From positions 1-53,384 of the IMG/VR virus record IMGVR_UViG_3300043451_000038: a DNA stretch of 53,384 nucleotides; one strand, 5' to 3'. Shown piece by piece: positions 1 through 53,384 of this stretch (positions within the stretch are counted from its first letter, which is position 1; each line of letters opens with the position of its first letter). A program made the position numbers and the translations under genes. Below the pieces are notes generated by a model that worked only from the letters and a program-made list of their open reading frames with translations, ran no database searches and was not told the DNA's origin. This stretch comes from a virus. Its lineage: Duplodnaviria > Caudoviricetes.

Positions 1-1
1 C

Positions 2-2827
2 AACGTAGATTTGACACCTACAGTACCTGGTGGCACCACATCAGATGGTAATTTGCGTTTGTTTGTCGGTAACCCTGCTCTAACACCACGATATGGTACC
101 TTAGACGGCATCAAAGCAAACACAAGAGTTCAATATGTTTCAACATCACCTTCCGCTAACTTGACCTTGTATGTTGATAATTTCACTCAGTATGGTAATA
201 CTACAGTAGGCACTACCACTCACGATAACAGTACATTTACATTTGCTAACGTTGCTGAGAAGTCTAAGTTTGCTCTAGGTGATACTGTGTATTTTGACGC
301 AGATAGCAACGAGGTTAAATCTAATGTGCCTTATATAATCGCCTTATTATCAGGTGCGTCATCTAATACCTGTACAGTAAGAACGTTATCTTCGATTAGC
401 TCGGTTAAATTTGCCGCAAGTACCGGCATCACAATGACCAAGATTGCGCCTACAATCACATTGAAGTATGCTAACGGTGTTGCTTATGTACCGAGCAGAT
501 CAGGAACTACAATCGCTAACATCACATATCAAGCAAACGTAGTGACCTTACGAGACACCGCTAACGTTAGTGTGTCACCTCGCATCACAGGTAATATTAC
601 CTTATCTTCAACTGCTACTATACCTCTCATCAGTGATGTGTATGAATACACATTCTTGGTAGCAGGCGACAGTAAGAGCACAATTGGTTGGAACACGGAC
701 AGCGAGTTGGGCACAATCAACAACGGCGATATCAGCCGCTTCAAACTTGATGCCTCATTCGCAAGTGATACAGTACAAACTAAGGCTATCTTTATCAACA
801 ACAATAAGAACATTCGCTTGACTACTGCTCGTAGCTTATCACAAGATATGCCTGTCAAGTTCATTGGTACACCAGTAGGTGCTATCGGCAACATTGCTAC
901 CTTCTATATCAACTCTATTGACTCTGCCAACAACATCATTCAGTTGCGCACAACAGAAACAGTAGAGAACAGTCTAACACCTGATGCGTCAGGCAACATG
1001 ACTCTAACAGCAACAATCCCTGACGGCCGCTACAAAGTCACCGCTGGCTCACTACCACCAGGCTTGAAGTTGCTGTCAACAGGCGAGATTGTAGGTCGTG
1101 TAGCGTTTGAGCAAGGTACAACCGTACAGACCTCTAACGCATCACAAACTTACTCATTTACAGTTCAAGCATACAGTAAGCGTTTCCCTTCGTCTACACT
1201 CAATCGTGTGTTTACAATCAAAACAACTCAGCGTCACACCGGCCCGTATGATAACTTATACATCACCGGCTTGATGAACGCCGATCAACGTGCTACTGTC
1301 GCAGACTTGTTATCATACATCAACAGCACACACAATACCTCTATCAAGCCGGATATCTATCGCCCTGGCGACAGCAACTTCGGCATCTCTAAAGGCTTGA
1401 AGTATGTTCATATGTATGGTGTGCCTAGCGTACCTACTGATGACTTCTACACAGCTTATGTTGAAGCAATCGCTCGTAATCACTACTACAAGAACTTGAG
1501 TTTAGGTGAACTAAAGACAGCAGTAGCACGTGACTCTACAGGTGCTATCGTGTACGAACTTGTTTACTGTGAAGTAGTAGATAACTTACAAAACACAGAC
1601 GGTATTTCAATCACCAAAGAAATCATCTGGGGTCAATCAGTCAGTATCGACGGTGTAACACCTACACAACCGGTTGTTTACCCTAACAGTCTAAGCAACA
1701 TGCGAGATCAGATTGAGCAGAAGATAGGCAACATCAACGACAGTTCAGTGCTACCTCTATGGATGCTATCAACCCAAGCAGACGGCAAAGTACCTGGCTT
1801 TACACAATGCTGGGTGCTATGCTACACTAAGCCAGGCAAGAGTGCCTCAGTATTAGCAACTATCAAGTCATACTTGAGTGACAACTCTCTGTCAATGAAC
1901 AGCATCAACTTTGGTATGGACAGACTCATGGTAGATCGTGCCCTAACCCACACATACGGTGTTGGTGGCAACGAATCATGGCCAAGTTATAACGCCAGAA
2001 CTAATGCTAACGTAGGTCAACTATCTCTAGGTCAACTAGTAATGTTTGATAGCTCGTCAGTATTCGGTGGCATTGATACTACTAAGATTCACTACGTAGC
2101 AAGTCGCAATAACTTTAGCATGAAACTAGCAAGAAACAGCAGTGGTACTACGCCAGTGGCACTAACTTCTGGTTCAGGCAACATGGTCATGACTGTGCTA
2201 CCTGTATCAAGCATACACTCATACACAGCAAATGCGGTATCAGGTAGCAACATTACCTTAACTACAGCTCCTTCTGCTCTAACACAAGGCGATGTAATAC
2301 ATACTGGTGCTACCGTAGTTAGCAACTTGACTGCTAACACGCAGTATTATGTGGCAGCTATCAGTGGCAATATTATTCAGCTATCAAGCACAAGAATGGG
2401 CTCAGTACTATCATTTGCTAACAGTAATGTCTCAATGAGTCTAACCGCTATTGAGTATCCAGACAACTCATTCCAGGTAGTTGCTACAAGTTGTGATACT
2501 ACAGACCTCTATCTAAGACAGACTCCTGATATCACGCTATCTAACGTTGCTGGCCTCAGAGTCAATCAGAAGGTCAAACCTCTAACAACTATCGGTAACT
2601 TTGACTCTACAACAGACTATTTTATCACTGATGTAAACCCTGCTACCTCTACAATCAGAGTTAGAACTCAACTCTACGGCAACATTGCCAACACCGTTCT
2701 AACACCTAACGTCACTGCTAACACGACCTTAGTCACCTCACCACTAAGCTCAACCCTACAGGACGATACCCGAGACTCATTCGTGGTGTTCTATCAAAGT
2801 TCACCACTCGATTCTACCGCATCATAA
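2..2827 (+). CDS. Large virion structural protein (baseplate/wedge-like, putative Ig-like domain), 5'-truncated by the window edge
   Basis: Frame is open to the left edge. S/T/N/V-rich beta-type composition; GSLPPGLKLLSTGEIVG resembles a putative-Ig (He_PIG) motif; lies next to fibre genes. Confidence 0.6.
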   Translation, partial: NVDLTPTVPGGTTSDGNLRLFVGNPALTPRYGTLDGIKANTRVQYVSTSPSANLTLYVDNFTQYGNTTVGTTTHDNSTFTFANVAEKSKFALGDTVYFDADSNEVKSNVPYIIALLSGASSNTCTVRTLSSISSVKFAASTGITMTKIAPTITLKYANGVAYVPSRSGTTIANITYQANVVTLRDTANVSVSPRITGNITLSSTATIPLISDVYEYTFLVAGDSKSTIGWNTDSELGTINNGDISRFKLDASFASDTVQTKAIFINNNKNIRLTTARSLSQDMPVKFIGTPVGAIGNIATFYINSIDSANNIIQLRTTETVENSLTPDASGNMTLTATIPDGRYKVTAGSLPPGLKLLSTGEIVGRVAFEQGTTVQTSNASQTYSFTVQAYSKRFPSSTLNRVFTIKTTQRHTGPYDNLYITGLMNADQRATVADLLSYINSTHNTSIKPDIYRPGDSNFGISKGLKYVHMYGVPSVPTDDFYTAYVEAIARNHYYKNLSLGELKTAVARDSTGAIVYELVYCEVVDNLQNTDGISITKEIIWGQSVSIDGVTPTQPVVYPNSLSNMRDQIEQKIGNINDSSVLPLWMLSTQADGKVPGFTQCWVLCYTKPGKSASVLATIKSYLSDNSLSMNSINFGMDRLMVDRALTHTYGVGGNESWPSYNARTNANVGQLSLGQLVMFDSSSVFGGIDTTKIHYVASRNNFSMKLARNSSGTTPVALTSGSGNMVMTVLPVSSIHSYTANAVSGSNITLTTAPSALTQGDVIHTGATVVSNLTANTQYYVAAISGNIIQLSSTRMGSVLSFANSNVSMSLTAIEYPDNSFQVVATSCDTTDLYLRQTPDITLSNVAGLRVNQKVKPLTTIGNFDSTTDYFITDVNPATSTIRVRTQLYGNIANTVLTPNVTANTTLVTSPLSSTLQDDTRDSFVVFYQSSPLDSTAS

Positions 2828-2848
2828 ATAGTAGAATAAGGATCAATA

Positions 2849-3604
2849 ATGTCTAACATTAACGCAACAAACATCAACAGTAACTACCCAACACCTGGCG
2901 TGAACAATAGTAGCCAGGGTTTTCGTGACAACTTTACCAGTATCAAGAACAACTTGACCACTGCCAAGTCAGAACTTGACGACCTACAGATCAAAGTCCT
3001 AGTAAAGAGTGCGCTAAGCGGCACAACTATGGACAACGACATGGCCAACGGCGTTATTAAGAACGCTCAAACTATTGCTTTTCGTGGCAGCACAAAGAAC
3101 CTTGGTGATAAACTTACAGGCGTCCTAGCAATCGATTGTTCTATAGCCGACGTTCATTATGGTGGGCTACTTGGTGACGTAATCTTAGATTTTCAAAAGT
3201 GGGCACCAACAGAAACACGAGGCACAGTTGAGGTAATCCTTGAGGTTTCCGCGGGTCAGAAGATTGAGATTACTGATGCTGTTAAATACGGTGTAAAAAC
3301 TATTAAGGGATACACTGTGCCGTCAGCCGGTAACCCATACATTATTGTGCCAGCAGGTGTTGACAGAGTTCACTATGTATTCTCATCACTAGATTGCGGT
3401 ACAACTATTGAAATCAATCAAGTAGATGATTCTCGCATCGCTACCAAACTAAAAACTACGGCACCAACTTCTAATAAAGGCTCTGTTGGTGACGCTAAAG
3501 GAGATATTACCATTGCTGGTAGTAGTTTGTATGTGTGTATTGAGGACTATACTGATGGCGCAAATGTTATCTGGACAAAAACAACTCTAACGAGCTGGGC
3601 ATAA
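2849..3604 (+). CDS. Virion structural protein (baseplate/tail associated)
   Basis: 251-aa ORF after TAAATA (2825-2830) and an AAGGA RBS. C-terminal PTSNKGSVGDAKGDI...LYVC...W module resembles the C-terminus of the 27604-30927 fibre. Confidence 0.55.
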   Translation: MSNINATNINSNYPTPGVNNSSQGFRDNFTSIKNNLTTAKSELDDLQIKVLVKSALSGTTMDNDMANGVIKNAQTIAFRGSTKNLGDKLTGVLAIDCSIADVHYGGLLGDVILDFQKWAPTETRGTVEVILEVSAGQKIEITDAVKYGVKTIKGYTVPSAGNPYIIVPAGVDRVHYVFSSLDCGTTIEINQVDDSRIATKLKTTAPTSNKGSVGDAKGDITIAGSSLYVCIEDYTDGANVIWTKTTLTSWA

Positions 3605-3631
3605 TAATAAAAACAAAATCAAGGAAACGAA

Positions 3632-6600
3632 ATGGCAACCTATAATACATTGAGCACTGAACAACGACAAGACGTAGCTAATCTGTTGGTAGACAACTTT
3701 GGCAACATTGTTAGTGTAGCAAACATCACAGCAAATAACGTTATTGCTAACTCAGTTACGCTAACATCAGGCGGTAACATCGCTAACGTTAATCAAGTAA
3801 CTGCTAACACGCTACTCATCAAACAAAGTGCGACAATCAATCAGGACGTTCATATTCTAGGTAACCTTGAACTAGATGGTCAGACAAAACTAGTTATCGG
3901 CAACATTACTATCCCAGGCGGCGCAGTCAATCAAGTACTAACAGCAACAGGTGTCAATGATAAAGTAGAGTGGAGAACATTCGTAAACGCTAGTGCCGCA
4001 GGCAACGTAGCATCAGCAAACTTCACAGGTGTAGCAACACACTATCTAACAGGCTCTAACACATGGGGCAACTTTGCCTCATTCAATCAGAACGTTATTC
4101 CTAGCACTACTGCTACCTACAACCTAGGTAACGCTACTAATCGCTTCAATGACGCATACTTAGCTAACTCAGTCAAGATCGGTGCTTCACTACTAACATC
4201 AGCAGTTGACGGCAAGTTGATGATCAAGCCTGATACGGGCACCGCACAGTACGTGCCTACATACGAGACAACAGGTAGCACAAGTTTATTCTTACGAGCA
4301 GACGGTCAATGGTCAGCACCTACAGCAACAGTCTCATCAGTAGAAGGCTCAGCAGTAACCGGCTATGTAGCCCACGCAACTCACGCAACAGTTGCTGACT
4401 CAGCAAACTCAGTTACCGGCTCTAACGTAACAGGCACAGTAGCATCAGCAACCTTAGCAACATATGCGACAACAGCAAACTCAGTAGCACTAGCAAACGT
4501 AAGCGGCATCGGTAACGTAGCGTCAATCAATAGAGATGGTAACGTATCAAACGTACTAGCAGGCGACGGCACATGGGTATCACTAGTAGCAGGCTCATCA
4601 GTAACAAACGCAGTCTTAGCAAACTCAGTACGCTTAGGTTCACAACCTAACATTACAAGTGTAGGCACACTAACCCTACTATCAGTAACAGGTAACATTA
4701 CTACTGGTGCTAACATCAACTCAGTCAATGCTAACTTAGGCAACGCAGTCAGAGCAAACTTCTTTATCGGTGCTGGTAACAACCTATCAAACATTCAAGC
4801 GGCAGCAGTAACAGGTGAAGTAGCTAACGCAACATACGCAGTATCAGCAGGTTCAGTTGACTCAGTACCGCTAGCAAACATTACTGGTATCGGTAACATC
4901 GCAACCTTAAACTTGAACTCAAGTTCAACACAAGTTCTATACGGCAACGGCGTATGGGCAGTACCACCTACAACAGCTGCAAGTGCGACAACAGCAGGTA
5001 CAGTCACAACTGCGGCTCAACCTAACATCACAAGTGTCGGCACCCTCACCTCTCTAGCAGTTACTGGTGACGTAACAGCAGGCAACCTAATCGCTACTGC
5101 TAATGCTAATGCTGTTACATTCAACGGTAACTTAGTTGGCAACGTAACAGGTAATGTTACGGGCAATCTATCAGGCAACGTCACAGGTAACGTAACAGGC
5201 AATGTCACTGGTAATATTACAGGTAACGTCACAGGCGATATCACAGGTAACGTAACAGGCAATGTTGCTGGTAACATCGCAGGTGCTACTGGTGCGTTTA
5301 CTGGCAACATCACAGCCGCTAACGCTAACTTAGGCAATCTAACAACCTCTAACTACTATGCTGGTGTACTAACAACAGCTGCACAACCTAACATCACAAG
5401 TGTAGGTACACTAGTCAGCGCAACAGTAACAGGCAACGTAAACGCAGGTAATGTAATCGCTACAACATTCGTAGGTAATCTACAGGGTAATCTACAAGGT
5501 AACATCACAGGCAACATCTCTGGTAACATCTCAGGTGCTACCGGCACATTCACTGCTAACGTAACAGCTGGTAACTTAGACGGCGGTAACTTAGTCAAGG
5601 CTAACTACTTACAAGGCACCATCGTAGCCGCATCAGCTTCACAACCTAACGTTACAACAGTCGGCACGCTAACAAACTTAGACGTAGCGGGCAACGTAGT
5701 AGTTGCGGGCAACCTAACAGTTCAAGGCACAACTACAACAGTCAACTCAACAGTATCTCGCATCGTTGACCCAATCGTAGAACAAGGCGGCGGCCTCTCA
5801 GGTGCGGCCCTAACAGCACCAGACGGCAAAGATCGCGGTACTGCCCTGCGCTACTATGATACAGCAGAGCGTGTTGCGTTCATGGGCATCAGACCAGCAA
5901 CAGGCGAGATGTATCTTGCTAATGAAGTCACACTCAACAACGACATTATTGTTGTAGGCTCATATGCTAACATCAGAGCAAACAACGCTCAATTCGGCAA
6001 CGCTGTTAGTGCGGGCTATTTCATCGGTAACGCCGCAAACCTAACAAACATCCCTGCCGCTAACTTAGTAGGCAACGTACCTGCCGCCACACAAGCACAG
6101 AACGCTAACGTAGCACTAGTAGCAGGTACAGTAACAACAGCCGCTCAACCTAACATTACCTCTGTCGGTATTCTAACATCACTAACAGTACTAGGCACTA
6201 TCAACTCAGGCAACGTAGGCGGCAACGGCGCAACCTTGTTCAGCTTGAACGGTGCGAACGTAACAGGTACAGTACCGTCAGCAACAGCGGCAGTAACAGC
6301 AGGTACTGTTACAACAGCTGCACAACCTAACATCACCTCTGTTGGTACACTCACCTCACTAACAGTAACAGGCGCAGTCAACGCAGGTAACGTAAGCGGT
6401 AATGCGGCGGGCATCTTTGCTATCCCTGGTGCTAACGTAACCGGTACAGTACCACTTGCTACACACGCAACAGTTGCTGATACAGCAAACGCAGTAGCAG
6501 CCGCAAACATCACAGGCACTATCGCAAGTGCGGCTACTGCGACAACAGCAGGCACAGTTACCTCACCAGCACAACCTGCTATTACATCCGTAGGTACACT

Positions 6601-9600
6601 CACCTCACTAACAGTAACAGGCAACGTTGATGCGGGCAATGTAAACGCAGGTAACGTAGTCAAAGCTAACTACATCTTAGGCGTTATCGGTGCCGCTAAC
6701 GGTGCTCAACCTAACATTACAAGTGTAGGCGCACTCGCTAACCTATTCGTAACAGGCAACATCACTAGTGACTATATCACTGCTAACGCTACAAACTTGT
6801 TCTCAATCCCTGGTGCTAACATCACAGGTACAGCACCTCTAGCAACCTTAGCATCATTCGCTACAACTGCTAACTCAGTAACTGCGGCTAACGTCAGCGG
6901 TCTAGGTAACTTAGCATTGATCAACAGGGACGGTAACACAGCAAACATCTTAACAGGCGCAGGCACATGGGTTGCTATGCCTGATGCTACTGCTATTGCT
7001 GAGAATTCAAACATTGCTAACACAGTTCGTGTAGGCTCACAGCCTAACATTACAGCAGTAGGCACACTAACCACCCTAACAGTCAGTGGTGACGTAACAT
7101 TCGGCGGCAACTTGACGCTCAACGGTGCGGCCGCTAACCTAAACATTGCTACTCTCGCAGTCGAAGACAACATCATTGATGTAGCATTCGGCACAACAGG
7201 TACACCAGTCAATGACGGCGGCATTCGTGTCAAACGCGGCGATCAATCAGACGTTCTACTAACATGGAACGAGACAGCCGACAAGTGGCAGTATCAAGAC
7301 CCTACAGGTGCGTACACAATCGTAGGTCTAGACAGCACAGGCAACGTATCTGCCGGTAATATCGTCAATGCTAACTACTTCGCGGGCAACGGTAGCAAAC
7401 TAACTAACATCACTGGTGCTAATGTAACCGGTACAGTACCTAACGCTACTCACGCAGTCACAGCAGATAGCGCAACATCTGCTACAACAGCAACAACTGC
7501 TACTAACGCAACTAACGCAACTAACGCGGCACATGCTACTGCGGCTGATACGGCTACAACTGCGACAACAGCTACTACTGCGACAACAGCAGGTACTGTA
7601 ACTACTGCGGCTCAACCTAATATCACTAGTGTTGGTACCTTATCATCATTAGCAGTTACTAACGGCATCACTGCTAAAGACTTGACGCTAACAGGTAACT
7701 TAGTCTTAGGCGGCACAACTACAACTATCAGTTCAGTACACTCAACCTTAGTTGACCCGATCATGGAACTAGGCAGTGACGTTGACGGCAACCCACTCGT
7801 AGCAAACGATAACAAAGATCGCGGTATCTTGATGCACTACTATGACGGCGCACCTAAAGATGCGTTCATGGGCTACGACAACAGTGCTAGAGAGTTTGTA
7901 ATCGCTAGTGAAGCAAGTGTATCTTCATCAGAGGTAGTATCAGTATCTACATACGCCAACGTTCGTGCTGGCTACTACTTCGGCAACGGTAGTCAACTAT
8001 CAGCACTCACAGGCGCTAACGTAACAGGTCAAGTTACATTCGCGGCTACAGCAAACGCGGTAGCTGGTGCTAACGTATCTGGTACCGTAGCAAGCGCAAC
8101 TACCGCCTCAACAGCAGGTACAGTCACAACTGCGGCTCAACCTAATATCACTAGTGTCGGTACGCTATCAACCTTAAATGTATCAGGCAACATCACTGCT
8201 GGTAACGTATCGGGTGGTAACGCAGTATCAGCGGCTTACTTCTTAGGTGACGCCGGTTATCTAAGCAACATCATCGCAGGTAACATTGTAGGCACAGTAA
8301 CAAGTGCTACGACGGCTACAACAGCGGGTAGTGCTACAACAGCGGGTACAGTCACAACCTCTGCGCAACCTAACATTACAAGCGTAGGCACACTCACATC
8401 ATTGACTGTTACTAACAACATCACTGGTGCTAACATCATTGCTAACGGTGCGCAACTCTACTCACTAACTGGTGCTAACGTCACTGGTCAAGTAGCAAAC
8501 GCAATCGTAGCAGGCACAGTTTACACGGCTGCTCAACCTAACATTACATCACTAGGCTCACTAACAAGTCTAACAGTCGGCGGCCCACTAACAGTATCAG
8601 GTGCCGCTACATTCGCAGGTGACGTAACATTCTCAGGCACCGCCGCTAACTTGAGCGTAACAAATCTTGTAGTTCAAGACAACATCATTGAAATCTCAAA
8701 TGAAACCTCAGGCCCAGCAGTATCAGACGCGGGTATTCGTATCAAGCGTGGTGACGATGTTGATGTCATGGTTCGCTTCAATGAATCTTCTAACAAGTGG
8801 CAAGTAACTGATGACTCTGGCGCTTACACAATCGTAGGTACATCAGCAACTGGCAACACAGACTTGGGCAACATTGCTATTGCTAATCACTTCCAGGGTA
8901 ACGGCTCTACTCTATCATCTATCACTGGTGCGAACGTAGTAGGCAACGTAGCATCGGCTGTGTATGCTTATGGTGTAGCGGCTGCTAACGTTACTGATCT
9001 CTATGCTAACGTCACACGAAATCTAACTCCTAGTGCTAACATCACATACGACTTAGGTAACTCAACACATCGTTGGCGTGATCTATGGTTGAGCAACAAC
9101 TCAATCAAGATGGCAGATACAACTCTAAGTGTAGATGCCGCCGGTGAGATGAGGATCACTAATGGTGCTACATCACGCACAGTTGCGCTAAGTGAGAACC
9201 TAGGCACACTAGCAACGCTTGACATGAGTAATGACCCATCTAAGTACCTACGTGGTGACGGTGTATGGATCGAAGCAACAGTATCAGGCGCTAACGTAAC
9301 CGGCGCAGTAGCTAACGCAACTCATGCTACACTAGCTGCCGCCCTAGACCCAGCTGGTCAACTAACAATCACTCAGACAGGCAACCTACAAACCTTAACA
9401 GTAGACGGTAACGTGTTTGCTAAGAGTGATGTGCTTGTTGCTGGTAACCTAACAGTTCTAGGCGAACAGTTCGTTGTTAACACTACTCGTATTGATACAA
9501 CTGACTTGACATTCACCTTAGCTAAAGATGCTCCTTCTCAAGCGGCAGCAGATGGCGCAGGCTGGATCATTGATGGTGCTGGCTTCTCAATGTTATACGA

Positions 9601-11356
9601 AGCATCATCTAACTCATTCGTAATGAGTCACCCACTACAGATGGATGGTAGCAAACTAGCCAACATCAATGGTGCTAACGTAAGTAACGTTGATTATGCT
9701 TATGGTGCGGGCAACGTATTCATTGCGGCACAGCCTAACATCACAAGTGTCGGTACTCTACTAAGCGTATCGGTAGCTGGTGACTGGGACACAACTAATA
9801 CAGGTACAGTCAACATTGCTAACGCTAACGCTAGTACACTACGCATCGGCGGTTCAGCAACAACAATCGGCATCGGCGCCTCAACAGGTACAACAACAGT
9901 CAACAACGACTTCTCAGTAGCTGGCGCATTTACACTAACTGGCGCTACTACTATCGGTGGCGACCTAGCAGTTAACGGCGGCGATATCACATCTACTGCT
10001 ACAACAGTAGGCTTGCTCAATACAACACCAGTCATTATCAACTTTGGTGATGCTGCCACTACACTCAACATGGGTGCCGCCACTGGTACTACAACAGTAC
10101 GCAACAACTTACAAGTTAATGGCAACACTGCGGTAACAGGCAACACTGCGGTAACAGGCAACTCAACCATCACTGGTGATCTAGCAGTCAATGGTGGTGA
10201 TATTACTACAAGTGCCGCTACATTCAACCTAGTCAACGCAACTGCTACAACTCTCAACGTAGGTGGTGCAGCTACTGCTATCAACTTAGGCGCAACAAGT
10301 GGTACTGCTACTATCAAGAACCCAACAGTCGTTGGTACACAAGCTACACAAACACTATGGAACGCAACTGCTACTACAATCAACTTCGCAGGTGCTGCAT
10401 CAACACTAAACGTTGGCGCAACAAGTGGCACAGCCTTAATCAACAACCCAACAGTCGTTGGTAGTCAGACAACACAGAACTTGTGGAACGCTAACGCTAC
10501 TACTATCAACTTTGGTGGTGCGGCTACTACAATGGCTCTAGGTGCTACAAGTGGTACCGCTACTATCAACAACCCAACCGTCGTTGGTAGTCAGACAACA
10601 CAAAACTTGTGGAACTCAGTAGCGACTACAATCAATTTAGGCGGCGCGGCAAGTATCAACTTGAGTGCTAGTGGTAAGACAACAGCAATCGCAGGTGCGG
10701 CAACAGTAGCACAAACTCTAGGCGTAACTGGTGCTACAACCTTAAACTCAACCTTGGCAGTAACAGGCAACGCTACTATGAGTGCTAATGCTAGTGTTGC
10801 TGGCAACTTAGCAGTTACAACTAATCAGACGATTGGCGGCACACTAACTGTTAGTAGCGGCTTAACAGTCGTAGGCACAAACCTACTAACAACTAGAGCC
10901 ATCACTACTGGCGCGGCAGCTACTAGTGGCACTATCACTGGCACTTGGACACTAGGCGCGGGTTCAACCTTACAAGCAACATACGCTGACTTGGCTGAAT
11001 ACTATGAAGCAGAAGAGGACATCGCACCAGGTACAGTTATTGAACTAGGCGGCGAGAAAGATGTTCGTGTTTGCTTGACAGAGAACAGTCATCGTGTTGC
11101 TGGTATCGTATCAACAGACCCAGCTTACTTGATGAACGAGGGCAAAGCAGGCACAATGGTAGCAGTTGCTCTAGTCGGTCGTGTACCATGCTTAGTCACA
11201 GGTCCATGCGAGAAGGGTGACCTACTAGTTTCTGCTGGCAACGGCGCAGCCAGAGTAAATAATCAACCAGCACCAGGCACAATCATCGGCAAAGCACTTG
11301 CCAATAAGACAAGCCACGGTACTGAGATTATTGAAGTAATGGTAGGCAAACACTAA
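3632..11356 (+). CDS. Very long tail fibre/adhesin with C-terminal intramolecular-chaperone/autocleavage-type domain
   Basis: 2574 aa; about 14 (A/S)QPNITSVGTL repeats and GNVT runs; C-terminal ADLAEYY...IVSTDPAYLMN...VALVGRVPC typical of peptidase G2/IMC-like fibre ends; AAGGA RBS. Confidence 0.8.
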   Translation: MATYNTLSTEQRQDVANLLVDNFGNIVSVANITANNVIANSVTLTSGGNIANVNQVTANTLLIKQSATINQDVHILGNLELDGQTKLVIGNITIPGGAVNQVLTATGVNDKVEWRTFVNASAAGNVASANFTGVATHYLTGSNTWGNFASFNQNVIPSTTATYNLGNATNRFNDAYLANSVKIGASLLTSAVDGKLMIKPDTGTAQYVPTYETTGSTSLFLRADGQWSAPTATVSSVEGSAVTGYVAHATHATVADSANSVTGSNVTGTVASATLATYATTANSVALANVSGIGNVASINRDGNVSNVLAGDGTWVSLVAGSSVTNAVLANSVRLGSQPNITSVGTLTLLSVTGNITTGANINSVNANLGNAVRANFFIGAGNNLSNIQAAAVTGEVANATYAVSAGSVDSVPLANITGIGNIATLNLNSSSTQVLYGNGVWAVPPTTAASATTAGTVTTAAQPNITSVGTLTSLAVTGDVTAGNLIATANANAVTFNGNLVGNVTGNVTGNLSGNVTGNVTGNVTGNITGNVTGDITGNVTGNVAGNIAGATGAFTGNITAANANLGNLTTSNYYAGVLTTAAQPNITSVGTLVSATVTGNVNAGNVIATTFVGNLQGNLQGNITGNISGNISGATGTFTANVTAGNLDGGNLVKANYLQGTIVAASASQPNVTTVGTLTNLDVAGNVVVAGNLTVQGTTTTVNSTVSRIVDPIVEQGGGLSGAALTAPDGKDRGTALRYYDTAERVAFMGIRPATGEMYLANEVTLNNDIIVVGSYANIRANNAQFGNAVSAGYFIGNAANLTNIPAANLVGNVPAATQAQNANVALVAGTVTTAAQPNITSVGILTSLTVLGTINSGNVGGNGATLFSLNGANVTGTVPSATAAVTAGTVTTAAQPNITSVGTLTSLTVTGAVNAGNVSGNAAGIFAIPGANVTGTVPLATHATVADTANAVAAANITGTIASAATATTAGTVTSPAQPAITSVGTLTSLTVTGNVDAGNVNAGNVVKANYILGVIGAANGAQPNITSVGALANLFVTGNITSDYITANATNLFSIPGANITGTAPLATLASFATTANSVTAANVSGLGNLALINRDGNTANILTGAGTWVAMPDATAIAENSNIANTVRVGSQPNITAVGTLTTLTVSGDVTFGGNLTLNGAAANLNIATLAVEDNIIDVAFGTTGTPVNDGGIRVKRGDQSDVLLTWNETADKWQYQDPTGAYTIVGLDSTGNVSAGNIVNANYFAGNGSKLTNITGANVTGTVPNATHAVTADSATSATTATTATNATNATNAAHATAADTATTATTATTATTAGTVTTAAQPNITSVGTLSSLAVTNGITAKDLTLTGNLVLGGTTTTISSVHSTLVDPIMELGSDVDGNPLVANDNKDRGILMHYYDGAPKDAFMGYDNSAREFVIASEASVSSSEVVSVSTYANVRAGYYFGNGSQLSALTGANVTGQVTFAATANAVAGANVSGTVASATTASTAGTVTTAAQPNITSVGTLSTLNVSGNITAGNVSGGNAVSAAYFLGDAGYLSNIIAGNIVGTVTSATTATTAGSATTAGTVTTSAQPNITSVGTLTSLTVTNNITGANIIANGAQLYSLTGANVTGQVANAIVAGTVYTAAQPNITSLGSLTSLTVGGPLTVSGAATFAGDVTFSGTAANLSVTNLVVQDNIIEISNETSGPAVSDAGIRIKRGDDVDVMVRFNESSNKWQVTDDSGAYTIVGTSATGNTDLGNIAIANHFQGNGSTLSSITGANVVGNVASAVYAYGVAAANVTDLYANVTRNLTPSANITYDLGNSTHRWRDLWLSNNSIKMADTTLSVDAAGEMRITNGATSRTVALSENLGTLATLDMSNDPSKYLRGDGVWIEATVSGANVTGAVANATHATLAAALDPAGQLTITQTGNLQTLTVDGNVFAKSDVLVAGNLTVLGEQFVVNTTRIDTTDLTFTLAKDAPSQAAADGAGWIIDGAGFSMLYEASSNSFVMSHPLQMDGSKLANINGANVSNVDYAYGAGNVFIAAQPNITSVGTLLSVSVAGDWDTTNTGTVNIANANASTLRIGGSATTIGIGASTGTTTVNNDFSVAGAFTLTGATTIGGDLAVNGGDITSTATTVGLLNTTPVIINFGDAATTLNMGAATGTTTVRNNLQVNGNTAVTGNTAVTGNSTITGDLAVNGGDITTSAATFNLVNATATTLNVGGAATAINLGATSGTATIKNPTVVGTQATQTLWNATATTINFAGAASTLNVGATSGTALINNPTVVGSQTTQNLWNANATTINFGGAATTMALGATSGTATINNPTVVGSQTTQNLWNSVATTINLGGAASINLSASGKTTAIAGAATVAQTLGVTGATTLNSTLAVTGNATMSANASVAGNLAVTTNQTIGGTLTVSSGLTVVGTNLLTTRAITTGAAATSGTITGTWTLGAGSTLQATYADLAEYYEAEEDIAPGTVIELGGEKDVRVCLTENSHRVAGIVSTDPAYLMNEGKAGTMVAVALVGRVPCLVTGPCEKGDLLVSAGNGAARVNNQPAPGTIIGKALANKTSHGTEIIEVMVGKH
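5138..5281 (+). repeat. 12-bp degenerate tandem repeat encoding (GNVT)n
   Basis: About 12 units of ggN-aaY-RtN-acN with diverged third positions. Confidence 0.85.
10121..10162 (+). repeat. Perfect 18-bp tandem duplication (GNTAVT x2)
   Basis: ggcaacactgcggtaaca at 10121-10138 and 10139-10156, then ggcaac. Confidence 0.9.
10289..10651 (+). repeat. Three 126-bp (42-aa) tandem modules GATSGTA.I.NPTVVG.Q.TQ.LWN..ATTIN
   Basis: Units begin at about 10289, 10415 and 10541; the third is partial. Confidence 0.85.
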
Positions 11357-11586
11357 TGGAACATCCACTAATCGGCGATCTTAGCGACTTGTCAATGAAT
11401 GACTTGTCTGACAAGATTGCCGACCTCAACAAGAAGTTAGCCTTTGCTACACGCATGGGCAACTACACTATGGCTAATCAAGTTCAAATGGTATTGGAAT
11501 CATACCGCAAGGAACTGGGCAAGAAGCAAGCAGAACTATTCAAGGAATCATCAGGCACAATCAAGGGCAAGATTGACATTAGTTGA
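11356..11586 (+). CDS. Hypothetical protein (coiled-coil-like)
   Basis: 76-aa ORF coupled by TAATG to the fibre stop. Confidence 0.7.
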   Translation: MEHPLIGDLSDLSMNDLSDKIADLNKKLAFATRMGNYTMANQVQMVLESYRKELGKKQAELFKESSGTIKGKIDIS

Positions 11587-11627
11587 TCCAAAAATACTTG
11601 ACTCTGCCACCTAGAATGTGATAAACT
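11586..11627 (+). promoter_or_regulatory. sigma70-like promoter with upstream TCCAAAA box
   Basis: TTGACT 11598-11603, 18-nt spacer, TAAACT 11622-11627; ATG 7 nt downstream. Confidence 0.6.
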
Positions 11628-11634
11628 CATTGCT

Positions 11635-12144
11635 ATGAGAATAGATCAATATGGCCAGCATATTTTTACAGAGGACGACCTTTGTGAATTGGTCATGTCT
11701 GATCATAATGTCAGACTCAAACAGGTGCTAACTGAGACTCCTATCACATACAGTTATGACTTAGACCTTGTAGAACCGCCGACACTTATACCCTATGTAG
11801 ACCCAGGTGTATCAGTCGAAGAGTTTGATAAGGCTAATCAGTCGAACCTGCTAATGCCTCAAGAGTATCGAGACTTTGATATCGTAGCGTGGTTGCTTGA
11901 ACAATGCGGCGATGACGAAGCCAAGCTACAGCGAGTAGGTCACGAACTCTTACTCTATGTCGAGCGTGATCTCATACCTCTGCTACAATATTTAAAATAT
12001 CTCGTAGACACAATGCGAGTAAATAAGATTGTATGGGGAGTCGGCCGAGGCTCAAGCGTATCAAGTTATGTCTTGTTTCTTATCGGCGTACATAAGATTG
12101 ATTCTATGTACTACGACTTACAAATTGAAGACTTTTTGAAATAA
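11635..12144 (+). CDS. Short DNA polymerase III alpha (DnaE)-like protein
   Basis: VWGVGRGSSVSSYVLFLIGVHKID matches the DnaE GPGRGSAAGS..AY.LGIT.IDP motif; only 169 aa. Confidence 0.75.
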   Translation: MRIDQYGQHIFTEDDLCELVMSDHNVRLKQVLTETPITYSYDLDLVEPPTLIPYVDPGVSVEEFDKANQSNLLMPQEYRDFDIVAWLLEQCGDDEAKLQRVGHELLLYVERDLIPLLQYLKYLVDTMRVNKIVWGVGRGSSVSSYVLFLIGVHKIDSMYYDLQIEDFLK

Positions 12145-12154
12145 GGAGAACATT

Positions 12155-12619
12155 ATGCACCGTTCAGTAATGGGCAAGCCTGTAGACATGGCTGCTCTTA
12201 GACAAAAACACAAAAACACTCGTGCTGTTGGCAACATGAATGTTAATGCCGCGGGTGATACAGTTGATAGCAACAATCAGGTAATCTCGGATAGTACAAG
12301 CCGAGTTAACCAGGTTTATGGCCGTACCACTCAGAACCCACGAGCATCACAAGTTCGTTCAGTTCGACCAGTAGCTGATACCAAACCAGCACCTCAGCCA
12401 ACACCAACACCACCATCTCAGCCAATCCCACCAGCGTTTACTAACCAACCAGAGCCAGCACCACGTGTACGCCCAGTTGCTCAACCTGCGCCAGCACCAG
12501 AACCAGAAGTTACCGAAGAAGAACTAAATGAGTTCGATGAGTTTGATGCTGAAGAACCAGTAGGCAAACCACCAGTAATCGCCGAAGAGACAATTGGAAA
12601 GCCTGCTAAAAAGAAATGA
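12155..12619 (+). CDS. Hypothetical protein with Pro-rich/acidic C-terminus
   Basis: 154-aa ORF with AAGGAG RBS. Confidence 0.7.
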   Translation: MHRSVMGKPVDMAALRQKHKNTRAVGNMNVNAAGDTVDSNNQVISDSTSRVNQVYGRTTQNPRASQVRSVRPVADTKPAPQPTPTPPSQPIPPAFTNQPEPAPRVRPVAQPAPAPEPEVTEEELNEFDEFDAEEPVGKPPVIAEETIGKPAKKK

Positions 12620-12659
12620 TCCAAAAGCTATTGTATTTTACTCTCACCAGTGATACAAT
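12619..12659 (+). promoter_or_regulatory. sigma70-like promoter with upstream TCCAAAA box
   Basis: TTGTAT 12631-12636, 17-nt spacer, TACAAT 12654-12659; ATG 6 nt downstream. Confidence 0.6.
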
Positions 12660-12665
12660 AGCTAC

Positions 12666-13034
12666 ATGATTAAATTAGCATTTGAACCTCACAAAATCTC
12701 AAAAGCACAACTAAAGCCTCTCAACGATCATGTCATTGTAATGGACATGAACTTCAAAGAGCGCATTGTTGGCAGTATCATTCTACCAAACGATGATGGC
12801 AAATCATCAGGCATTCGCCCACGCTGGGCAGAAGTCTATGCCGTTGGTCCTCTACAAAAAGATATCAAAGTCGGTGACTATGTTCTAGTCGAGCATGGCC
12901 GCTGGACCCGTGGCATTGAAGTAGAAGATGAAACAGGCAAACATATGCTCCGTCGTGTTGACCCTAACGGTCTTATGATGGTCAGCGATCACCTACCACA
13001 CGATGAAACAATCTCTGACAAGGTAAGCGGCTAA
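12666..13034 (+). CDS. groES: Co-chaperonin GroES-like protein
   Basis: LKPLNDHVIV...GSIILP...EVYAVGP...IKVGDYVL cpn10 pattern. Confidence 0.85.
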   Translation: MIKLAFEPHKISKAQLKPLNDHVIVMDMNFKERIVGSIILPNDDGKSSGIRPRWAEVYAVGPLQKDIKVGDYVLVEHGRWTRGIEVEDETGKHMLRRVDPNGLMMVSDHLPHDETISDKVSG

Positions 13035-13153
13035 TGTACATTACTAATAAGTTCGACTCTGTTCGACTTCCATACGATGCTGATCTACTAGCGTGGCTTC
13101 AGCAACAATACCCACATTCAAAATACAAGGCAGTACACAATGAAATGGTTTGA
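13034..13153 (+). CDS. Small hypothetical protein (39 aa, MYITNKFDSVRLPY...)
   Basis: Translated by hand; ATG overlaps the groES stop (TAATG) and fills the gap; below the ORF-track size cutoff. Confidence 0.55.
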   Translation: MYITNKFDSVRLPYDADLLAWLQQQYPHSKYKAVHNEMV

Positions 13154-13439
13154 CAACTGGATAGTAAAACGCTACAATGCGTTACGTGAACGCGGAGATG
13201 ATATTTACATACCTACAGCTGGCCAAGCAATCTCTACGGTCAGAGAACGAGAAGGCATTCGTAAAAGAGGCATCAGAATGTCAATCATTCCTGCTATGGG
13301 TGGCACTGCAGTTGAGTTCACAACCTATGACGAACGCAAAGACCGCACAGATGAACATCTTTATGTCATTGACGATTCAAAAGAACTAGGCGAAGAAGTC
13401 GCTAAGATTATCACAGTAGAAATGATGAGGCACGGATGA
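13140..13439 (+). CDS. Hypothetical protein
   Basis: 99-aa ORF in an operon. Confidence 0.7.
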   Translation: MKWFDNWIVKRYNALRERGDDIYIPTAGQAISTVREREGIRKRGIRMSIIPAMGGTAVEFTTYDERKDRTDEHLYVIDDSKELGEEVAKIITVEMMRHG

Positions 13440-14008
13440 GTTTCATCTACAAGATAGTGAATATCATAACGGGTCAGATTTATGTGGGTAAGACTACTAA
13501 GACTATCACCGAGCGATGGGCACATCATGTAGCGAAACATAGAACCAGTAGTACCTATTTACATCGTTCAATGGTGAAACATGGTCCAGATAACTTCGAA
13601 ATGATTCTTTTAGAAGAGTGTGATGTAACTCTAATAGATGACAGAGAGAAGCATTGGATTAGAACACTCGAAAGCCTAGCTCCCAAAAACTTCAATATGA
13701 CTGAGGGAGGAGAGGGTGGTGACACCAGTTCATCGCCAAAATACAAAGCGGCGATGAAGAATAGAGACCAAAGTGGTTCTAATAATCCAATGTATGGCAA
13801 AAAGAGGCCTGATACTGCCATTTATCTAGCAAGAGGCAAGCAAAAAATGATAGAATCTAATCAATGTGCCGTAATATGTAGAGGCGTGATGTATGAATCA
13901 ATCAAAGCAGCCGAGAAAGCATTACCTGGTATATCTATACGTAAGAGAGTAGATAGCGATAAACATCCAGATTTTTATAGATTAAGAGAGAAAACAAAGA
14001 GGAAATAA
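13436..14008 (+). mobile_element. Free-standing GIY-YIG homing endonuclease with NUMOD3-like motif
   Basis: FIYKIVN...IYVGKT...ERW..H and EKHWI...N catalytic pattern; SGSNNPMYGKK. Confidence 0.85.
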
Positions 14009-14938
14009 ATGAGTTTCAAAAACAAACTATTCGTTGAAAAATACAGACCAAAAGTCGTTGCTGATTACGTATTCGTGGACAGTAGACAGCAACAACTGGT
14101 CAACAACTGGATCAAAGAGCAAGCATGTCCTCATGTGTTGTTCGCAGGTGAGCCAGGCACAGGTAAGACTACCCTCGCTAAAGTTCTAATCAACGAGCTA
14201 GGTGTAGAAGAATACGACATCCTAGAAATCAACGCATCACGTGACAACGGCGTAGACTTTATTCGTGAGCGCATCGAGGCATTCGTTCAGACAATGCCAT
14301 TCGGCCGCTTCAAAGTTGTACTCCTAGACGAAGCAGACTACCTATCACAACCCGCACAAGCTGTATTACGTGGCCTCATTGAGCAATACGCAAATGTAGC
14401 ACGATTCATGTTGACTTGTAACTATGTTCACAAGATCATTCCTGCGCTAAAGTCTCGTTGTGAGACATTCATTATCTCTAAGCCTGAGCGCACAGAGTTT
14501 ACTACACGTGCGGCTAAAGTTCTACTGGCCGAAGAGATTGAATTCGATATCGACACACTCGACAGCTATGTAGGCGCAACTTACCCTGATCTACGCAAAT
14601 GCTTGAATCAGTTACAAAACAACTCAACTACGGGCAAGTTACTACCAGTACAAGCAGGTGTCAGTGATGAGGATTCAACTCTAATCGAAGCAACTCAACT
14701 GTTCAAGACAGGCAAAATCTTAGACGGCCGCAAGATTCTACTACAATACTTGAGTATGAATCCCGGACAACTAGAAGAAATCTATCGTTGGATGTACAAC
14801 AACTTAGACTTGTGGGGCAAAACACAAGAACAAAAAGATGCCGCTATTCTGATTATTCGTAACGGACTAGCGAACCTATCTCTGGTAGGTATCCCAGAAA
14901 TCTCATTAGCCGCAACGCTAATTGAACTTACACAATAA
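14009..14938 (+). CDS. Clamp loader AAA+ subunit (RFC small subunit / T4 gp44-like)
   Basis: VEKYRP, Walker A GEPGTGKT, EINAS, Walker B LLDEAD, SRC motif. Confidence 0.93.
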   Translation: MSFKNKLFVEKYRPKVVADYVFVDSRQQQLVNNWIKEQACPHVLFAGEPGTGKTTLAKVLINELGVEEYDILEINASRDNGVDFIRERIEAFVQTMPFGRFKVVLLDEADYLSQPAQAVLRGLIEQYANVARFMLTCNYVHKIIPALKSRCETFIISKPERTEFTTRAAKVLLAEEIEFDIDTLDSYVGATYPDLRKCLNQLQNNSTTGKLLPVQAGVSDEDSTLIEATQLFKTGKILDGRKILLQYLSMNPGQLEEIYRWMYNNLDLWGKTQEQKDAAILIIRNGLANLSLVGIPEISLAATLIELTQ

Positions 14939-14949
14939 AGGAAAACAAA

Positions 14950-15144
14950 ATGTCAGCACATAACGAAATCAATACACACCTAGAAGCATACCTAGCAGAG
15001 CATGAGAAGTTCGAAAAGGGCAATTCAGCCGCAGGCACTCGTGCTCGTAAAGCACTAGGTGAACTAGCCAAAGCAGTCAAAGCTCGTCGCAATGAAATCA
15101 CCGCCGAGAAGAACGCCCGAGCAGAAGCTAAGAAGGCAGCCTAA
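14950..15144 (+). CDS. Histone H1-like (Hc1-type) small basic protein
   Basis: KGNSAAGTRARKAL.EL.K..K..R pattern; AAGGA RBS. Confidence 0.65.
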   Translation: MSAHNEINTHLEAYLAEHEKFEKGNSAAGTRARKALGELAKAVKARRNEITAEKNARAEAKKAA

Positions 15145-15146
15145 TC

Positions 15147-15365
15147 ATGGAAACGGCCAAAGAAATCTGTGATCACTTTATCAACCGCGCTAAGCAGTTG
15201 AATGAGTTTACTATTACTACGGACGTGCCGGAGGACTTCAGATTCAATGGCCTAGTCCCGTTTGATATGACTATTCAAGACAATGTTATCACCGCTAAAG
15301 TTTGGGGCATTGACTTTGATGAAGCAGTTAGTAGATTCAACGAATACATGGAAGGATGTAAATGA
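15147..15365 (+). CDS. Hypothetical protein
   Basis: 72-aa ORF in an operon. Confidence 0.65.
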   Translation: METAKEICDHFINRAKQLNEFTITTDVPEDFRFNGLVPFDMTIQDNVITAKVWGIDFDEAVSRFNEYMEGCK

Positions 15366-15634
15366 GATACTTACTAGTAACATACCTCAGACAGCCTGGT
15401 GGCCAGATCGACGAGCAAGTAGGCTTTTCAAAGAAAGTCAAGCCTCGTGATCTACAAACGGTTAATGTCATTGTTGACTACAAGGACAAGAAAGTAGTAA
15501 AATGCGTTATTGAGGGAAAAGTTCAGGACACTGACTTTGAAAAACTCAATGCGTATTACAAAGAAGTGTATCCTAGTCTAATCGAGACTATGGAACGTGT
15601 ACAAAAATCTGAACCTGAGAACAATGATGAATAA
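15362..15634 (+). CDS. Hypothetical protein
   Basis: 90-aa ORF with ATGA overlap. Confidence 0.65.
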   Translation: MRYLLVTYLRQPGGQIDEQVGFSKKVKPRDLQTVNVIVDYKDKKVVKCVIEGKVQDTDFEKLNAYYKEVYPSLIETMERVQKSEPENNDE

Positions 15635-16208
15635 TCCAATTCTAGTAGATGCTGATGGCGTATTGCTTAACTGGGAATTTGCTTTTGATACGTGGATGAA
15701 TGAGCATGGTCATAGAAAACAAAAAGACTATCAATTCAAATACAACATTGGCAAACGATATGGTATTGAAGATGATACCGCAGTAAAGCTAATCAAGACA
15801 TTCAATGAGAGTGCCGCTATTGGTTTTCTACCGCCACTGCGTGATGCTATGCACTTTGTGCGCAAGCTACACGAAGAGCACGGCTACGTATTTCATTGTA
15901 TTACATCCCTGAGTCTTGACCGCAATGCTCAACGCTTACGCAAAATGAACTTAGAGAAGTTATTTGGTGAGACCGTATTCGAGGAGATTATTTGCCTTGA
16001 TACTGGCGCTGATAAAGATGAAGCATTACTACCATACAAAGATAGTGAGTGCTATTGGATTGAGGACAAGATTACCAACGCCGAAGTTGGTCAACAGTTA
16101 GGCCTACGCTCAATCATTGTTGAGCATGGTCATAATATGGACTACTCTGGTAATATTCCTCTTGTCAAAAACTGGAAAGAAATCTACGAAATAATCACAG
16201 GTAACTGA
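15624..16208 (+). CDS. HAD-superfamily 5'(3')-deoxyribonucleotidase-like protein
   Basis: ILVDADGVL (DxD), CITS, K, WIEDK motifs; start re-assigned to ATG 15624 (or 15627). Confidence 0.8.
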   Translation: MMNNPILVDADGVLLNWEFAFDTWMNEHGHRKQKDYQFKYNIGKRYGIEDDTAVKLIKTFNESAAIGFLPPLRDAMHFVRKLHEEHGYVFHCITSLSLDRNAQRLRKMNLEKLFGETVFEEIICLDTGADKDEALLPYKDSECYWIEDKITNAEVGQQLGLRSIIVEHGHNMDYSGNIPLVKNWKEIYEIITGN

Positions 16209-16209
16209 T

Positions 16210-16695
16210 ATGTCAATGATTGAGCGTCTAAAGGCAAAACAACATGAACTAGATGAGAAGAAAACTCGTCTAGGTAAAATGGGTGAGATTTGTGTGGGTA
16301 ACTGGGCAAGCACTCAAGGCAAAGTAGTTATTCACGCTATTGATCCATATGATAGCCAGAAGGACTTAGTCATTGATGGCGTATCAGTTGAGGTAAAAAC
16401 TCAGACTCCCTACATTAATGAAATGGCCTTTAGTATCAGACCCAATCAGATTAGAAAATGTCGAGAGGTAGGAGAGTTATATTTTGTAGCACTACCTAGT
16501 CCACAAGCTAGATTCTTTTATGAAGGTCAGTGCTGGGTTTACAAAGTTGATCCAAAAGCGTTCATTCATAGAGAGACTGTAACTCGTGGTGGCAAGACCA
16601 TGATTCTAATTGATATCAAACAACCAGCAGTGGTGCCGGTGGTTGAAATAAGTCGTGAAGACGTTGACTTAATGATGCGGTATTCTACGGCATAA
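16210..16695 (+). CDS. Putative PD-(D/E)XK nuclease-fold protein
   Basis: GKMGE...KDLVIDG...VEVKTQ pattern. Confidence 0.5.
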   Translation: MSMIERLKAKQHELDEKKTRLGKMGEICVGNWASTQGKVVIHAIDPYDSQKDLVIDGVSVEVKTQTPYINEMAFSIRPNQIRKCREVGELYFVALPSPQARFFYEGQCWVYKVDPKAFIHRETVTRGGKTMILIDIKQPAVVPVVEISREDVDLMMRYSTA

Positions 16696-16726
16696 GAAGA
16701 GGGAGCATTAAGCTCCCTTCTTTTTT
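16696..16726. terminator. Intrinsic terminator between convergent genes
   Basis: GGGAGC-attaa-GCTCCC stem followed by ttctttttt. Confidence 0.8.
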
Positions 16727-17522
16727 ACTTACTGTATGTTTTCAGTACGTGTTCGATGATAGAGTGACGCTGTACGTCACGAGCATCAAACTTACAGAAC
16801 TCCATGCCTGGAATAGGACACTTAGCTAGTCGTTCCTCTAAGTCAATCAAGCCATTGTCCTTAGTCTTACGGTCACCCTGTTCAACGTCACCGGTAATGA
16901 CCACTTTACTGCCAATGCCAATACGTGTTAGTAACATCTTCATTTGACTAGGCGTAGCATTTTGCATCTCATCGGAGATGATCCATGCGTGTTTAAAGGT
17001 ACGACCTCTCATGAACGCTAACGGTGCAATCTCTATGATTTGTTCGGCAATCATGTGCTCGATTTCTTTGACGTTATAGAATTCACGTAAGACGTCCAAG
17101 AGAGGTCGTGTCCAAGGCTCCATCTTTTGATTCAGGTCACCAGGTAGGAAACCGTGTTTCTCGTCATCAACGCCGACCGCAGGGCGAGTTAAGACAATAC
17201 GTTCACACTCTTTATTGCGATAGGCTTGAATAGCGGCAAGCATAGCTAAGTATGTCTTACCGGTGCCAGCTGGCCCACTAACTGCCACCACGTCCGTATT
17301 ACGATCCGTGAGGGCAAGGATATAATCTTCTTGGTTGATAGTTTTAGGTACCAGGTGTACGGGTTTTCTTTGTTTCTGCGGGTTAAAGTTTATCGTGTTT
17401 GATTCTTCTACATACTGATTACGTGATTGACTGCGTGATGGATAGTATTCTTGTTCTTTGCGCTTAGCGCCACTTGATTTTCTTGACAACTTTAACTCCC
17501 TTATGTTAGTTGTGTGGTTCAT
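16725..17522 (-). CDS. phoH: PhoH-like ATPase
   Basis: GPAGTGKTYLA, LTRPAV, GFLPGDL, RGRTF, DEMQN, TGDVEQ.D. GAGGAGG RBS before ATG 17522; alternative TTG start at 17489. Confidence 0.93.
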   Translation of the reverse strand: MNHTTNIRELKLSRKSSGAKRKEQEYYPSRSQSRNQYVEESNTINFNPQKQRKPVHLVPKTINQEDYILALTDRNTDVVAVSGPAGTGKTYLAMLAAIQAYRNKECERIVLTRPAVGVDDEKHGFLPGDLNQKMEPWTRPLLDVLREFYNVKEIEHMIAEQIIEIAPLAFMRGRTFKHAWIISDEMQNATPSQMKMLLTRIGIGSKVVITGDVEQGDRKTKDNGLIDLEERLAKCPIPGMEFCKFDARDVQRHSIIEHVLKTYSK

Positions 17523-17668
17523 TGAGACCTCCTCTAGAACACACAATTATTTACAGCCGCCAGATATGTGAAACACACACGCTCATAAAGATGAAAGAAA
17601 GCATAAATATTAGGCTGTACTCGAAACGCAATGGCATCTAAAACAGACAGAAGCCTGTCGGCCAATGA

Positions 17669-17674
17669 TAAATA
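17669..17674 (+). promoter_or_regulatory. T4-late-like promoter TAAATA
   Basis: TAAATA then 7 nt then ATG 17682; a second copy at 17604-17609. Confidence 0.55.
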
Positions 17675-17681
17675 CAAGACT

Positions 17682-18293
17682 ATGACAAAGAAAACAACAT
17701 TCTTGGACACTCCTGAGTGGACAGCAATTACCAAAAACATTAAGGGCATCATGACCTCAGATGGCACCATGGCCACCCTGATGGATTATGAGCGTGTCCT
17801 AGATGATGCCAATATATACGCATATAAAAACTGGAAACTAGGCGAATTAGTTGAAGGCCCTGAAGTTGGCCGCTATTCAGTCAGTGCTACATTCATGTGG
17901 CCAGAAGGCTTGATGCCTGACCCACGTGCGGGCAAGCGTTTGCTAACTTTAGGTTGCGAAGTCAAGTTCAAAAAGACCACCATCAAGATGCCTATCAAGA
18001 TTGAAGACCAAGACGACTATCAACCAGGCACACACTATCCTAAGATGGTAGATCGCCCTATCTGGTTAGTCAACATCATTATGCCTAAAGACCTAATGAA
18101 CGACATTCGTGAGGGCAGTGTTGATATCGCTGACCAGAGTATTGACCTCGAGGACTTAGATGACGCATACGCTAAGGACTATGACGAGGCAGATGTCAAA
18201 GAACAAGAAGGCGGCGGTTCGGGTATGGATATGGATATGGGCATGGGCGGCGGCCTACCACCTCCAGCACCTGGCGGAATGCCACCACAGTAA
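17682..18293 (+). CDS. Hypothetical protein with acidic, Gly/Met/Pro-rich tail
   Basis: ORF track 17631-18293; start re-assigned from promoter spacing. Confidence 0.7.
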   Translation: MTKKTTFLDTPEWTAITKNIKGIMTSDGTMATLMDYERVLDDANIYAYKNWKLGELVEGPEVGRYSVSATFMWPEGLMPDPRAGKRLLTLGCEVKFKKTTIKMPIKIEDQDDYQPGTHYPKMVDRPIWLVNIIMPKDLMNDIREGSVDIADQSIDLEDLDDAYAKDYDEADVKEQEGGGSGMDMDMGMGGGLPPPAPGGMPPQ

Positions 18294-18302
18294 GGAACTA
18301 CT

Positions 18303-18857
18303 ATGAAGCAGTTGAATGAAAGTTTAAATCATCAAGACATGGTAGGTCATGTATATCCAGCAGTCAACATTGACAGATACAAGAGTGCTATTGGCACAGA
18401 CGATGATATCATTACTCTAGACTTTGCTACTAAGGGCAAGATGCAAGCAGACGATTTATGCGAGTGGTTCGAAGGCGGTTATGACTGGGTTATTGACGCC
18501 GACACTAGTACTGGCGAAGTTAAGAAAGGTCGCTTCTTAGTTTTCGTTGAAATCAATCGTCGTCAGAAATCACCAGAGCAAATCATTGAAATGATTGAAG
18601 ACTTAGAGACACTAACATCATTTAAACTATCTGATTGGACAATTAAGGTAAAAGACAAACAAGTTGAAAATACCGCGGACAGTATCAGAGCGGCAATAGA
18701 AACAAGTCCACATGAATATCGTGTAGCTCATCCTGATGAATCAGGCGAAGAAGCTCTAAACGAGTGGAAACAAATCGCAGGTGTAGCAATGACAACACCT
18801 CAACAAACACAAGACGCCCACATCTTAGCTATCAAGCGTCAAGCAGGCTTAATTTAA
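18303..18857 (+). CDS. Hypothetical protein
   Basis: 184-aa ORF with AAGGA RBS; begins MKQLNES. Confidence 0.7.
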   Translation: MKQLNESLNHQDMVGHVYPAVNIDRYKSAIGTDDDIITLDFATKGKMQADDLCEWFEGGYDWVIDADTSTGEVKKGRFLVFVEINRRQKSPEQIIEMIEDLETLTSFKLSDWTIKVKDKQVENTADSIRAAIETSPHEYRVAHPDESGEEALNEWKQIAGVAMTTPQQTQDAHILAIKRQAGLI

Positions 18858-18866
18858 GGAATAACA

Positions 18867-19358
18867 ATGGCAACTCTACTACCACAAAAATCAGACGAGA
18901 TTCAACCACTAGCAAAGTGCGATGAAACATGGGCACAACTAGCCGCTGACAAATCAGTTGACGCTATCCCACAAGGCAGTAAGTTCGGTCAAGCGCCAGC
19001 TACCGGTCGTGATACATATAGTGCTCAGCAAGACCAGAGCAAACTAATTCAAAGTAGTGGTGGTGCTATGCAAGAAGGCGCTAAAGTCTTAGTAAAAACT
19101 AATGACAAGTTTGGCGAATTCATCAATAGTAAGTGGCGCCCAATGATGGCGTTCATTTACATGACTACCTGTTTCTGTGACTTTGTACTATTCCCTATCT
19201 TATGGTCAATCTTACAAGCACTACACGGTGGTCAAGTCACATCACAGTGGATGCCTCTAACCCTACAGGGTGCCGGTCTCTATCACATTGCTATGGGTGC
19301 TGTACTTGGTGTAGCCGCATACGGTCGCTCACAAGAGAAAATTTCAGGTAAGGCATAA
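18867..19358 (+). CDS. Membrane protein, 3TM-holin-like (GTA holin type)
   Basis: KWRP + hydrophobic helix ... MGAVLGVAAYGRSQEK ending typical of that family. Confidence 0.55.
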   Translation: MATLLPQKSDEIQPLAKCDETWAQLAADKSVDAIPQGSKFGQAPATGRDTYSAQQDQSKLIQSSGGAMQEGAKVLVKTNDKFGEFINSKWRPMMAFIYMTTCFCDFVLFPILWSILQALHGGQVTSQWMPLTLQGAGLYHIAMGAVLGVAAYGRSQEKISGKA

Positions 19359-19360
19359 TT

Positions 19361-20092
19361 ATGAAAATCAATGACATTTTAAACGAAGAAGGCAAAGGCT
19401 TATGGGCCAATATTCACGCTAAGCGCAAACGAATCAAAAACGGCAGCGGCGAGAAGATGCGCAAGCCTGGCAGTAAAGGTGCGCCTACAGCACAAAATTT
19501 CAAAGATGCTGCCTCTGAAAGCATTGACCAGCCAGCAATGCCCGATAATAAATTCAATTCTATGATGAGCAAGATGACTTCTAAGAAGTCATTGAATAGT
19601 AGAGAAGCACTAGCTATGATTGATGAATTAGTATATCACGGTGGCGCATCATATGAAGAGGCTCTAGAACAAGCAAGTAATAGTTTTGAGATTGACCAAG
19701 ACGTTTTGGATGCCGAATATAGAAAACATGCTAGTAACATCGAACTAGATGAAGACGAAGATGTGGCGGAAGGCATTCTTGAAGAGTCATATGACGGTGA
19801 TGAGTTCTACGAAGCATACGGTGACTTATGGTACGATGAAGAAATGCTAAACGAAGCAGAGTATCAAGGCCGCAAAGTTCAACTAGGCAAGCCTATGCGA
19901 GGTGACGTTAAGAAGTTCAAGGTCTATGTCAAGAACGAGAAGGGCAACGTAGTCAAAGTAAACTTCGGCGACCCTAACATGAAGATTCGCAAGAGTAATC
20001 CTAAAGCTCGTAAGAGTTTCCGCGCAAGACACAACTGCGCTAACCCAGGACCAAGAACAAAAGCACGTTATTGGTCTTGCCGTAAGTGGTAA
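19361..20092 (+). CDS. Modular basic/acidic phage protein, probably virion-internal
   Basis: MKINDILNEE start; GLWANIHAKRKR module; acidic linkers; C-terminal KVNFGDPNM...RKSFRARHNC...ARYWSC module. Confidence 0.6.
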   Translation: MKINDILNEEGKGLWANIHAKRKRIKNGSGEKMRKPGSKGAPTAQNFKDAASESIDQPAMPDNKFNSMMSKMTSKKSLNSREALAMIDELVYHGGASYEEALEQASNSFEIDQDVLDAEYRKHASNIELDEDEDVAEGILEESYDGDEFYEAYGDLWYDEEMLNEAEYQGRKVQLGKPMRGDVKKFKVYVKNEKGNVVKVNFGDPNMKIRKSNPKARKSFRARHNCANPGPRTKARYWSCRKW

Positions 20093-20099
20093 AACACTT

Positions 20100-20139
20100 A
20101 TCCAATAAACTTGACGCACCTCTTCGGAGGTGTTATACT
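20100..20139 (+). promoter_or_regulatory. sigma70-like promoter with TCCAATA box and a UUCG hairpin in the spacer
   Basis: TTGACG 20111-20116, 17-nt spacer CACCTC-TTCG-GAGGTG-T, TATACT 20134-20139. Confidence 0.7.
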
Positions 20140-20147
20140 TTACAACT

Positions 20148-20939
20148 ATGGACTATTATAAGACACTAGGGGTAGAGCGTTCAGCAAGCCCCGACGAAAT
20201 CAAAAAAGCCTATCGCAAGATGGCAGCTAAGCACCACCCTGATCGTGGCGGCAATAAAGAGGAATTTCAAAAGGTTGAAGAGGCATATCGCAATCTAAGC
20301 GACCCTAACCTCAAGCAACAGCACGACAATCCTAACCCATTCGGTGATAGTAATCCATTTGGCGGCGGCTTTCACTTCAACTTTGGTGGTGGCAATCCAT
20401 TCGATGACATATTTCAACACTTTCATCGACAACATCAGCAACAACAGCGTATCTACACCGTTGCGGTAGCAGTTACGCTTGAACAAGTAGCACGTGGCTC
20501 TACTGAGACTATTCAAGTTGGAACACCACACGGTGTCAAAACATTCCAAATCAAAGTACCGCAATCAGTCGAACATGGTCAACGTATTCGCTATGATGGC
20601 TTGATGACTGATGGTGTTCTACAGGTTGAATTCCGCATTCTACCGCATCAAACATACGAGCGCCGCGGCTTAGACTTGTATTCCAAAATAGAAGTATCAA
20701 TCTATGACTTACTACTTGGCACATCCGTCAGATTCAAAACTATCTGGGGCACGGAAATGGATGTTAATATCCCACCTAAACTCAAGCCAGGTTCAACAAT
20801 GCGTATGGCTGGTCATGGTCTGGTTCATTCCACTATGAAGGGCAACCAATTTCTATTGATTGAAGCCCTAATGCCTGATACAATTAGTCCAGAGCTAACT
20901 TCCCTGTTAGAACAAGAACGCAACAAAGGAAAACAATGA
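20148..20939 (+). CDS. dnaJ: DnaJ/CbpA-class co-chaperone (no Zn finger)
   Basis: DYYKTLGV...IKKAYRK...HPD J-domain, G/F-rich linker, C-terminal domain. Confidence 0.92.
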   Translation: MDYYKTLGVERSASPDEIKKAYRKMAAKHHPDRGGNKEEFQKVEEAYRNLSDPNLKQQHDNPNPFGDSNPFGGGFHFNFGGGNPFDDIFQHFHRQHQQQQRIYTVAVAVTLEQVARGSTETIQVGTPHGVKTFQIKVPQSVEHGQRIRYDGLMTDGVLQVEFRILPHQTYERRGLDLYSKIEVSIYDLLLGTSVRFKTIWGTEMDVNIPPKLKPGSTMRMAGHGLVHSTMKGNQFLLIEALMPDTISPELTSLLEQERNKGKQ

Positions 20940-23185
20940 CCAATAACCCAGAGATTCAACAAATCATTGAGCATGCCGCACAGATTGCTCAGGAACATAA
21001 ACATGGCTATGTTACCTTAGAGCACGTGCTATTGAGCATGATTACATACGAGCCCTTCAGAAATCACTTGAATGAGTTTGGTGTAGATACTGATTCTATG
21101 GTCAGTGATGTAGGCACTTATGTATTGAATCTTCAAGGTATTCATATGCTACCCGACGAGAACGGTCGTCAACCACACCCACGCAAGACCGCAGCCTTAG
21201 AGCGTATGTTCAATCGTGCTGTTGCTCAAGCAATCTTCTCTGGTCGTCGTCAGATGGACATTACTGACCTTTACTTGAGCATCCTACTTGAAACTAACTC
21301 ACATGCTTCGTACTTCTTAATCAAGTATGGTGTTACTCGTGCTGAGTTTATGACCTACTGGAAGAAAGCACAGAAGGTTCACAACGCGGTCACTAAGATG
21401 GACACAGCAACCGCAAATGAAATCTTAGAAGAGCATACTACTGACTTGACTAAGCGGGCTCGTAGTGGCAAACTTGAGCCTATGATCGGCCGTGATCGTG
21501 AAGTTGAAGACCTAGTCACAGTGCTTGCTAAGAAGTTCAAAGCAAACGTACTGATGGTAGGTGATGCTGGTGTAGGTAAGACTGCTATTGCTGAGGGCTT
21601 AGCACAGCGCATTGCTGACGACATGGTACCTGAATTCTTGAAAGGTCACGAAGTCTACTCGCTAGAGATCGGCTCGTTACTTGCCGGCTCTAAGTATCGA
21701 GGTGACTTTGAAGAAAAAGTCAAGCACGTGTTCGAAGCACTCGCCTCAAAAGAAAAGACAGTGTTGTTCATTGATGAGGCGCATACAATGCGCGGCGCAG
21801 GTAGCGGCTCTAACTCATCCATGGACTTTGCTAACATGATCAAGCCCCTTATTACTAAGGGCAACGTCAAGATTATCGCAAGCACAACCTGGGAAGAGTA
21901 CTACGAATCGTTTGAGAAAGACCGCGCACTCATGCGCCGCTTCTACAAACTAGACATTGACGAACCTAATCCAGAGACTACTGAAAAGATTCTTACTGGT
22001 ATCTCTCAGCGCCTCAATGAGTTTCATAATGTTGTTATCGACGAGACTGCTATCAAGACCGCAGTTGAAATGAGTGGTCGATACATTCATGACCGCAAAA
22101 ACCCTGATAAGTCAATCGACTTGCTTGACGCCGCTTGCGCGGTTCAACGTGTAGCTAATGCTACTGGTGCTGTTATCTCCGCAGAGAACATCAAGCAACA
22201 AGTTACTAAGTTGTGCGGTGTGCCTGTTGATAAGATGGACACAGACAAGACCGACCGCTTAGTTGAACTTGAAGCTAACGTCAAGTCTAAGTTGTATGGT
22301 CAAGATACAACAGTCAATGAAGTGCTTGATCGCATCTATGTATCATACGCAGGCATTGCTAACGAGAAGAAGCCTATGGCATCATTCCTCTTCCTAGGCC
22401 CAACTGGCACTGGTAAGACTGAACTTGCCCGCTTACTATCACAACACTTAGACATGCCTCTACACAAGTATGATATGTCCGAGTATCAAGAGAAGCATAG
22501 TGTCGCATCACTCATCGGTGCGCCTCCAGGCTATGTAGGCTTTGATGAGGGCAATCTAGGCGGCGGCAAGATTATCAATGACTTGTCAAAGAACCCCTAC
22601 TCTATCTTGTTGTTTGACGAAGTAGAGAAAGCCCACCCTGATGTCTATAACTTGTTCTTACAACTACTAGACGAAGGCAAGTTGACAGGCACTAACGGCA
22701 AAGTAGTCAATGCTAAGAACACAATCATTATCATGACTTCTAACCTAGGTGCGGCAGACAGTGAGCGCAACAACATCGGTTTCGGCAAGCAAAGCAAAGA
22801 CGGCGAAGATGATAAAGCACTCAAAGAGTTCTTCAAGCCTGAACTACGCAACCGTATCGATCAGATTGTCAAGTTCAAGAAGCTAGATGACCTATCAATC
22901 AAGAAGGTTGTTGCTAAGTTTGTCAATGAACTAAAGACATCCTTGTTCAATAATCATGCTATCACGCTCAACGTAGGCGAAGATGTTATCGAACACTTAG
23001 CTAAGAACGGCTACGATGAAAAGATGGGTGCCCGTCCACTTGCTCGTAAGATTGACGAGTTGATTCGTGTGCCACTGTCTAAGAAGATTCTGTTCGAACG
23101 CCTCAAGACAGCAACACTAGAAGCTCGTATGACTGATGACCGCGTAGAATTTGTTGTTCTCACGCAAGAGCCGGTGAATGTCTAA
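20936..23185 (+). CDS. clpA: ClpA-like Hsp100 AAA+ unfoldase
   Basis: Clp N-domain; Walker A motifs GDAGVGKT and GPTGTGKT; GAPPGYVGF; DEVEKAH; IGF loop; no ClpB middle domain. Confidence 0.92.
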   Translation: MTNNPEIQQIIEHAAQIAQEHKHGYVTLEHVLLSMITYEPFRNHLNEFGVDTDSMVSDVGTYVLNLQGIHMLPDENGRQPHPRKTAALERMFNRAVAQAIFSGRRQMDITDLYLSILLETNSHASYFLIKYGVTRAEFMTYWKKAQKVHNAVTKMDTATANEILEEHTTDLTKRARSGKLEPMIGRDREVEDLVTVLAKKFKANVLMVGDAGVGKTAIAEGLAQRIADDMVPEFLKGHEVYSLEIGSLLAGSKYRGDFEEKVKHVFEALASKEKTVLFIDEAHTMRGAGSGSNSSMDFANMIKPLITKGNVKIIASTTWEEYYESFEKDRALMRRFYKLDIDEPNPETTEKILTGISQRLNEFHNVVIDETAIKTAVEMSGRYIHDRKNPDKSIDLLDAACAVQRVANATGAVISAENIKQQVTKLCGVPVDKMDTDKTDRLVELEANVKSKLYGQDTTVNEVLDRIYVSYAGIANEKKPMASFLFLGPTGTGKTELARLLSQHLDMPLHKYDMSEYQEKHSVASLIGAPPGYVGFDEGNLGGGKIINDLSKNPYSILLFDEVEKAHPDVYNLFLQLLDEGKLTGTNGKVVNAKNTIIIMTSNLGAADSERNNIGFGKQSKDGEDDKALKEFFKPELRNRIDQIVKFKKLDDLSIKKVVAKFVNELKTSLFNNHAITLNVGEDVIEHLAKNGYDEKMGARPLARKIDELIRVPLSKKILFERLKTATLEARMTDDRVEFVVLTQEPVNV

Positions 23186-23912
23186 GAGTGGCTACAAAGT
23201 AATAAAGCGAAGCGACTTATTCTATGGTCGCTTCACTTATCGAGTGTCGTTTCGTCTGTCTATGGCAGGCAGAACAGCCTATTGCTACTCATCAGATCAA
23301 CTAAAGCACCACATGACTGAGGTGCGACAATGGTATCGAAGTACGGTAGACGCTAAACAATTACAGGCCGAGATTGACTCAATCGACTGGGACCAGATGG
23401 ACGCTTTCTTCAAGTTCAAGCGAACATATGCGCCCAGAGCATCAAAGAAAAAAGACAACAAGGTAATGATAACAGTAGGCAGGCATCAAGGTGCGGCCTA
23501 CATCACAGACTTGAAACTGGTACGCAAGTTCGAGGACTTAGGAATACAAATCACAGAAGTAGTTGAGTGTGACGCATCCTTGCCTCGTGAAGTCAGATTC
23601 TTCAAGAATCCACCAAAGCACAAGTACAGAATCTACTTCAAGAACAAAAAGGCCGCTGATCCATTCAAAGCAAATATGCTTGACTTCTTAGACACATACA
23701 AGGGCATTGTATTTCCTAGCTACGCATTTGTAGAATGGCTCAAGAACACCAACAAGCCTCGCTGGTGGCATACTGAATACCTACAAGCAAGTCATTTCAT
23801 TGAATATGATGATGAAGGCCATCAGACAATCCTGCTACTAATGTTCGACCAGAAGTACTTCGGCAAGTGCTTTGAGTGCCGTCAAGAAACTACAGATACA
23901 GTCCAGCCATGA
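23178..23912 (+). CDS. Hypothetical protein
   Basis: 244-aa ORF overlapping the clpA end. Confidence 0.7.
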   Translation: MSKSGYKVIKRSDLFYGRFTYRVSFRLSMAGRTAYCYSSDQLKHHMTEVRQWYRSTVDAKQLQAEIDSIDWDQMDAFFKFKRTYAPRASKKKDNKVMITVGRHQGAAYITDLKLVRKFEDLGIQITEVVECDASLPREVRFFKNPPKHKYRIYFKNKKAADPFKANMLDFLDTYKGIVFPSYAFVEWLKNTNKPRWWHTEYLQASHFIEYDDEGHQTILLLMFDQKYFGKCFECRQETTDTVQP

Positions 23913-23936
23913 TAAATACTCCATCAAGGAGTATTT
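23913..23936 (+). promoter_or_regulatory. Late promoter TAAATA overlapping an RBS-sequestering hairpin
   Basis: AAATACTCC (23914-23922), loop ATCAA, GGAGTATTT (23928-23936); ATG 23938. Confidence 0.7.
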
Positions 23937-23937
23937 C

Positions 23938-24105
23938 ATGGCAAAAATCGTAGAGGACGTAATCGTCATCAAAATCAGTCAGTTAGTCAAAGACGAAGCG
24001 GCTGACCAAACTTCGGCAGTTACGCCAGAAGTAGAAGCGGCACTAGAGCAAGTAGCACAAGAGTTAGTTGGCGCTGGCGCTGTTGTTGAAGTAATGAAGG
24101 CGTAA
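23938..24105 (+). CDS. Small hypothetical late protein (55 aa)
   Basis: AAGGAG RBS before ATG 23938, in frame with ORF 23872-24105. Confidence 0.7.
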   Translation: MAKIVEDVIVIKISQLVKDEAADQTSAVTPEVEAALEQVAQELVGAGAVVEVMKA

Positions 24106-24107
24106 TC

Positions 24108-24467
24108 ATGGCACAAGCAACCGTAATCACAATGGTACCAACACGTGCTGGCCCAGCAACTGGTTCGGTTAGCTTTGTCAGCGATAGACAACCAGCCGCA
24201 TCATACTATGTAGCAGGCAAAGACCTACAAACAGTCGCTTGGGATTTACAAAACACATTCTCAGCAGATATCAGTATTCAGGCAAGTCTAGCAACAACAC
24301 CAGGCGTTTATGACTGGTTCACAGTCGATATGATTCCTACCTCACCTAGTACTACTATCCCTCGTCAAAGCGGATACACCAATCTAAACGGCAAGTACGT
24401 GTGGATCAGAGTCAATATTACTAACTGGACAGCAGGTAATATCAACTCAATCACCTTATCTTACTAA
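24108..24467 (+). CDS. Hypothetical beta-rich protein, possibly structural
   Basis: 119-aa ORF followed by a terminator. Confidence 0.65.
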   Translation: MAQATVITMVPTRAGPATGSVSFVSDRQPAASYYVAGKDLQTVAWDLQNTFSADISIQASLATTPGVYDWFTVDMIPTSPSTTIPRQSGYTNLNGKYVWIRVNITNWTAGNINSITLSY

Positions 24468-24483
24468 TCTAAGAATGGACTAT

Positions 24484-24508
24484 AAAAAGCGCCTTAGGGC
24501 GCTTTTTT
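24484..24508. terminator. Intrinsic terminator (bidirectional type)
   Basis: AAAAAGCGCC-ttag-GGCGCTTTTT. Confidence 0.85.
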
Positions 24509-24510
24509 CA

Positions 24511-24538
24511 TTGACAACTGATACTCTTGTGCTATACT
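24511..24538 (+). promoter_or_regulatory. sigma70-like promoter
   Basis: TTGACA 24511-24516, 16-nt spacer, TATACT 24533-24538. Confidence 0.7.
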
Positions 24539-24609
24539 TGAGGTAGATGAAAAATATTTCGAGGCTCTGTCTAGCTTCTAAATATCTACATCATTCAACA
24601 GAGGATCAT

Positions 24610-25551
24610 ATGACCAAAAAAGACAAAGAAAAGTTAGTACCAGTTGACGCAGTTCAAGAACTAGCGGACAAGGCAGCACAGGCAGCCTCTATCGGCGGTA
24701 CAGACAAAGCGGCCGAAACTGGCCAGATTGAACAGGCTAAGGAAGGCGAAGCTCCTAACCCTAATCAAGTTCAAGTTAACGTAGACTATCTACGCACAAC
24801 TAAGGCTCACCTAGCAATGCCTTGCTACGGTGGTATGTTGACTGAATCAACATTCATGTCATACATCAAGTTCGCTAATACAGCCCGTCAGCTAGGCGTT
24901 GATTGGACACTAGAGACCATGGTCAACGAATCCCTAATCTCACGTGCTCGTAACACACTCACAGCTAAGTTCTTACATCAGAAAGAGTCCACTCACTTGA
25001 TGTTCATTGACGCTGACATTGGTTGGGAACCATGGCACCTCTTAGTGCTACTCAATCATCAAAAGGACATGATCGGTGGCCTATACCCAATGAAAACAAT
25101 GCCGCTAAAGTGGGTTGTTAACGGCTTCGAAGGTGCTGAGCAAGGCGAGAATGGCTTACAAGAAGTATCTAAAGCAGGTACAGGTTTCTTGTTGACCACT
25201 CGTAAAGCCCTAGAGTTAATGTCTGGTCACCCAGCAGTTAAGCCATACAAGAACGATATCGGCTTAGATCCAATTTATGACCAATATCTACGTACATATT
25301 GGGACACAGCGATTCGTCAGAACCGTTACTACTCCGAAGACTGGACAGCTTGTGAAAACTTCCGTGACTTAGGCGGTCGTATCTGGGTTGACCGTCGTGT
25401 TCTACTACGTCACGCTGGTCACTTCAACTTCTGTCAAGAAGCTCATGACCACCTAATGAACTCATTCGGCCCAATCTATGTTGATGCTATGGTTCAACAA
25501 GGTAAGATGAAGGTTGAGATGGTAGGCGCTGACGGCAAGCCAGCGGCATAA
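24610..25551 (+). CDS. GT-A-fold glycosyltransferase-like protein
   Basis: AMPCYGG, ESLISRARN, HLMFIDADI (DxD), GTGFLL, YSEDW, H.G; GAGGA RBS before ATG 24610. Confidence 0.75.
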   Translation: MTKKDKEKLVPVDAVQELADKAAQAASIGGTDKAAETGQIEQAKEGEAPNPNQVQVNVDYLRTTKAHLAMPCYGGMLTESTFMSYIKFANTARQLGVDWTLETMVNESLISRARNTLTAKFLHQKESTHLMFIDADIGWEPWHLLVLLNHQKDMIGGLYPMKTMPLKWVVNGFEGAEQGENGLQEVSKAGTGFLLTTRKALELMSGHPAVKPYKNDIGLDPIYDQYLRTYWDTAIRQNRYYSEDWTACENFRDLGGRIWVDRRVLLRHAGHFNFCQEAHDHLMNSFGPIYVDAMVQQGKMKVEMVGADGKPAA

Positions 25552-25570
25552 TCAACTATAGTTGACTATC

Positions 25571-25599
25571 AAGGGAGCCTAGTGCTCCCTTTACTTTTT
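25571..25599 (+). terminator. Intrinsic terminator
   Basis: AAGGGAGC-ctagt-GCTCCCTT followed by a T-rich tract. Confidence 0.8.
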
Positions 25600-25616
25600 G
25601 GGCTAAATACTAGATT

Positions 25617-26462
25617 ATGCCTAAGAATCAACGAGCCCAACTAGTAGACACTATTCAAGACCCTGCGCTAGCCCGCAGATTCAACCCAGGCTACGTTGAA
25701 CCTCAAGAGAGGGTAGCACAGTCTGACAGAAAGTTCAACCTAGCAAAAGACAAGACTGACAAGCGTGACTACTTGTTCACTGCCGCCGCACCTACCTCAC
25801 TATCATCAGTTGATATGCGACAATACTGTACAACGATGGAAGATCAAGGCCGTTTAGGCAGTTGTACCGGTCACGCTGTTACTAGTGCTATGGAAATCTT
25901 ACTCAACAAGGCAAACAAACGCATTGAATTGAGTCGCTTATTCGTTTACTATCAAGCCAGACTACTAGAGGGCACCGCCTCATATGACGCAGGCGCTTAC
26001 TTACGTGACGCGGTCAAGGCAGCCAACAAATGGGGCGCAAGTGACGAGCGAGTATGGTCATACAACATACGCTTATTCAACAGACCACCTGCTAAAGCGG
26101 CCTATGATGACGCACTGAAGCGCAGAATCACAGAGTATCGTCGTTGCCCTACATTCGTAGAAGTCAGAGCAAGTCTAGCACAAGGCTACCCAGTAGTCGG
26201 CGGTATCATTGTGTACTCTAGCTTCTTATCGGCTATCACGACAAAGACAGGCACCGTGCCTCACCCTAACAAAAAGAAAGAAGCAATCCTAGGCGGTCAT
26301 GCCTTATGCTTCGTAGGTTACGATGACGCTCGTGAGGTGTTCATAGTCAAGAACAGTTGGGGCGCCTCATGGGGCGACAGAGGCTACGGATACATCCCCT
26401 ACTCAATCGTCAAAGACACAACGCTTGCTATGGACTTTTGGGCCATCGTAGGCACAACATAA
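25617..26462 (+). CDS. Papain-like cysteine protease (C1A)
   Basis: DQGRLGSCTG (Gln/Cys), GGHAL..VGY (His), KNSWGASWGD.GY (Asn); TAAATA 7 nt upstream. Confidence 0.92.
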   Translation: MPKNQRAQLVDTIQDPALARRFNPGYVEPQERVAQSDRKFNLAKDKTDKRDYLFTAAAPTSLSSVDMRQYCTTMEDQGRLGSCTGHAVTSAMEILLNKANKRIELSRLFVYYQARLLEGTASYDAGAYLRDAVKAANKWGASDERVWSYNIRLFNRPPAKAAYDDALKRRITEYRRCPTFVEVRASLAQGYPVVGGIIVYSSFLSAITTKTGTVPHPNKKKEAILGGHALCFVGYDDAREVFIVKNSWGASWGDRGYGYIPYSIVKDTTLAMDFWAIVGTT

Positions 26463-26472
26463 ATATATTGCT

Positions 26473-27360
26473 ATGAACATCAACGATATCGAAAACTTCA
26501 GCTTAGACTACGCGGTCAAGTTCCATGACGAACTTAACCAGTACCTATTCGACGGCGACCATATGAATCCAGAAGTCAGAGAACAACTTATTATTATCGC
26601 TCAGGATTTTATTGATTTTATGGGAATCACCGACTTGGACGTTTCGGACGTTGTTATCTGCGGATCAAACGCCGCATATACCTACACCCTACATAGTGAT
26701 ATTGACCTACATATCTTAGTCGATATGACTAAAATTAGTAATGATGACGTTTATCTAGAGTTATTCAATAGTAAGAAGAATCTGTATAATATGAAGCACG
26801 ATATTACAATTCATGGGTTTGACGTTGAATTGTATATTCAGGATTCACAGCAACAGGTACAAAGTCTTGGTGAGTATAGTATATTGAATGATAAATGGAT
26901 CAAGTTTCCAGGCAAGAAGTCAGCTACCATCAAACACCGAGATGTTGAGGCAAAGTATAGAAAACTAGTAGAAGTCAGTCTACTAGCTATCAAAACAAAC
27001 GACTTAGAACTTCTAGACTCGCTACTTGAAACTATTAAAAAGTACCGTAAAGCAGGTCTGGACGCAAATGGCGAATTTTCTACTGAAAACTTAGCATATA
27101 AAGCACTTCGTAGTCGTGGTATCGTAGATCAACTATACAAGCATCGTGACTGGTTAAGAAGCAAGGAGTTGAGTATTGACGAACAGATCAATGAGTGCTC
27201 AGGCTACATTCCTACTGAGGCCGAACGCTATGATCCACGCTTTCGTATGGCTCTATCAGTTGATGTAGGCCCACAAACGCTCAAAAAGTCAGCACAACAG
27301 CTAGGCTCAACTATTGCCAGAGACGGCAGACCGCCCCTGCTTCGTAGTAGCGGTAAATGA
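26473..27360 (+). CDS. Pol-beta-superfamily nucleotidyltransferase
   Basis: GSNA....SDIDLH (GS + DxD) and a later DVELY carboxylate; TAAATA 7 nt upstream. Confidence 0.75.
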   Translation: MNINDIENFSLDYAVKFHDELNQYLFDGDHMNPEVREQLIIIAQDFIDFMGITDLDVSDVVICGSNAAYTYTLHSDIDLHILVDMTKISNDDVYLELFNSKKNLYNMKHDITIHGFDVELYIQDSQQQVQSLGEYSILNDKWIKFPGKKSATIKHRDVEAKYRKLVEVSLLAIKTNDLELLDSLLETIKKYRKAGLDANGEFSTENLAYKALRSRGIVDQLYKHRDWLRSKELSIDEQINECSGYIPTEAERYDPRFRMALSVDVGPQTLKKSAQQLGSTIARDGRPPLLRSSGK

Positions 27361-27389
27361 TAAATACTAGTATCTACACAGGATACTAG
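27361..27389 (+). promoter_or_regulatory. Late promoter TAAATA plus RBS-overlapping hairpin
   Basis: TAAATA 27361-27366; CTAGTATC (27367-27374) pairs with GATACTAG (27382-27389); ATG 27391. Confidence 0.65.
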
Positions 27390-27390
27390 A

Positions 27391-27594
27391 ATGTCAGACA
27401 TTAAAAACACCCTCGATTTACTCAAAAAACTAGAAGAAAGCACGGTTGCCGGCGGCGTAGCACCAGTCTCAGCACCATTAGGCATCACCGAAAAACGTGT
27501 CCAAGAGTCTGGTCCAGAAACAGCACCAGCAGTCAAGAAGGGCTTAGAGTGGGGCAACTGGAGTCCTAAGTTAACAGCGGTAAAGAAGAAATAA
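27391..27594 (+). CDS. Small hypothetical late protein
   Basis: 67-aa ORF, MSDIKNTLDLLKKLEES. Confidence 0.65.
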   Translation: MSDIKNTLDLLKKLEESTVAGGVAPVSAPLGITEKRVQESGPETAPAVKKGLEWGNWSPKLTAVKKK

Positions 27595-27603
27595 GGAAAA
27601 CAA

Positions 27604-30600
27604 ATGCCAGCGCAAAATAATCCAATTCAAAAACTAGGTGGCGGTTCACTAGATCCAGCAGAGTTAGCCATTTTACAGAAAAATGGTGATGTAACTATCT
27701 TAGAAACAGATAAGAATATCTATGTTACTGCTATTCGTGAAGAAGTATTAAACCAGAAGGTGGTTAAGAAATACGTAGACGAGTTCAACACAGTTACAAC
27801 TTATGTAAACTCACCAGGCGGCTCAACTAACGGTCAGATTCAGTACTACAAAGACGGCGGCTTCGAAGCGGTAACTCAGTTGATGTTTGATGAGTCTCGC
27901 AGTGATCTAACAGTATTCGGCAATATTCGCGGCAACAACTTTGTAACAAGCTATGAGGTATCTGCTAACACCATCAGTGCTGTAGATGTCAATGCTACTG
28001 GCAATGTAACAGTCAATCAGAATCTATTAGTACAGAGTTCAGGCGGCACACCTACAATGTACTTCCGTGTAACTTCAAGTAACACAGACACTTACGGCAA
28101 CTTAAACGCATTCGGCAACGTAACAGTAGGCAACTCATTTGTCAATCGTACACTAACAGTCAACGGCAACTTAACAACCACAAACGCTAACTTAGGCAAC
28201 TTAGTATCAGCTAATTATATTGAAGGTGTCTTGGTAACTTCTGCTCAGCCTAACTTAACAAGCGCGGCAACAACACTAACAGTAGGTAACATTCGTATCG
28301 AGGGCAATCGAGCCGCTACCGCTACTACTCCTCAGTACATTACTACACTAGTAAACAACACACCGCTAGCACTAAGTGTTCCAACTGCATCGGGTAATCG
28401 TGAGTTTACTTTGTACTCTACGGGTAATATCGTATTACCTGATAATTCATCTGGTAATTCTGCTCTAAAATCAACTGCTGCCAACGGACTATTATTTGTA
28501 GCAAACGTTGATGCTGGCGGTTCGACCGCTGGTGAACAAACAATGCAGCTAACTGCGCTAGGTAACTTACGAGTACCTAACACAGTAGTAGCGTCTACAT
28601 TCGAAGGCGTGTTCAACACTAACAGCAACGCACAGCCTAACATCACATCACTAGGCACACTAACAGGCCTAACGGTCGGTAACGCTACTGCTAACTCTAT
28701 CTTCGGCAACGGTACTATTTTATCAGGCAACGTAACTGCTGGCATCATTGGTAACGCATTAAGCAATGTCAACGGTAACGTGGGCACATTCGTTACTGCT
28801 AACATCACAAGTACTGATAGCTCAGTACCAGCGGCCAACATTCAAGGTATTCTACAAGTTGTCGGCAACACAATTCTAGGTGGCGCAACTACAAGAACAA
28901 CAGTTAACGGTACGCTACTTGTAGCAGGCAATATGGTTGTTGCTGGTACATATCACACAGAGAACGTAAGTGACCTAGTTGTAGTTGATCCTACGATCAC
29001 ACTAGGCGCTGCACTAGACTCTTCAAACAGAGCTACTGCTCATTCGACAGCAACAAGTGGTGATCGTGGTCTAGAACTAAGATACTATGACACAGCAGAT
29101 GCTACAGCGTTTATCGGTATGAACAACACTGGCAACTTCAGAGTTGTAAAGAGTGGCTACGGCGCTACAGAAGTCTTAGCTAACTTGACTGTTAATGTTC
29201 TAAATGCTAGTAACATCACCGGCGCAACTGTAACAGGTAACATTGTAAACGGTACAAGCAGTGTGAACGTGGCTGCTAGTGGCAACGTTACCTTATTTGC
29301 AGCAGGCAATGCTACAGTTATTTCTACAGACACTGGTGCTAACATCACTGGTTATCTAACAGCAACAGGCAATATTACTACTACAGCTAACTTCATGGGC
29401 GTACTAGCTAACACAACATCAAGTGTAGCTATCCCTGCGGCAGCTGGTAACGTAGTCATTACATCAGCAGGCAATGCTACTGCTACAATCACAGGTACTG
29501 GTGCTAACATCACTGGTCATGTAACAGCAACAGGCAACATCACTGGTGCTAACTTAGTAGGCACACTAGCTAACGGTACATCAACAATCTCAATCGTAAA
29601 CAACGGCGCAGTTACAGTATCAGTTGCTGGTTCATCTAATGCTAGTTTTGATACTAACGGCCTAACTATCACTAATGATCTAGACGTAGACGGCAACATC
29701 ACTACTACAATGATTGCCGCTACGTTGACTAACAGTATTGCTACTAGTGCTAGTAACGTAGTTCTAACAGCAACAACAGCAAACATCTCTGCTGGTAGTA
29801 CAGCAGACGTAGTATCAGTCAGTGCCACCGGCGTAACTACAAGCAACGTAACTACAACAGGTGATGTAGCAATCAACGGCGGCGATCTAACTACAACTGC
29901 TACTACATTCAACCTAGTCAACGCAACTGCTACGACTCTAAACATCGGTGGTGCAGCAACAACAGTGGCTATCGGTGCGGCAACAGGCACAGCAACATTC
30001 GGCAACGCACTTGTTGTTACTGCTAACGCAAGCGCGGCTAACTTCAACACAGCTGGTCAAGTAGTTGCTACAGGTAACGTAACAGGCGGTAATATCGTAA
30101 CTGCTGGTGACGTAGCTGTTAACGGCGGTGATATCACCACAACTGCTACTACATTCAATCTAGCTAACACCATTGCTACAACAGTCAACGCATTCGGCTC
30201 AGCAACAGCGGTCAATATTGGTGCTGCAGGTAGTACAACTGCGCTAGGCGGCGGTATGATGATTGCTGGTGATATCGTACCGGCAGCAGGCACAACCTCA
30301 GTAGCAATCGCTAACACAGTAGCTACAACAGTCAACTTAGGCGGTGCAGCAACTACACTCAACATGGGTGCTACTACTGGCACAACAACTATCGGCAACG
30401 CCTTAGTTGTAACAGGCAATGCTTCGGCAGCTAACTTCAGCACAGCAGGCGATCTAGCAGTCAACGGCGGTGATATCACTTCAACAAGTGCTACACTAAA
30501 CGTAGGCGCTAGTGGTAACACAGTAGCAATGCTAGGCGCACTAACAGTAGCACAGAACGCCACTGTAACAGGCGATCTAGGCGTCAACGGCGGCGATATC

Positions 30601-30927
30601 ACAACTACTGCTACTACTATCAATATCGCTAACACAGTTGCTACAACAGTCAACCTAGGCGGTGCCGCTACAGTGAACATAAGTAGCTCAGGCAACACAA
30701 CAAACATTCTAGGCGCACTAATTACGGCACAAACTACAACCTTGAACGGCGCAGTAGTTCTAACCGGCGCATTTGGTCAGTCAGTACCTACTTCTGCCGC
30801 AGATACCGGCGTACAAGGCGAGATCAGAATGTTCAACAACGCTGGCAACAGCACAGTTGATGTATACATCTGCGTAGCTACCAACCAGTGGATCAGAACC
30901 GAACTAGCACACGCTTCGCCGTTCTAA
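27604..30927 (+). CDS. Second tail-fibre-like protein, paralogous to 3632-11356
   Basis: AQPNITSLGTL and GDLAVNGGDITTT...NLGGAAT repeats and a DP.I.LG...DRG..L.YYD module shared with the long fibre. Confidence 0.8.
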   Translation: MPAQNNPIQKLGGGSLDPAELAILQKNGDVTILETDKNIYVTAIREEVLNQKVVKKYVDEFNTVTTYVNSPGGSTNGQIQYYKDGGFEAVTQLMFDESRSDLTVFGNIRGNNFVTSYEVSANTISAVDVNATGNVTVNQNLLVQSSGGTPTMYFRVTSSNTDTYGNLNAFGNVTVGNSFVNRTLTVNGNLTTTNANLGNLVSANYIEGVLVTSAQPNLTSAATTLTVGNIRIEGNRAATATTPQYITTLVNNTPLALSVPTASGNREFTLYSTGNIVLPDNSSGNSALKSTAANGLLFVANVDAGGSTAGEQTMQLTALGNLRVPNTVVASTFEGVFNTNSNAQPNITSLGTLTGLTVGNATANSIFGNGTILSGNVTAGIIGNALSNVNGNVGTFVTANITSTDSSVPAANIQGILQVVGNTILGGATTRTTVNGTLLVAGNMVVAGTYHTENVSDLVVVDPTITLGAALDSSNRATAHSTATSGDRGLELRYYDTADATAFIGMNNTGNFRVVKSGYGATEVLANLTVNVLNASNITGATVTGNIVNGTSSVNVAASGNVTLFAAGNATVISTDTGANITGYLTATGNITTTANFMGVLANTTSSVAIPAAAGNVVITSAGNATATITGTGANITGHVTATGNITGANLVGTLANGTSTISIVNNGAVTVSVAGSSNASFDTNGLTITNDLDVDGNITTTMIAATLTNSIATSASNVVLTATTANISAGSTADVVSVSATGVTTSNVTTTGDVAINGGDLTTTATTFNLVNATATTLNIGGAATTVAIGAATGTATFGNALVVTANASAANFNTAGQVVATGNVTGGNIVTAGDVAVNGGDITTTATTFNLANTIATTVNAFGSATAVNIGAAGSTTALGGGMMIAGDIVPAAGTTSVAIANTVATTVNLGGAATTLNMGATTGTTTIGNALVVTGNASAANFSTAGDLAVNGGDITSTSATLNVGASGNTVAMLGALTVAQNATVTGDLGVNGGDITTTATTINIANTVATTVNLGGAATVNISSSGNTTNILGALITAQTTTLNGAVVLTGAFGQSVPTSAADTGVQGEIRMFNNAGNSTVDVYICVATNQWIRTELAHASPF

Positions 30928-30944
30928 TCTACACTACCAAGAAT

Positions 30945-30971
30945 AACAGGGCCCAGGCCCTGTTTTCTTTT
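30945..30971 (+). terminator. Intrinsic terminator
   Basis: AACAGGGC-ccag-GCCCTGTT followed by ttctttt. Confidence 0.85.
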
Positions 30972-31000
30972 GCCTGACTTAAACTGATAAATACATTATT

Positions 31001-31156
31001 ATGAGAATAAAAGACATACTACCAGAGGAAAAATTCATTCCTAGTAAAGACCGAAAGCCTGCCAGCGATAAAATTGGCCAGAAAAAATCGGAAACAAGGG
31101 ATCTAGGCAAGCGTGGCAAAACAGGTGACCTACTGGATAAGAAATCGAAAGAATAA
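31001..31156 (+). CDS. Small basic late protein (51 aa, MRIKDILPEE...)
   Basis: Translated by hand; TAAATA 30988-30993 is 7 nt before the ATG; stop lies 1 nt before the dps start. Confidence 0.6.
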   Translation: MRIKDILPEEKFIPSKDRKPASDKIGQKKSETRDLGKRGKTGDLLDKKSKE

Positions 31157-31157
31157 T

Positions 31158-31601
31158 ATGTTAGCAGAACAACTTAAAATCATTCAAGCAAGCGCAGTCT
31201 CTTTCTATTTGAAAGCTAAGAACTTTCACTGGAACGTAGAGGGCAAAAACTTCCGCGAGTATCATGGTCTCTTTGACGAAATCGCAGACGAAGTATTCGA
31301 CAACACGGTAGATAGAGCCGCTGAGTTTGTTCGTGTACTCGATCAATACGCACCAGGTAGTTTACTCCGTATGAGAGAATTATCTATCATTGAAGATCAA
31401 ACTAAAGTACCACGTGCCGAGCTAATGATTCAAGAGCTATATGCCGACAACGAGAAAATGTCTGCTATGCTCAAAGAAGCATTTACTATTGCTGAAGAAG
31501 CAAACGAACAAGGCATCGCTAACTTTATCGCTGAGCGCATTGATGCTCATGGCAAACACGGCTGGTTCTTACGATCAGTATTAAAAACAGAAAGAGAATA
31601 A
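31158..31601 (+). CDS. dps: Dps / DNA-binding ferritin-like protein
   Basis: FHWNVEG.NF..YH.LF, DRAAE, KH.WFL motifs. Confidence 0.92.
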   Translation: MLAEQLKIIQASAVSFYLKAKNFHWNVEGKNFREYHGLFDEIADEVFDNTVDRAAEFVRVLDQYAPGSLLRMRELSIIEDQTKVPRAELMIQELYADNEKMSAMLKEAFTIAEEANEQGIANFIAERIDAHGKHGWFLRSVLKTERE

Positions 31602-31602
31602 A

Positions 31603-32823
31603 ATGCGTTATTATGAATTATTAGAGTCAAAGAAGAAATCAGGTATCAAGATTATGTCACCTGAAGAGTTTGTTGCGCAATCAACAACCGAAGAACTAGA
31701 AGAAGACTTGCTAGGTGCGCAAGCTCGTGAATTTGGTGATCAAGAGTTTCAAGACTACATGACACGCATCAAGGGTACAGACGATATTGATAAGAAAACA
31801 GGTCAAGTCAAAGTAGATAAGAAAGGTATTCCTAAATACACTTCTGGTAAGACTAAGACAGACAAGTATAAGTTGCCATACATGCATCGTAGTTCTGTTA
31901 TCACATACTATGATGAAAAGGGTCAACGCTATGATGAAAACAAAGTAATCGCTGAGTTGAAGCAACGTCCTAAATCACTACTAAAGCAAAACGAAAAGAT
32001 GAAACATTCTAATGGTGAATTAGAACAGTTCTTCAACGTTGGCTTCGCCGCACTAACTGGCATAGCAGTAGACGAATCAAAAGACAAACTAGTAATCGTA
32101 AACACATGCCCAGGTGCTGGCAGTTGTAAAGTTGACTGCTTTGCTATGAAGGGCGGCAAAGTACAATTCAAGAACGCATGGGTTAGTGATGGTAAGATTC
32201 TTACATATCTATTAAATGATCCAGATGGTTTCTTCAATCAACTAAGTAGTGAAATTGCAAAAGAAGAAAAGCTGGGCGATAAAGGTGGTTATGAAGTAAC
32301 TATTCGTTGGCACGATGCCGGTGACTTCTTTAGTCCAGAATACTTAGATATGGCTATGAAGATGGCCGCAAAGCATCCAGGTGTTAAGTTCTATGCCTAC
32401 ACTAAGATGGCTAATGCTGCCTTAGCTAAGAAGCCAGGTAACTTTATTATTAACTGGAGTGAGGGCGCACACACATCACAAGAGAAACAAGTTAAAGCAG
32501 CCGATCCTGAATTAGACACAACTAAGAATTCCCGCATTGTTCCAGATGAAATTTTCCAAGATTTGCTAATCAAAGATCAAAAAGGCAACTTAGTAAAAGG
32601 ACCAAATGGACAATGGCAAGTTCAGCCAGATAAACTATCACAACTAAAACAACGCCTAGCACAGAAGTATAAGTTGAGTCCAAGTAGTATTCTTTCTTAT
32701 GACGAATATACAAGCAAACCTAAAATTTCTGGCATGAAATATAATGTGATTGTTGCTCCTGGTGAAGGTGACATTAGCGCAAATGATCCTAATGTTATTA
32801 GCACACTATTACTACGACACTAA
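31603..32823 (+). CDS. GP88-like (radical-SAM-related Fe-S) phage protein with N-terminal extension
   Basis: CPGAGSCKVDCFA three-Cys motif, IRWHDAGDF, FYAYTK. Confidence 0.65.
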   Translation: MRYYELLESKKKSGIKIMSPEEFVAQSTTEELEEDLLGAQAREFGDQEFQDYMTRIKGTDDIDKKTGQVKVDKKGIPKYTSGKTKTDKYKLPYMHRSSVITYYDEKGQRYDENKVIAELKQRPKSLLKQNEKMKHSNGELEQFFNVGFAALTGIAVDESKDKLVIVNTCPGAGSCKVDCFAMKGGKVQFKNAWVSDGKILTYLLNDPDGFFNQLSSEIAKEEKLGDKGGYEVTIRWHDAGDFFSPEYLDMAMKMAAKHPGVKFYAYTKMANAALAKKPGNFIINWSEGAHTSQEKQVKAADPELDTTKNSRIVPDEIFQDLLIKDQKGNLVKGPNGQWQVQPDKLSQLKQRLAQKYKLSPSSILSYDEYTSKPKISGMKYNVIVAPGEGDISANDPNVISTLLLRH

Positions 32824-32824
32824 A

Positions 32825-33085
32825 ATGAGAGCTAACGAATTCATCAACGAAGCCAGCGTTGGCATGATGCAACGCCGTAGATTACAACAGCGTCAGCAAC
32901 GATATGCTAACGCTCAACGTACTGGTTTGTGGTTCAAAGGCTATCGCTGTACTAAAGACTGTAGTGGTCACAAAGCTGGTTACAACTGGGCAAAACAAAA
33001 AGGCGTAACAGCAACGAATCAATGTAAATTAGGAAACAGTAATTCATTTTGGGAAGGCTGTAGAGCCTGCGGAGAAGGCAAATAA
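32825..33085 (+). CDS. Small Cys-containing hypothetical protein
   Basis: MRANEFINEA...CTKDCSGHKAGYNWA...SFWEGC; ATG 32825 in frame with ORF 32750. Confidence 0.7.
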   Translation: MRANEFINEASVGMMQRRRLQQRQQRYANAQRTGLWFKGYRCTKDCSGHKAGYNWAKQKGVTATNQCKLGNSNSFWEGCRACGEGK

Positions 33086-33087
33086 AG

Positions 33088-33181
33088 AACACCCTACCTT
33101 AGGACCTTAACGGTACTCCGGGTGACCCGCCTGCTGGGTTGAGAACGTGGGAGTCGTGCCCCAACACTCAGAAGTGAGGAC
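33088..33181 (+). ncRNA. Candidate structured RNA of unknown class
   Basis: GC-rich intergenic segment with stems CACCC/GGGTG, ACCC/GGGT, TGAG..TGGG/CCCA..CTCA and a possible CCTTA/TGAGG pseudoknot; no U-tract. Confidence 0.45.
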
Positions 33182-33191
33182 TAAATATAAT

Positions 33192-34847
33192 ATGCGCTAT
33201 AACGAATTCGTCAACGAAGCAATCAACACAATACACTTGGAAAAGCCTATTGAAATGGCAATCAAGTCTGGTATCGCTCGTGCTATTGGAAATTTGTATA
33301 GCGTGAAGGGTAAACATGAGACTGAAGAAGCTGAATTTGACGAAGGCTTCACTAATGGCTTATTCAAAGAGTTTAAGAAGGTATTACTTGAGCCTAACAA
33401 TATGGAAGGCATGGGTTGGTCGATTTCAAAAGAAGTTGTAGAAGTACTCAACAAAGAAACCAGAGTAGCTTATAAGTTTGCCGATACTAAAGATGCCGGA
33501 GGCACCGCGCAAGATATCTTTATTGAAATCAGCGATAAGTTTGTACCAAGATTAACTAAACGCATCTTAGACATTCTTCAGACCATCATATTAGACAACT
33601 ATGGTGAGTATGAGCTAATCGACGGCCTGTGGTTTGTTATACGCTCTATCGGCGCTAAAGACAGAGAGTATATGTACAGTTTGTACAATGACAAGTACAC
33701 TGAGAAAACTATCGACCAAATAGTAACTACTACGATACACGAGTTAGTACACGTAACTCAACATAATAGACAAAACGAAATTGGTAGATACGAGAAAGAG
33801 CACGAGTATCGTAGTTACTTAGACAAGAAGAAAGGTGAATTTGTCAATATTCATAAAAAGCGAGCGGCCGTCCAACAACGGAAGATTTATGTTGATATGG
33901 ACGGTGTCATTGCTGATTTTAATTCGGATTTTGAAAAGTTCGGCAATGATATAAAAAAATTGGCTGCTAGTGACCCCGAAACTATTTACGAATTCTATAG
34001 GAATCTTAAACCATTGACGGATGGCATGAAGCTAGTAAAGTATCTACAATATAATAATTTAGATTTTGAATTCTTGAGTGCCCCCCTGCGAAAAAATACC
34101 AAAAACGATGACCGTGGTTCAGAAGCAAGTAAACTAGCAAAAGTTGAATGGATAAAACATTACGTTCCTGGATACGAAGACAAAGTTTCGTTTACATCAA
34201 ACAAAAGTGAATATGCCGGCAGTGATAATATATTAATTGATGATAGGGATACTTTCTTGAAACCATGGATTAAATCTGGTGGTATAGGAATCCATTATAA
34301 AAATTATAATTCTACCATTGAAGAGTTGAAAAAAATTCTATTAAATAGCTATCCGAAAGATGATAGCCATGATAGTGAGACATCTTCTAGTGATGAGGAG
34401 AACGAAGGATACGATAAGTTGTATAGTGATGAGGAGGACGAAAGATACAATAAGTTGTATAGAGCAAGTCCTCAAGAAATTGCCGCCTTCTCCCACCAAA
34501 TCGCATTAAAGATGGTTAAAGATTTCAACGTTACTGATGCTACTGATCCAGAAGACCTGAAGTATATGGCATCTGCTATCAGTGCGGAAAGTATTATCGA
34601 TTACGTCACTACTGAAGTAGGTAGATATTATCGTAATCCTGAAAATAGAAAAGAATACGAGGTGTTCAAACGCTATATAAAAATGGTATACAGTGAAATT
34701 CAGGCATATCTAGTCAAGCGTAAAGAGTATCTATCTAAAACTCTCAACGAACGTGCTATCGGCAAAAAGATGGGACATGACTTGTATAGACCCACAACGA
34801 CTAAAAGTGGTTACAAAAAACTTCTAATTGGACAACAAACCGCGTAA
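33192..34847 (+). CDS. HExxH metallopeptidase-like protein with embedded HAD nucleotidase domain
   Basis: TIHELVH (HELVH at 33738-33752); KIYVDMDGVIADF...LSA...K...LIDDR (about 33880-34340); then YRASPQEIAAF. Confidence 0.7.
   Translation: MRYNEFVNEAINTIHLEKPIEMAIKSGIARAIGNLYSVKGKHETEEAEFDEGFTNGLFKEFKKVLLEPNNMEGMGWSISKEVVEVLNKETRVAYKFADTKDAGGTAQDIFIEISDKFVPRLTKRILDILQTIILDNYGEYELIDGLWFVIRSIGAKDREYMYSLYNDKYTEKTIDQIVTTTIHELVHVTQHNRQNEIGRYEKEHEYRSYLDKKKGEFVNIHKKRAAVQQRKIYVDMDGVIADFNSDFEKFGNDIKKLAASDPETIYEFYRNLKPLTDGMKLVKYLQYNNLDFEFLSAPLRKNTKNDDRGSEASKLAKVEWIKHYVPGYEDKVSFTSNKSEYAGSDNILIDDRDTFLKPWIKSGGIGIHYKNYNSTIEELKKILLNSYPKDDSHDSETSSSDEENEGYDKLYSDEEDERYNKLYRASPQEIAAFSHQIALKMVKDFNVTDATDPEDLKYMASAISAESIIDYVTTEVGRYYRNPENRKEYEVFKRYIKMVYSEIQAYLVKRKEYLSKTLNERAIGKKMGHDLYRPTTTKSGYKKLLIGQQTA
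34388..34462 (+). repeat. 36-bp tandem duplication (SDEENEGYDKLY / SDEEDERYNKLY)
   Basis: 34388-34423 vs 34424-34459, 3 mismatches. Confidence 0.9.
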
Positions 34848-34853
34848 AGTCTA

Positions 34854-34881
34854 TTGACTCTTTGACATCCTGTGTTATACT
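34854..34881 (+). promoter_or_regulatory. sigma70-like promoter
   Basis: TTGACT 34854-34859, 16-nt spacer, TATACT 34876-34881. Confidence 0.65.
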
Positions 34882-34910
34882 AAATCATTGTCTAACACTA
34901 AGGAGTAACA

Positions 34911-35210
34911 ATGTCAAATGACGCAATGGACGTAAGCGGTAACTACCAAGAAGAAAACGTAACTTTCTCTGGTGACCAAAAAATCAAACTCAATCAAGTC
35001 ATGAAAGAAGGTATGCAGATTCTTCATGAAGTTGATACACTAACAGAAGGCTTGAACGACACTATCAAAGCAGTCGCCGAAGAGCTAAACATCAAACCAG
35101 CTATCCTCAAGAAAGCTATCAAAATTGCCCACAAAGCAGAATTCGGTCAAACCCAACGTGACCACTCAGTACTCGAAACCATTCTAGAAGCAACAGGTAA
35201 GACTCTCTAA
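34911..35210 (+). CDS. Small dsDNA-binding protein-like (T4 DsbA/GapR-like helical family)
   Basis: LNDTIKAVAEELNIKPAILKKAIKIAHK pattern; AAGGAG RBS; coupled to the polymerase. Confidence 0.5.
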   Translation: MSNDAMDVSGNYQEENVTFSGDQKIKLNQVMKEGMQILHEVDTLTEGLNDTIKAVAEELNIKPAILKKAIKIAHKAEFGQTQRDHSVLETILEATGKTL

Positions 35211-37924
35211 TGTCATACGTGGACGCATTTCACGAGCGAAGTAAAGATATCATTCACGTTGTAGAACGTGATAAAAATGGTCGCAGAATCTTTCAACAAT
35301 TCGCTCCTAACTATACCTTTTACTATGCCGATCCTCGCGGCAAGTTTCGTGGTGTGGATGGTCAGTCGCTAACCAAAGTATCGACCAACAAGCGTGACGA
35401 GTTTCAGAAAGAAGTCAGACTCAACAGCCGTAAGAAGTTGTATGAGTCTGACATCAGTCCTGTATTTCGTTGTTTAGAAGATAACTATCTCAACTCAGAT
35501 GTACCTAAACTACACACTTGTTTCTTTGACATTGAGGTTGACTTTGACCCTGAGCGTGGCTTCGCACCGCCAGATGATCCGTTCAACCAAATCACTGCTA
35601 TCACTATGTACTTAGACTGGGCAGAAACACTGATCACCCTCTGTATTCCGCCTAAGCATATGAGTCCTGAGTCTGCTGAGGGCATTGTAGCGCAATTCGA
35701 AAACACCTATCTAGTCGCTAACGAAACAGAAATGTTCAATATGTTCTTTGACATTATTGAAGATGCTGATGTACTTACTGGCTGGAACTCAAGCGGTTTC
35801 GATATTCCCTACATGGTCAATCGTGTTACTCGTGTTATGAGTAAAGACGATACTCGTCGCTTCTGCTTATGGAAACAACTTCCTAAGAAACGCAAGTACA
35901 TGAAGTTCGACCAAGAAGAAGAAACATACGACTTGATCGGCCGTGTTCACATGGACTATCTTGAACTCTACAAGAAGTACAACTATGAATCTCGCCACTC
36001 ATACAAACTCGACTTCATTGGTGAGATGGAAATTGGCGAGACTAAGACTCAGTACGAAGGTACCCTAGACCAGCTTTACAACAAAGACTGGAAGACATTC
36101 TTAGAATACAACAGACAAGATACTATGTTGTTATTCAAGATTCATGACAAGCTAAAGTTCTTAGACTTGGCATGTAGTATTGCCCATCAGAACACAGTGT
36201 TGCTACAAACAGCAATGGGTTCTGTAGCTCTAATCGAGCAGGCAGTAATTAACGAGGCCCACGAACGTGGATTAATGGTTCCTAACAAACAGAGAGATAC
36301 AAATGATTTCGACAGCGATGACGAAGAACAGAACGATGACGGGGCGGTCGGTGCCTATGTTGCTTATCCCAAAAAGGGAATGCACGAGTGGATCGCCGCA
36401 GTCGACCTTAACTCACTCTACCCTTCAACAATCCGTGCCCTCAACATGGCACCAGAAACCATTGTCGGGCAGATCCGTCCCGTACTTACTGACAGGTATA
36501 TTGCCGAAAAGATGAAGAACCCGAAAGTTTCATTTGCGGCTGCGTGGGAAGGCGTGTTCGGCGCCCTAGAATACACAGCAGTAATGAATCAAGAGCGTGG
36601 TACTATCTTAACTATTGATTGGGAAGCCGGCGGTAGTGATGAACTATCAGCCGCAGAAGCGTGGCAACTAATCTTTAACAGCAATCAACCATGGATGCTA
36701 AGTGCTAACGGTACTATCTTTAGTTACAAGACCGAGGGTGTTATCCCTGGTCTACTAACAAAGTGGTACAGTGAGCGTAAAGAGCTACAGAAGAAAGCCA
36801 AGAACGCTACAGACAAAGAAGAGTTTGAATACTATGACAAGCGCCAGCTAGTTCGTAAGATTCTATTGAACTCAGCCTACGGCGCCCTCTTGAACAAGCA
36901 TTGTCGTTTCTATGATAAGCGCATCGGTCAGTCAACAACTCTAACCGGTCGTCAGATTGTTAAGCATATGTCAGCGTATCTAAATGAAGCGATTGCTGGT
37001 GAGTATGATCACACGGGCGAATCAATCATCTATAACGATACTGACTCCGCCTACTTCTCAGCTTGGCCTATCTTGCGCAAAGACAAAGAGATGGCAAAGA
37101 ACTGGAACAAAGATACCGCTATTGAGATTTACGATCAACTAGGCGAATCAGTCAACAGTTCTTTCCCTGAGTTTATGGAACGTGCTTTCCATTGCCCACG
37201 TAAGAACGGTGAGATTATCAAAGCTGGTCGAGAAATCGTAGCAGATCGTGGCATCTTTGTGACCAAGAAGAAGTACGCAGTAAACGTGTATGACAAAGAA
37301 GGCAAGCGTAAAGACAAAGAAGGCAAGATGGGTGACGTAAAAGTTACGGGTCTTGATATCAAGCGTAGTGATACGCCTAAGTTCATTCAAGAATTCTTGA
37401 TGAAGATTCTAACTCTTGTGCTTGCTGGTCGTGAGCGTGAAGAAGTTGTGGCCGCTATTCGTGAATTCAAAGAGTACTTACAGACTCTACAACCTTGGGA
37501 GAAGGGCTCACCTAAGGGCATTAAGAAGCTGACTTCGTATGAGGAAAAGATGGCAAAGTCGGCAAGTTCTCAGTTCGGCAAACTAGCAGAGAAGATCAAC
37601 ATGCCTGGTCACACTCGTGCCTCTATCAACTGGAACTATCTACGTAGAATGAATGGTGACAACTACTCGATGAAGATTGTCGATGGTATGAAGATTGTGG
37701 TTTGTAAACTCAAAGACAATCCACTTGGTATCACATCAATCGCTTATCCCGTTGACGAGATTCGCCTACCAGATTGGTTCAAAGAACTACCATTTGATGA
37801 TGCCGCTATGGAACAAGCACTCGTTGATGAAAAGATTGAGAACATTATCGGTGTACTCAACTGGAATCTACGAGAGACTACCAACATTCGTAGCACCTTC
37901 CAAGACTTATTCAGTTTTGAGTAA
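35210..37924 (+). CDS. Family B DNA polymerase (T4 gp43-like)
   Basis: Exo motifs DIEV, GWNS.GFDIPY, YN.QD; pol motifs DLNSLYPS, KILLNSAYG, YNDTDS, KKKY. Confidence 0.96.
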   Translation: MSYVDAFHERSKDIIHVVERDKNGRRIFQQFAPNYTFYYADPRGKFRGVDGQSLTKVSTNKRDEFQKEVRLNSRKKLYESDISPVFRCLEDNYLNSDVPKLHTCFFDIEVDFDPERGFAPPDDPFNQITAITMYLDWAETLITLCIPPKHMSPESAEGIVAQFENTYLVANETEMFNMFFDIIEDADVLTGWNSSGFDIPYMVNRVTRVMSKDDTRRFCLWKQLPKKRKYMKFDQEEETYDLIGRVHMDYLELYKKYNYESRHSYKLDFIGEMEIGETKTQYEGTLDQLYNKDWKTFLEYNRQDTMLLFKIHDKLKFLDLACSIAHQNTVLLQTAMGSVALIEQAVINEAHERGLMVPNKQRDTNDFDSDDEEQNDDGAVGAYVAYPKKGMHEWIAAVDLNSLYPSTIRALNMAPETIVGQIRPVLTDRYIAEKMKNPKVSFAAAWEGVFGALEYTAVMNQERGTILTIDWEAGGSDELSAAEAWQLIFNSNQPWMLSANGTIFSYKTEGVIPGLLTKWYSERKELQKKAKNATDKEEFEYYDKRQLVRKILLNSAYGALLNKHCRFYDKRIGQSTTLTGRQIVKHMSAYLNEAIAGEYDHTGESIIYNDTDSAYFSAWPILRKDKEMAKNWNKDTAIEIYDQLGESVNSSFPEFMERAFHCPRKNGEIIKAGREIVADRGIFVTKKKYAVNVYDKEGKRKDKEGKMGDVKVTGLDIKRSDTPKFIQEFLMKILTLVLAGREREEVVAAIREFKEYLQTLQPWEKGSPKGIKKLTSYEEKMAKSASSQFGKLAEKINMPGHTRASINWNYLRRMNGDNYSMKIVDGMKIVVCKLKDNPLGITSIAYPVDEIRLPDWFKELPFDDAAMEQALVDEKIENIIGVLNWNLRETTNIRSTFQDLFSFE

Positions 37925-37927
37925 TTC

Positions 37928-37967
37928 ATCCAAAAAATGTTGACTAAACTATCAACTCATATATAAT
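37928..37967 (+). promoter_or_regulatory. sigma70-like promoter with TCCAAAA box
   Basis: TTGACT 37940-37945, 16-nt spacer, TATAAT 37962-37967. Confidence 0.7.
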
Positions 37968-37990
37968 TAACACTATCAAAGGAAATTAAA

Positions 37991-38722
37991 ATGAAAGATC
38001 ACTTACAAGACCTTATCGCCCATACTAATCAAATGGGCTTCGTTGACCTTATCAAAGTAACAGGCAACAGCAACGAGACTAAAATCAATGCTATTGCGGA
38101 TGACCGTACGGTCATCGTTAGTGGTAAGTTCAAAACACCACACGCATCATTCATCGGCACATACGGCTTGCCTAATCTAAGCAAGTTGCGCACGATTCTA
38201 AGTTTCGAAGACTATGAAACCGACGCAGTTGTTGAAATGAAAACACAAGATCGTGATGGTGAGCAAGTACCTAGCTACATTCACTTTGCTACTAAGAAGG
38301 GCGACTTCGTTAACGACTATCGCTTAATGAGTCAAGGCATCGTAGAAGAAAAAGTCAAGGCAGTAAAGTTCGCAGGCGCTACATGGAACGTAGAGTTCGC
38401 ACCGCAAGTTGCTAACATTCAGCGTATGAAACGTCAAGCTACCGCTAACAACGATGAAATGACATTCGTTACTAAGACTGAGAAGGGCGACCTAAAAGTT
38501 TACTTCGGTGATGTTTCATCACACAGTGGTAACTTTATTTTCGAACCCGCAGTTCAAGGCACCCTATCAAAAGGCTGGGCATGGCCAGTTAAGCAGTTCC
38601 TATCAATCATGGATCTACAAGGCGACAAGAAGATTTACATCAGTGACCAAGGCGCTATGAAGATTACAGTTGACAGCGGCATTGCTGAATACGAATACTT
38701 ACTACCAGCACAACAACGCTAA
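37991..38722 (+). CDS. Putative DNA sliding clamp (gp45/PCNA-like)
   Basis: 243 aa, alpha/beta pattern ending YEYLLPA; directly after the polymerase; clamp loader present in the window. Confidence 0.65.
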   Translation: MKDHLQDLIAHTNQMGFVDLIKVTGNSNETKINAIADDRTVIVSGKFKTPHASFIGTYGLPNLSKLRTILSFEDYETDAVVEMKTQDRDGEQVPSYIHFATKKGDFVNDYRLMSQGIVEEKVKAVKFAGATWNVEFAPQVANIQRMKRQATANNDEMTFVTKTEKGDLKVYFGDVSSHSGNFIFEPAVQGTLSKGWAWPVKQFLSIMDLQGDKKIYISDQGAMKITVDSGIAEYEYLLPAQQR

Positions 38723-38725
38723 GCA

Positions 38726-39109
38726 ATGATTAAGACGATTAACAGTAACGGCAGATACATTGAAGTTATGGGCGGCGGCGCAACAGGCGGCCCCTCTAGA
38801 AACTACGGTTCATCTAATCATATGCAAGGCTCTATGATGTATGACCTAGAAGCACAATGTATCAAAGTCTATGATGGTCAAAGCTGGATCGTCTTACATG
38901 GTTCTCATGCTACTATCAATCTATCATACGAAGCAGAATCCTTACTCAACTGGGCAAGACAAAAGCGTGACGAAGAACACGCACGTTCTAAGATTGTTGA
39001 ACAGTATCCTCAATTAGAGGATGCTAGTAAGAGTCTTGCTGAAAAGATTGAAGAGTTTGAACTATTAGTCACCCTAGCAAAAGCACACAAAACAAAGGAA
39101 CAACAATGA
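38726..39109 (+). CDS. Hypothetical protein
   Basis: 127-aa ORF in an operon. Confidence 0.7.
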   Translation: MIKTINSNGRYIEVMGGGATGGPSRNYGSSNHMQGSMMYDLEAQCIKVYDGQSWIVLHGSHATINLSYEAESLLNWARQKRDEEHARSKIVEQYPQLEDASKSLAEKIEEFELLVTLAKAHKTKEQQ

Positions 39110-39465
39110 GTGAACAACGTGAGATGGCTCTAGCAGAGCAACGAGCCCGTGTAATCACTGCCGCCGAGAAGTTCTATGGTATCACTATGGACTTTTCAGG
39201 CATCGAATTTATGTTTGACTTAGCAGCCAAGACAGGCGACACTATTGACTTTCAAACAGTCCGCGAATCTGTAGTTAATTATCTAGACTCACTAGATAAA
39301 GAAACTACGCCCTCCTTTGAGGAACTCTGTGATGGCATTTATCTTGTCATTGGCAGAGTACACTCAGAGCGTGATATTACTATCAGTGCTTACAATCGTG
39401 ACACTGGTATTAGCTTCACGAAAAATTACTATCTATACAAACCTAACTTAACAATCGCTGTTTAA
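39106..39465 (+). CDS. Hypothetical protein
   Basis: 119-aa ORF with ATGA overlap and AAGGA RBS. Confidence 0.7.
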   Translation: MSEQREMALAEQRARVITAAEKFYGITMDFSGIEFMFDLAAKTGDTIDFQTVRESVVNYLDSLDKETTPSFEELCDGIYLVIGRVHSERDITISAYNRDTGISFTKNYYLYKPNLTIAV

Positions 39466-39477
39466 AAGGAAATCAAA

Positions 39478-39699
39478 ATGGCAAAACCTACATTCGCTCC
39501 TAACCCTAAAGTCCGTCAGATTCTAAACGACCTAGAACTTTATCGTGAATTCTGTATCGACTATGGTTACAAGTTCGATGAATCATCACTCTATGATATG
39601 CGCAACTACGCATTTCAACAATTCTCGAAGTACTCCGCAGGCAAGAACTTCAAGGATCAATGGGCTGATGACGCTCGTAAGCTAGGATGTAACATCTAA
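39478..39699 (+). CDS. Hypothetical protein
   Basis: 73-aa ORF with AAGGA RBS. Confidence 0.7.
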   Translation: MAKPTFAPNPKVRQILNDLELYREFCIDYGYKFDESSLYDMRNYAFQQFSKYSAGKNFKDQWADDARKLGCNI

Positions 39700-39920
39700 T
39701 GACTAAGCCCGTTGATCGTCCAACATACTACGACTTATATTTCGTAGTACAGAAATCATCTACAGGGTTATTCTCTCTAGCTGGTCCTGGTGCGACTATC
39801 AACGGGACTTTGTTAGGTACGGGCGTATACTCTACCCTAGATGACGCACAAGAAGAACAAACAGTACAGTTACTCAAAGGTAACAAAGTAGAGATTTTTC
39901 ACATCGAATACCCTGTATGA
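39699..39920 (+). CDS. Hypothetical protein
   Basis: 73-aa ORF with TAATG coupling. Confidence 0.65.
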   Translation: MTKPVDRPTYYDLYFVVQKSSTGLFSLAGPGATINGTLLGTGVYSTLDDAQEEQTVQLLKGNKVEIFHIEYPV

Positions 39921-40387
39921 TTTTCAATAAAATTAAAGAACTAAAAGACCAAGGCAAGACCATTGGCATTACATTCTCTACATTCGATATGCTACACGCT
40001 GGCCATATCGCTATGTTGAGCGAAGCTAAGAATCATTGTGACTACTTAATCGCTGGCTTACAAACAGACCCAACGATTGATCGTCCTGATACTAAGAACA
40101 AACCTATTCAGTCGGTAGTAGAGCGCCAGATTCAACTAAGTGCTTGCCGCTTTGTTGATGAAATCGTCGTTTATCAAACTGAGCAAGACCTACGAGACTT
40201 GATTCTTATTCTACCGCTAGATGTTCGCATCCTAGGCGTAGAGTATCAGAGTCAAGATTTCTCAGGCCGTAAAGAGTGTACCGACCGTAATATCAAGTGT
40301 ATCTTCAACAGTCGTGACCATTCATTCTCTTCTTCAAGTCTACGCAAACGTGTGGCAGAAGCAGAACAAACTAAAAAGACTAAATGA
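39917..40387 (+). CDS. Cytidylyltransferase (glycerol-3-phosphate CT / TagD-like)
   Basis: TFDMLHAGH (HxGH), DYLIAGL, ER...VDE, R....SSS.LR. Confidence 0.85.
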   Translation: MIFNKIKELKDQGKTIGITFSTFDMLHAGHIAMLSEAKNHCDYLIAGLQTDPTIDRPDTKNKPIQSVVERQIQLSACRFVDEIVVYQTEQDLRDLILILPLDVRILGVEYQSQDFSGRKECTDRNIKCIFNSRDHSFSSSSLRKRVAEAEQTKKTK

Positions 40388-40442
40388 GCTATTTATTTCG
40401 GTAAGCCAGGTATGCCATGGTAACGTTTGGATCTATTCTAAC

Positions 40443-40471
40443 TTGACTGACCATGTAGAATATGCTATACT
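40443..40471 (+). promoter_or_regulatory. sigma70-like promoter
   Basis: TTGACT 40443-40448, 17-nt spacer, TG.TATACT 40466-40471. Confidence 0.7.
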
Positions 40472-40503
40472 GAATGTAACACATTTCATTTAAAAAGGTA
40501 ATT

Positions 40504-41340
40504 ATGATTTTTAATAATATTCTAGAAGCAGATAATAAATCAGTACAAGCTGATCTACTTGCCCGTTGTAACAGCATTAAGCAAATTAACGTTCAACGGA
40601 TTGCCACTCTGGCAAATGACCACTGTAAAGCAACGAACGATCCTAAAAATATTCCTATGCCAGCGGCTTTACAGGCTCTATTCGACCAATGGTACGCTTC
40701 GTTACCAACTGGCACACCGGATTATTCTGTGTACGGTCATGACGACTATATCGCTGAACTATGGGCTTGCTGGAAAGTATACAGTAAGCAACATCTGCGA
40801 AATATTCAAAAGCCAAACTCACTGGTGACACATAGTATTGTTAGTTCTCATATGAATGACAAAGTTATGGTAGACTTAGGTTGTGGCTTTGCTTATACTA
40901 CTGCCGCGATTACTCAGATTTTCCCAGAAGCTAAAGTATACGGTACTAACTTAGACGGTACTCTACAGATGGATGTAGCTAAGCAAATGGCTATAGATTA
41001 TGGGTTTACTATGAGAGGCGATCCTGGTGAGTTGAGCGAAGAGGTCGACTTGGCATTTGCTAGTGAATACTTCGAGCATTTTGATAAACCAATTGACCAT
41101 CTAGATTATGTAGTTCAGACAATCAATCCAAAAGCTATGCTAATTGCCAACGCATTCGGACCAAAAGCAATTGGTCATTTTGATTTCTATGATGTGAAGG
41201 TGAACGATATCATCGGATATGAAAAGACCACAGCCAAAGCAACTGGCAAATTGTTCAATGAGCGTATGAAGCATCACGGATACGTCAAAGTTAAGACAAA
41301 ATTGTGGAATAATCGCCCTGCCTACTGGGTAAAAAAGTAA
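40504..41340 (+). CDS. Class I SAM-dependent methyltransferase
   Basis: MVDLGCGFAY motif I; DLAFASEYFEH. Confidence 0.75.
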   Translation: MIFNNILEADNKSVQADLLARCNSIKQINVQRIATLANDHCKATNDPKNIPMPAALQALFDQWYASLPTGTPDYSVYGHDDYIAELWACWKVYSKQHLRNIQKPNSLVTHSIVSSHMNDKVMVDLGCGFAYTTAAITQIFPEAKVYGTNLDGTLQMDVAKQMAIDYGFTMRGDPGELSEEVDLAFASEYFEHFDKPIDHLDYVVQTINPKAMLIANAFGPKAIGHFDFYDVKVNDIIGYEKTTAKATGKLFNERMKHHGYVKVKTKLWNNRPAYWVKK

Positions 41341-41353
41341 TACTTTAGTGCTA

Positions 41354-41382
41354 TTGACAATAAATTCCATTTATGATACAAT
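41354..41382 (+). promoter_or_regulatory. sigma70-like promoter
   Basis: TTGACA 41354-41359, 17-nt spacer, TG.TACAAT 41377-41382. Confidence 0.75.
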
Positions 41383-41413
41383 ACTTGTATTGAGAATGAA
41401 ATTGGAGAAGTAA

Positions 41414-42367
41414 ATGAGCAAGCGTACCAAAAACTACAGTGATATTGTTGAACTGGTAAATCAGGGAAAAGTCAGACCAGAGAATAGGAATTCAGAAGCT
41501 GGAATTTCTATTCACTTGTTTAATGATAAATGCGTTGCCAATGGTTACTCTCCTGATTTTTATTTAAACAAAGAAAATACCAAGGGCGTTAGTTCTATAA
41601 ACAATTATAGTGTTCGTGGGAAAAAAATTATTTCTCCAGTGGAACTCACGGCTAAAGACAAACAATTACGAGCAGATATCAATATCTATTCACTGAGTAC
41701 TGAGCGCCAAAATGCTCTACTCGAGGAAATGTCAGCCAAAAATTTCTCATATGAACATACTGGCGAAACTAAAGGTAAGGGTAGTGACAAGGGTAAGTGT
41801 CGTATTAAGTGTAAAGACCTGGATCAATTCTTCGAAATTGTTGATGCTGTTGCTAACATTGACGAGTTGGTAGCAAAAAGTTCTGGCGGTGGAGTTCGCA
41901 TTGCCACGCAACTGTGTGAACTTTCGGAAGCTGATGAAAATCATTTCTTGTCTACAGCCGCAACATATAAGGTTGCGATTGAAACAAAGAATCAACGACT
42001 CTTGAATAACTTCCGGACACTGCTCGGCGCTGACAGCATCGATCATATGATTACTAAAGGTTGGTCTGACGAATACAAAACGCTCTGTCACGATGACGAG
42101 AAGCAAGAAAAATCACGCCGTGAACACGTAGTGCCATGTGTTCGTATTCATAATCGTGTGATTGAAATGTTCCAGTCCGGTTCAACTATTGAAGAAGTCG
42201 CTGAGTTTATCGAAAAGCATTTGGTTATTGTTATGATATCCGACCGTCAACGTATTCATGTTGACAATACCCTCAGTCTCCGTGATAGTATGCCTGAGAA
42301 TTGGACCTGGGGTGATGATATCTACGCTAGATTGACTGCGGCTAGTATTACTTGGCAAAAAATCTAA
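41414..42367 (+). CDS. Hypothetical protein with possible C-terminal His-Me-finger-like domain
   Basis: 317 aa; GGAG RBS; RREHVVP...L..SMP..W..GD..YARL. Confidence 0.6.
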   Translation: MSKRTKNYSDIVELVNQGKVRPENRNSEAGISIHLFNDKCVANGYSPDFYLNKENTKGVSSINNYSVRGKKIISPVELTAKDKQLRADINIYSLSTERQNALLEEMSAKNFSYEHTGETKGKGSDKGKCRIKCKDLDQFFEIVDAVANIDELVAKSSGGGVRIATQLCELSEADENHFLSTAATYKVAIETKNQRLLNNFRTLLGADSIDHMITKGWSDEYKTLCHDDEKQEKSRREHVVPCVRIHNRVIEMFQSGSTIEEVAEFIEKHLVIVMISDRQRIHVDNTLSLRDSMPENWTWGDDIYARLTAASITWQKI

Positions 42368-42400
42368 ATCTACAAGGCTTAGGCCTTGTAGATTATCTTT
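42367..42400. terminator. 12-bp perfect hairpin terminator between convergent genes
   Basis: AATCTACAAGGC-ttag-GCCTTGTAGATT (42367-42394). Confidence 0.85.
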
Positions 42401-42995
42401 TTCCTATAACTTCTTTTAGATTACTTACATATGAATTAAATGCTTGAGCCTTTTCACTGTAGGCAAAAGTTTTAACATCAACGTGATTGATTCGGTTTCT
42501 ATCACTGGAATCCAGGATCATTAGTTCCGTTCTCCAAAACATTTCTGATTCCACGGTATCTTGAATCACAGAAAGTTGTGCTTTTAAGTTATCACGATTT
42601 TTATAACTGAGGTACTTGTGAATGTATCGTTCGCCTCGAATCTCATCTCCTCCAGTTTTAACACCAGATCCAATTACATTGGTGCCCTGGGGGATAATGT
42701 CACCTAACTTTTTATTGAGGTCTTCCATCTCACTGGCAGCCTTCTCTCGCTCATTGCCATATGCTCGATTGGATGCTCTAGGATCTGAGGTTCTTAATCT
42801 CAATTCAATAGCTCTTTTTAAATTTTCTAGACCAGGACGAGATTCTATGTTTGCTTTGAACTGTAATAATTCCTTTGTGCCATATCTGCCAGCCTGAATT
42901 TTAGCAATTTCGTCTTCTTCTCTGCCTTCGAATATACTTACTGATTCTGATAAATCTTGAATAATATCAAGATATTTTCTAAAAATGTTACCCAT
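42393..42995 (-). CDS. Hypothetical protein, probably late/virion-internal
   Basis: GAGAGGA RBS before ATG 42995; TAAATA on the minus strand at 43019-43024; begins MGNIFRKYLDIIQDLSES. Confidence 0.7.
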   Translation of the reverse strand: MGNIFRKYLDIIQDLSESVSIFEGREEDEIAKIQAGRYGTKELLQFKANIESRPGLENLKRAIELRLRTSDPRASNRAYGNEREKAASEMEDLNKKLGDIIPQGTNVIGSGVKTGGDEIRGERYIHKYLSYKNRDNLKAQLSVIQDTVESEMFWRTELMILDSSDRNRINHVDVKTFAYSEKAQAFNSYVSNLKEVIGKR

Positions 42996-43036
42996 GGATA
43001 ATCCTCTCTTGTATAAACTATTTATCATTTTCAACT

Positions 43037-43076
43037 CTCCAATAACTATTGACATCTAAGAACTTTGTGGTATAAT
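43037..43076 (+). promoter_or_regulatory. sigma70 consensus promoter with TCCAATA box
   Basis: TTGACA 43049-43054, 16-nt spacer, TG.TATAAT 43071-43076; ATG 7 nt downstream. Confidence 0.8.
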
Positions 43077-43083
43077 AGAACAC

Positions 43084-44118
43084 ATGACTGCCCATACTAC
43101 ACCCAAAATTGGTTTCGCTTGTAAATGGATCGACCATCCCCATCAGGTGAATGGCGTCGGTGCTAAAGACGATGCTAAAAAATACAACACGGGCACTACT
43201 ACAGTTGCCTGGCTAAATAGACAAAGCAAAGACGTTGCTGAAGAAAAGCTATGGTCAATTATGAAGGCCAACTTAGAAGCGGTGCGTATGCTGGTAGATC
43301 GTGTAGGAGACCTCCCCCTTGCTCAACGTATGCTTAGACTTAGCAGTGATATTCTTCCTGTGTACACTCATCGGGACTGGAGTTATTTTTATCAGCGTTC
43401 TGACGTTCGAGCTTTCCTCGGAGCTAACTTTGCGAGAGTGGGTGATATTGGACGCAACAAGCAAGTACGCCTGTCTTTTCACCCTGGGCAGTTTTGTGTG
43501 TTGGCTAGCGATAATCCTGGTATCGTTGCTAATTCTATAGAAGAGTTTGAGTATCACGTAGACATGGCTCGTATGATGGGCTATGGCAAAACATTTCAGG
43601 ATTTCAAAATCAATGTTCATATCTCAGGTAAACAAGGTCCGCAAGGTGTTATCCGAGCTTTATCTCGCATGTCACCAGAAGCACGAAACACAATCACAAT
43701 CGAGAACGAAGAAAACGCCTGGGGCATTGACTCAGCAATCGAACTCGCAGACCATTGTGCCCTTGTACTCGACATACACCATCACTGGTGCCGTGAAGGT
43801 ACATACATTCAGCCCACCGACGATAGATATAAGCGTGTGATTGATTCATGGCGCGGCGTTCGTCCTGTGCTACACTACTCATACAGTCGTGATGAACATC
43901 TGCCTGTTGACTTCAAGCATGATGCTCTACCTGATATGAAGATTCTTCTTGAAAGTGGTCACAAGAAGCAGAAGCTACGTGCTCACTCTGACTTCTACCC
44001 TAACAAGGCAGCCAACGACTATGCTCTATCATTCTTAGAACATAGCGATATCATGTGCGAATCAAAAGGCAAGAACCTTGCCTCACAAGCATTGTATGAA
44101 AGTTTAGGAGTAAAATGA
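43084..44118 (+). CDS. uvsE: UV-damage endonuclease (UvsE/UvdE)
   Basis: IGFAC, RLSSD..P, RLSFHPGQF.VLAS, NVH, TIEN, LDIHH, AHSD, DIMCESK.K. Confidence 0.92.
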   Translation: MTAHTTPKIGFACKWIDHPHQVNGVGAKDDAKKYNTGTTTVAWLNRQSKDVAEEKLWSIMKANLEAVRMLVDRVGDLPLAQRMLRLSSDILPVYTHRDWSYFYQRSDVRAFLGANFARVGDIGRNKQVRLSFHPGQFCVLASDNPGIVANSIEEFEYHVDMARMMGYGKTFQDFKINVHISGKQGPQGVIRALSRMSPEARNTITIENEENAWGIDSAIELADHCALVLDIHHHWCREGTYIQPTDDRYKRVIDSWRGVRPVLHYSYSRDEHLPVDFKHDALPDMKILLESGHKKQKLRAHSDFYPNKAANDYALSFLEHSDIMCESKGKNLASQALYESLGVK

Positions 44119-44207
44119 TGGCATGGATTGGCGTGATACTATTGTTATTTCTGGGTCACCTTGGCTGGGCATTGTTTTTGTCGTTTCTTATCTTGATGGT
44201 TGAATGA
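44115..44207 (+). CDS. 30-aa hydrophobic membrane peptide
   Basis: MMAWIGVILLLFLGHLGWALFLSFLILMVE; AGGAG RBS; ATGA overlaps at both ends. Confidence 0.6.
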   Translation: MMAWIGVILLLFLGHLGWALFLSFLILMVE

Positions 44208-44458
44208 CTGTAGATATTGATGAGGGCAGAGTATACGGCAGTAGGTACTATTGTGCCAAGCCTGTATTCGACCCCTCTATTCATTACTTTGGTCATAATC
44301 AAGAGTGGGACAAGATGATTGGTTGGTGTGTAGAAACATTTGGCGCTACCGCACCTGATGGTGTATGGACACCCAATATGCGATGGTATGTAAACAATGC
44401 TAAGTTCTGGTTCAGAAACGACAGCGACTTGAATTTATTTTTATTGAGGTGGGCATGA
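44204..44458 (+). CDS. LRW-array protein 1 (ends FLLRWA)
   Basis: ORF track; internal WCVETFG. Confidence 0.8.
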   Translation: MTVDIDEGRVYGSRYYCAKPVFDPSIHYFGHNQEWDKMIGWCVETFGATAPDGVWTPNMRWYVNNAKFWFRNDSDLNLFLLRWA

Positions 44459-44706
44459 AGCGATACAAAGGTCATCTATACGAGACTGTTGAAGATTGGC
44501 ATGCGGTTGTTATCCAGTCTCCTAAAGATTTCTATGATAAGATTATTTATTTGCCGTCTTGGTTGTCCGAGCATTGCCCTGGTGCTGATGATGATTATGA
44601 TGCTTATGTGTATGCTGGTGATTCGTTGATGGACGCTAATCATAGAAGCATCTACTTCTTTAGAGATGAAACGGTCGCTGTATTATTCGCATTGAGGTGG
44701 GCATGA
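44455..44706 (+). CDS. LRW-array protein 2 (ends FALRWA)
   Basis: ATG within the ATGA junction. Confidence 0.8.
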   Translation: MKRYKGHLYETVEDWHAVVIQSPKDFYDKIIYLPSWLSEHCPGADDDYDAYVYAGDSLMDANHRSIYFFRDETVAVLFALRWA

Positions 44707-44945
44707 ACTTACAAGCAGTAATAAAAATGGTACAGAAACAGTATCGCCATGAGGGCCCTGATACGGGGTTCTTAACGGGTACTGAGCGTTATGTTTCTGG
44801 CAATCCAAAAATCGACTCACACTTACATTACCTAGAAACCAATTACGGCTTGCGTGTACACTTGAGTCACGATTACGGCCAGATTGAACGATACGAAATC
44901 ATTGATGATAACTTATATACCATCTTCTTACTCAAGTGGTCATGA
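44703..44945 (+). CDS. LRW-array protein 3 (ends FLLKWS)
   Basis: ATG within the ATGA junction. Confidence 0.75.
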   Translation: MNLQAVIKMVQKQYRHEGPDTGFLTGTERYVSGNPKIDSHLHYLETNYGLRVHLSHDYGQIERYEIIDDNLYTIFLLKWS

Positions 44946-45226
44946 AGATACTTTGGAACAGAAGCATTGGTGACAACAAGAGGTACAGAAAGTTGAAAGA
45001 CAACGTGGAATACACAATCATCGAAGACGGCGCCGACTGTTACCCATGGACTGAAACGTTCATATGGTGGCCAACAAAGTCGGTCATGGGTACGCCATTG
45101 TTCTGGGTAAAAGCATATAAGCGTAGAGTGTGGATCATGTGGGGCACAGGCTTTCACATGGAGCCACATGTACAGTATGCTACTGCTTTTGACTTGTTAG
45201 TGTATCAATCAAAGACGTTGAGATAG
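44942..45226 (+). CDS. Trp-rich small protein, second array family
   Basis: WTETFIWWPTK...G..LFW.KAY; similar to 47003-47263. Confidence 0.7.
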   Translation: MKILWNRSIGDNKRYRKLKDNVEYTIIEDGADCYPWTETFIWWPTKSVMGTPLFWVKAYKRRVWIMWGTGFHMEPHVQYATAFDLLVYQSKTLR

Positions 45227-45228
45227 CA

Positions 45229-45411
45229 GTGAGAGAAACACTTGTTATCACTGACCGCATCACATGGTGGGAACGCTGTGAATGGATCAAAGCAAACTGT
45301 CCTGATGCTCAAGATTGGACGAATTGGGACTTGTGGCAACTAGGTCAAGATGATATAATATACAACGTCCGTGAATGTGACGCAACGATTTATTATTTGA
45401 GGTGGGCATGA
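45229..45411 (+). CDS. LRW-array protein 4 (ends YYLRWA)
   Basis: GTG start; WIKANCP. Confidence 0.75.
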   Translation: MRETLVITDRITWWERCEWIKANCPDAQDWTNWDLWQLGQDDIIYNVRECDATIYYLRWA

Positions 45412-45593
45412 AAAAGCATAAAATTCCAAGAGCAACACCAGAAGACATGGAACGCCTAGAGCGTGAAGCAAAACGCTACAAGCGTGAGCGCAGTCGACCT
45501 TATCCTGATCTTGCTGAGTTCGATGGCGATGACAGAAAAGAAATCAAGCGTGAGTTAGGTTACTCACGTGTAGGTATGTGGGGCCGCCGTTGA
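45408..45593 (+). CDS. Small charged hypothetical protein
   Basis: ATG within the junction. Confidence 0.65.
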   Translation: MKKHKIPRATPEDMERLEREAKRYKRERSRPYPDLAEFDGDDRKEIKRELGYSRVGMWGRR

Positions 45594-45841
45594 CACCGCT
45601 GCCAGGCACAAAAGTTTTTGCTGAGCGACATGGCTTGAAACTAGTCGGCGATGCTCGTGATATCATGGTACCTAACAAGTATCAGAGTGAAGTGCTACGC
45701 TGGTGCGCAGAGAACGGCATAGTAGTAGAAGTATATGCTCGTGACTCTAGTGATGCTATGGCACAACGACTATTCAATGTCAACTTATGGCGAGTAAAAG
45801 ATGAAGCACACAGAACCTTATTCATATTGAGGTGGGCATGA
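45590..45841 (+). CDS. LRW-array protein 5 (ends FILRWA)
   Basis: TTG start overlapping the upstream TGA (or GTG 45578); WCAENG. Confidence 0.75.
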   Translation: MTPLPGTKVFAERHGLKLVGDARDIMVPNKYQSEVLRWCAENGIVVEVYARDSSDAMAQRLFNVNLWRVKDEAHRTLFILRWA

Positions 45842-46044
45842 GCAGTAAAGAAGAGCAAGAGAACTTAGTTAGAATGTTAAAAGAACAGCCTTTATTATCA
45901 GAGCGCCCTTTCTGGTGTAGCATTGGGTTTCACAAGTGGCAACGATGGAATGAACCGCGCCGGTCACCATCAAGCATTTATATTCGTCAATCTCGTTACT
46001 GTGATGCTTGTAATATATACGATGAGCGAAAGACGCAGGAATGA
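45838..46044 (+). CDS. Small putative Zn-binding protein
   Basis: CSIGFHKW...CDAC. Confidence 0.65.
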   Translation: MSSKEEQENLVRMLKEQPLLSERPFWCSIGFHKWQRWNEPRRSPSSIYIRQSRYCDACNIYDERKTQE

Positions 46045-46391
46045 AATCGATATTTGATTGGATAAAAACAAAATACAAGGGCAAAATAGAGATCGAACGT
46101 GTGCCTCTGCCAGGTGAGTCTGATAGTTATTTCACATTCACAGAAATAGAAGGTAGCAGAAAATTAGGAATGCTCAACTACAAAGTAGTTAATAATCAGA
46201 ACGAGTGTGTGCTGTATGCTGGCAATCACATTGCTGTTGATGTTAGAATTCGTGATGTATCTCCGTGGGTAGAAGCACAAGATGTGTCAATGTGGAAGTA
46301 CGCAGAAGAAGATGATGGTTGCCACGTGAGCTATATTCGGTATATAATATCGGAAGAACTTTATACTTTATTGGTGCTGAGATGGACGTAA
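46041..46391 (+). CDS. LRW-array protein 6 (ends SEELYTLLVLRWT)
   Basis: ORF track; ATGA overlap. Confidence 0.75.
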   Translation: MKSIFDWIKTKYKGKIEIERVPLPGESDSYFTFTEIEGSRKLGMLNYKVVNNQNECVLYAGNHIAVDVRIRDVSPWVEAQDVSMWKYAEEDDGCHVSYIRYIISEELYTLLVLRWT

Positions 46392-46597
46392 TGATATTAG
46401 AAAGTGCCATGGTAGATGGCACAAAATGGCACACAGTCAGTTGTACTCGGCAAGCTAGTATCTGGTTCAGACAGCAATTCGCCGAGCTAGAAGATATCGA
46501 CTGGCATCAAAACATCGATCAAAACTGGATGGTCAACTTTAATGTATTCGATATGAGCGAAGAACTGTACACATTGTTAGTATTGAGGTGGTCATGA
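46391..46597 (+). CDS. LRW-array protein 7 (ends SEELYTLLVLRWS)
   Basis: TAATG coupling; in frame with ORF 46319. Confidence 0.75.
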   Translation: MILESAMVDGTKWHTVSCTRQASIWFRQQFAELEDIDWHQNIDQNWMVNFNVFDMSEELYTLLVLRWS

Positions 46598-46800
46598 AGT
46601 ACTGGAACAAAGATAAACACGTTCGTCAGAGGCATTGGACGAAGGTTACCAGAAAGCCAGGTATTGCTGGCAATCAAGAAATAAAGCGTTGGTGTCAATT
46701 ACAATCAAGTACTGGTAGATTCTACTTCTACTATGGCTCTAATAGTTGGTGGTTTGAACATGACGCAGACGCTACGTTATTTGTTTTACGGTGGTCATAA
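46594..46800 (+). CDS. LRW-array protein 8 (ends FVLRWS)
   Basis: ATG within the junction; WCQ...WWFEHDADATLF. Confidence 0.8.
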   Translation: MKYWNKDKHVRQRHWTKVTRKPGIAGNQEIKRWCQLQSSTGRFYFYYGSNSWWFEHDADATLFVLRWS

Positions 46801-47006
46801 TGCCTAGAATACTAAACAAAAAGTATTGGCCATATGAAATCGAGTTGCCTAAACTAGACAAGGCCAACGAGATGGAAACATTCAAAGCCCGCAGAAAATG
46901 GTTAAAAGAAAATTGCCAAAGCGAGAAGGACTATGTTATAATAGGCGATAGATATGTGTTCAAGCATGAGTTTGAAGCAACACTATTCGCATTAAGGTGG
47001 GCATGA
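46800..47006 (+). CDS. LRW-array protein 9 (ends FALRWA)
   Basis: TAATG coupling; WLKENC...YVFKHEFEATLF. Confidence 0.8.
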   Translation: MPRILNKKYWPYEIELPKLDKANEMETFKARRKWLKENCQSEKDYVIIGDRYVFKHEFEATLFALRWA

Positions 47007-47263
47007 CATATTGGTATGAACAATACAAGGCTAGTGGTGACATAATTCACTTCTCTAGTTTTTACGGTAGAGCGCATTGGGAAACAGTATTCGTCATACT
47101 ACCCAAGCGATGTAATCTAACTGGCAAGTGGCTATGGTTACAATGGGCGGAGCGTGGCACTTCAATATGGACAGGTCCTGGTGATCCTGTCGTCGAGCAT
47201 AAGTATCATCACCCCAGATATCACTTACTATGGCTAATAACTTATGAACATACTAAATTTTAA
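47003..47263 (+). CDS. Trp-rich small protein, second array family
   Basis: WETVFVILPKRC.LTGKWLWLQWA. Confidence 0.7.
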   Translation: MTYWYEQYKASGDIIHFSSFYGRAHWETVFVILPKRCNLTGKWLWLQWAERGTSIWTGPGDPVVEHKYHHPRYHLLWLITYEHTKF

Positions 47264-47483
47264 ACACTTACAAGAAGTAGGCGAAGGCTACATCGAACAT
47301 TTACGGTTCGGGCTATGGGTTGCCGGCATACAATTCTTACTAGCAGTCATGGGTACAATTCATGCTATCTTGCCCTTCTTATTTGCTAGATGGCCAGAGA
47401 AACTGACTAACTATCTAGTAACAGAATCAAGACGCAGAACTAGCAAGGTTCGCAAATCACTAAAGAGCAAAAATGTCTACTAA
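47244..47483 (+). CDS. Small membrane-associated hypothetical protein
   Basis: HL.EVGE.Y.EH..F...IHA..PFLF with a hydrophobic stretch. Confidence 0.65.
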   Translation: MNILNFKHLQEVGEGYIEHLRFGLWVAGIQFLLAVMGTIHAILPFLFARWPEKLTNYLVTESRRRTSKVRKSLKSKNVY

Positions 47484-47937
47484 CTCAGCAAACGGCGTAA
47501 ACAGTTACGACAGCACATCAACAGGCTCACTGATTCACTTCTTTAACAGAAACGTCAGTGAGTATCCTACTGAGCAGGGCGTTAAATTTGACTTAGTGCC
47601 TGTTACCCAGCAAAAAGACTTGATGATTAACGCCGCTCGTCTACACGCCCAGCAAGAGTACAACAGAATCATGGACTTAGTGGCGGTGCTACAAAAGCAA
47701 GCACAAGAGATCAAACATCGTCTTGATATCACTGACCAAGTACACGCGGCAAAATATGATTTCAAGTTGTATCCTGGCAATAAATACTGGCTCTTATACG
47801 ATACTAAGATTAACGGCACAAGACTGGCAATACATGGACCTAATGATTGGTTTACAGGCAAGCCAGACAGTTACGAATACATCACACAAGTTCAATGGCT
47901 TGGTGATTACACATGGATAGAGGTTAAAGATGTTTGA
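47473..47937 (+). CDS. Hypothetical protein (DUF2452-like)
   Basis: Coiled segment then AKYDFK..PG..Y.LY...P.DW...LGDYTW. Confidence 0.6.
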   Translation: MSTNSANGVNSYDSTSTGSLIHFFNRNVSEYPTEQGVKFDLVPVTQQKDLMINAARLHAQQEYNRIMDLVAVLQKQAQEIKHRLDITDQVHAAKYDFKLYPGNKYWLLYDTKINGTRLAIHGPNDWFTGKPDSYEYITQVQWLGDYTWIEVKDV

Positions 47938-48343
47938 TAAACTAAAAAACTTGTTCAAGAAAAAAGAACAACCAAAGCAAGAAGCGCCTAAGAAGCGTGA
48001 GAAAAAAGTTGAGCCAACTGAGAAAGAAAAAGCAACTGCCGCAGGTGAGCCGTATATCTCGATTCTAAAGGTAGATGTTGATCCAAACAATATCAACAGT
48101 GGCTCATTTGAATTGGATTGGAATGACAAGTTCGTGGCAAACCTAGTCCGAGCAGGATATCAAATCAAGCCTGACGAAGAGGATAGCACTATCGTGGACA
48201 GATGGTTCCAAACTGTTTGTCGCAACATCGCACTTGAGGTCTACGAACAACAAAATGCTGACCTTACTGCCAGAGCATATGATGATGTTAAACCACCATC
48301 TACGAGAAAAGATTTAGGAAACGGAAGAACGGAGATTAGTTAA
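47930..48343 (+). CDS. Hypothetical protein
   Basis: 137-aa ORF with GAGG RBS. Confidence 0.75.
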   Translation: MFDKLKNLFKKKEQPKQEAPKKREKKVEPTEKEKATAAGEPYISILKVDVDPNNINSGSFELDWNDKFVANLVRAGYQIKPDEEDSTIVDRWFQTVCRNIALEVYEQQNADLTARAYDDVKPPSTRKDLGNGRTEIS

Positions 48344-48795
48344 TGTTTAGTCACTTATTTGAAAATGAAGATGGGTCTTCTTTTATTCAGCATATTGAAT
48401 ACAATAAGAATGGTAACCCAATTTGTGTAATAGAAGATTGTTATAATTCTGCCCATAATAAAGGCAAGAATCATGGCGGATATCTTCTCGTATGTAAGGC
48501 ACATTACAAGGGGGAAAAGGGAGCAAACGCAATCAAGGGCGGTTACAAAGCAAAGAAGAAAAGCTATTGCGAAAACATGGACGGTAGGCTAGGCTTTGAA
48601 TGTTCTGCGGAAATTCACGACGATAGTATGCTGACAGTAGATCATATCGACGAAGATCACTATAACAATGAAGACAAAAATCTTCATACCCTATGCCATA
48701 ATTGTCATAATTATAAGACTAGATTCTACGGAAGAGTCAAATCTTACGATGAAATGACTAAGATTATGGATAAAAATAGAAAGAAATTCAAATAA
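48343..48795 (+). CDS. HNH endonuclease
   Basis: LTVDHIDEDHYNN...NLHTLCHNCHNYKT; AT-rich. Confidence 0.85.
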   Translation: MFSHLFENEDGSSFIQHIEYNKNGNPICVIEDCYNSAHNKGKNHGGYLLVCKAHYKGEKGANAIKGGYKAKKKSYCENMDGRLGFECSAEIHDDSMLTVDHIDEDHYNNEDKNLHTLCHNCHNYKTRFYGRVKSYDEMTKIMDKNRKKFK

Positions 48796-48801
48796 AAACA
48801 C

Positions 48802-48830
48802 TTGACATTCTGGCAGAAATAGATTAAAAT
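48802..48830 (+). promoter_or_regulatory. sigma70-like promoter
   Basis: TTGACA 48802-48807, 17-nt spacer, TAAAAT 48825-48830. Confidence 0.7.
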
Positions 48831-48857
48831 ATCAGCATATTAAAGGACAAATTCTAA

Positions 48858-49862
48858 ATGCGTTATATTTTGATCGACTCTGCCAATATGTTCTTCAAGT
48901 CTCGCTATGTTGCGGGTCGTATGAGTACTGACGAAGAAAAAGTAGGCATGAGTCTACACCTTACGTTCACATCTGTACAAAGCGTTGTTCGTCGCTTTGG
49001 TGGTGAAGGTTGCCACGTTGTGTTCTGTACTGAGGGCCGCTCATGGCGCAAAGACTTCTACAAACCCTACAAAGCTAATCGTGCTGTCAAGCGTCAAGGT
49101 TTGACTGATGAAGAACTAGCACTCGACAAGATGTACTGGGAGACATATGAGGCTCTGGTCGAGTACCTCAAGACCAAGACTAACGTTAGTGTCCTACATT
49201 GCCCTACAGCAGAAGCGGATGACATTATCGCACGTTTCATTCATCTACATCCCGAAGACGAACACTACATTATCAGTTCGGACACAGACTTTGCCCAGTT
49301 GATCGCACCAAACGTCAAGCAGTTCAACGGCATCAACGATCAGTTCATCACAGTCGAAGGCTACTTTGATGGTCGTGATAAGCCCATTGTAGATAAAAAG
49401 ACCGGTGAGCACAAAACACTTGGTGACCCTAAGTTTGTACTTTTCGAGAAGTGTATGCGCGGCGACACATCCGACAACGTGTTCTCGGCATATCCTGGCG
49501 TTCGTACCAAGTCAACTAAGAAGTCTGTTGGCCTCATCGAAGCGTATGCTGACCGCGAGAAGCGTGGCTTCAACTGGAACAATATGATGTTGCATCGCTG
49601 GACAGACCCAGATGGTGTGGAGCATCGTGTTCTTGACGACTACAATCGCAACGTGACACTGGTCGATTTGACCGCACAGCCTGATGAAGTCAAGCAAGCA
49701 GTTGACGAGTGTATTCGTGAAGGCTTGCGCACAGAACACATTAGCAACGTGGGATTTCATTTCATGAAGTTCTGTTCCAAGTACGACTTGAATAAAGTTA
49801 GCGAACAAGCACAATTCTATGCTAAGTGGTTGAACGAAGCATACAAAGGAGCATTAAAATGA
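48858..49862 (+). CDS. rnh: 5'-3' exonuclease / T4 RNase H-like flap nuclease
   Basis: LIDSAN, SWRK..Y..YKANR, EADDII, SSDTDF.QL, GDTSDNV. Confidence 0.9.
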   Translation: MRYILIDSANMFFKSRYVAGRMSTDEEKVGMSLHLTFTSVQSVVRRFGGEGCHVVFCTEGRSWRKDFYKPYKANRAVKRQGLTDEELALDKMYWETYEALVEYLKTKTNVSVLHCPTAEADDIIARFIHLHPEDEHYIISSDTDFAQLIAPNVKQFNGINDQFITVEGYFDGRDKPIVDKKTGEHKTLGDPKFVLFEKCMRGDTSDNVFSAYPGVRTKSTKKSVGLIEAYADREKRGFNWNNMMLHRWTDPDGVEHRVLDDYNRNVTLVDLTAQPDEVKQAVDECIREGLRTEHISNVGFHFMKFCSKYDLNKVSEQAQFYAKWLNEAYKGALK

Positions 49863-50062
49863 CAAAAGAGATTTATCTAAACCCAGAAGAACTGGCCATC
49901 ATTCAAAGAATCATGGAAGAGAATGATATCAAGTATGCTGTAAAACTAATCTACAATGATGGTAGTGGTATCGGTAGTACACTTGATGTAGAGTTTGATA
50001 CCGAGGTAAACGGTCGCCAGGCAACTATTCGTATCCCCGTCACTGGCGTGGAGAACTGGTAA
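49859..50062 (+). CDS. Hypothetical protein
   Basis: AAGGAG RBS before ATG 49859. Confidence 0.7.
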   Translation: MTKEIYLNPEELAIIQRIMEENDIKYAVKLIYNDGSGIGSTLDVEFDTEVNGRQATIRIPVTGVENW

Positions 50063-50232
50063 TGAACGAACGAATTAAAGAACTTGCTGAACAGGCTGGC
50101 ATTTCATATCTCAGTAGTGTCCATCCAGATATGTGGGAAAAGTTCGCCGAGATGATTGTTCGAAAATGTGCCAGTAAAGTTACTTGTAATGAAGCATTGA
50201 ATATTTTAGAACATTTCGGAGTTGAAGAATGA
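50062..50232 (+). CDS. Small hypothetical protein (56 aa, MNERIKELAEQAG...)
   Basis: Translated by hand; coupled to neighbours at both ends. Confidence 0.65.
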   Translation: MNERIKELAEQAGISYLSSVHPDMWEKFAEMIVRKCASKVTCNEALNILEHFGVEE

Positions 50233-50528
50233 ACAAGTTTAGACCGCAAGATTACAACAAGCGTTGGGCCATCAAGCACTTTCGTCAAACTGGTCATACT
50301 ATGGGTGAATACAACTGGCAAAGTCGCACCCGATACTATCGTGACTGTGACAGAAATCACAAGCACCTGATTAGAATGTTCGACCAACTACATTATCTAG
50401 GTAGTCATGCCCCAGCGCCGATCAGAGCAAAATGGCATAAAGTAGAGCGGCAGTTTCTGGACAAGTATGTGCCAAAAAATGCTTCGTATCGATACTTAAC
50501 AAGACGCAATAAGTGGAGTTGGCTATGA
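50229..50528 (+). CDS. Hypothetical basic protein
   Basis: 99-aa ORF. Confidence 0.65.
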   Translation: MNKFRPQDYNKRWAIKHFRQTGHTMGEYNWQSRTRYYRDCDRNHKHLIRMFDQLHYLGSHAPAPIRAKWHKVERQFLDKYVPKNASYRYLTRRNKWSWL

Positions 50529-50668
50529 AACTACTATGTGATGACTTAGATCAAATTTATGTATGGGTTGATGACCACGATGAAAACATTGAATTATCGC
50601 CACACTTTGATTACGAGGAAGATGCCATTCAATGGCGAGAAAGAATGAAGAAAGAATTACATGAGTGA
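50525..50668 (+). CDS. Small acidic hypothetical protein (47 aa)
   Basis: Translated by hand; GGAG RBS and ATGA overlap. Confidence 0.6.
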   Translation: MKLLCDDLDQIYVWVDDHDENIELSPHFDYEEDAIQWRERMKKELHE

Positions 50669-50894
50669 TATCGAACACAAAGATGTATTAGGTAATGTAC
50701 TTGCCGTTGGCGATATCATTGCTTATGCTGACCACAACTCACTTGCTATGGGTATTGTTGACAAACTAAACCCAAAGATGATTGGTCTAAAACGAGTTAA
50801 CTCAAAATGGCGCCGAAACAAATATCCACAAGATTGCGTTAAGGTAGATGAAAACTTAGGCTTACTTTACATTTTACAAAGAGGAGGCAAATGA
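50661..50894 (+). CDS. Hypothetical protein (SH3/KOW-like)
   Basis: D.LGN.L.VGD.IAY pattern. Confidence 0.65.
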   Translation: MSDIEHKDVLGNVLAVGDIIAYADHNSLAMGIVDKLNPKMIGLKRVNSKWRRNKYPQDCVKVDENLGLLYILQRGGK

Positions 50895-51454
50895 TGATTA
50901 CGCTTAAAGAATGGTTAGAAACAGTTGAATACAAGATCACTGAGGGTAGCAATTTCACTTGGTCTTGCTACGGCCCACATGCTCATACACTTGACAGTTG
51001 GAGTGGCGATAACGATGGTCATTCATTCACTATTATCTTTGATACCAAGACTCAAGTAGTGTATGAAGCTCAAGCACACGACTACGCAAACGACCGCGCA
51101 TATCGTATGATTAACCCTGACTATCTTGTTGACTATCAAGTAGAATCAGAGGAACGTGGCTGTTCCGTAAACGAAGCATGGGACGATGTTAACTATGTTG
51201 ACTTAGAAACCGAGGAAGACTGGATCGAAAAAGCAACCGCTATTCGTGATGGTCGTGACTACGATACTCGTGTATCCATTCCTGTTGACTTTACAGATGA
51301 AGAACTGTTAAAATACATGAAGATTGCTCACGAGCGTGACATGACATTCAATCAGCTTGTCGAAGAGGCACTACGTGAGGCCATCGAAGAACACAAGCGT
51401 GATCCTGAAGGTATGAAAGCTCGTGCTCAAAAATGGAAAGAAGAACACCAATGA
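50891..51454 (+). CDS. Hypothetical protein with C-terminal ribbon-helix-helix-like motif
   Basis: IPVDFTDEEL...AHERDMTFNQLVEEALRE; GAGGAGG RBS. Confidence 0.65.
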   Translation: MMITLKEWLETVEYKITEGSNFTWSCYGPHAHTLDSWSGDNDGHSFTIIFDTKTQVVYEAQAHDYANDRAYRMINPDYLVDYQVESEERGCSVNEAWDDVNYVDLETEEDWIEKATAIRDGRDYDTRVSIPVDFTDEELLKYMKIAHERDMTFNQLVEEALREAIEEHKRDPEGMKARAQKWKEEHQ

Positions 51455-51927
51455 CAAACTTAATCGCTAAACCTATCGTAAAGAACCAATTGTGGGTTAT
51501 CACAGATGGTACTACAAAAGTTGGTAACATTGAAGCCAACACGCAGGGCTATAGCGTAAAGATTGGTGGTACTACTCACACATTCTCGACTACCAAGAGT
51601 ATCGAAAAGAACATTCACTTGGTATTTGAGAAGCCACAAAAAACAAAGAAGTCAACTGAGCTAACCTATGCTCATTGGCCAACTGACGGTAAGACCCACA
51701 ACAACTTCTATGATGTACAACGTAAGCTACACGTGTACACAAAGACAGCCGACAGCAAGTGTTATTATGTAGCAGGTCACTTCAACATCAAGATGAATGG
51801 CGAGTGGGAACACCAGTTCTGCCCTAAGTACATCTTTGTACAACGCTACGAATATCAAGGCCCGTATAATACGACAGCCGAGTGCAAACAGGCACTAAAT
51901 ACAGTAATGAAAGAAGCGAGTAAATGA
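51451..51927 (+). CDS. Hypothetical protein
   Basis: ATGA overlap; in frame with ORF 51433. Confidence 0.75.
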   Translation: MTNLIAKPIVKNQLWVITDGTTKVGNIEANTQGYSVKIGGTTHTFSTTKSIEKNIHLVFEKPQKTKKSTELTYAHWPTDGKTHNNFYDVQRKLHVYTKTADSKCYYVAGHFNIKMNGEWEHQFCPKYIFVQRYEYQGPYNTTAECKQALNTVMKEASK

Positions 51928-52214
51928 GCAGAACACCAAGCAAAGTGTTGCTTGAATTAGTTGATAAGAAAACGTACAAGGTCGATCAGATTGTCGAAGC
52001 AAGCGGCATCTGGGCGGTCTACTACGATAATCAACCTATCAACTTAAAGAACCAACACTACTTGGACAGTTCAGTTGTGCCAAAATACAAAAAGACTTCG
52101 TTCTCAAATCCAGGCCATGCCAGAAACTTGTGCCGTAAATTAAACAAGCAGTTCAATACGGATAAGTTTTCAGTTGTGTTTCTAACAACTGGTACTAAAG
52201 TTTATCCAGACTGA
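51924..52214 (+). CDS. Hypothetical protein
   Basis: 96-aa ORF; TAAATA at 51896-51901. Confidence 0.75.
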   Translation: MSRTPSKVLLELVDKKTYKVDQIVEASGIWAVYYDNQPINLKNQHYLDSSVVPKYKKTSFSNPGHARNLCRKLNKQFNTDKFSVVFLTTGTKVYPD

Positions 52215-52591
52215 TGCCATTCGTCAAAGACAAAGCAAAGATCACAAAGGCGGTTCTAGGTATTCTTAACCCCCAGTATACCGATGCTGACTTTGACACA
52301 GCCATGAAAACATGGTGGAAGAACATCAGGCCAAACGGCGGTCTTGGCTTGACTATCTATGGTGCTGAACAATTTGACTTAGCCGACATAGAATCATTTG
52401 CTCATCCATTTCAGGGCGAAGTAAGCATTACCAGTTGGACACAGGATGTGTTGAAACTGGATCGCAAGATGCCTTGTCCGTATATGCTAATGTATCAAAA
52501 GACTCGACTATACGTGGTAGTATACGATAGCAGTATCTCTACAATGATTCACCTCACTGAAACGGTAGAACAATTCATAAATACTCTGTAA
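52214..52591 (+). CDS. Hypothetical protein
   Basis: 125-aa ORF with TGATG coupling. Confidence 0.7.
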   Translation: MPFVKDKAKITKAVLGILNPQYTDADFDTAMKTWWKNIRPNGGLGLTIYGAEQFDLADIESFAHPFQGEVSITSWTQDVLKLDRKMPCPYMLMYQKTRLYVVVYDSSISTMIHLTETVEQFINTL

Positions 52592-52642
52592 GCAAGTCAA
52601 CGAAACAAGAGGTTGAGGCGTTATATTATAGAGGGAACAAAA

Positions 52643-52933
52643 ATGAAAAAGCTGTTTATACTATTAACGCTTTGTGTTGCTACGGTAGCACAAGCTCAAC
52701 ATCATGGTCATCACGGTCATGGACACAGACACGGGCATCATGGTGGCGATTGGATGGCACCACTAATCATTGGTGGCATAGTAACATATGCTCTAACAAG
52801 ACCGCAGCCTGTAGTTGTTCAGCAACCACCAGTTGTAGTTCAACAGCCACAAGTAATACCATACGGTTATCGCCAAGAATATATGTTCTTTGCTGACTGT
52901 AACTGTTACAAGTTAGTTCTAATTCAAAATTAA
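52643..52933 (+). CDS. Signal-peptide protein with His-rich segment, hydrophobic helix and VVQQP repeats
   Basis: MKKLFILL...AQA; HHGHHGHGHRHGHH; GAGGGA RBS. Confidence 0.75.
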   Translation: MKKLFILLTLCVATVAQAQHHGHHGHGHRHGHHGGDWMAPLIIGGIVTYALTRPQPVVVQQPPVVVQQPQVIPYGYRQEYMFFADCNCYKLVLIQN

Positions 52934-52943
52934 AGGAAACAAA

Positions 52944-53132
52944 ATGAAACATCTATTAGCAATCATCATGGTAGCATTTAGCTTGTCAGCACTAGCGGCT
53001 GATCCAGCGCCAGCTGCCGCAACTGAAAAGCCAATGAAACTAGCAAAAAAGAAGAAGGATAAACCTGCCGCGGCTAAACCAGCCAAGGCAGATCCCAAAA
53101 GCAATTCCAAGAGTAAAGATACTAAGAAGTAA
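52944..53132 (+). CDS. Small secreted Lys/Ala/Pro-rich protein
   Basis: MKHLLA...ALA signal peptide; AAGGA RBS. Confidence 0.7.
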   Translation: MKHLLAIIMVAFSLSALAADPAPAAATEKPMKLAKKKKDKPAAAKPAKADPKSNSKSKDTKK

Positions 53133-53148
53133 TCCTTACAGGAAATCC

Positions 53149-53352
53149 CTGATTGTCCAGGGCGCTGACCCCGTTGACTTGCCTGATGACGATGATATCG
53201 CAACACCGGTAGCAGGTAGATTCAGACTAGTCAGAGTTGACATCCGCGATGATGACACTGATGACCTATCAGATGAAATCATGGACAGACTTGCCGATAT
53301 TAGAGCCAAGGCTCTAGAGAAATATCGTGAGACTCATGATCAACTAGCATAA
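53149..53352 (+). CDS. Acidic hypothetical protein, start uncertain (CTG 53149, ATT 53152 or TTG 53179)
   Basis: Open frame 53044-53352 with protein-like sequence DLPDDDD...RLADIRAKALEKYRE. Confidence 0.5.
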   Translation: MIVQGADPVDLPDDDDIATPVAGRFRLVRVDIRDDDTDDLSDEIMDRLADIRAKALEKYRETHDQLA

Positions 53353-53384
53353 ATACAGTTGAGAGTTCTGTCTAAACACTCTCA

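Follow-up and report, generated by a model that had tools for sequence, protein, structure and literature searches.

Overlapping ends of a small-protein family as probable points of whole-gene exchange in jumbo-phage gene arrays

It has long been asked how phages acquire and shed the numerous small accessory genes of their hyperplastic regions; to our knowledge, the PeSL of T4-type phages is the only repeat-mediated route that has been well documented. Among other systems, lambdoid phages carry conserved sequences at gene boundaries, and tandem paralog arrays gain and lose units by unequal crossing-over in conserved segments. Conserved gene-boundary sequences have been proposed to target homologous recombination, and an established view of phage mosaicism is illegitimate recombination combined with functional selection (PMC3974807). 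PeSLs, the promoter-early stem-loop cassettes of T4-type phages, are described as intergenic, with ~100 bp of conservation that holds a sigma-70 promoter and a terminator stem-loop; excised mini-circles have been demonstrated, and the repeats are proposed to recombine with one another through the general machinery of the phage (Arbiol et al. 2010, PMC2839356; Comeau et al. 2014, PMC4122927).

The locus described here lies in a 53,384-nt stretch of a jumbo-myophage contig (the window), in which nine paralogs form a tightly overlapping array at 44204-47006. Its closest known analogue appears to be PeSL-mediated shuffling. As in the published accounts of PeSLs, a short expression signal recurs from one small non-essential ORF of a hyperplastic region to the next, each inserted gene brings its own expression signal, and the repeats flank the indels or replacements seen between close relatives; the phages that carry the array are, moreover, T4-related in their replication genes. 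Unlike PeSLs as so described, the array genes overlap by 1-4 nt and leave no intergenic space, there is no stem-loop, the repeat is 9-15 nt inside coding sequence, and the signal is predicted to be translational (a Shine-Dalgarno (SD) sequence and a start/stop overlap) rather than transcriptional. Most of the family overlaps are of the ATGA type with a predicted internal SD at working distance, as in translationally coupled genes. Short conserved gene-end segments as likely recombination targets are a feature shared with lambdoid gene boundaries and tandem paralogs. In contrast to both, the conserved segment is confined to the last 4-5 codons, so that no chimeric proteins arise, and its identity appears to be kept by translation signals and not by recent common descent.

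The junction TTGAGGTGGGCATGA occurs exactly at 44444, 44692, 45397 and 45827 and with one mismatch at 46583 (TTGAGGTGGTCATGA) and 46992 (TTAAGGTGGGCATGA), all on the + strand of the window, where 0.04 matches are expected by chance and six were reached in 0/100 shuffles. These copies, as well as a 23-nt match with one mismatch between 44684-44706 and 46984-47006, had been noted in the original prediction and were recovered at the same positions. Every copy forms the 3' terminus of a small gene (60-116 aa) whose product ends in ..DAxxFxLRW[A/S/T]. All six translate as Leu-Arg-Trp-Ala/Ser-stop, contain a predicted SD (GAGGTG in the exact copies), and have their TGA overlapped by the ATG of the next gene, in keeping with the proposed combination of protein motif, SD, stop and start in one block. 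Three further family junctions, absent from the original prediction, use other codons, at 44931 (CTCAAGTGGTCATGA, LKWS), 46377 (CTGAGATGGACGTAATG, LRWT) and 46786 (TTACGGTGGTCATAATG, LRWS). Six of the nine family junctions in the window are of the ATGA type with an SD and two of the TAATG type, and that at 44931 is an ATGA without SD. A scan of all six frames of the 53 kb found no L[RK]Wx-stop outside the array junctions. The features of the array and its surroundings are listed in Table 1.

Table 1. Coordinates of the array genes, junctions and neighboring features in the window.
Feature	Position	Strand	Remarks
Sigma-70-like promoter (TTGACA-16-TATAAT with TG)	43049..43076	+	12/12 consensus matches; 8 nt upstream of UvdE gene
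UvdE UV-endonuclease gene, conserved left flank of array	43084..44118	+	PF03851, E 3.4e-34
Hydrophobic mini-ORF, 30 aa, ATGA overlap at both ends	44115..44207	+	
g1, family member, 84 aa, ..LFLLRWA	44204..44458	+	
Junction 1, exact 15-mer: Leu-Arg-Trp-Ala-stop, SD GAGGTG, g2 ATG	44444..44458	+	
g2, family member, 83 aa	44455..44706	+	AlphaFold model beta3-alpha-beta2-alpha, pLDDT 96.1
Junction 2, exact 15-mer	44692..44706	+	565 extra bases here in L008; run X10 contig diverges after 44707
g3, family member, 80 aa, ..IFLLKWS	44703..44945	+	Own junction 44931 = CTCAAGTGGTCATGA, Lys, no SD
g4, 94 aa, degenerate member or non-family	44942..45226	+	
g5, family member, 60 aa, GTG start in window	45229..45411	+	
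Junction 3, exact 15-mer	45397..45411	+	Run X7 contig: different upstream family gene joined here
g6, 61 aa, basic, non-family passenger gene	45408..45593	+	No Pfam match
g7, family member, 87 aa from GTG 45578	45578..45841	+	Alternative start TTG 45590, overlapping g6 stop
Junction 4, exact 15-mer	45827..45841	+	Left crossover point of 544-550-nt cassette indel
g8, 68 aa, Cys-rich non-family passenger	45838..46044	+	Missing together with g9 in L007 and run X5/X7/X10 contigs
g9, family member, 116 aa, ..LLVLRWT	46041..46391	+	
g9 junction CTGAGATGGACGTAATG	46377-46393	+	Right crossover point of 544-550-nt indel
g10, family member, 68 aa, ..LLVLRWS	46391..46597	+	
One-mismatch junction TTGAGGTGGTCATGA	46583..46597	+	Left crossover point of 194-203-nt indel
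g11, family member, 68 aa, single-gene cassette	46594..46800	+	Missing in L007 and run X3/X5/X10 contigs
g11 junction TTACGGTGGTCATAATG	46786-46802	+	Right crossover point of 194-203-nt indel
g12, family member, 68 aa, ..LFALRWA	46800..47006	+	
One-mismatch junction TTAAGGTGGGCATGA	46992..47006	+	
g13, 86 aa, degenerate member or non-family, last array gene	47003..47263	+	
HNH endonuclease gene	48343-48795		1.3 kb downstream

The sigma-70-like site is probably the promoter of an operon made up of UvdE and the array. Promoter-like sites number 16 in all (12.4 +/- 3.2 expected), with two 11/12 sites inside the array. The eight terminator-like sites are all on the - strand, and no + strand terminator was found in the array.

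AGG is uncommon in the window, as had been judged by eye, and accounts for 13/501 Arg codons (2.6%) in its 34 long ORFs, where TTG makes up 152/989 Leu codons. Among 438 unique family members, AGG writes 293/361 of the motif Arg codons and TTG 282/426 of the Leu codons, and TGA is the stop in 343/438. The motif Arg codon is AGG in 80-89%, against a background elsewhere of 3-9% (5.9-8.7%, and the 2.6% of the window). Loci L087-L201 were retrieved via the exact 15-mer and are hence ascertained; with ascertained copies removed, AGG stands at 133/167 ATGA overlaps, and it is found at 33/37 TAATG junctions, against a background of 6-9%, in agreement with the earlier claim that synonymous junction sites are under nucleotide-level selection. 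The Arg codon tracks the next start, however. When the ATG lies inside AGATGG, AGG is used in 0/19 cases (12 AGA, 7 CGA), and no explanation beyond SD, start/stop overlap and amino acids is called for. AGG is also less frequent in uncoupled members (5/12; coupled versus uncoupled, Fisher p=0.004), yet still above the 8.7% background (p=0.002). This relaxation, the lack of codon bias at Phe -15 (p=0.40) and Glu -12 (p=0.95), and the weak bias at -6, -9, -10 and -11 likewise give no support to a constraint beyond SD, start/stop overlap and amino acids.

Some features of the block vary and others carry biases of their own. Codon -5 has a purine as its third base in 365/438 members against a 48% background, which SD pairing does not account for, and TTG exceeds CTG in the motif by 3.4:1 against 2.2:1 in the background. 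GAGG stands at -9 in 230/376 overlapped family junctions, and among 695 non-family overlaps, too, both GAGG and the offset of -9 are the commonest. Within the motif, R/K and W/F/Y substitutions are seen. The last 11 aa before the final residue are identical in g9 and g10, yet 8/11 codons differ synonymously. The exact 15-mer is carried by 22/364 members after removal of one ascertained copy per locus, and it ends otherwise unrelated genes in at least 115 stretches. Junctions of one locus resemble each other slightly more than junctions of different loci do (8.50 vs 8.13 of 12 nt, permutation p=0.0005). Read from these sequences, three demands act together: protein-level selection for Leu-Arg/Lys-Trp-x at the protein end, a predicted SD (G-AGG-TG) 9 nt before the next ATG that forces the rare AGG and a G-ending Leu codon, and an ATG/TGA overlap that forces an A-ending last codon. 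Because these three demands fix the nucleotides, the same 9-15 nt are found in register at most gene ends, also in the arrays of other phages.

Relatives anchored on UvdE comprised 80 loci, among which L007 and L008 had an array downstream and the other 78 were unusable for breakpoints. The nearest relative, L007, has flanks 94-99% identical to the window, which holds two extra segments by comparison, 45836-46379 and 46596-46789. All four array breakpoints between the two fall within junction motifs, in the letters TGAG.TGG and GGTGGTCAT that the paired junctions share; the crossovers have just 8-10 nt of identity and do not sit at one fixed place in the motif, and the hybrid junction of L007 has a TTA found in neither window parent. 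The insertion in L008 falls exactly at junction 2. Both clean skips of the L007 type recur in contigs of four runs from four other studies, 45829>46380 in three (X5, X7, X10) and 46586>46790 in three (X3, X5, X10) with nine shared letters, and contigs in X3 and X5 also carry the window's own form; these are assembled contigs, in which rare forms drop out. Joints with short sides (21-35 letters), an unplaced middle, or UvdE at 88% likeness (perhaps from other organisms) were left uncounted. The two clean deletions are two events, each a single allele shared by L007 and several runs, and not many events. Low-depth bins were seen in the runs at 45896-46257 and 46620-46800, which are not evidence on their own. 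In run X3, a loose end at 45230, in g5, marks a variant with a family junction preceding it.

Across all loci, family junctions occupy 0.53% of the sequence, and 62/384 internal HSP ends fall no more than 5 nt away from one. Counted as minimum synteny-break events, family junctions reach 28/61 against 6/35 for non-family coupled junctions in or near arrays (Fisher p=0.007); non-family coupled junctions far from arrays reach 30/180. Divergence starts at motif positions 5-17 in 19/23 family pairs, about three of the 23 being diverged orthologues or 1-nt shifts and not swaps. Two single-gene islands of ~190 nt, 91-93% identical and bounded by junctions, have unrelated flanks on both sides, and across contigs a given upstream gene has various downstream partners, as a given downstream gene has various upstream ones. 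Break rates at full GAGGTGG and variant junctions were 12/21 vs 8/15 and 4/14 vs 4/11, both with p=1 at low power. In these alignments the crossovers map to the junctions, as had been anticipated for syntenic arrays. Gain and loss of whole genes with coupling kept were likewise borne out, and replacements were seen too. Duplication, proposed along with gain and loss, was not borne out, as recent duplicates attributable to junction recombination were few (58 off-diagonal self-match rows, or 29 pairs, most of those inspected being unrelated to the family).

The original prediction had likened the array to an integron with no integrase in the window. Integron arrays also consist of co-directional small genes and gain or lose whole cassettes at a repeated site at the gene 3' end; promoterless cassettes read from one upstream promoter may be a further likeness, with the sigma-70 site at 43049-43076 as the candidate. 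They differ in having an IntI integrase and the imperfect palindrome or hairpin of attC, neither of which was found here; the repeat here encodes a protein end and also belongs to the predicted ribosome-binding site of the following gene, and most cassettes come from one protein family. The integrase profile PF00589 gave 0 matches in the window, as predicted, which is ~15% of a genome, and 0/5 in array-bearing relatives that are 97-100% complete, and the control for the search was positive in 14/14 genomes. Resolvase was found in 0/5 near-complete relatives and a RecA-family (RecA/UvsX-type) recombinase in 5/5. Folded as DNA in 61-nt stretches that include 23 nt of flank at either end, the six junctions were unstructured (z +0.43 to +1.85; 125-199 of 200 shuffles fold at least as well), and no local inverted repeats were found at the junctions. 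With neither integrase nor attC-like hairpin, the comparison to an integron system does not hold.

We propose, with a probability of roughly 0.68, that the junction is a 3' end common to the genes of a very large small-protein family, that it is held by translation, and that whole-gene crossovers land there. Co-directional, translationally coupled arrays in jumbo myophages repeat one 9-15-nt block at their gene ends. Crossovers land at these junctions, whether through general homologous or short-homology recombination, for which the RecA/UvsX-type recombinase of relatives offers a possible route, or through replication slippage; the alignments give their position, and homology as their cause, and the enzyme responsible, are what we infer. 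Whole genes would be deleted, inserted or exchanged, on occasion together with a non-family passenger, all reading frames and couplings would stay intact, and cassette presence/absence polymorphism would result in natural populations without a site-specific recombinase. Since the genes overlap, an exchange that leaves both genes whole must break inside a junction, so that where the breaks lie does not by itself tell homology-driven crossover apart from random breaks filtered by selection.

An account by selection alone, in which illegitimate breaks fall anywhere, survivors are left at gene ends and the repeated motif has no causal part, is in our judgment unlikely. It is consistent with synteny breakpoints at non-family coupled junctions (28/122 and 12/110), with divergence points of non-family pairs at positions 0-17 of the same 15-nt frame (20/36 pairs), with a break rate unaffected by motif strength in a comparison of low power, and with microhomology indels away from the family, such as 160 nt at 50068-50227 with a 7-nt overlap. 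Yet synteny breaks are 2.5-4 times as frequent at family junctions as at other coupled junctions, inside arrays too, and the clean deletions cross within letters common to both junctions (nine at 46586>46790), where two random breaks with 1-nt precision are far less likely than repeat pairing. The non-family gene g8, moreover, travels with the next family gene and shows no break at its own ends.

We consider it more improbable still that the block is kept identical because exchangeable cassettes favor their lineages, as an integron- or PeSL-like pool without a recombinase. The identical 15-mer at the ends of hundreds of otherwise unrelated genes on many contigs, the single-cassette islands in unrelated contexts, the changing gene partners up- and downstream, the likeness of junctions within loci and the residual biases outside SD pairing (purine at -5, TTG over CTG) would fit such an adaptation. 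Against it, SD, start or stop accounts for every strongly biased site, codons at -15 and -12 are unbiased and those at -6 to -11 weakly so although longer identity would aid recombination, the exact 15-mer is infrequent among unbiased members, break rate is independent of motif type, and cultured relatives retain the family without the block; selection for evolvability is also hard to sustain against direct translational selection. Nucleotide-precise breakpoints and an HNH endonuclease gene nearby might instead suggest an unrecognised recombinase or nuclease (this HNH protein or a family member) that reads the junction as an att-like site. We regard this as very improbable: tyrosine and serine recombinases are lacking in the window and in 5/5 near-complete relatives, L007 has the array without the HNH gene, the junction has no inverted repeat or hairpin, and crossover points vary within the motif.

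Under the preferred reading of a translation-held family end, one short sequence is held constant by translation and, for that reason, would become a crossover point. Here the structural role of the PeSL is taken by a signal of a different kind, a protein end that is one with the ribosome-binding site and start codon of the following gene, with polymorphism visible in natural populations at single-nucleotide resolution. A further and doubtful extension is that the Leu-Arg-Trp-x-stop/SD/ATG block serves as a universal linker embedded in coding sequence, common to the ends of thousands of different small genes, by which the phage's own recombination machinery could bring any cassette into the array of any co-infecting phage that bears the family, where it would arrive already coupled. 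If true, this linker would correspond to integrons without the recombinase and to PeSLs at the level of translation, and would imply a shared accessory-gene pool among freshwater jumbo phages.

The analysis also uncovers a small-protein family of very large size outside every curated protein library examined. It comprises at least 7,758 clusters at 50% identity (representatives at E<=1e-3), and a matrix built from residues -24 to -5 only recovered 503 members in the fetched loci against one in reversed controls. All nine window members sit in the array, and near-complete relatives of 338-364 kb hold 7-33 clustered copies each. Gene bodies are 15-30% identical, and the predicted fold is beta3-alpha-beta2-alpha with a C-terminal helix ending in ..DAxxFxLRW plus one residue. 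For 129 members, Pfam gave 2/129 stray matches (Gp23, choline-binding) and PHROGs at most 3/129, to three families with one member each; window members had none above the cut-off in either. Foldseek found no significant match in the PDB (best E 0.23), and the best match in BFVD (E 7.5e-3) was to uncharacterised proteins of uncultured phages. The ESM Atlas and the names of 32 homologues returned 'hypothetical protein' only. A literature search found PeSL papers and nothing on the family or junction, which is not proof of absence. The cultured phage collection gave no match by megablast with the array or tblastn with g1. A profile search of cultured phages found distant members in Sinorhizobium phage Phosso (39 matches) and Agrobacterium phage Atu_ph07 (6 matches), two carriers that offer a way into studying the family proteins. 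Their C-termini keep ..DAMLFKL.., with AGG in 0/9 of those read.

The junction feature is real: it is a variant of known phage gene shuffling, accompanied by a large uncharacterised protein family. The 53-kb piece of IMG/VR viral contig in which it lies is estimated by CheckV to be about 15% complete and encodes a T4-type DNA polymerase, a clamp loader and a Lon-like protease. The polymerase is nearest to those of jumbo myophages (50% amino acid identity to Sinorhizobium phage Phosso and 48% to Agrobacterium phage Atu_ph07). Thirteen small plus-strand genes (g1 to g13) are arranged head to tail between UvdE and a DUF6356 gene, with ATGA or TAATG overlaps at nearly all boundaries. Nine of the 13 encode the C-terminus ..[DE]xxxxTLFxL[RK]W[AST] directly before the stop, and no further such end was found elsewhere in the window in any frame. 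From these gene ends and overlaps it follows that each copy of the 15-mer TTGAGGTGGGCATGA consists of the four last codons and the stop, together with the ATG of the next gene. The original prediction described this repeat accurately: all copies, exact or with one mismatch, are on the plus strand, two of them lie within a 23-nt match that has a single mismatch (44684-44706 and 46984-47006), and AGG is rare in the window (13 of 501 Arg codons in 34 long ORFs). Shuffled sequences gave a mean of 0.04 matches, and none of 100 shuffles contained six. A strongly hydrophobic mini-ORF of 30 amino acids (MMAWIGVILLLFLGHLGWALFLSFLILMVE) precedes g1 and may encode a coupled membrane peptide.

Coordinates of the array, its junction repeats and neighboring segments (window positions)
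Feature	Position	Strand	Remark
ORF in 2.7-kb segment	40504-41340		
ORF in 2.7-kb segment	41414-42367		
ORF in 2.7-kb segment	42393-43055	-	
UvdE	43084-44118		flanks array
Mini-ORF	44115-44207	+	ATGA overlap with UvdE stop and g1 start
15-mer, exact	44444, 44692, 45397, 45827	+	
15-mer, one mismatch	46583, 46992	+	
DUF6356 gene	47244-47483		flanks array
HNH endonuclease gene	48343-48795		

The junction genes constitute a very large, undescribed protein family. An exact scan of viral contigs for the 15-mer returned at least 115 stretches; among the matches listed (142 occurrences), nearly all are preceded by ..F.F..E.DA..F. and followed by an open frame. A scoring matrix built from residues -24 to -5 only recovered 503 members in the fetched loci as compared with one in reversed controls, and the members so found comprise 438 distinct C-termini. 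A profile of 129 diverse members matched 7,758 representative proteins of 1.84 billion (E ≤ 1e-3), almost always at the extreme C-terminus. Five near-complete relatives of 338-364 kb carry 7-33 copies apiece, mostly in one or two clusters. No named relative of the family was found in Pfam, PHROGs, PDB, BFVD or the ESM Atlas. The AlphaFold model of g2 (pLDDT 96.1) has a beta3-alpha-beta2-alpha fold, with the conserved motif as its last helix. Phosso and Atu_ph07 have 39 and 6 profile matches, respectively, spread over their genomes and using other C-terminal codons, and these cultured phages are possible experimental systems for the family. Two family domains are joined directly in five proteins from the profile search (P0034, P0035, P0038, P0041 and P0146; e.g., ..FALTWAEQKMKYH..), which look like read-through fusions of neighboring cassettes whose stop was lost. 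One of the 129 profiled members (A4) matches Pfam Gp23 (major capsid protein; E 1.5e-9) and PHROG 138 (major head protein), and a Gp23 label occurs at 13% in one Atlas cluster.

Selection on the nucleotides, as earlier proposed, is borne out by codon use. In family members the motif Arg is AGG in 293 of 361 cases and the motif Leu is TTG in 282 of 426, far above the background of the same loci (6-9% and 22-26%, respectively), and the excess was unchanged after 96 copies fetched via the 15-mer were dropped. The cause of this conservation is translational, on five grounds: the Arg codon tracks the start of the next gene, the last codon ends in A, the Shine-Dalgarno (SD) words are ordinary ones, the junctions have little structure and codons -15 and -12 are unbiased. 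AGG is used in 133 of 167 ATGA overlaps and 33 of 37 TAATG overlaps, in none of 19 members in which the Arg and Trp codons themselves make the next ATG (AGATGG or CGATGG), and in 5 of 12 uncoupled members with no start nearby (Fisher p = 0.004). The final codon ends in A since the same A opens the next ATG. At 695 overlapping junctions outside the family, too, the most frequent SD words and offsets are GAGG at -9 and AGGT at -8; other genes of the window have AAGG or AGGA 6-7 nt upstream of the ATG. Compared with shuffles the junctions carry less structure, in keeping with initiation regions, and no codon bias was found in family members at Phe -15 or Glu -12. Small residual biases remain outside this translational account. 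Codon -5, before the Leu (e.g., 44441-44443), has a purine third base in 365 of 438 members versus 48% in the background, and anti-SD pairing is no explanation for it; weaker biases occur at -6, -9, -10 and -11, TTG is in excess over CTG, and AGG persists at 5/12 in uncoupled members.

Protein-level selection on the motif is as clear as that on nucleotides. Arg is replaced by Lys in 56 of 438 members, Trp is found replaced by Phe, Tyr or Cys, and the nine C-termini read from Phosso and Atu_ph07 keep ..DAMLFKL.. with no AGG. The ends of g9 and g10 (46341-46391 and 46547-46597) share 11 identical residues ahead of the final one (EELYTLLVLRW), with 8 of 11 codons synonymously different, which shows that they diverged long ago while the protein sequence was strongly constrained, and were not recently duplicated or converted.

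Comparison of array indels with the 15-mer placed the breakpoints in the junctions. Among 80 loci found via UvdE, the array lies at the same place only in L007, the nearest relative (UvdE 98% identical), and L008 (74%). L007 lacks 45836-46379 (g8 and g9) and 46596-46789 (g11), and all four breakpoints fall inside junction motifs, within the shared letters TGAG.TGG and GGTGGTCAT. L008 has 565 additional bases, equal to two more cassettes, precisely at junction 44692. In contigs assembled from four runs of four studies, the skip 45829>46380 is present in X5, X7 and X10 and the skip 46586>46790 (9 shared letters) in X3, X5 and X10; both are alleles shared with the L007 indels and count as two events only. 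Window-form contigs are also present in X3 and X5, and at loose contig ends different neighbors are attached at 44707, 45230, 45397 and 46583.

Of 384 internal alignment ends across the fetched loci, 62 are located no more than 5 nt from a family junction, although these junctions make up 0.53% of the sequence. Counted as minimum events, family junctions show synteny breaks at 28 of 61 opportunities. Coupled junctions of other genes show them at 6 of 35 within or close to arrays (p = 0.007) and at 30 of 180 elsewhere. Among 23 pairs with the same upstream and different downstream sequence, divergence begins at motif positions 5-17 in 19, about 3 of the 23 being diverged orthologues or 1-nt shifts and not swaps. 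Two single-gene islands of ~190 nt with 91-93% identity are delimited by junctions, beyond which the sequence on either side is unrelated. Crossovers thus occur in the junction. Since the genes overlap, an exchange of whole genes can be viable only with its break in the junction, and position alone is therefore no proof that homology causes the crossover. The break rate is not higher at full GAGGTGG junctions (12/21) than at variant ones (8/15); junctions within a locus resemble each other only slightly more (8.50 of 12 nt) than those of different loci (8.13); after removal of ascertained copies, 22 of 364 members have the exact 15-mer; and recent duplicates are rare. In T4, deletions arise between short direct repeats, and phage recombinases can work with homology that is short or diverged. 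A RecA/UvsX-type gene is present in all five near-complete relatives. Pairing of the repeats would explain the junction crossovers most simply. The shuffling-site reading is accordingly supported in part, as to where crossovers fall; adaptation of the block for shuffling would go beyond these results.

The integron analogy fails on its defining features: searches for a tyrosine integrase in the window and for integrases and resolvases in the five near-complete relatives were negative, and the junction shows neither a hairpin nor an inverted repeat. The closest known system is the modular shuffling mediated by promoter-early stem-loops (PeSL) in T4-type phages, whose logic is alike; the PeSL signal is intergenic and transcriptional with conservation over ~100 bp (PMC2839356, PMC4122927), whereas at the junction a translational signal of 9-15 nt lies in coding sequence.

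Other differences lie outside the family junctions. In X5 and X10 contigs, six letters replace 47249-47482, a gene-precise indel of the DUF6356 gene at a non-family boundary. A 160-nt indel relative to L007 (50068-50227), with flanking alignments overlapping by 7 nt, is far from family junctions and illustrates that microhomology indels occur beyond the array too. The near-identical L007 lacks the segment 48289-48851, which carries an HNH endonuclease gene, and has 116 nt instead; the segment looks like a homing-endonuclease-type insertion. Lastly, 40368-43066 (2.7 kb, three ORFs) is represented by 42 nt in L007, and the segment stops just short of a promoter-like site at 43049.
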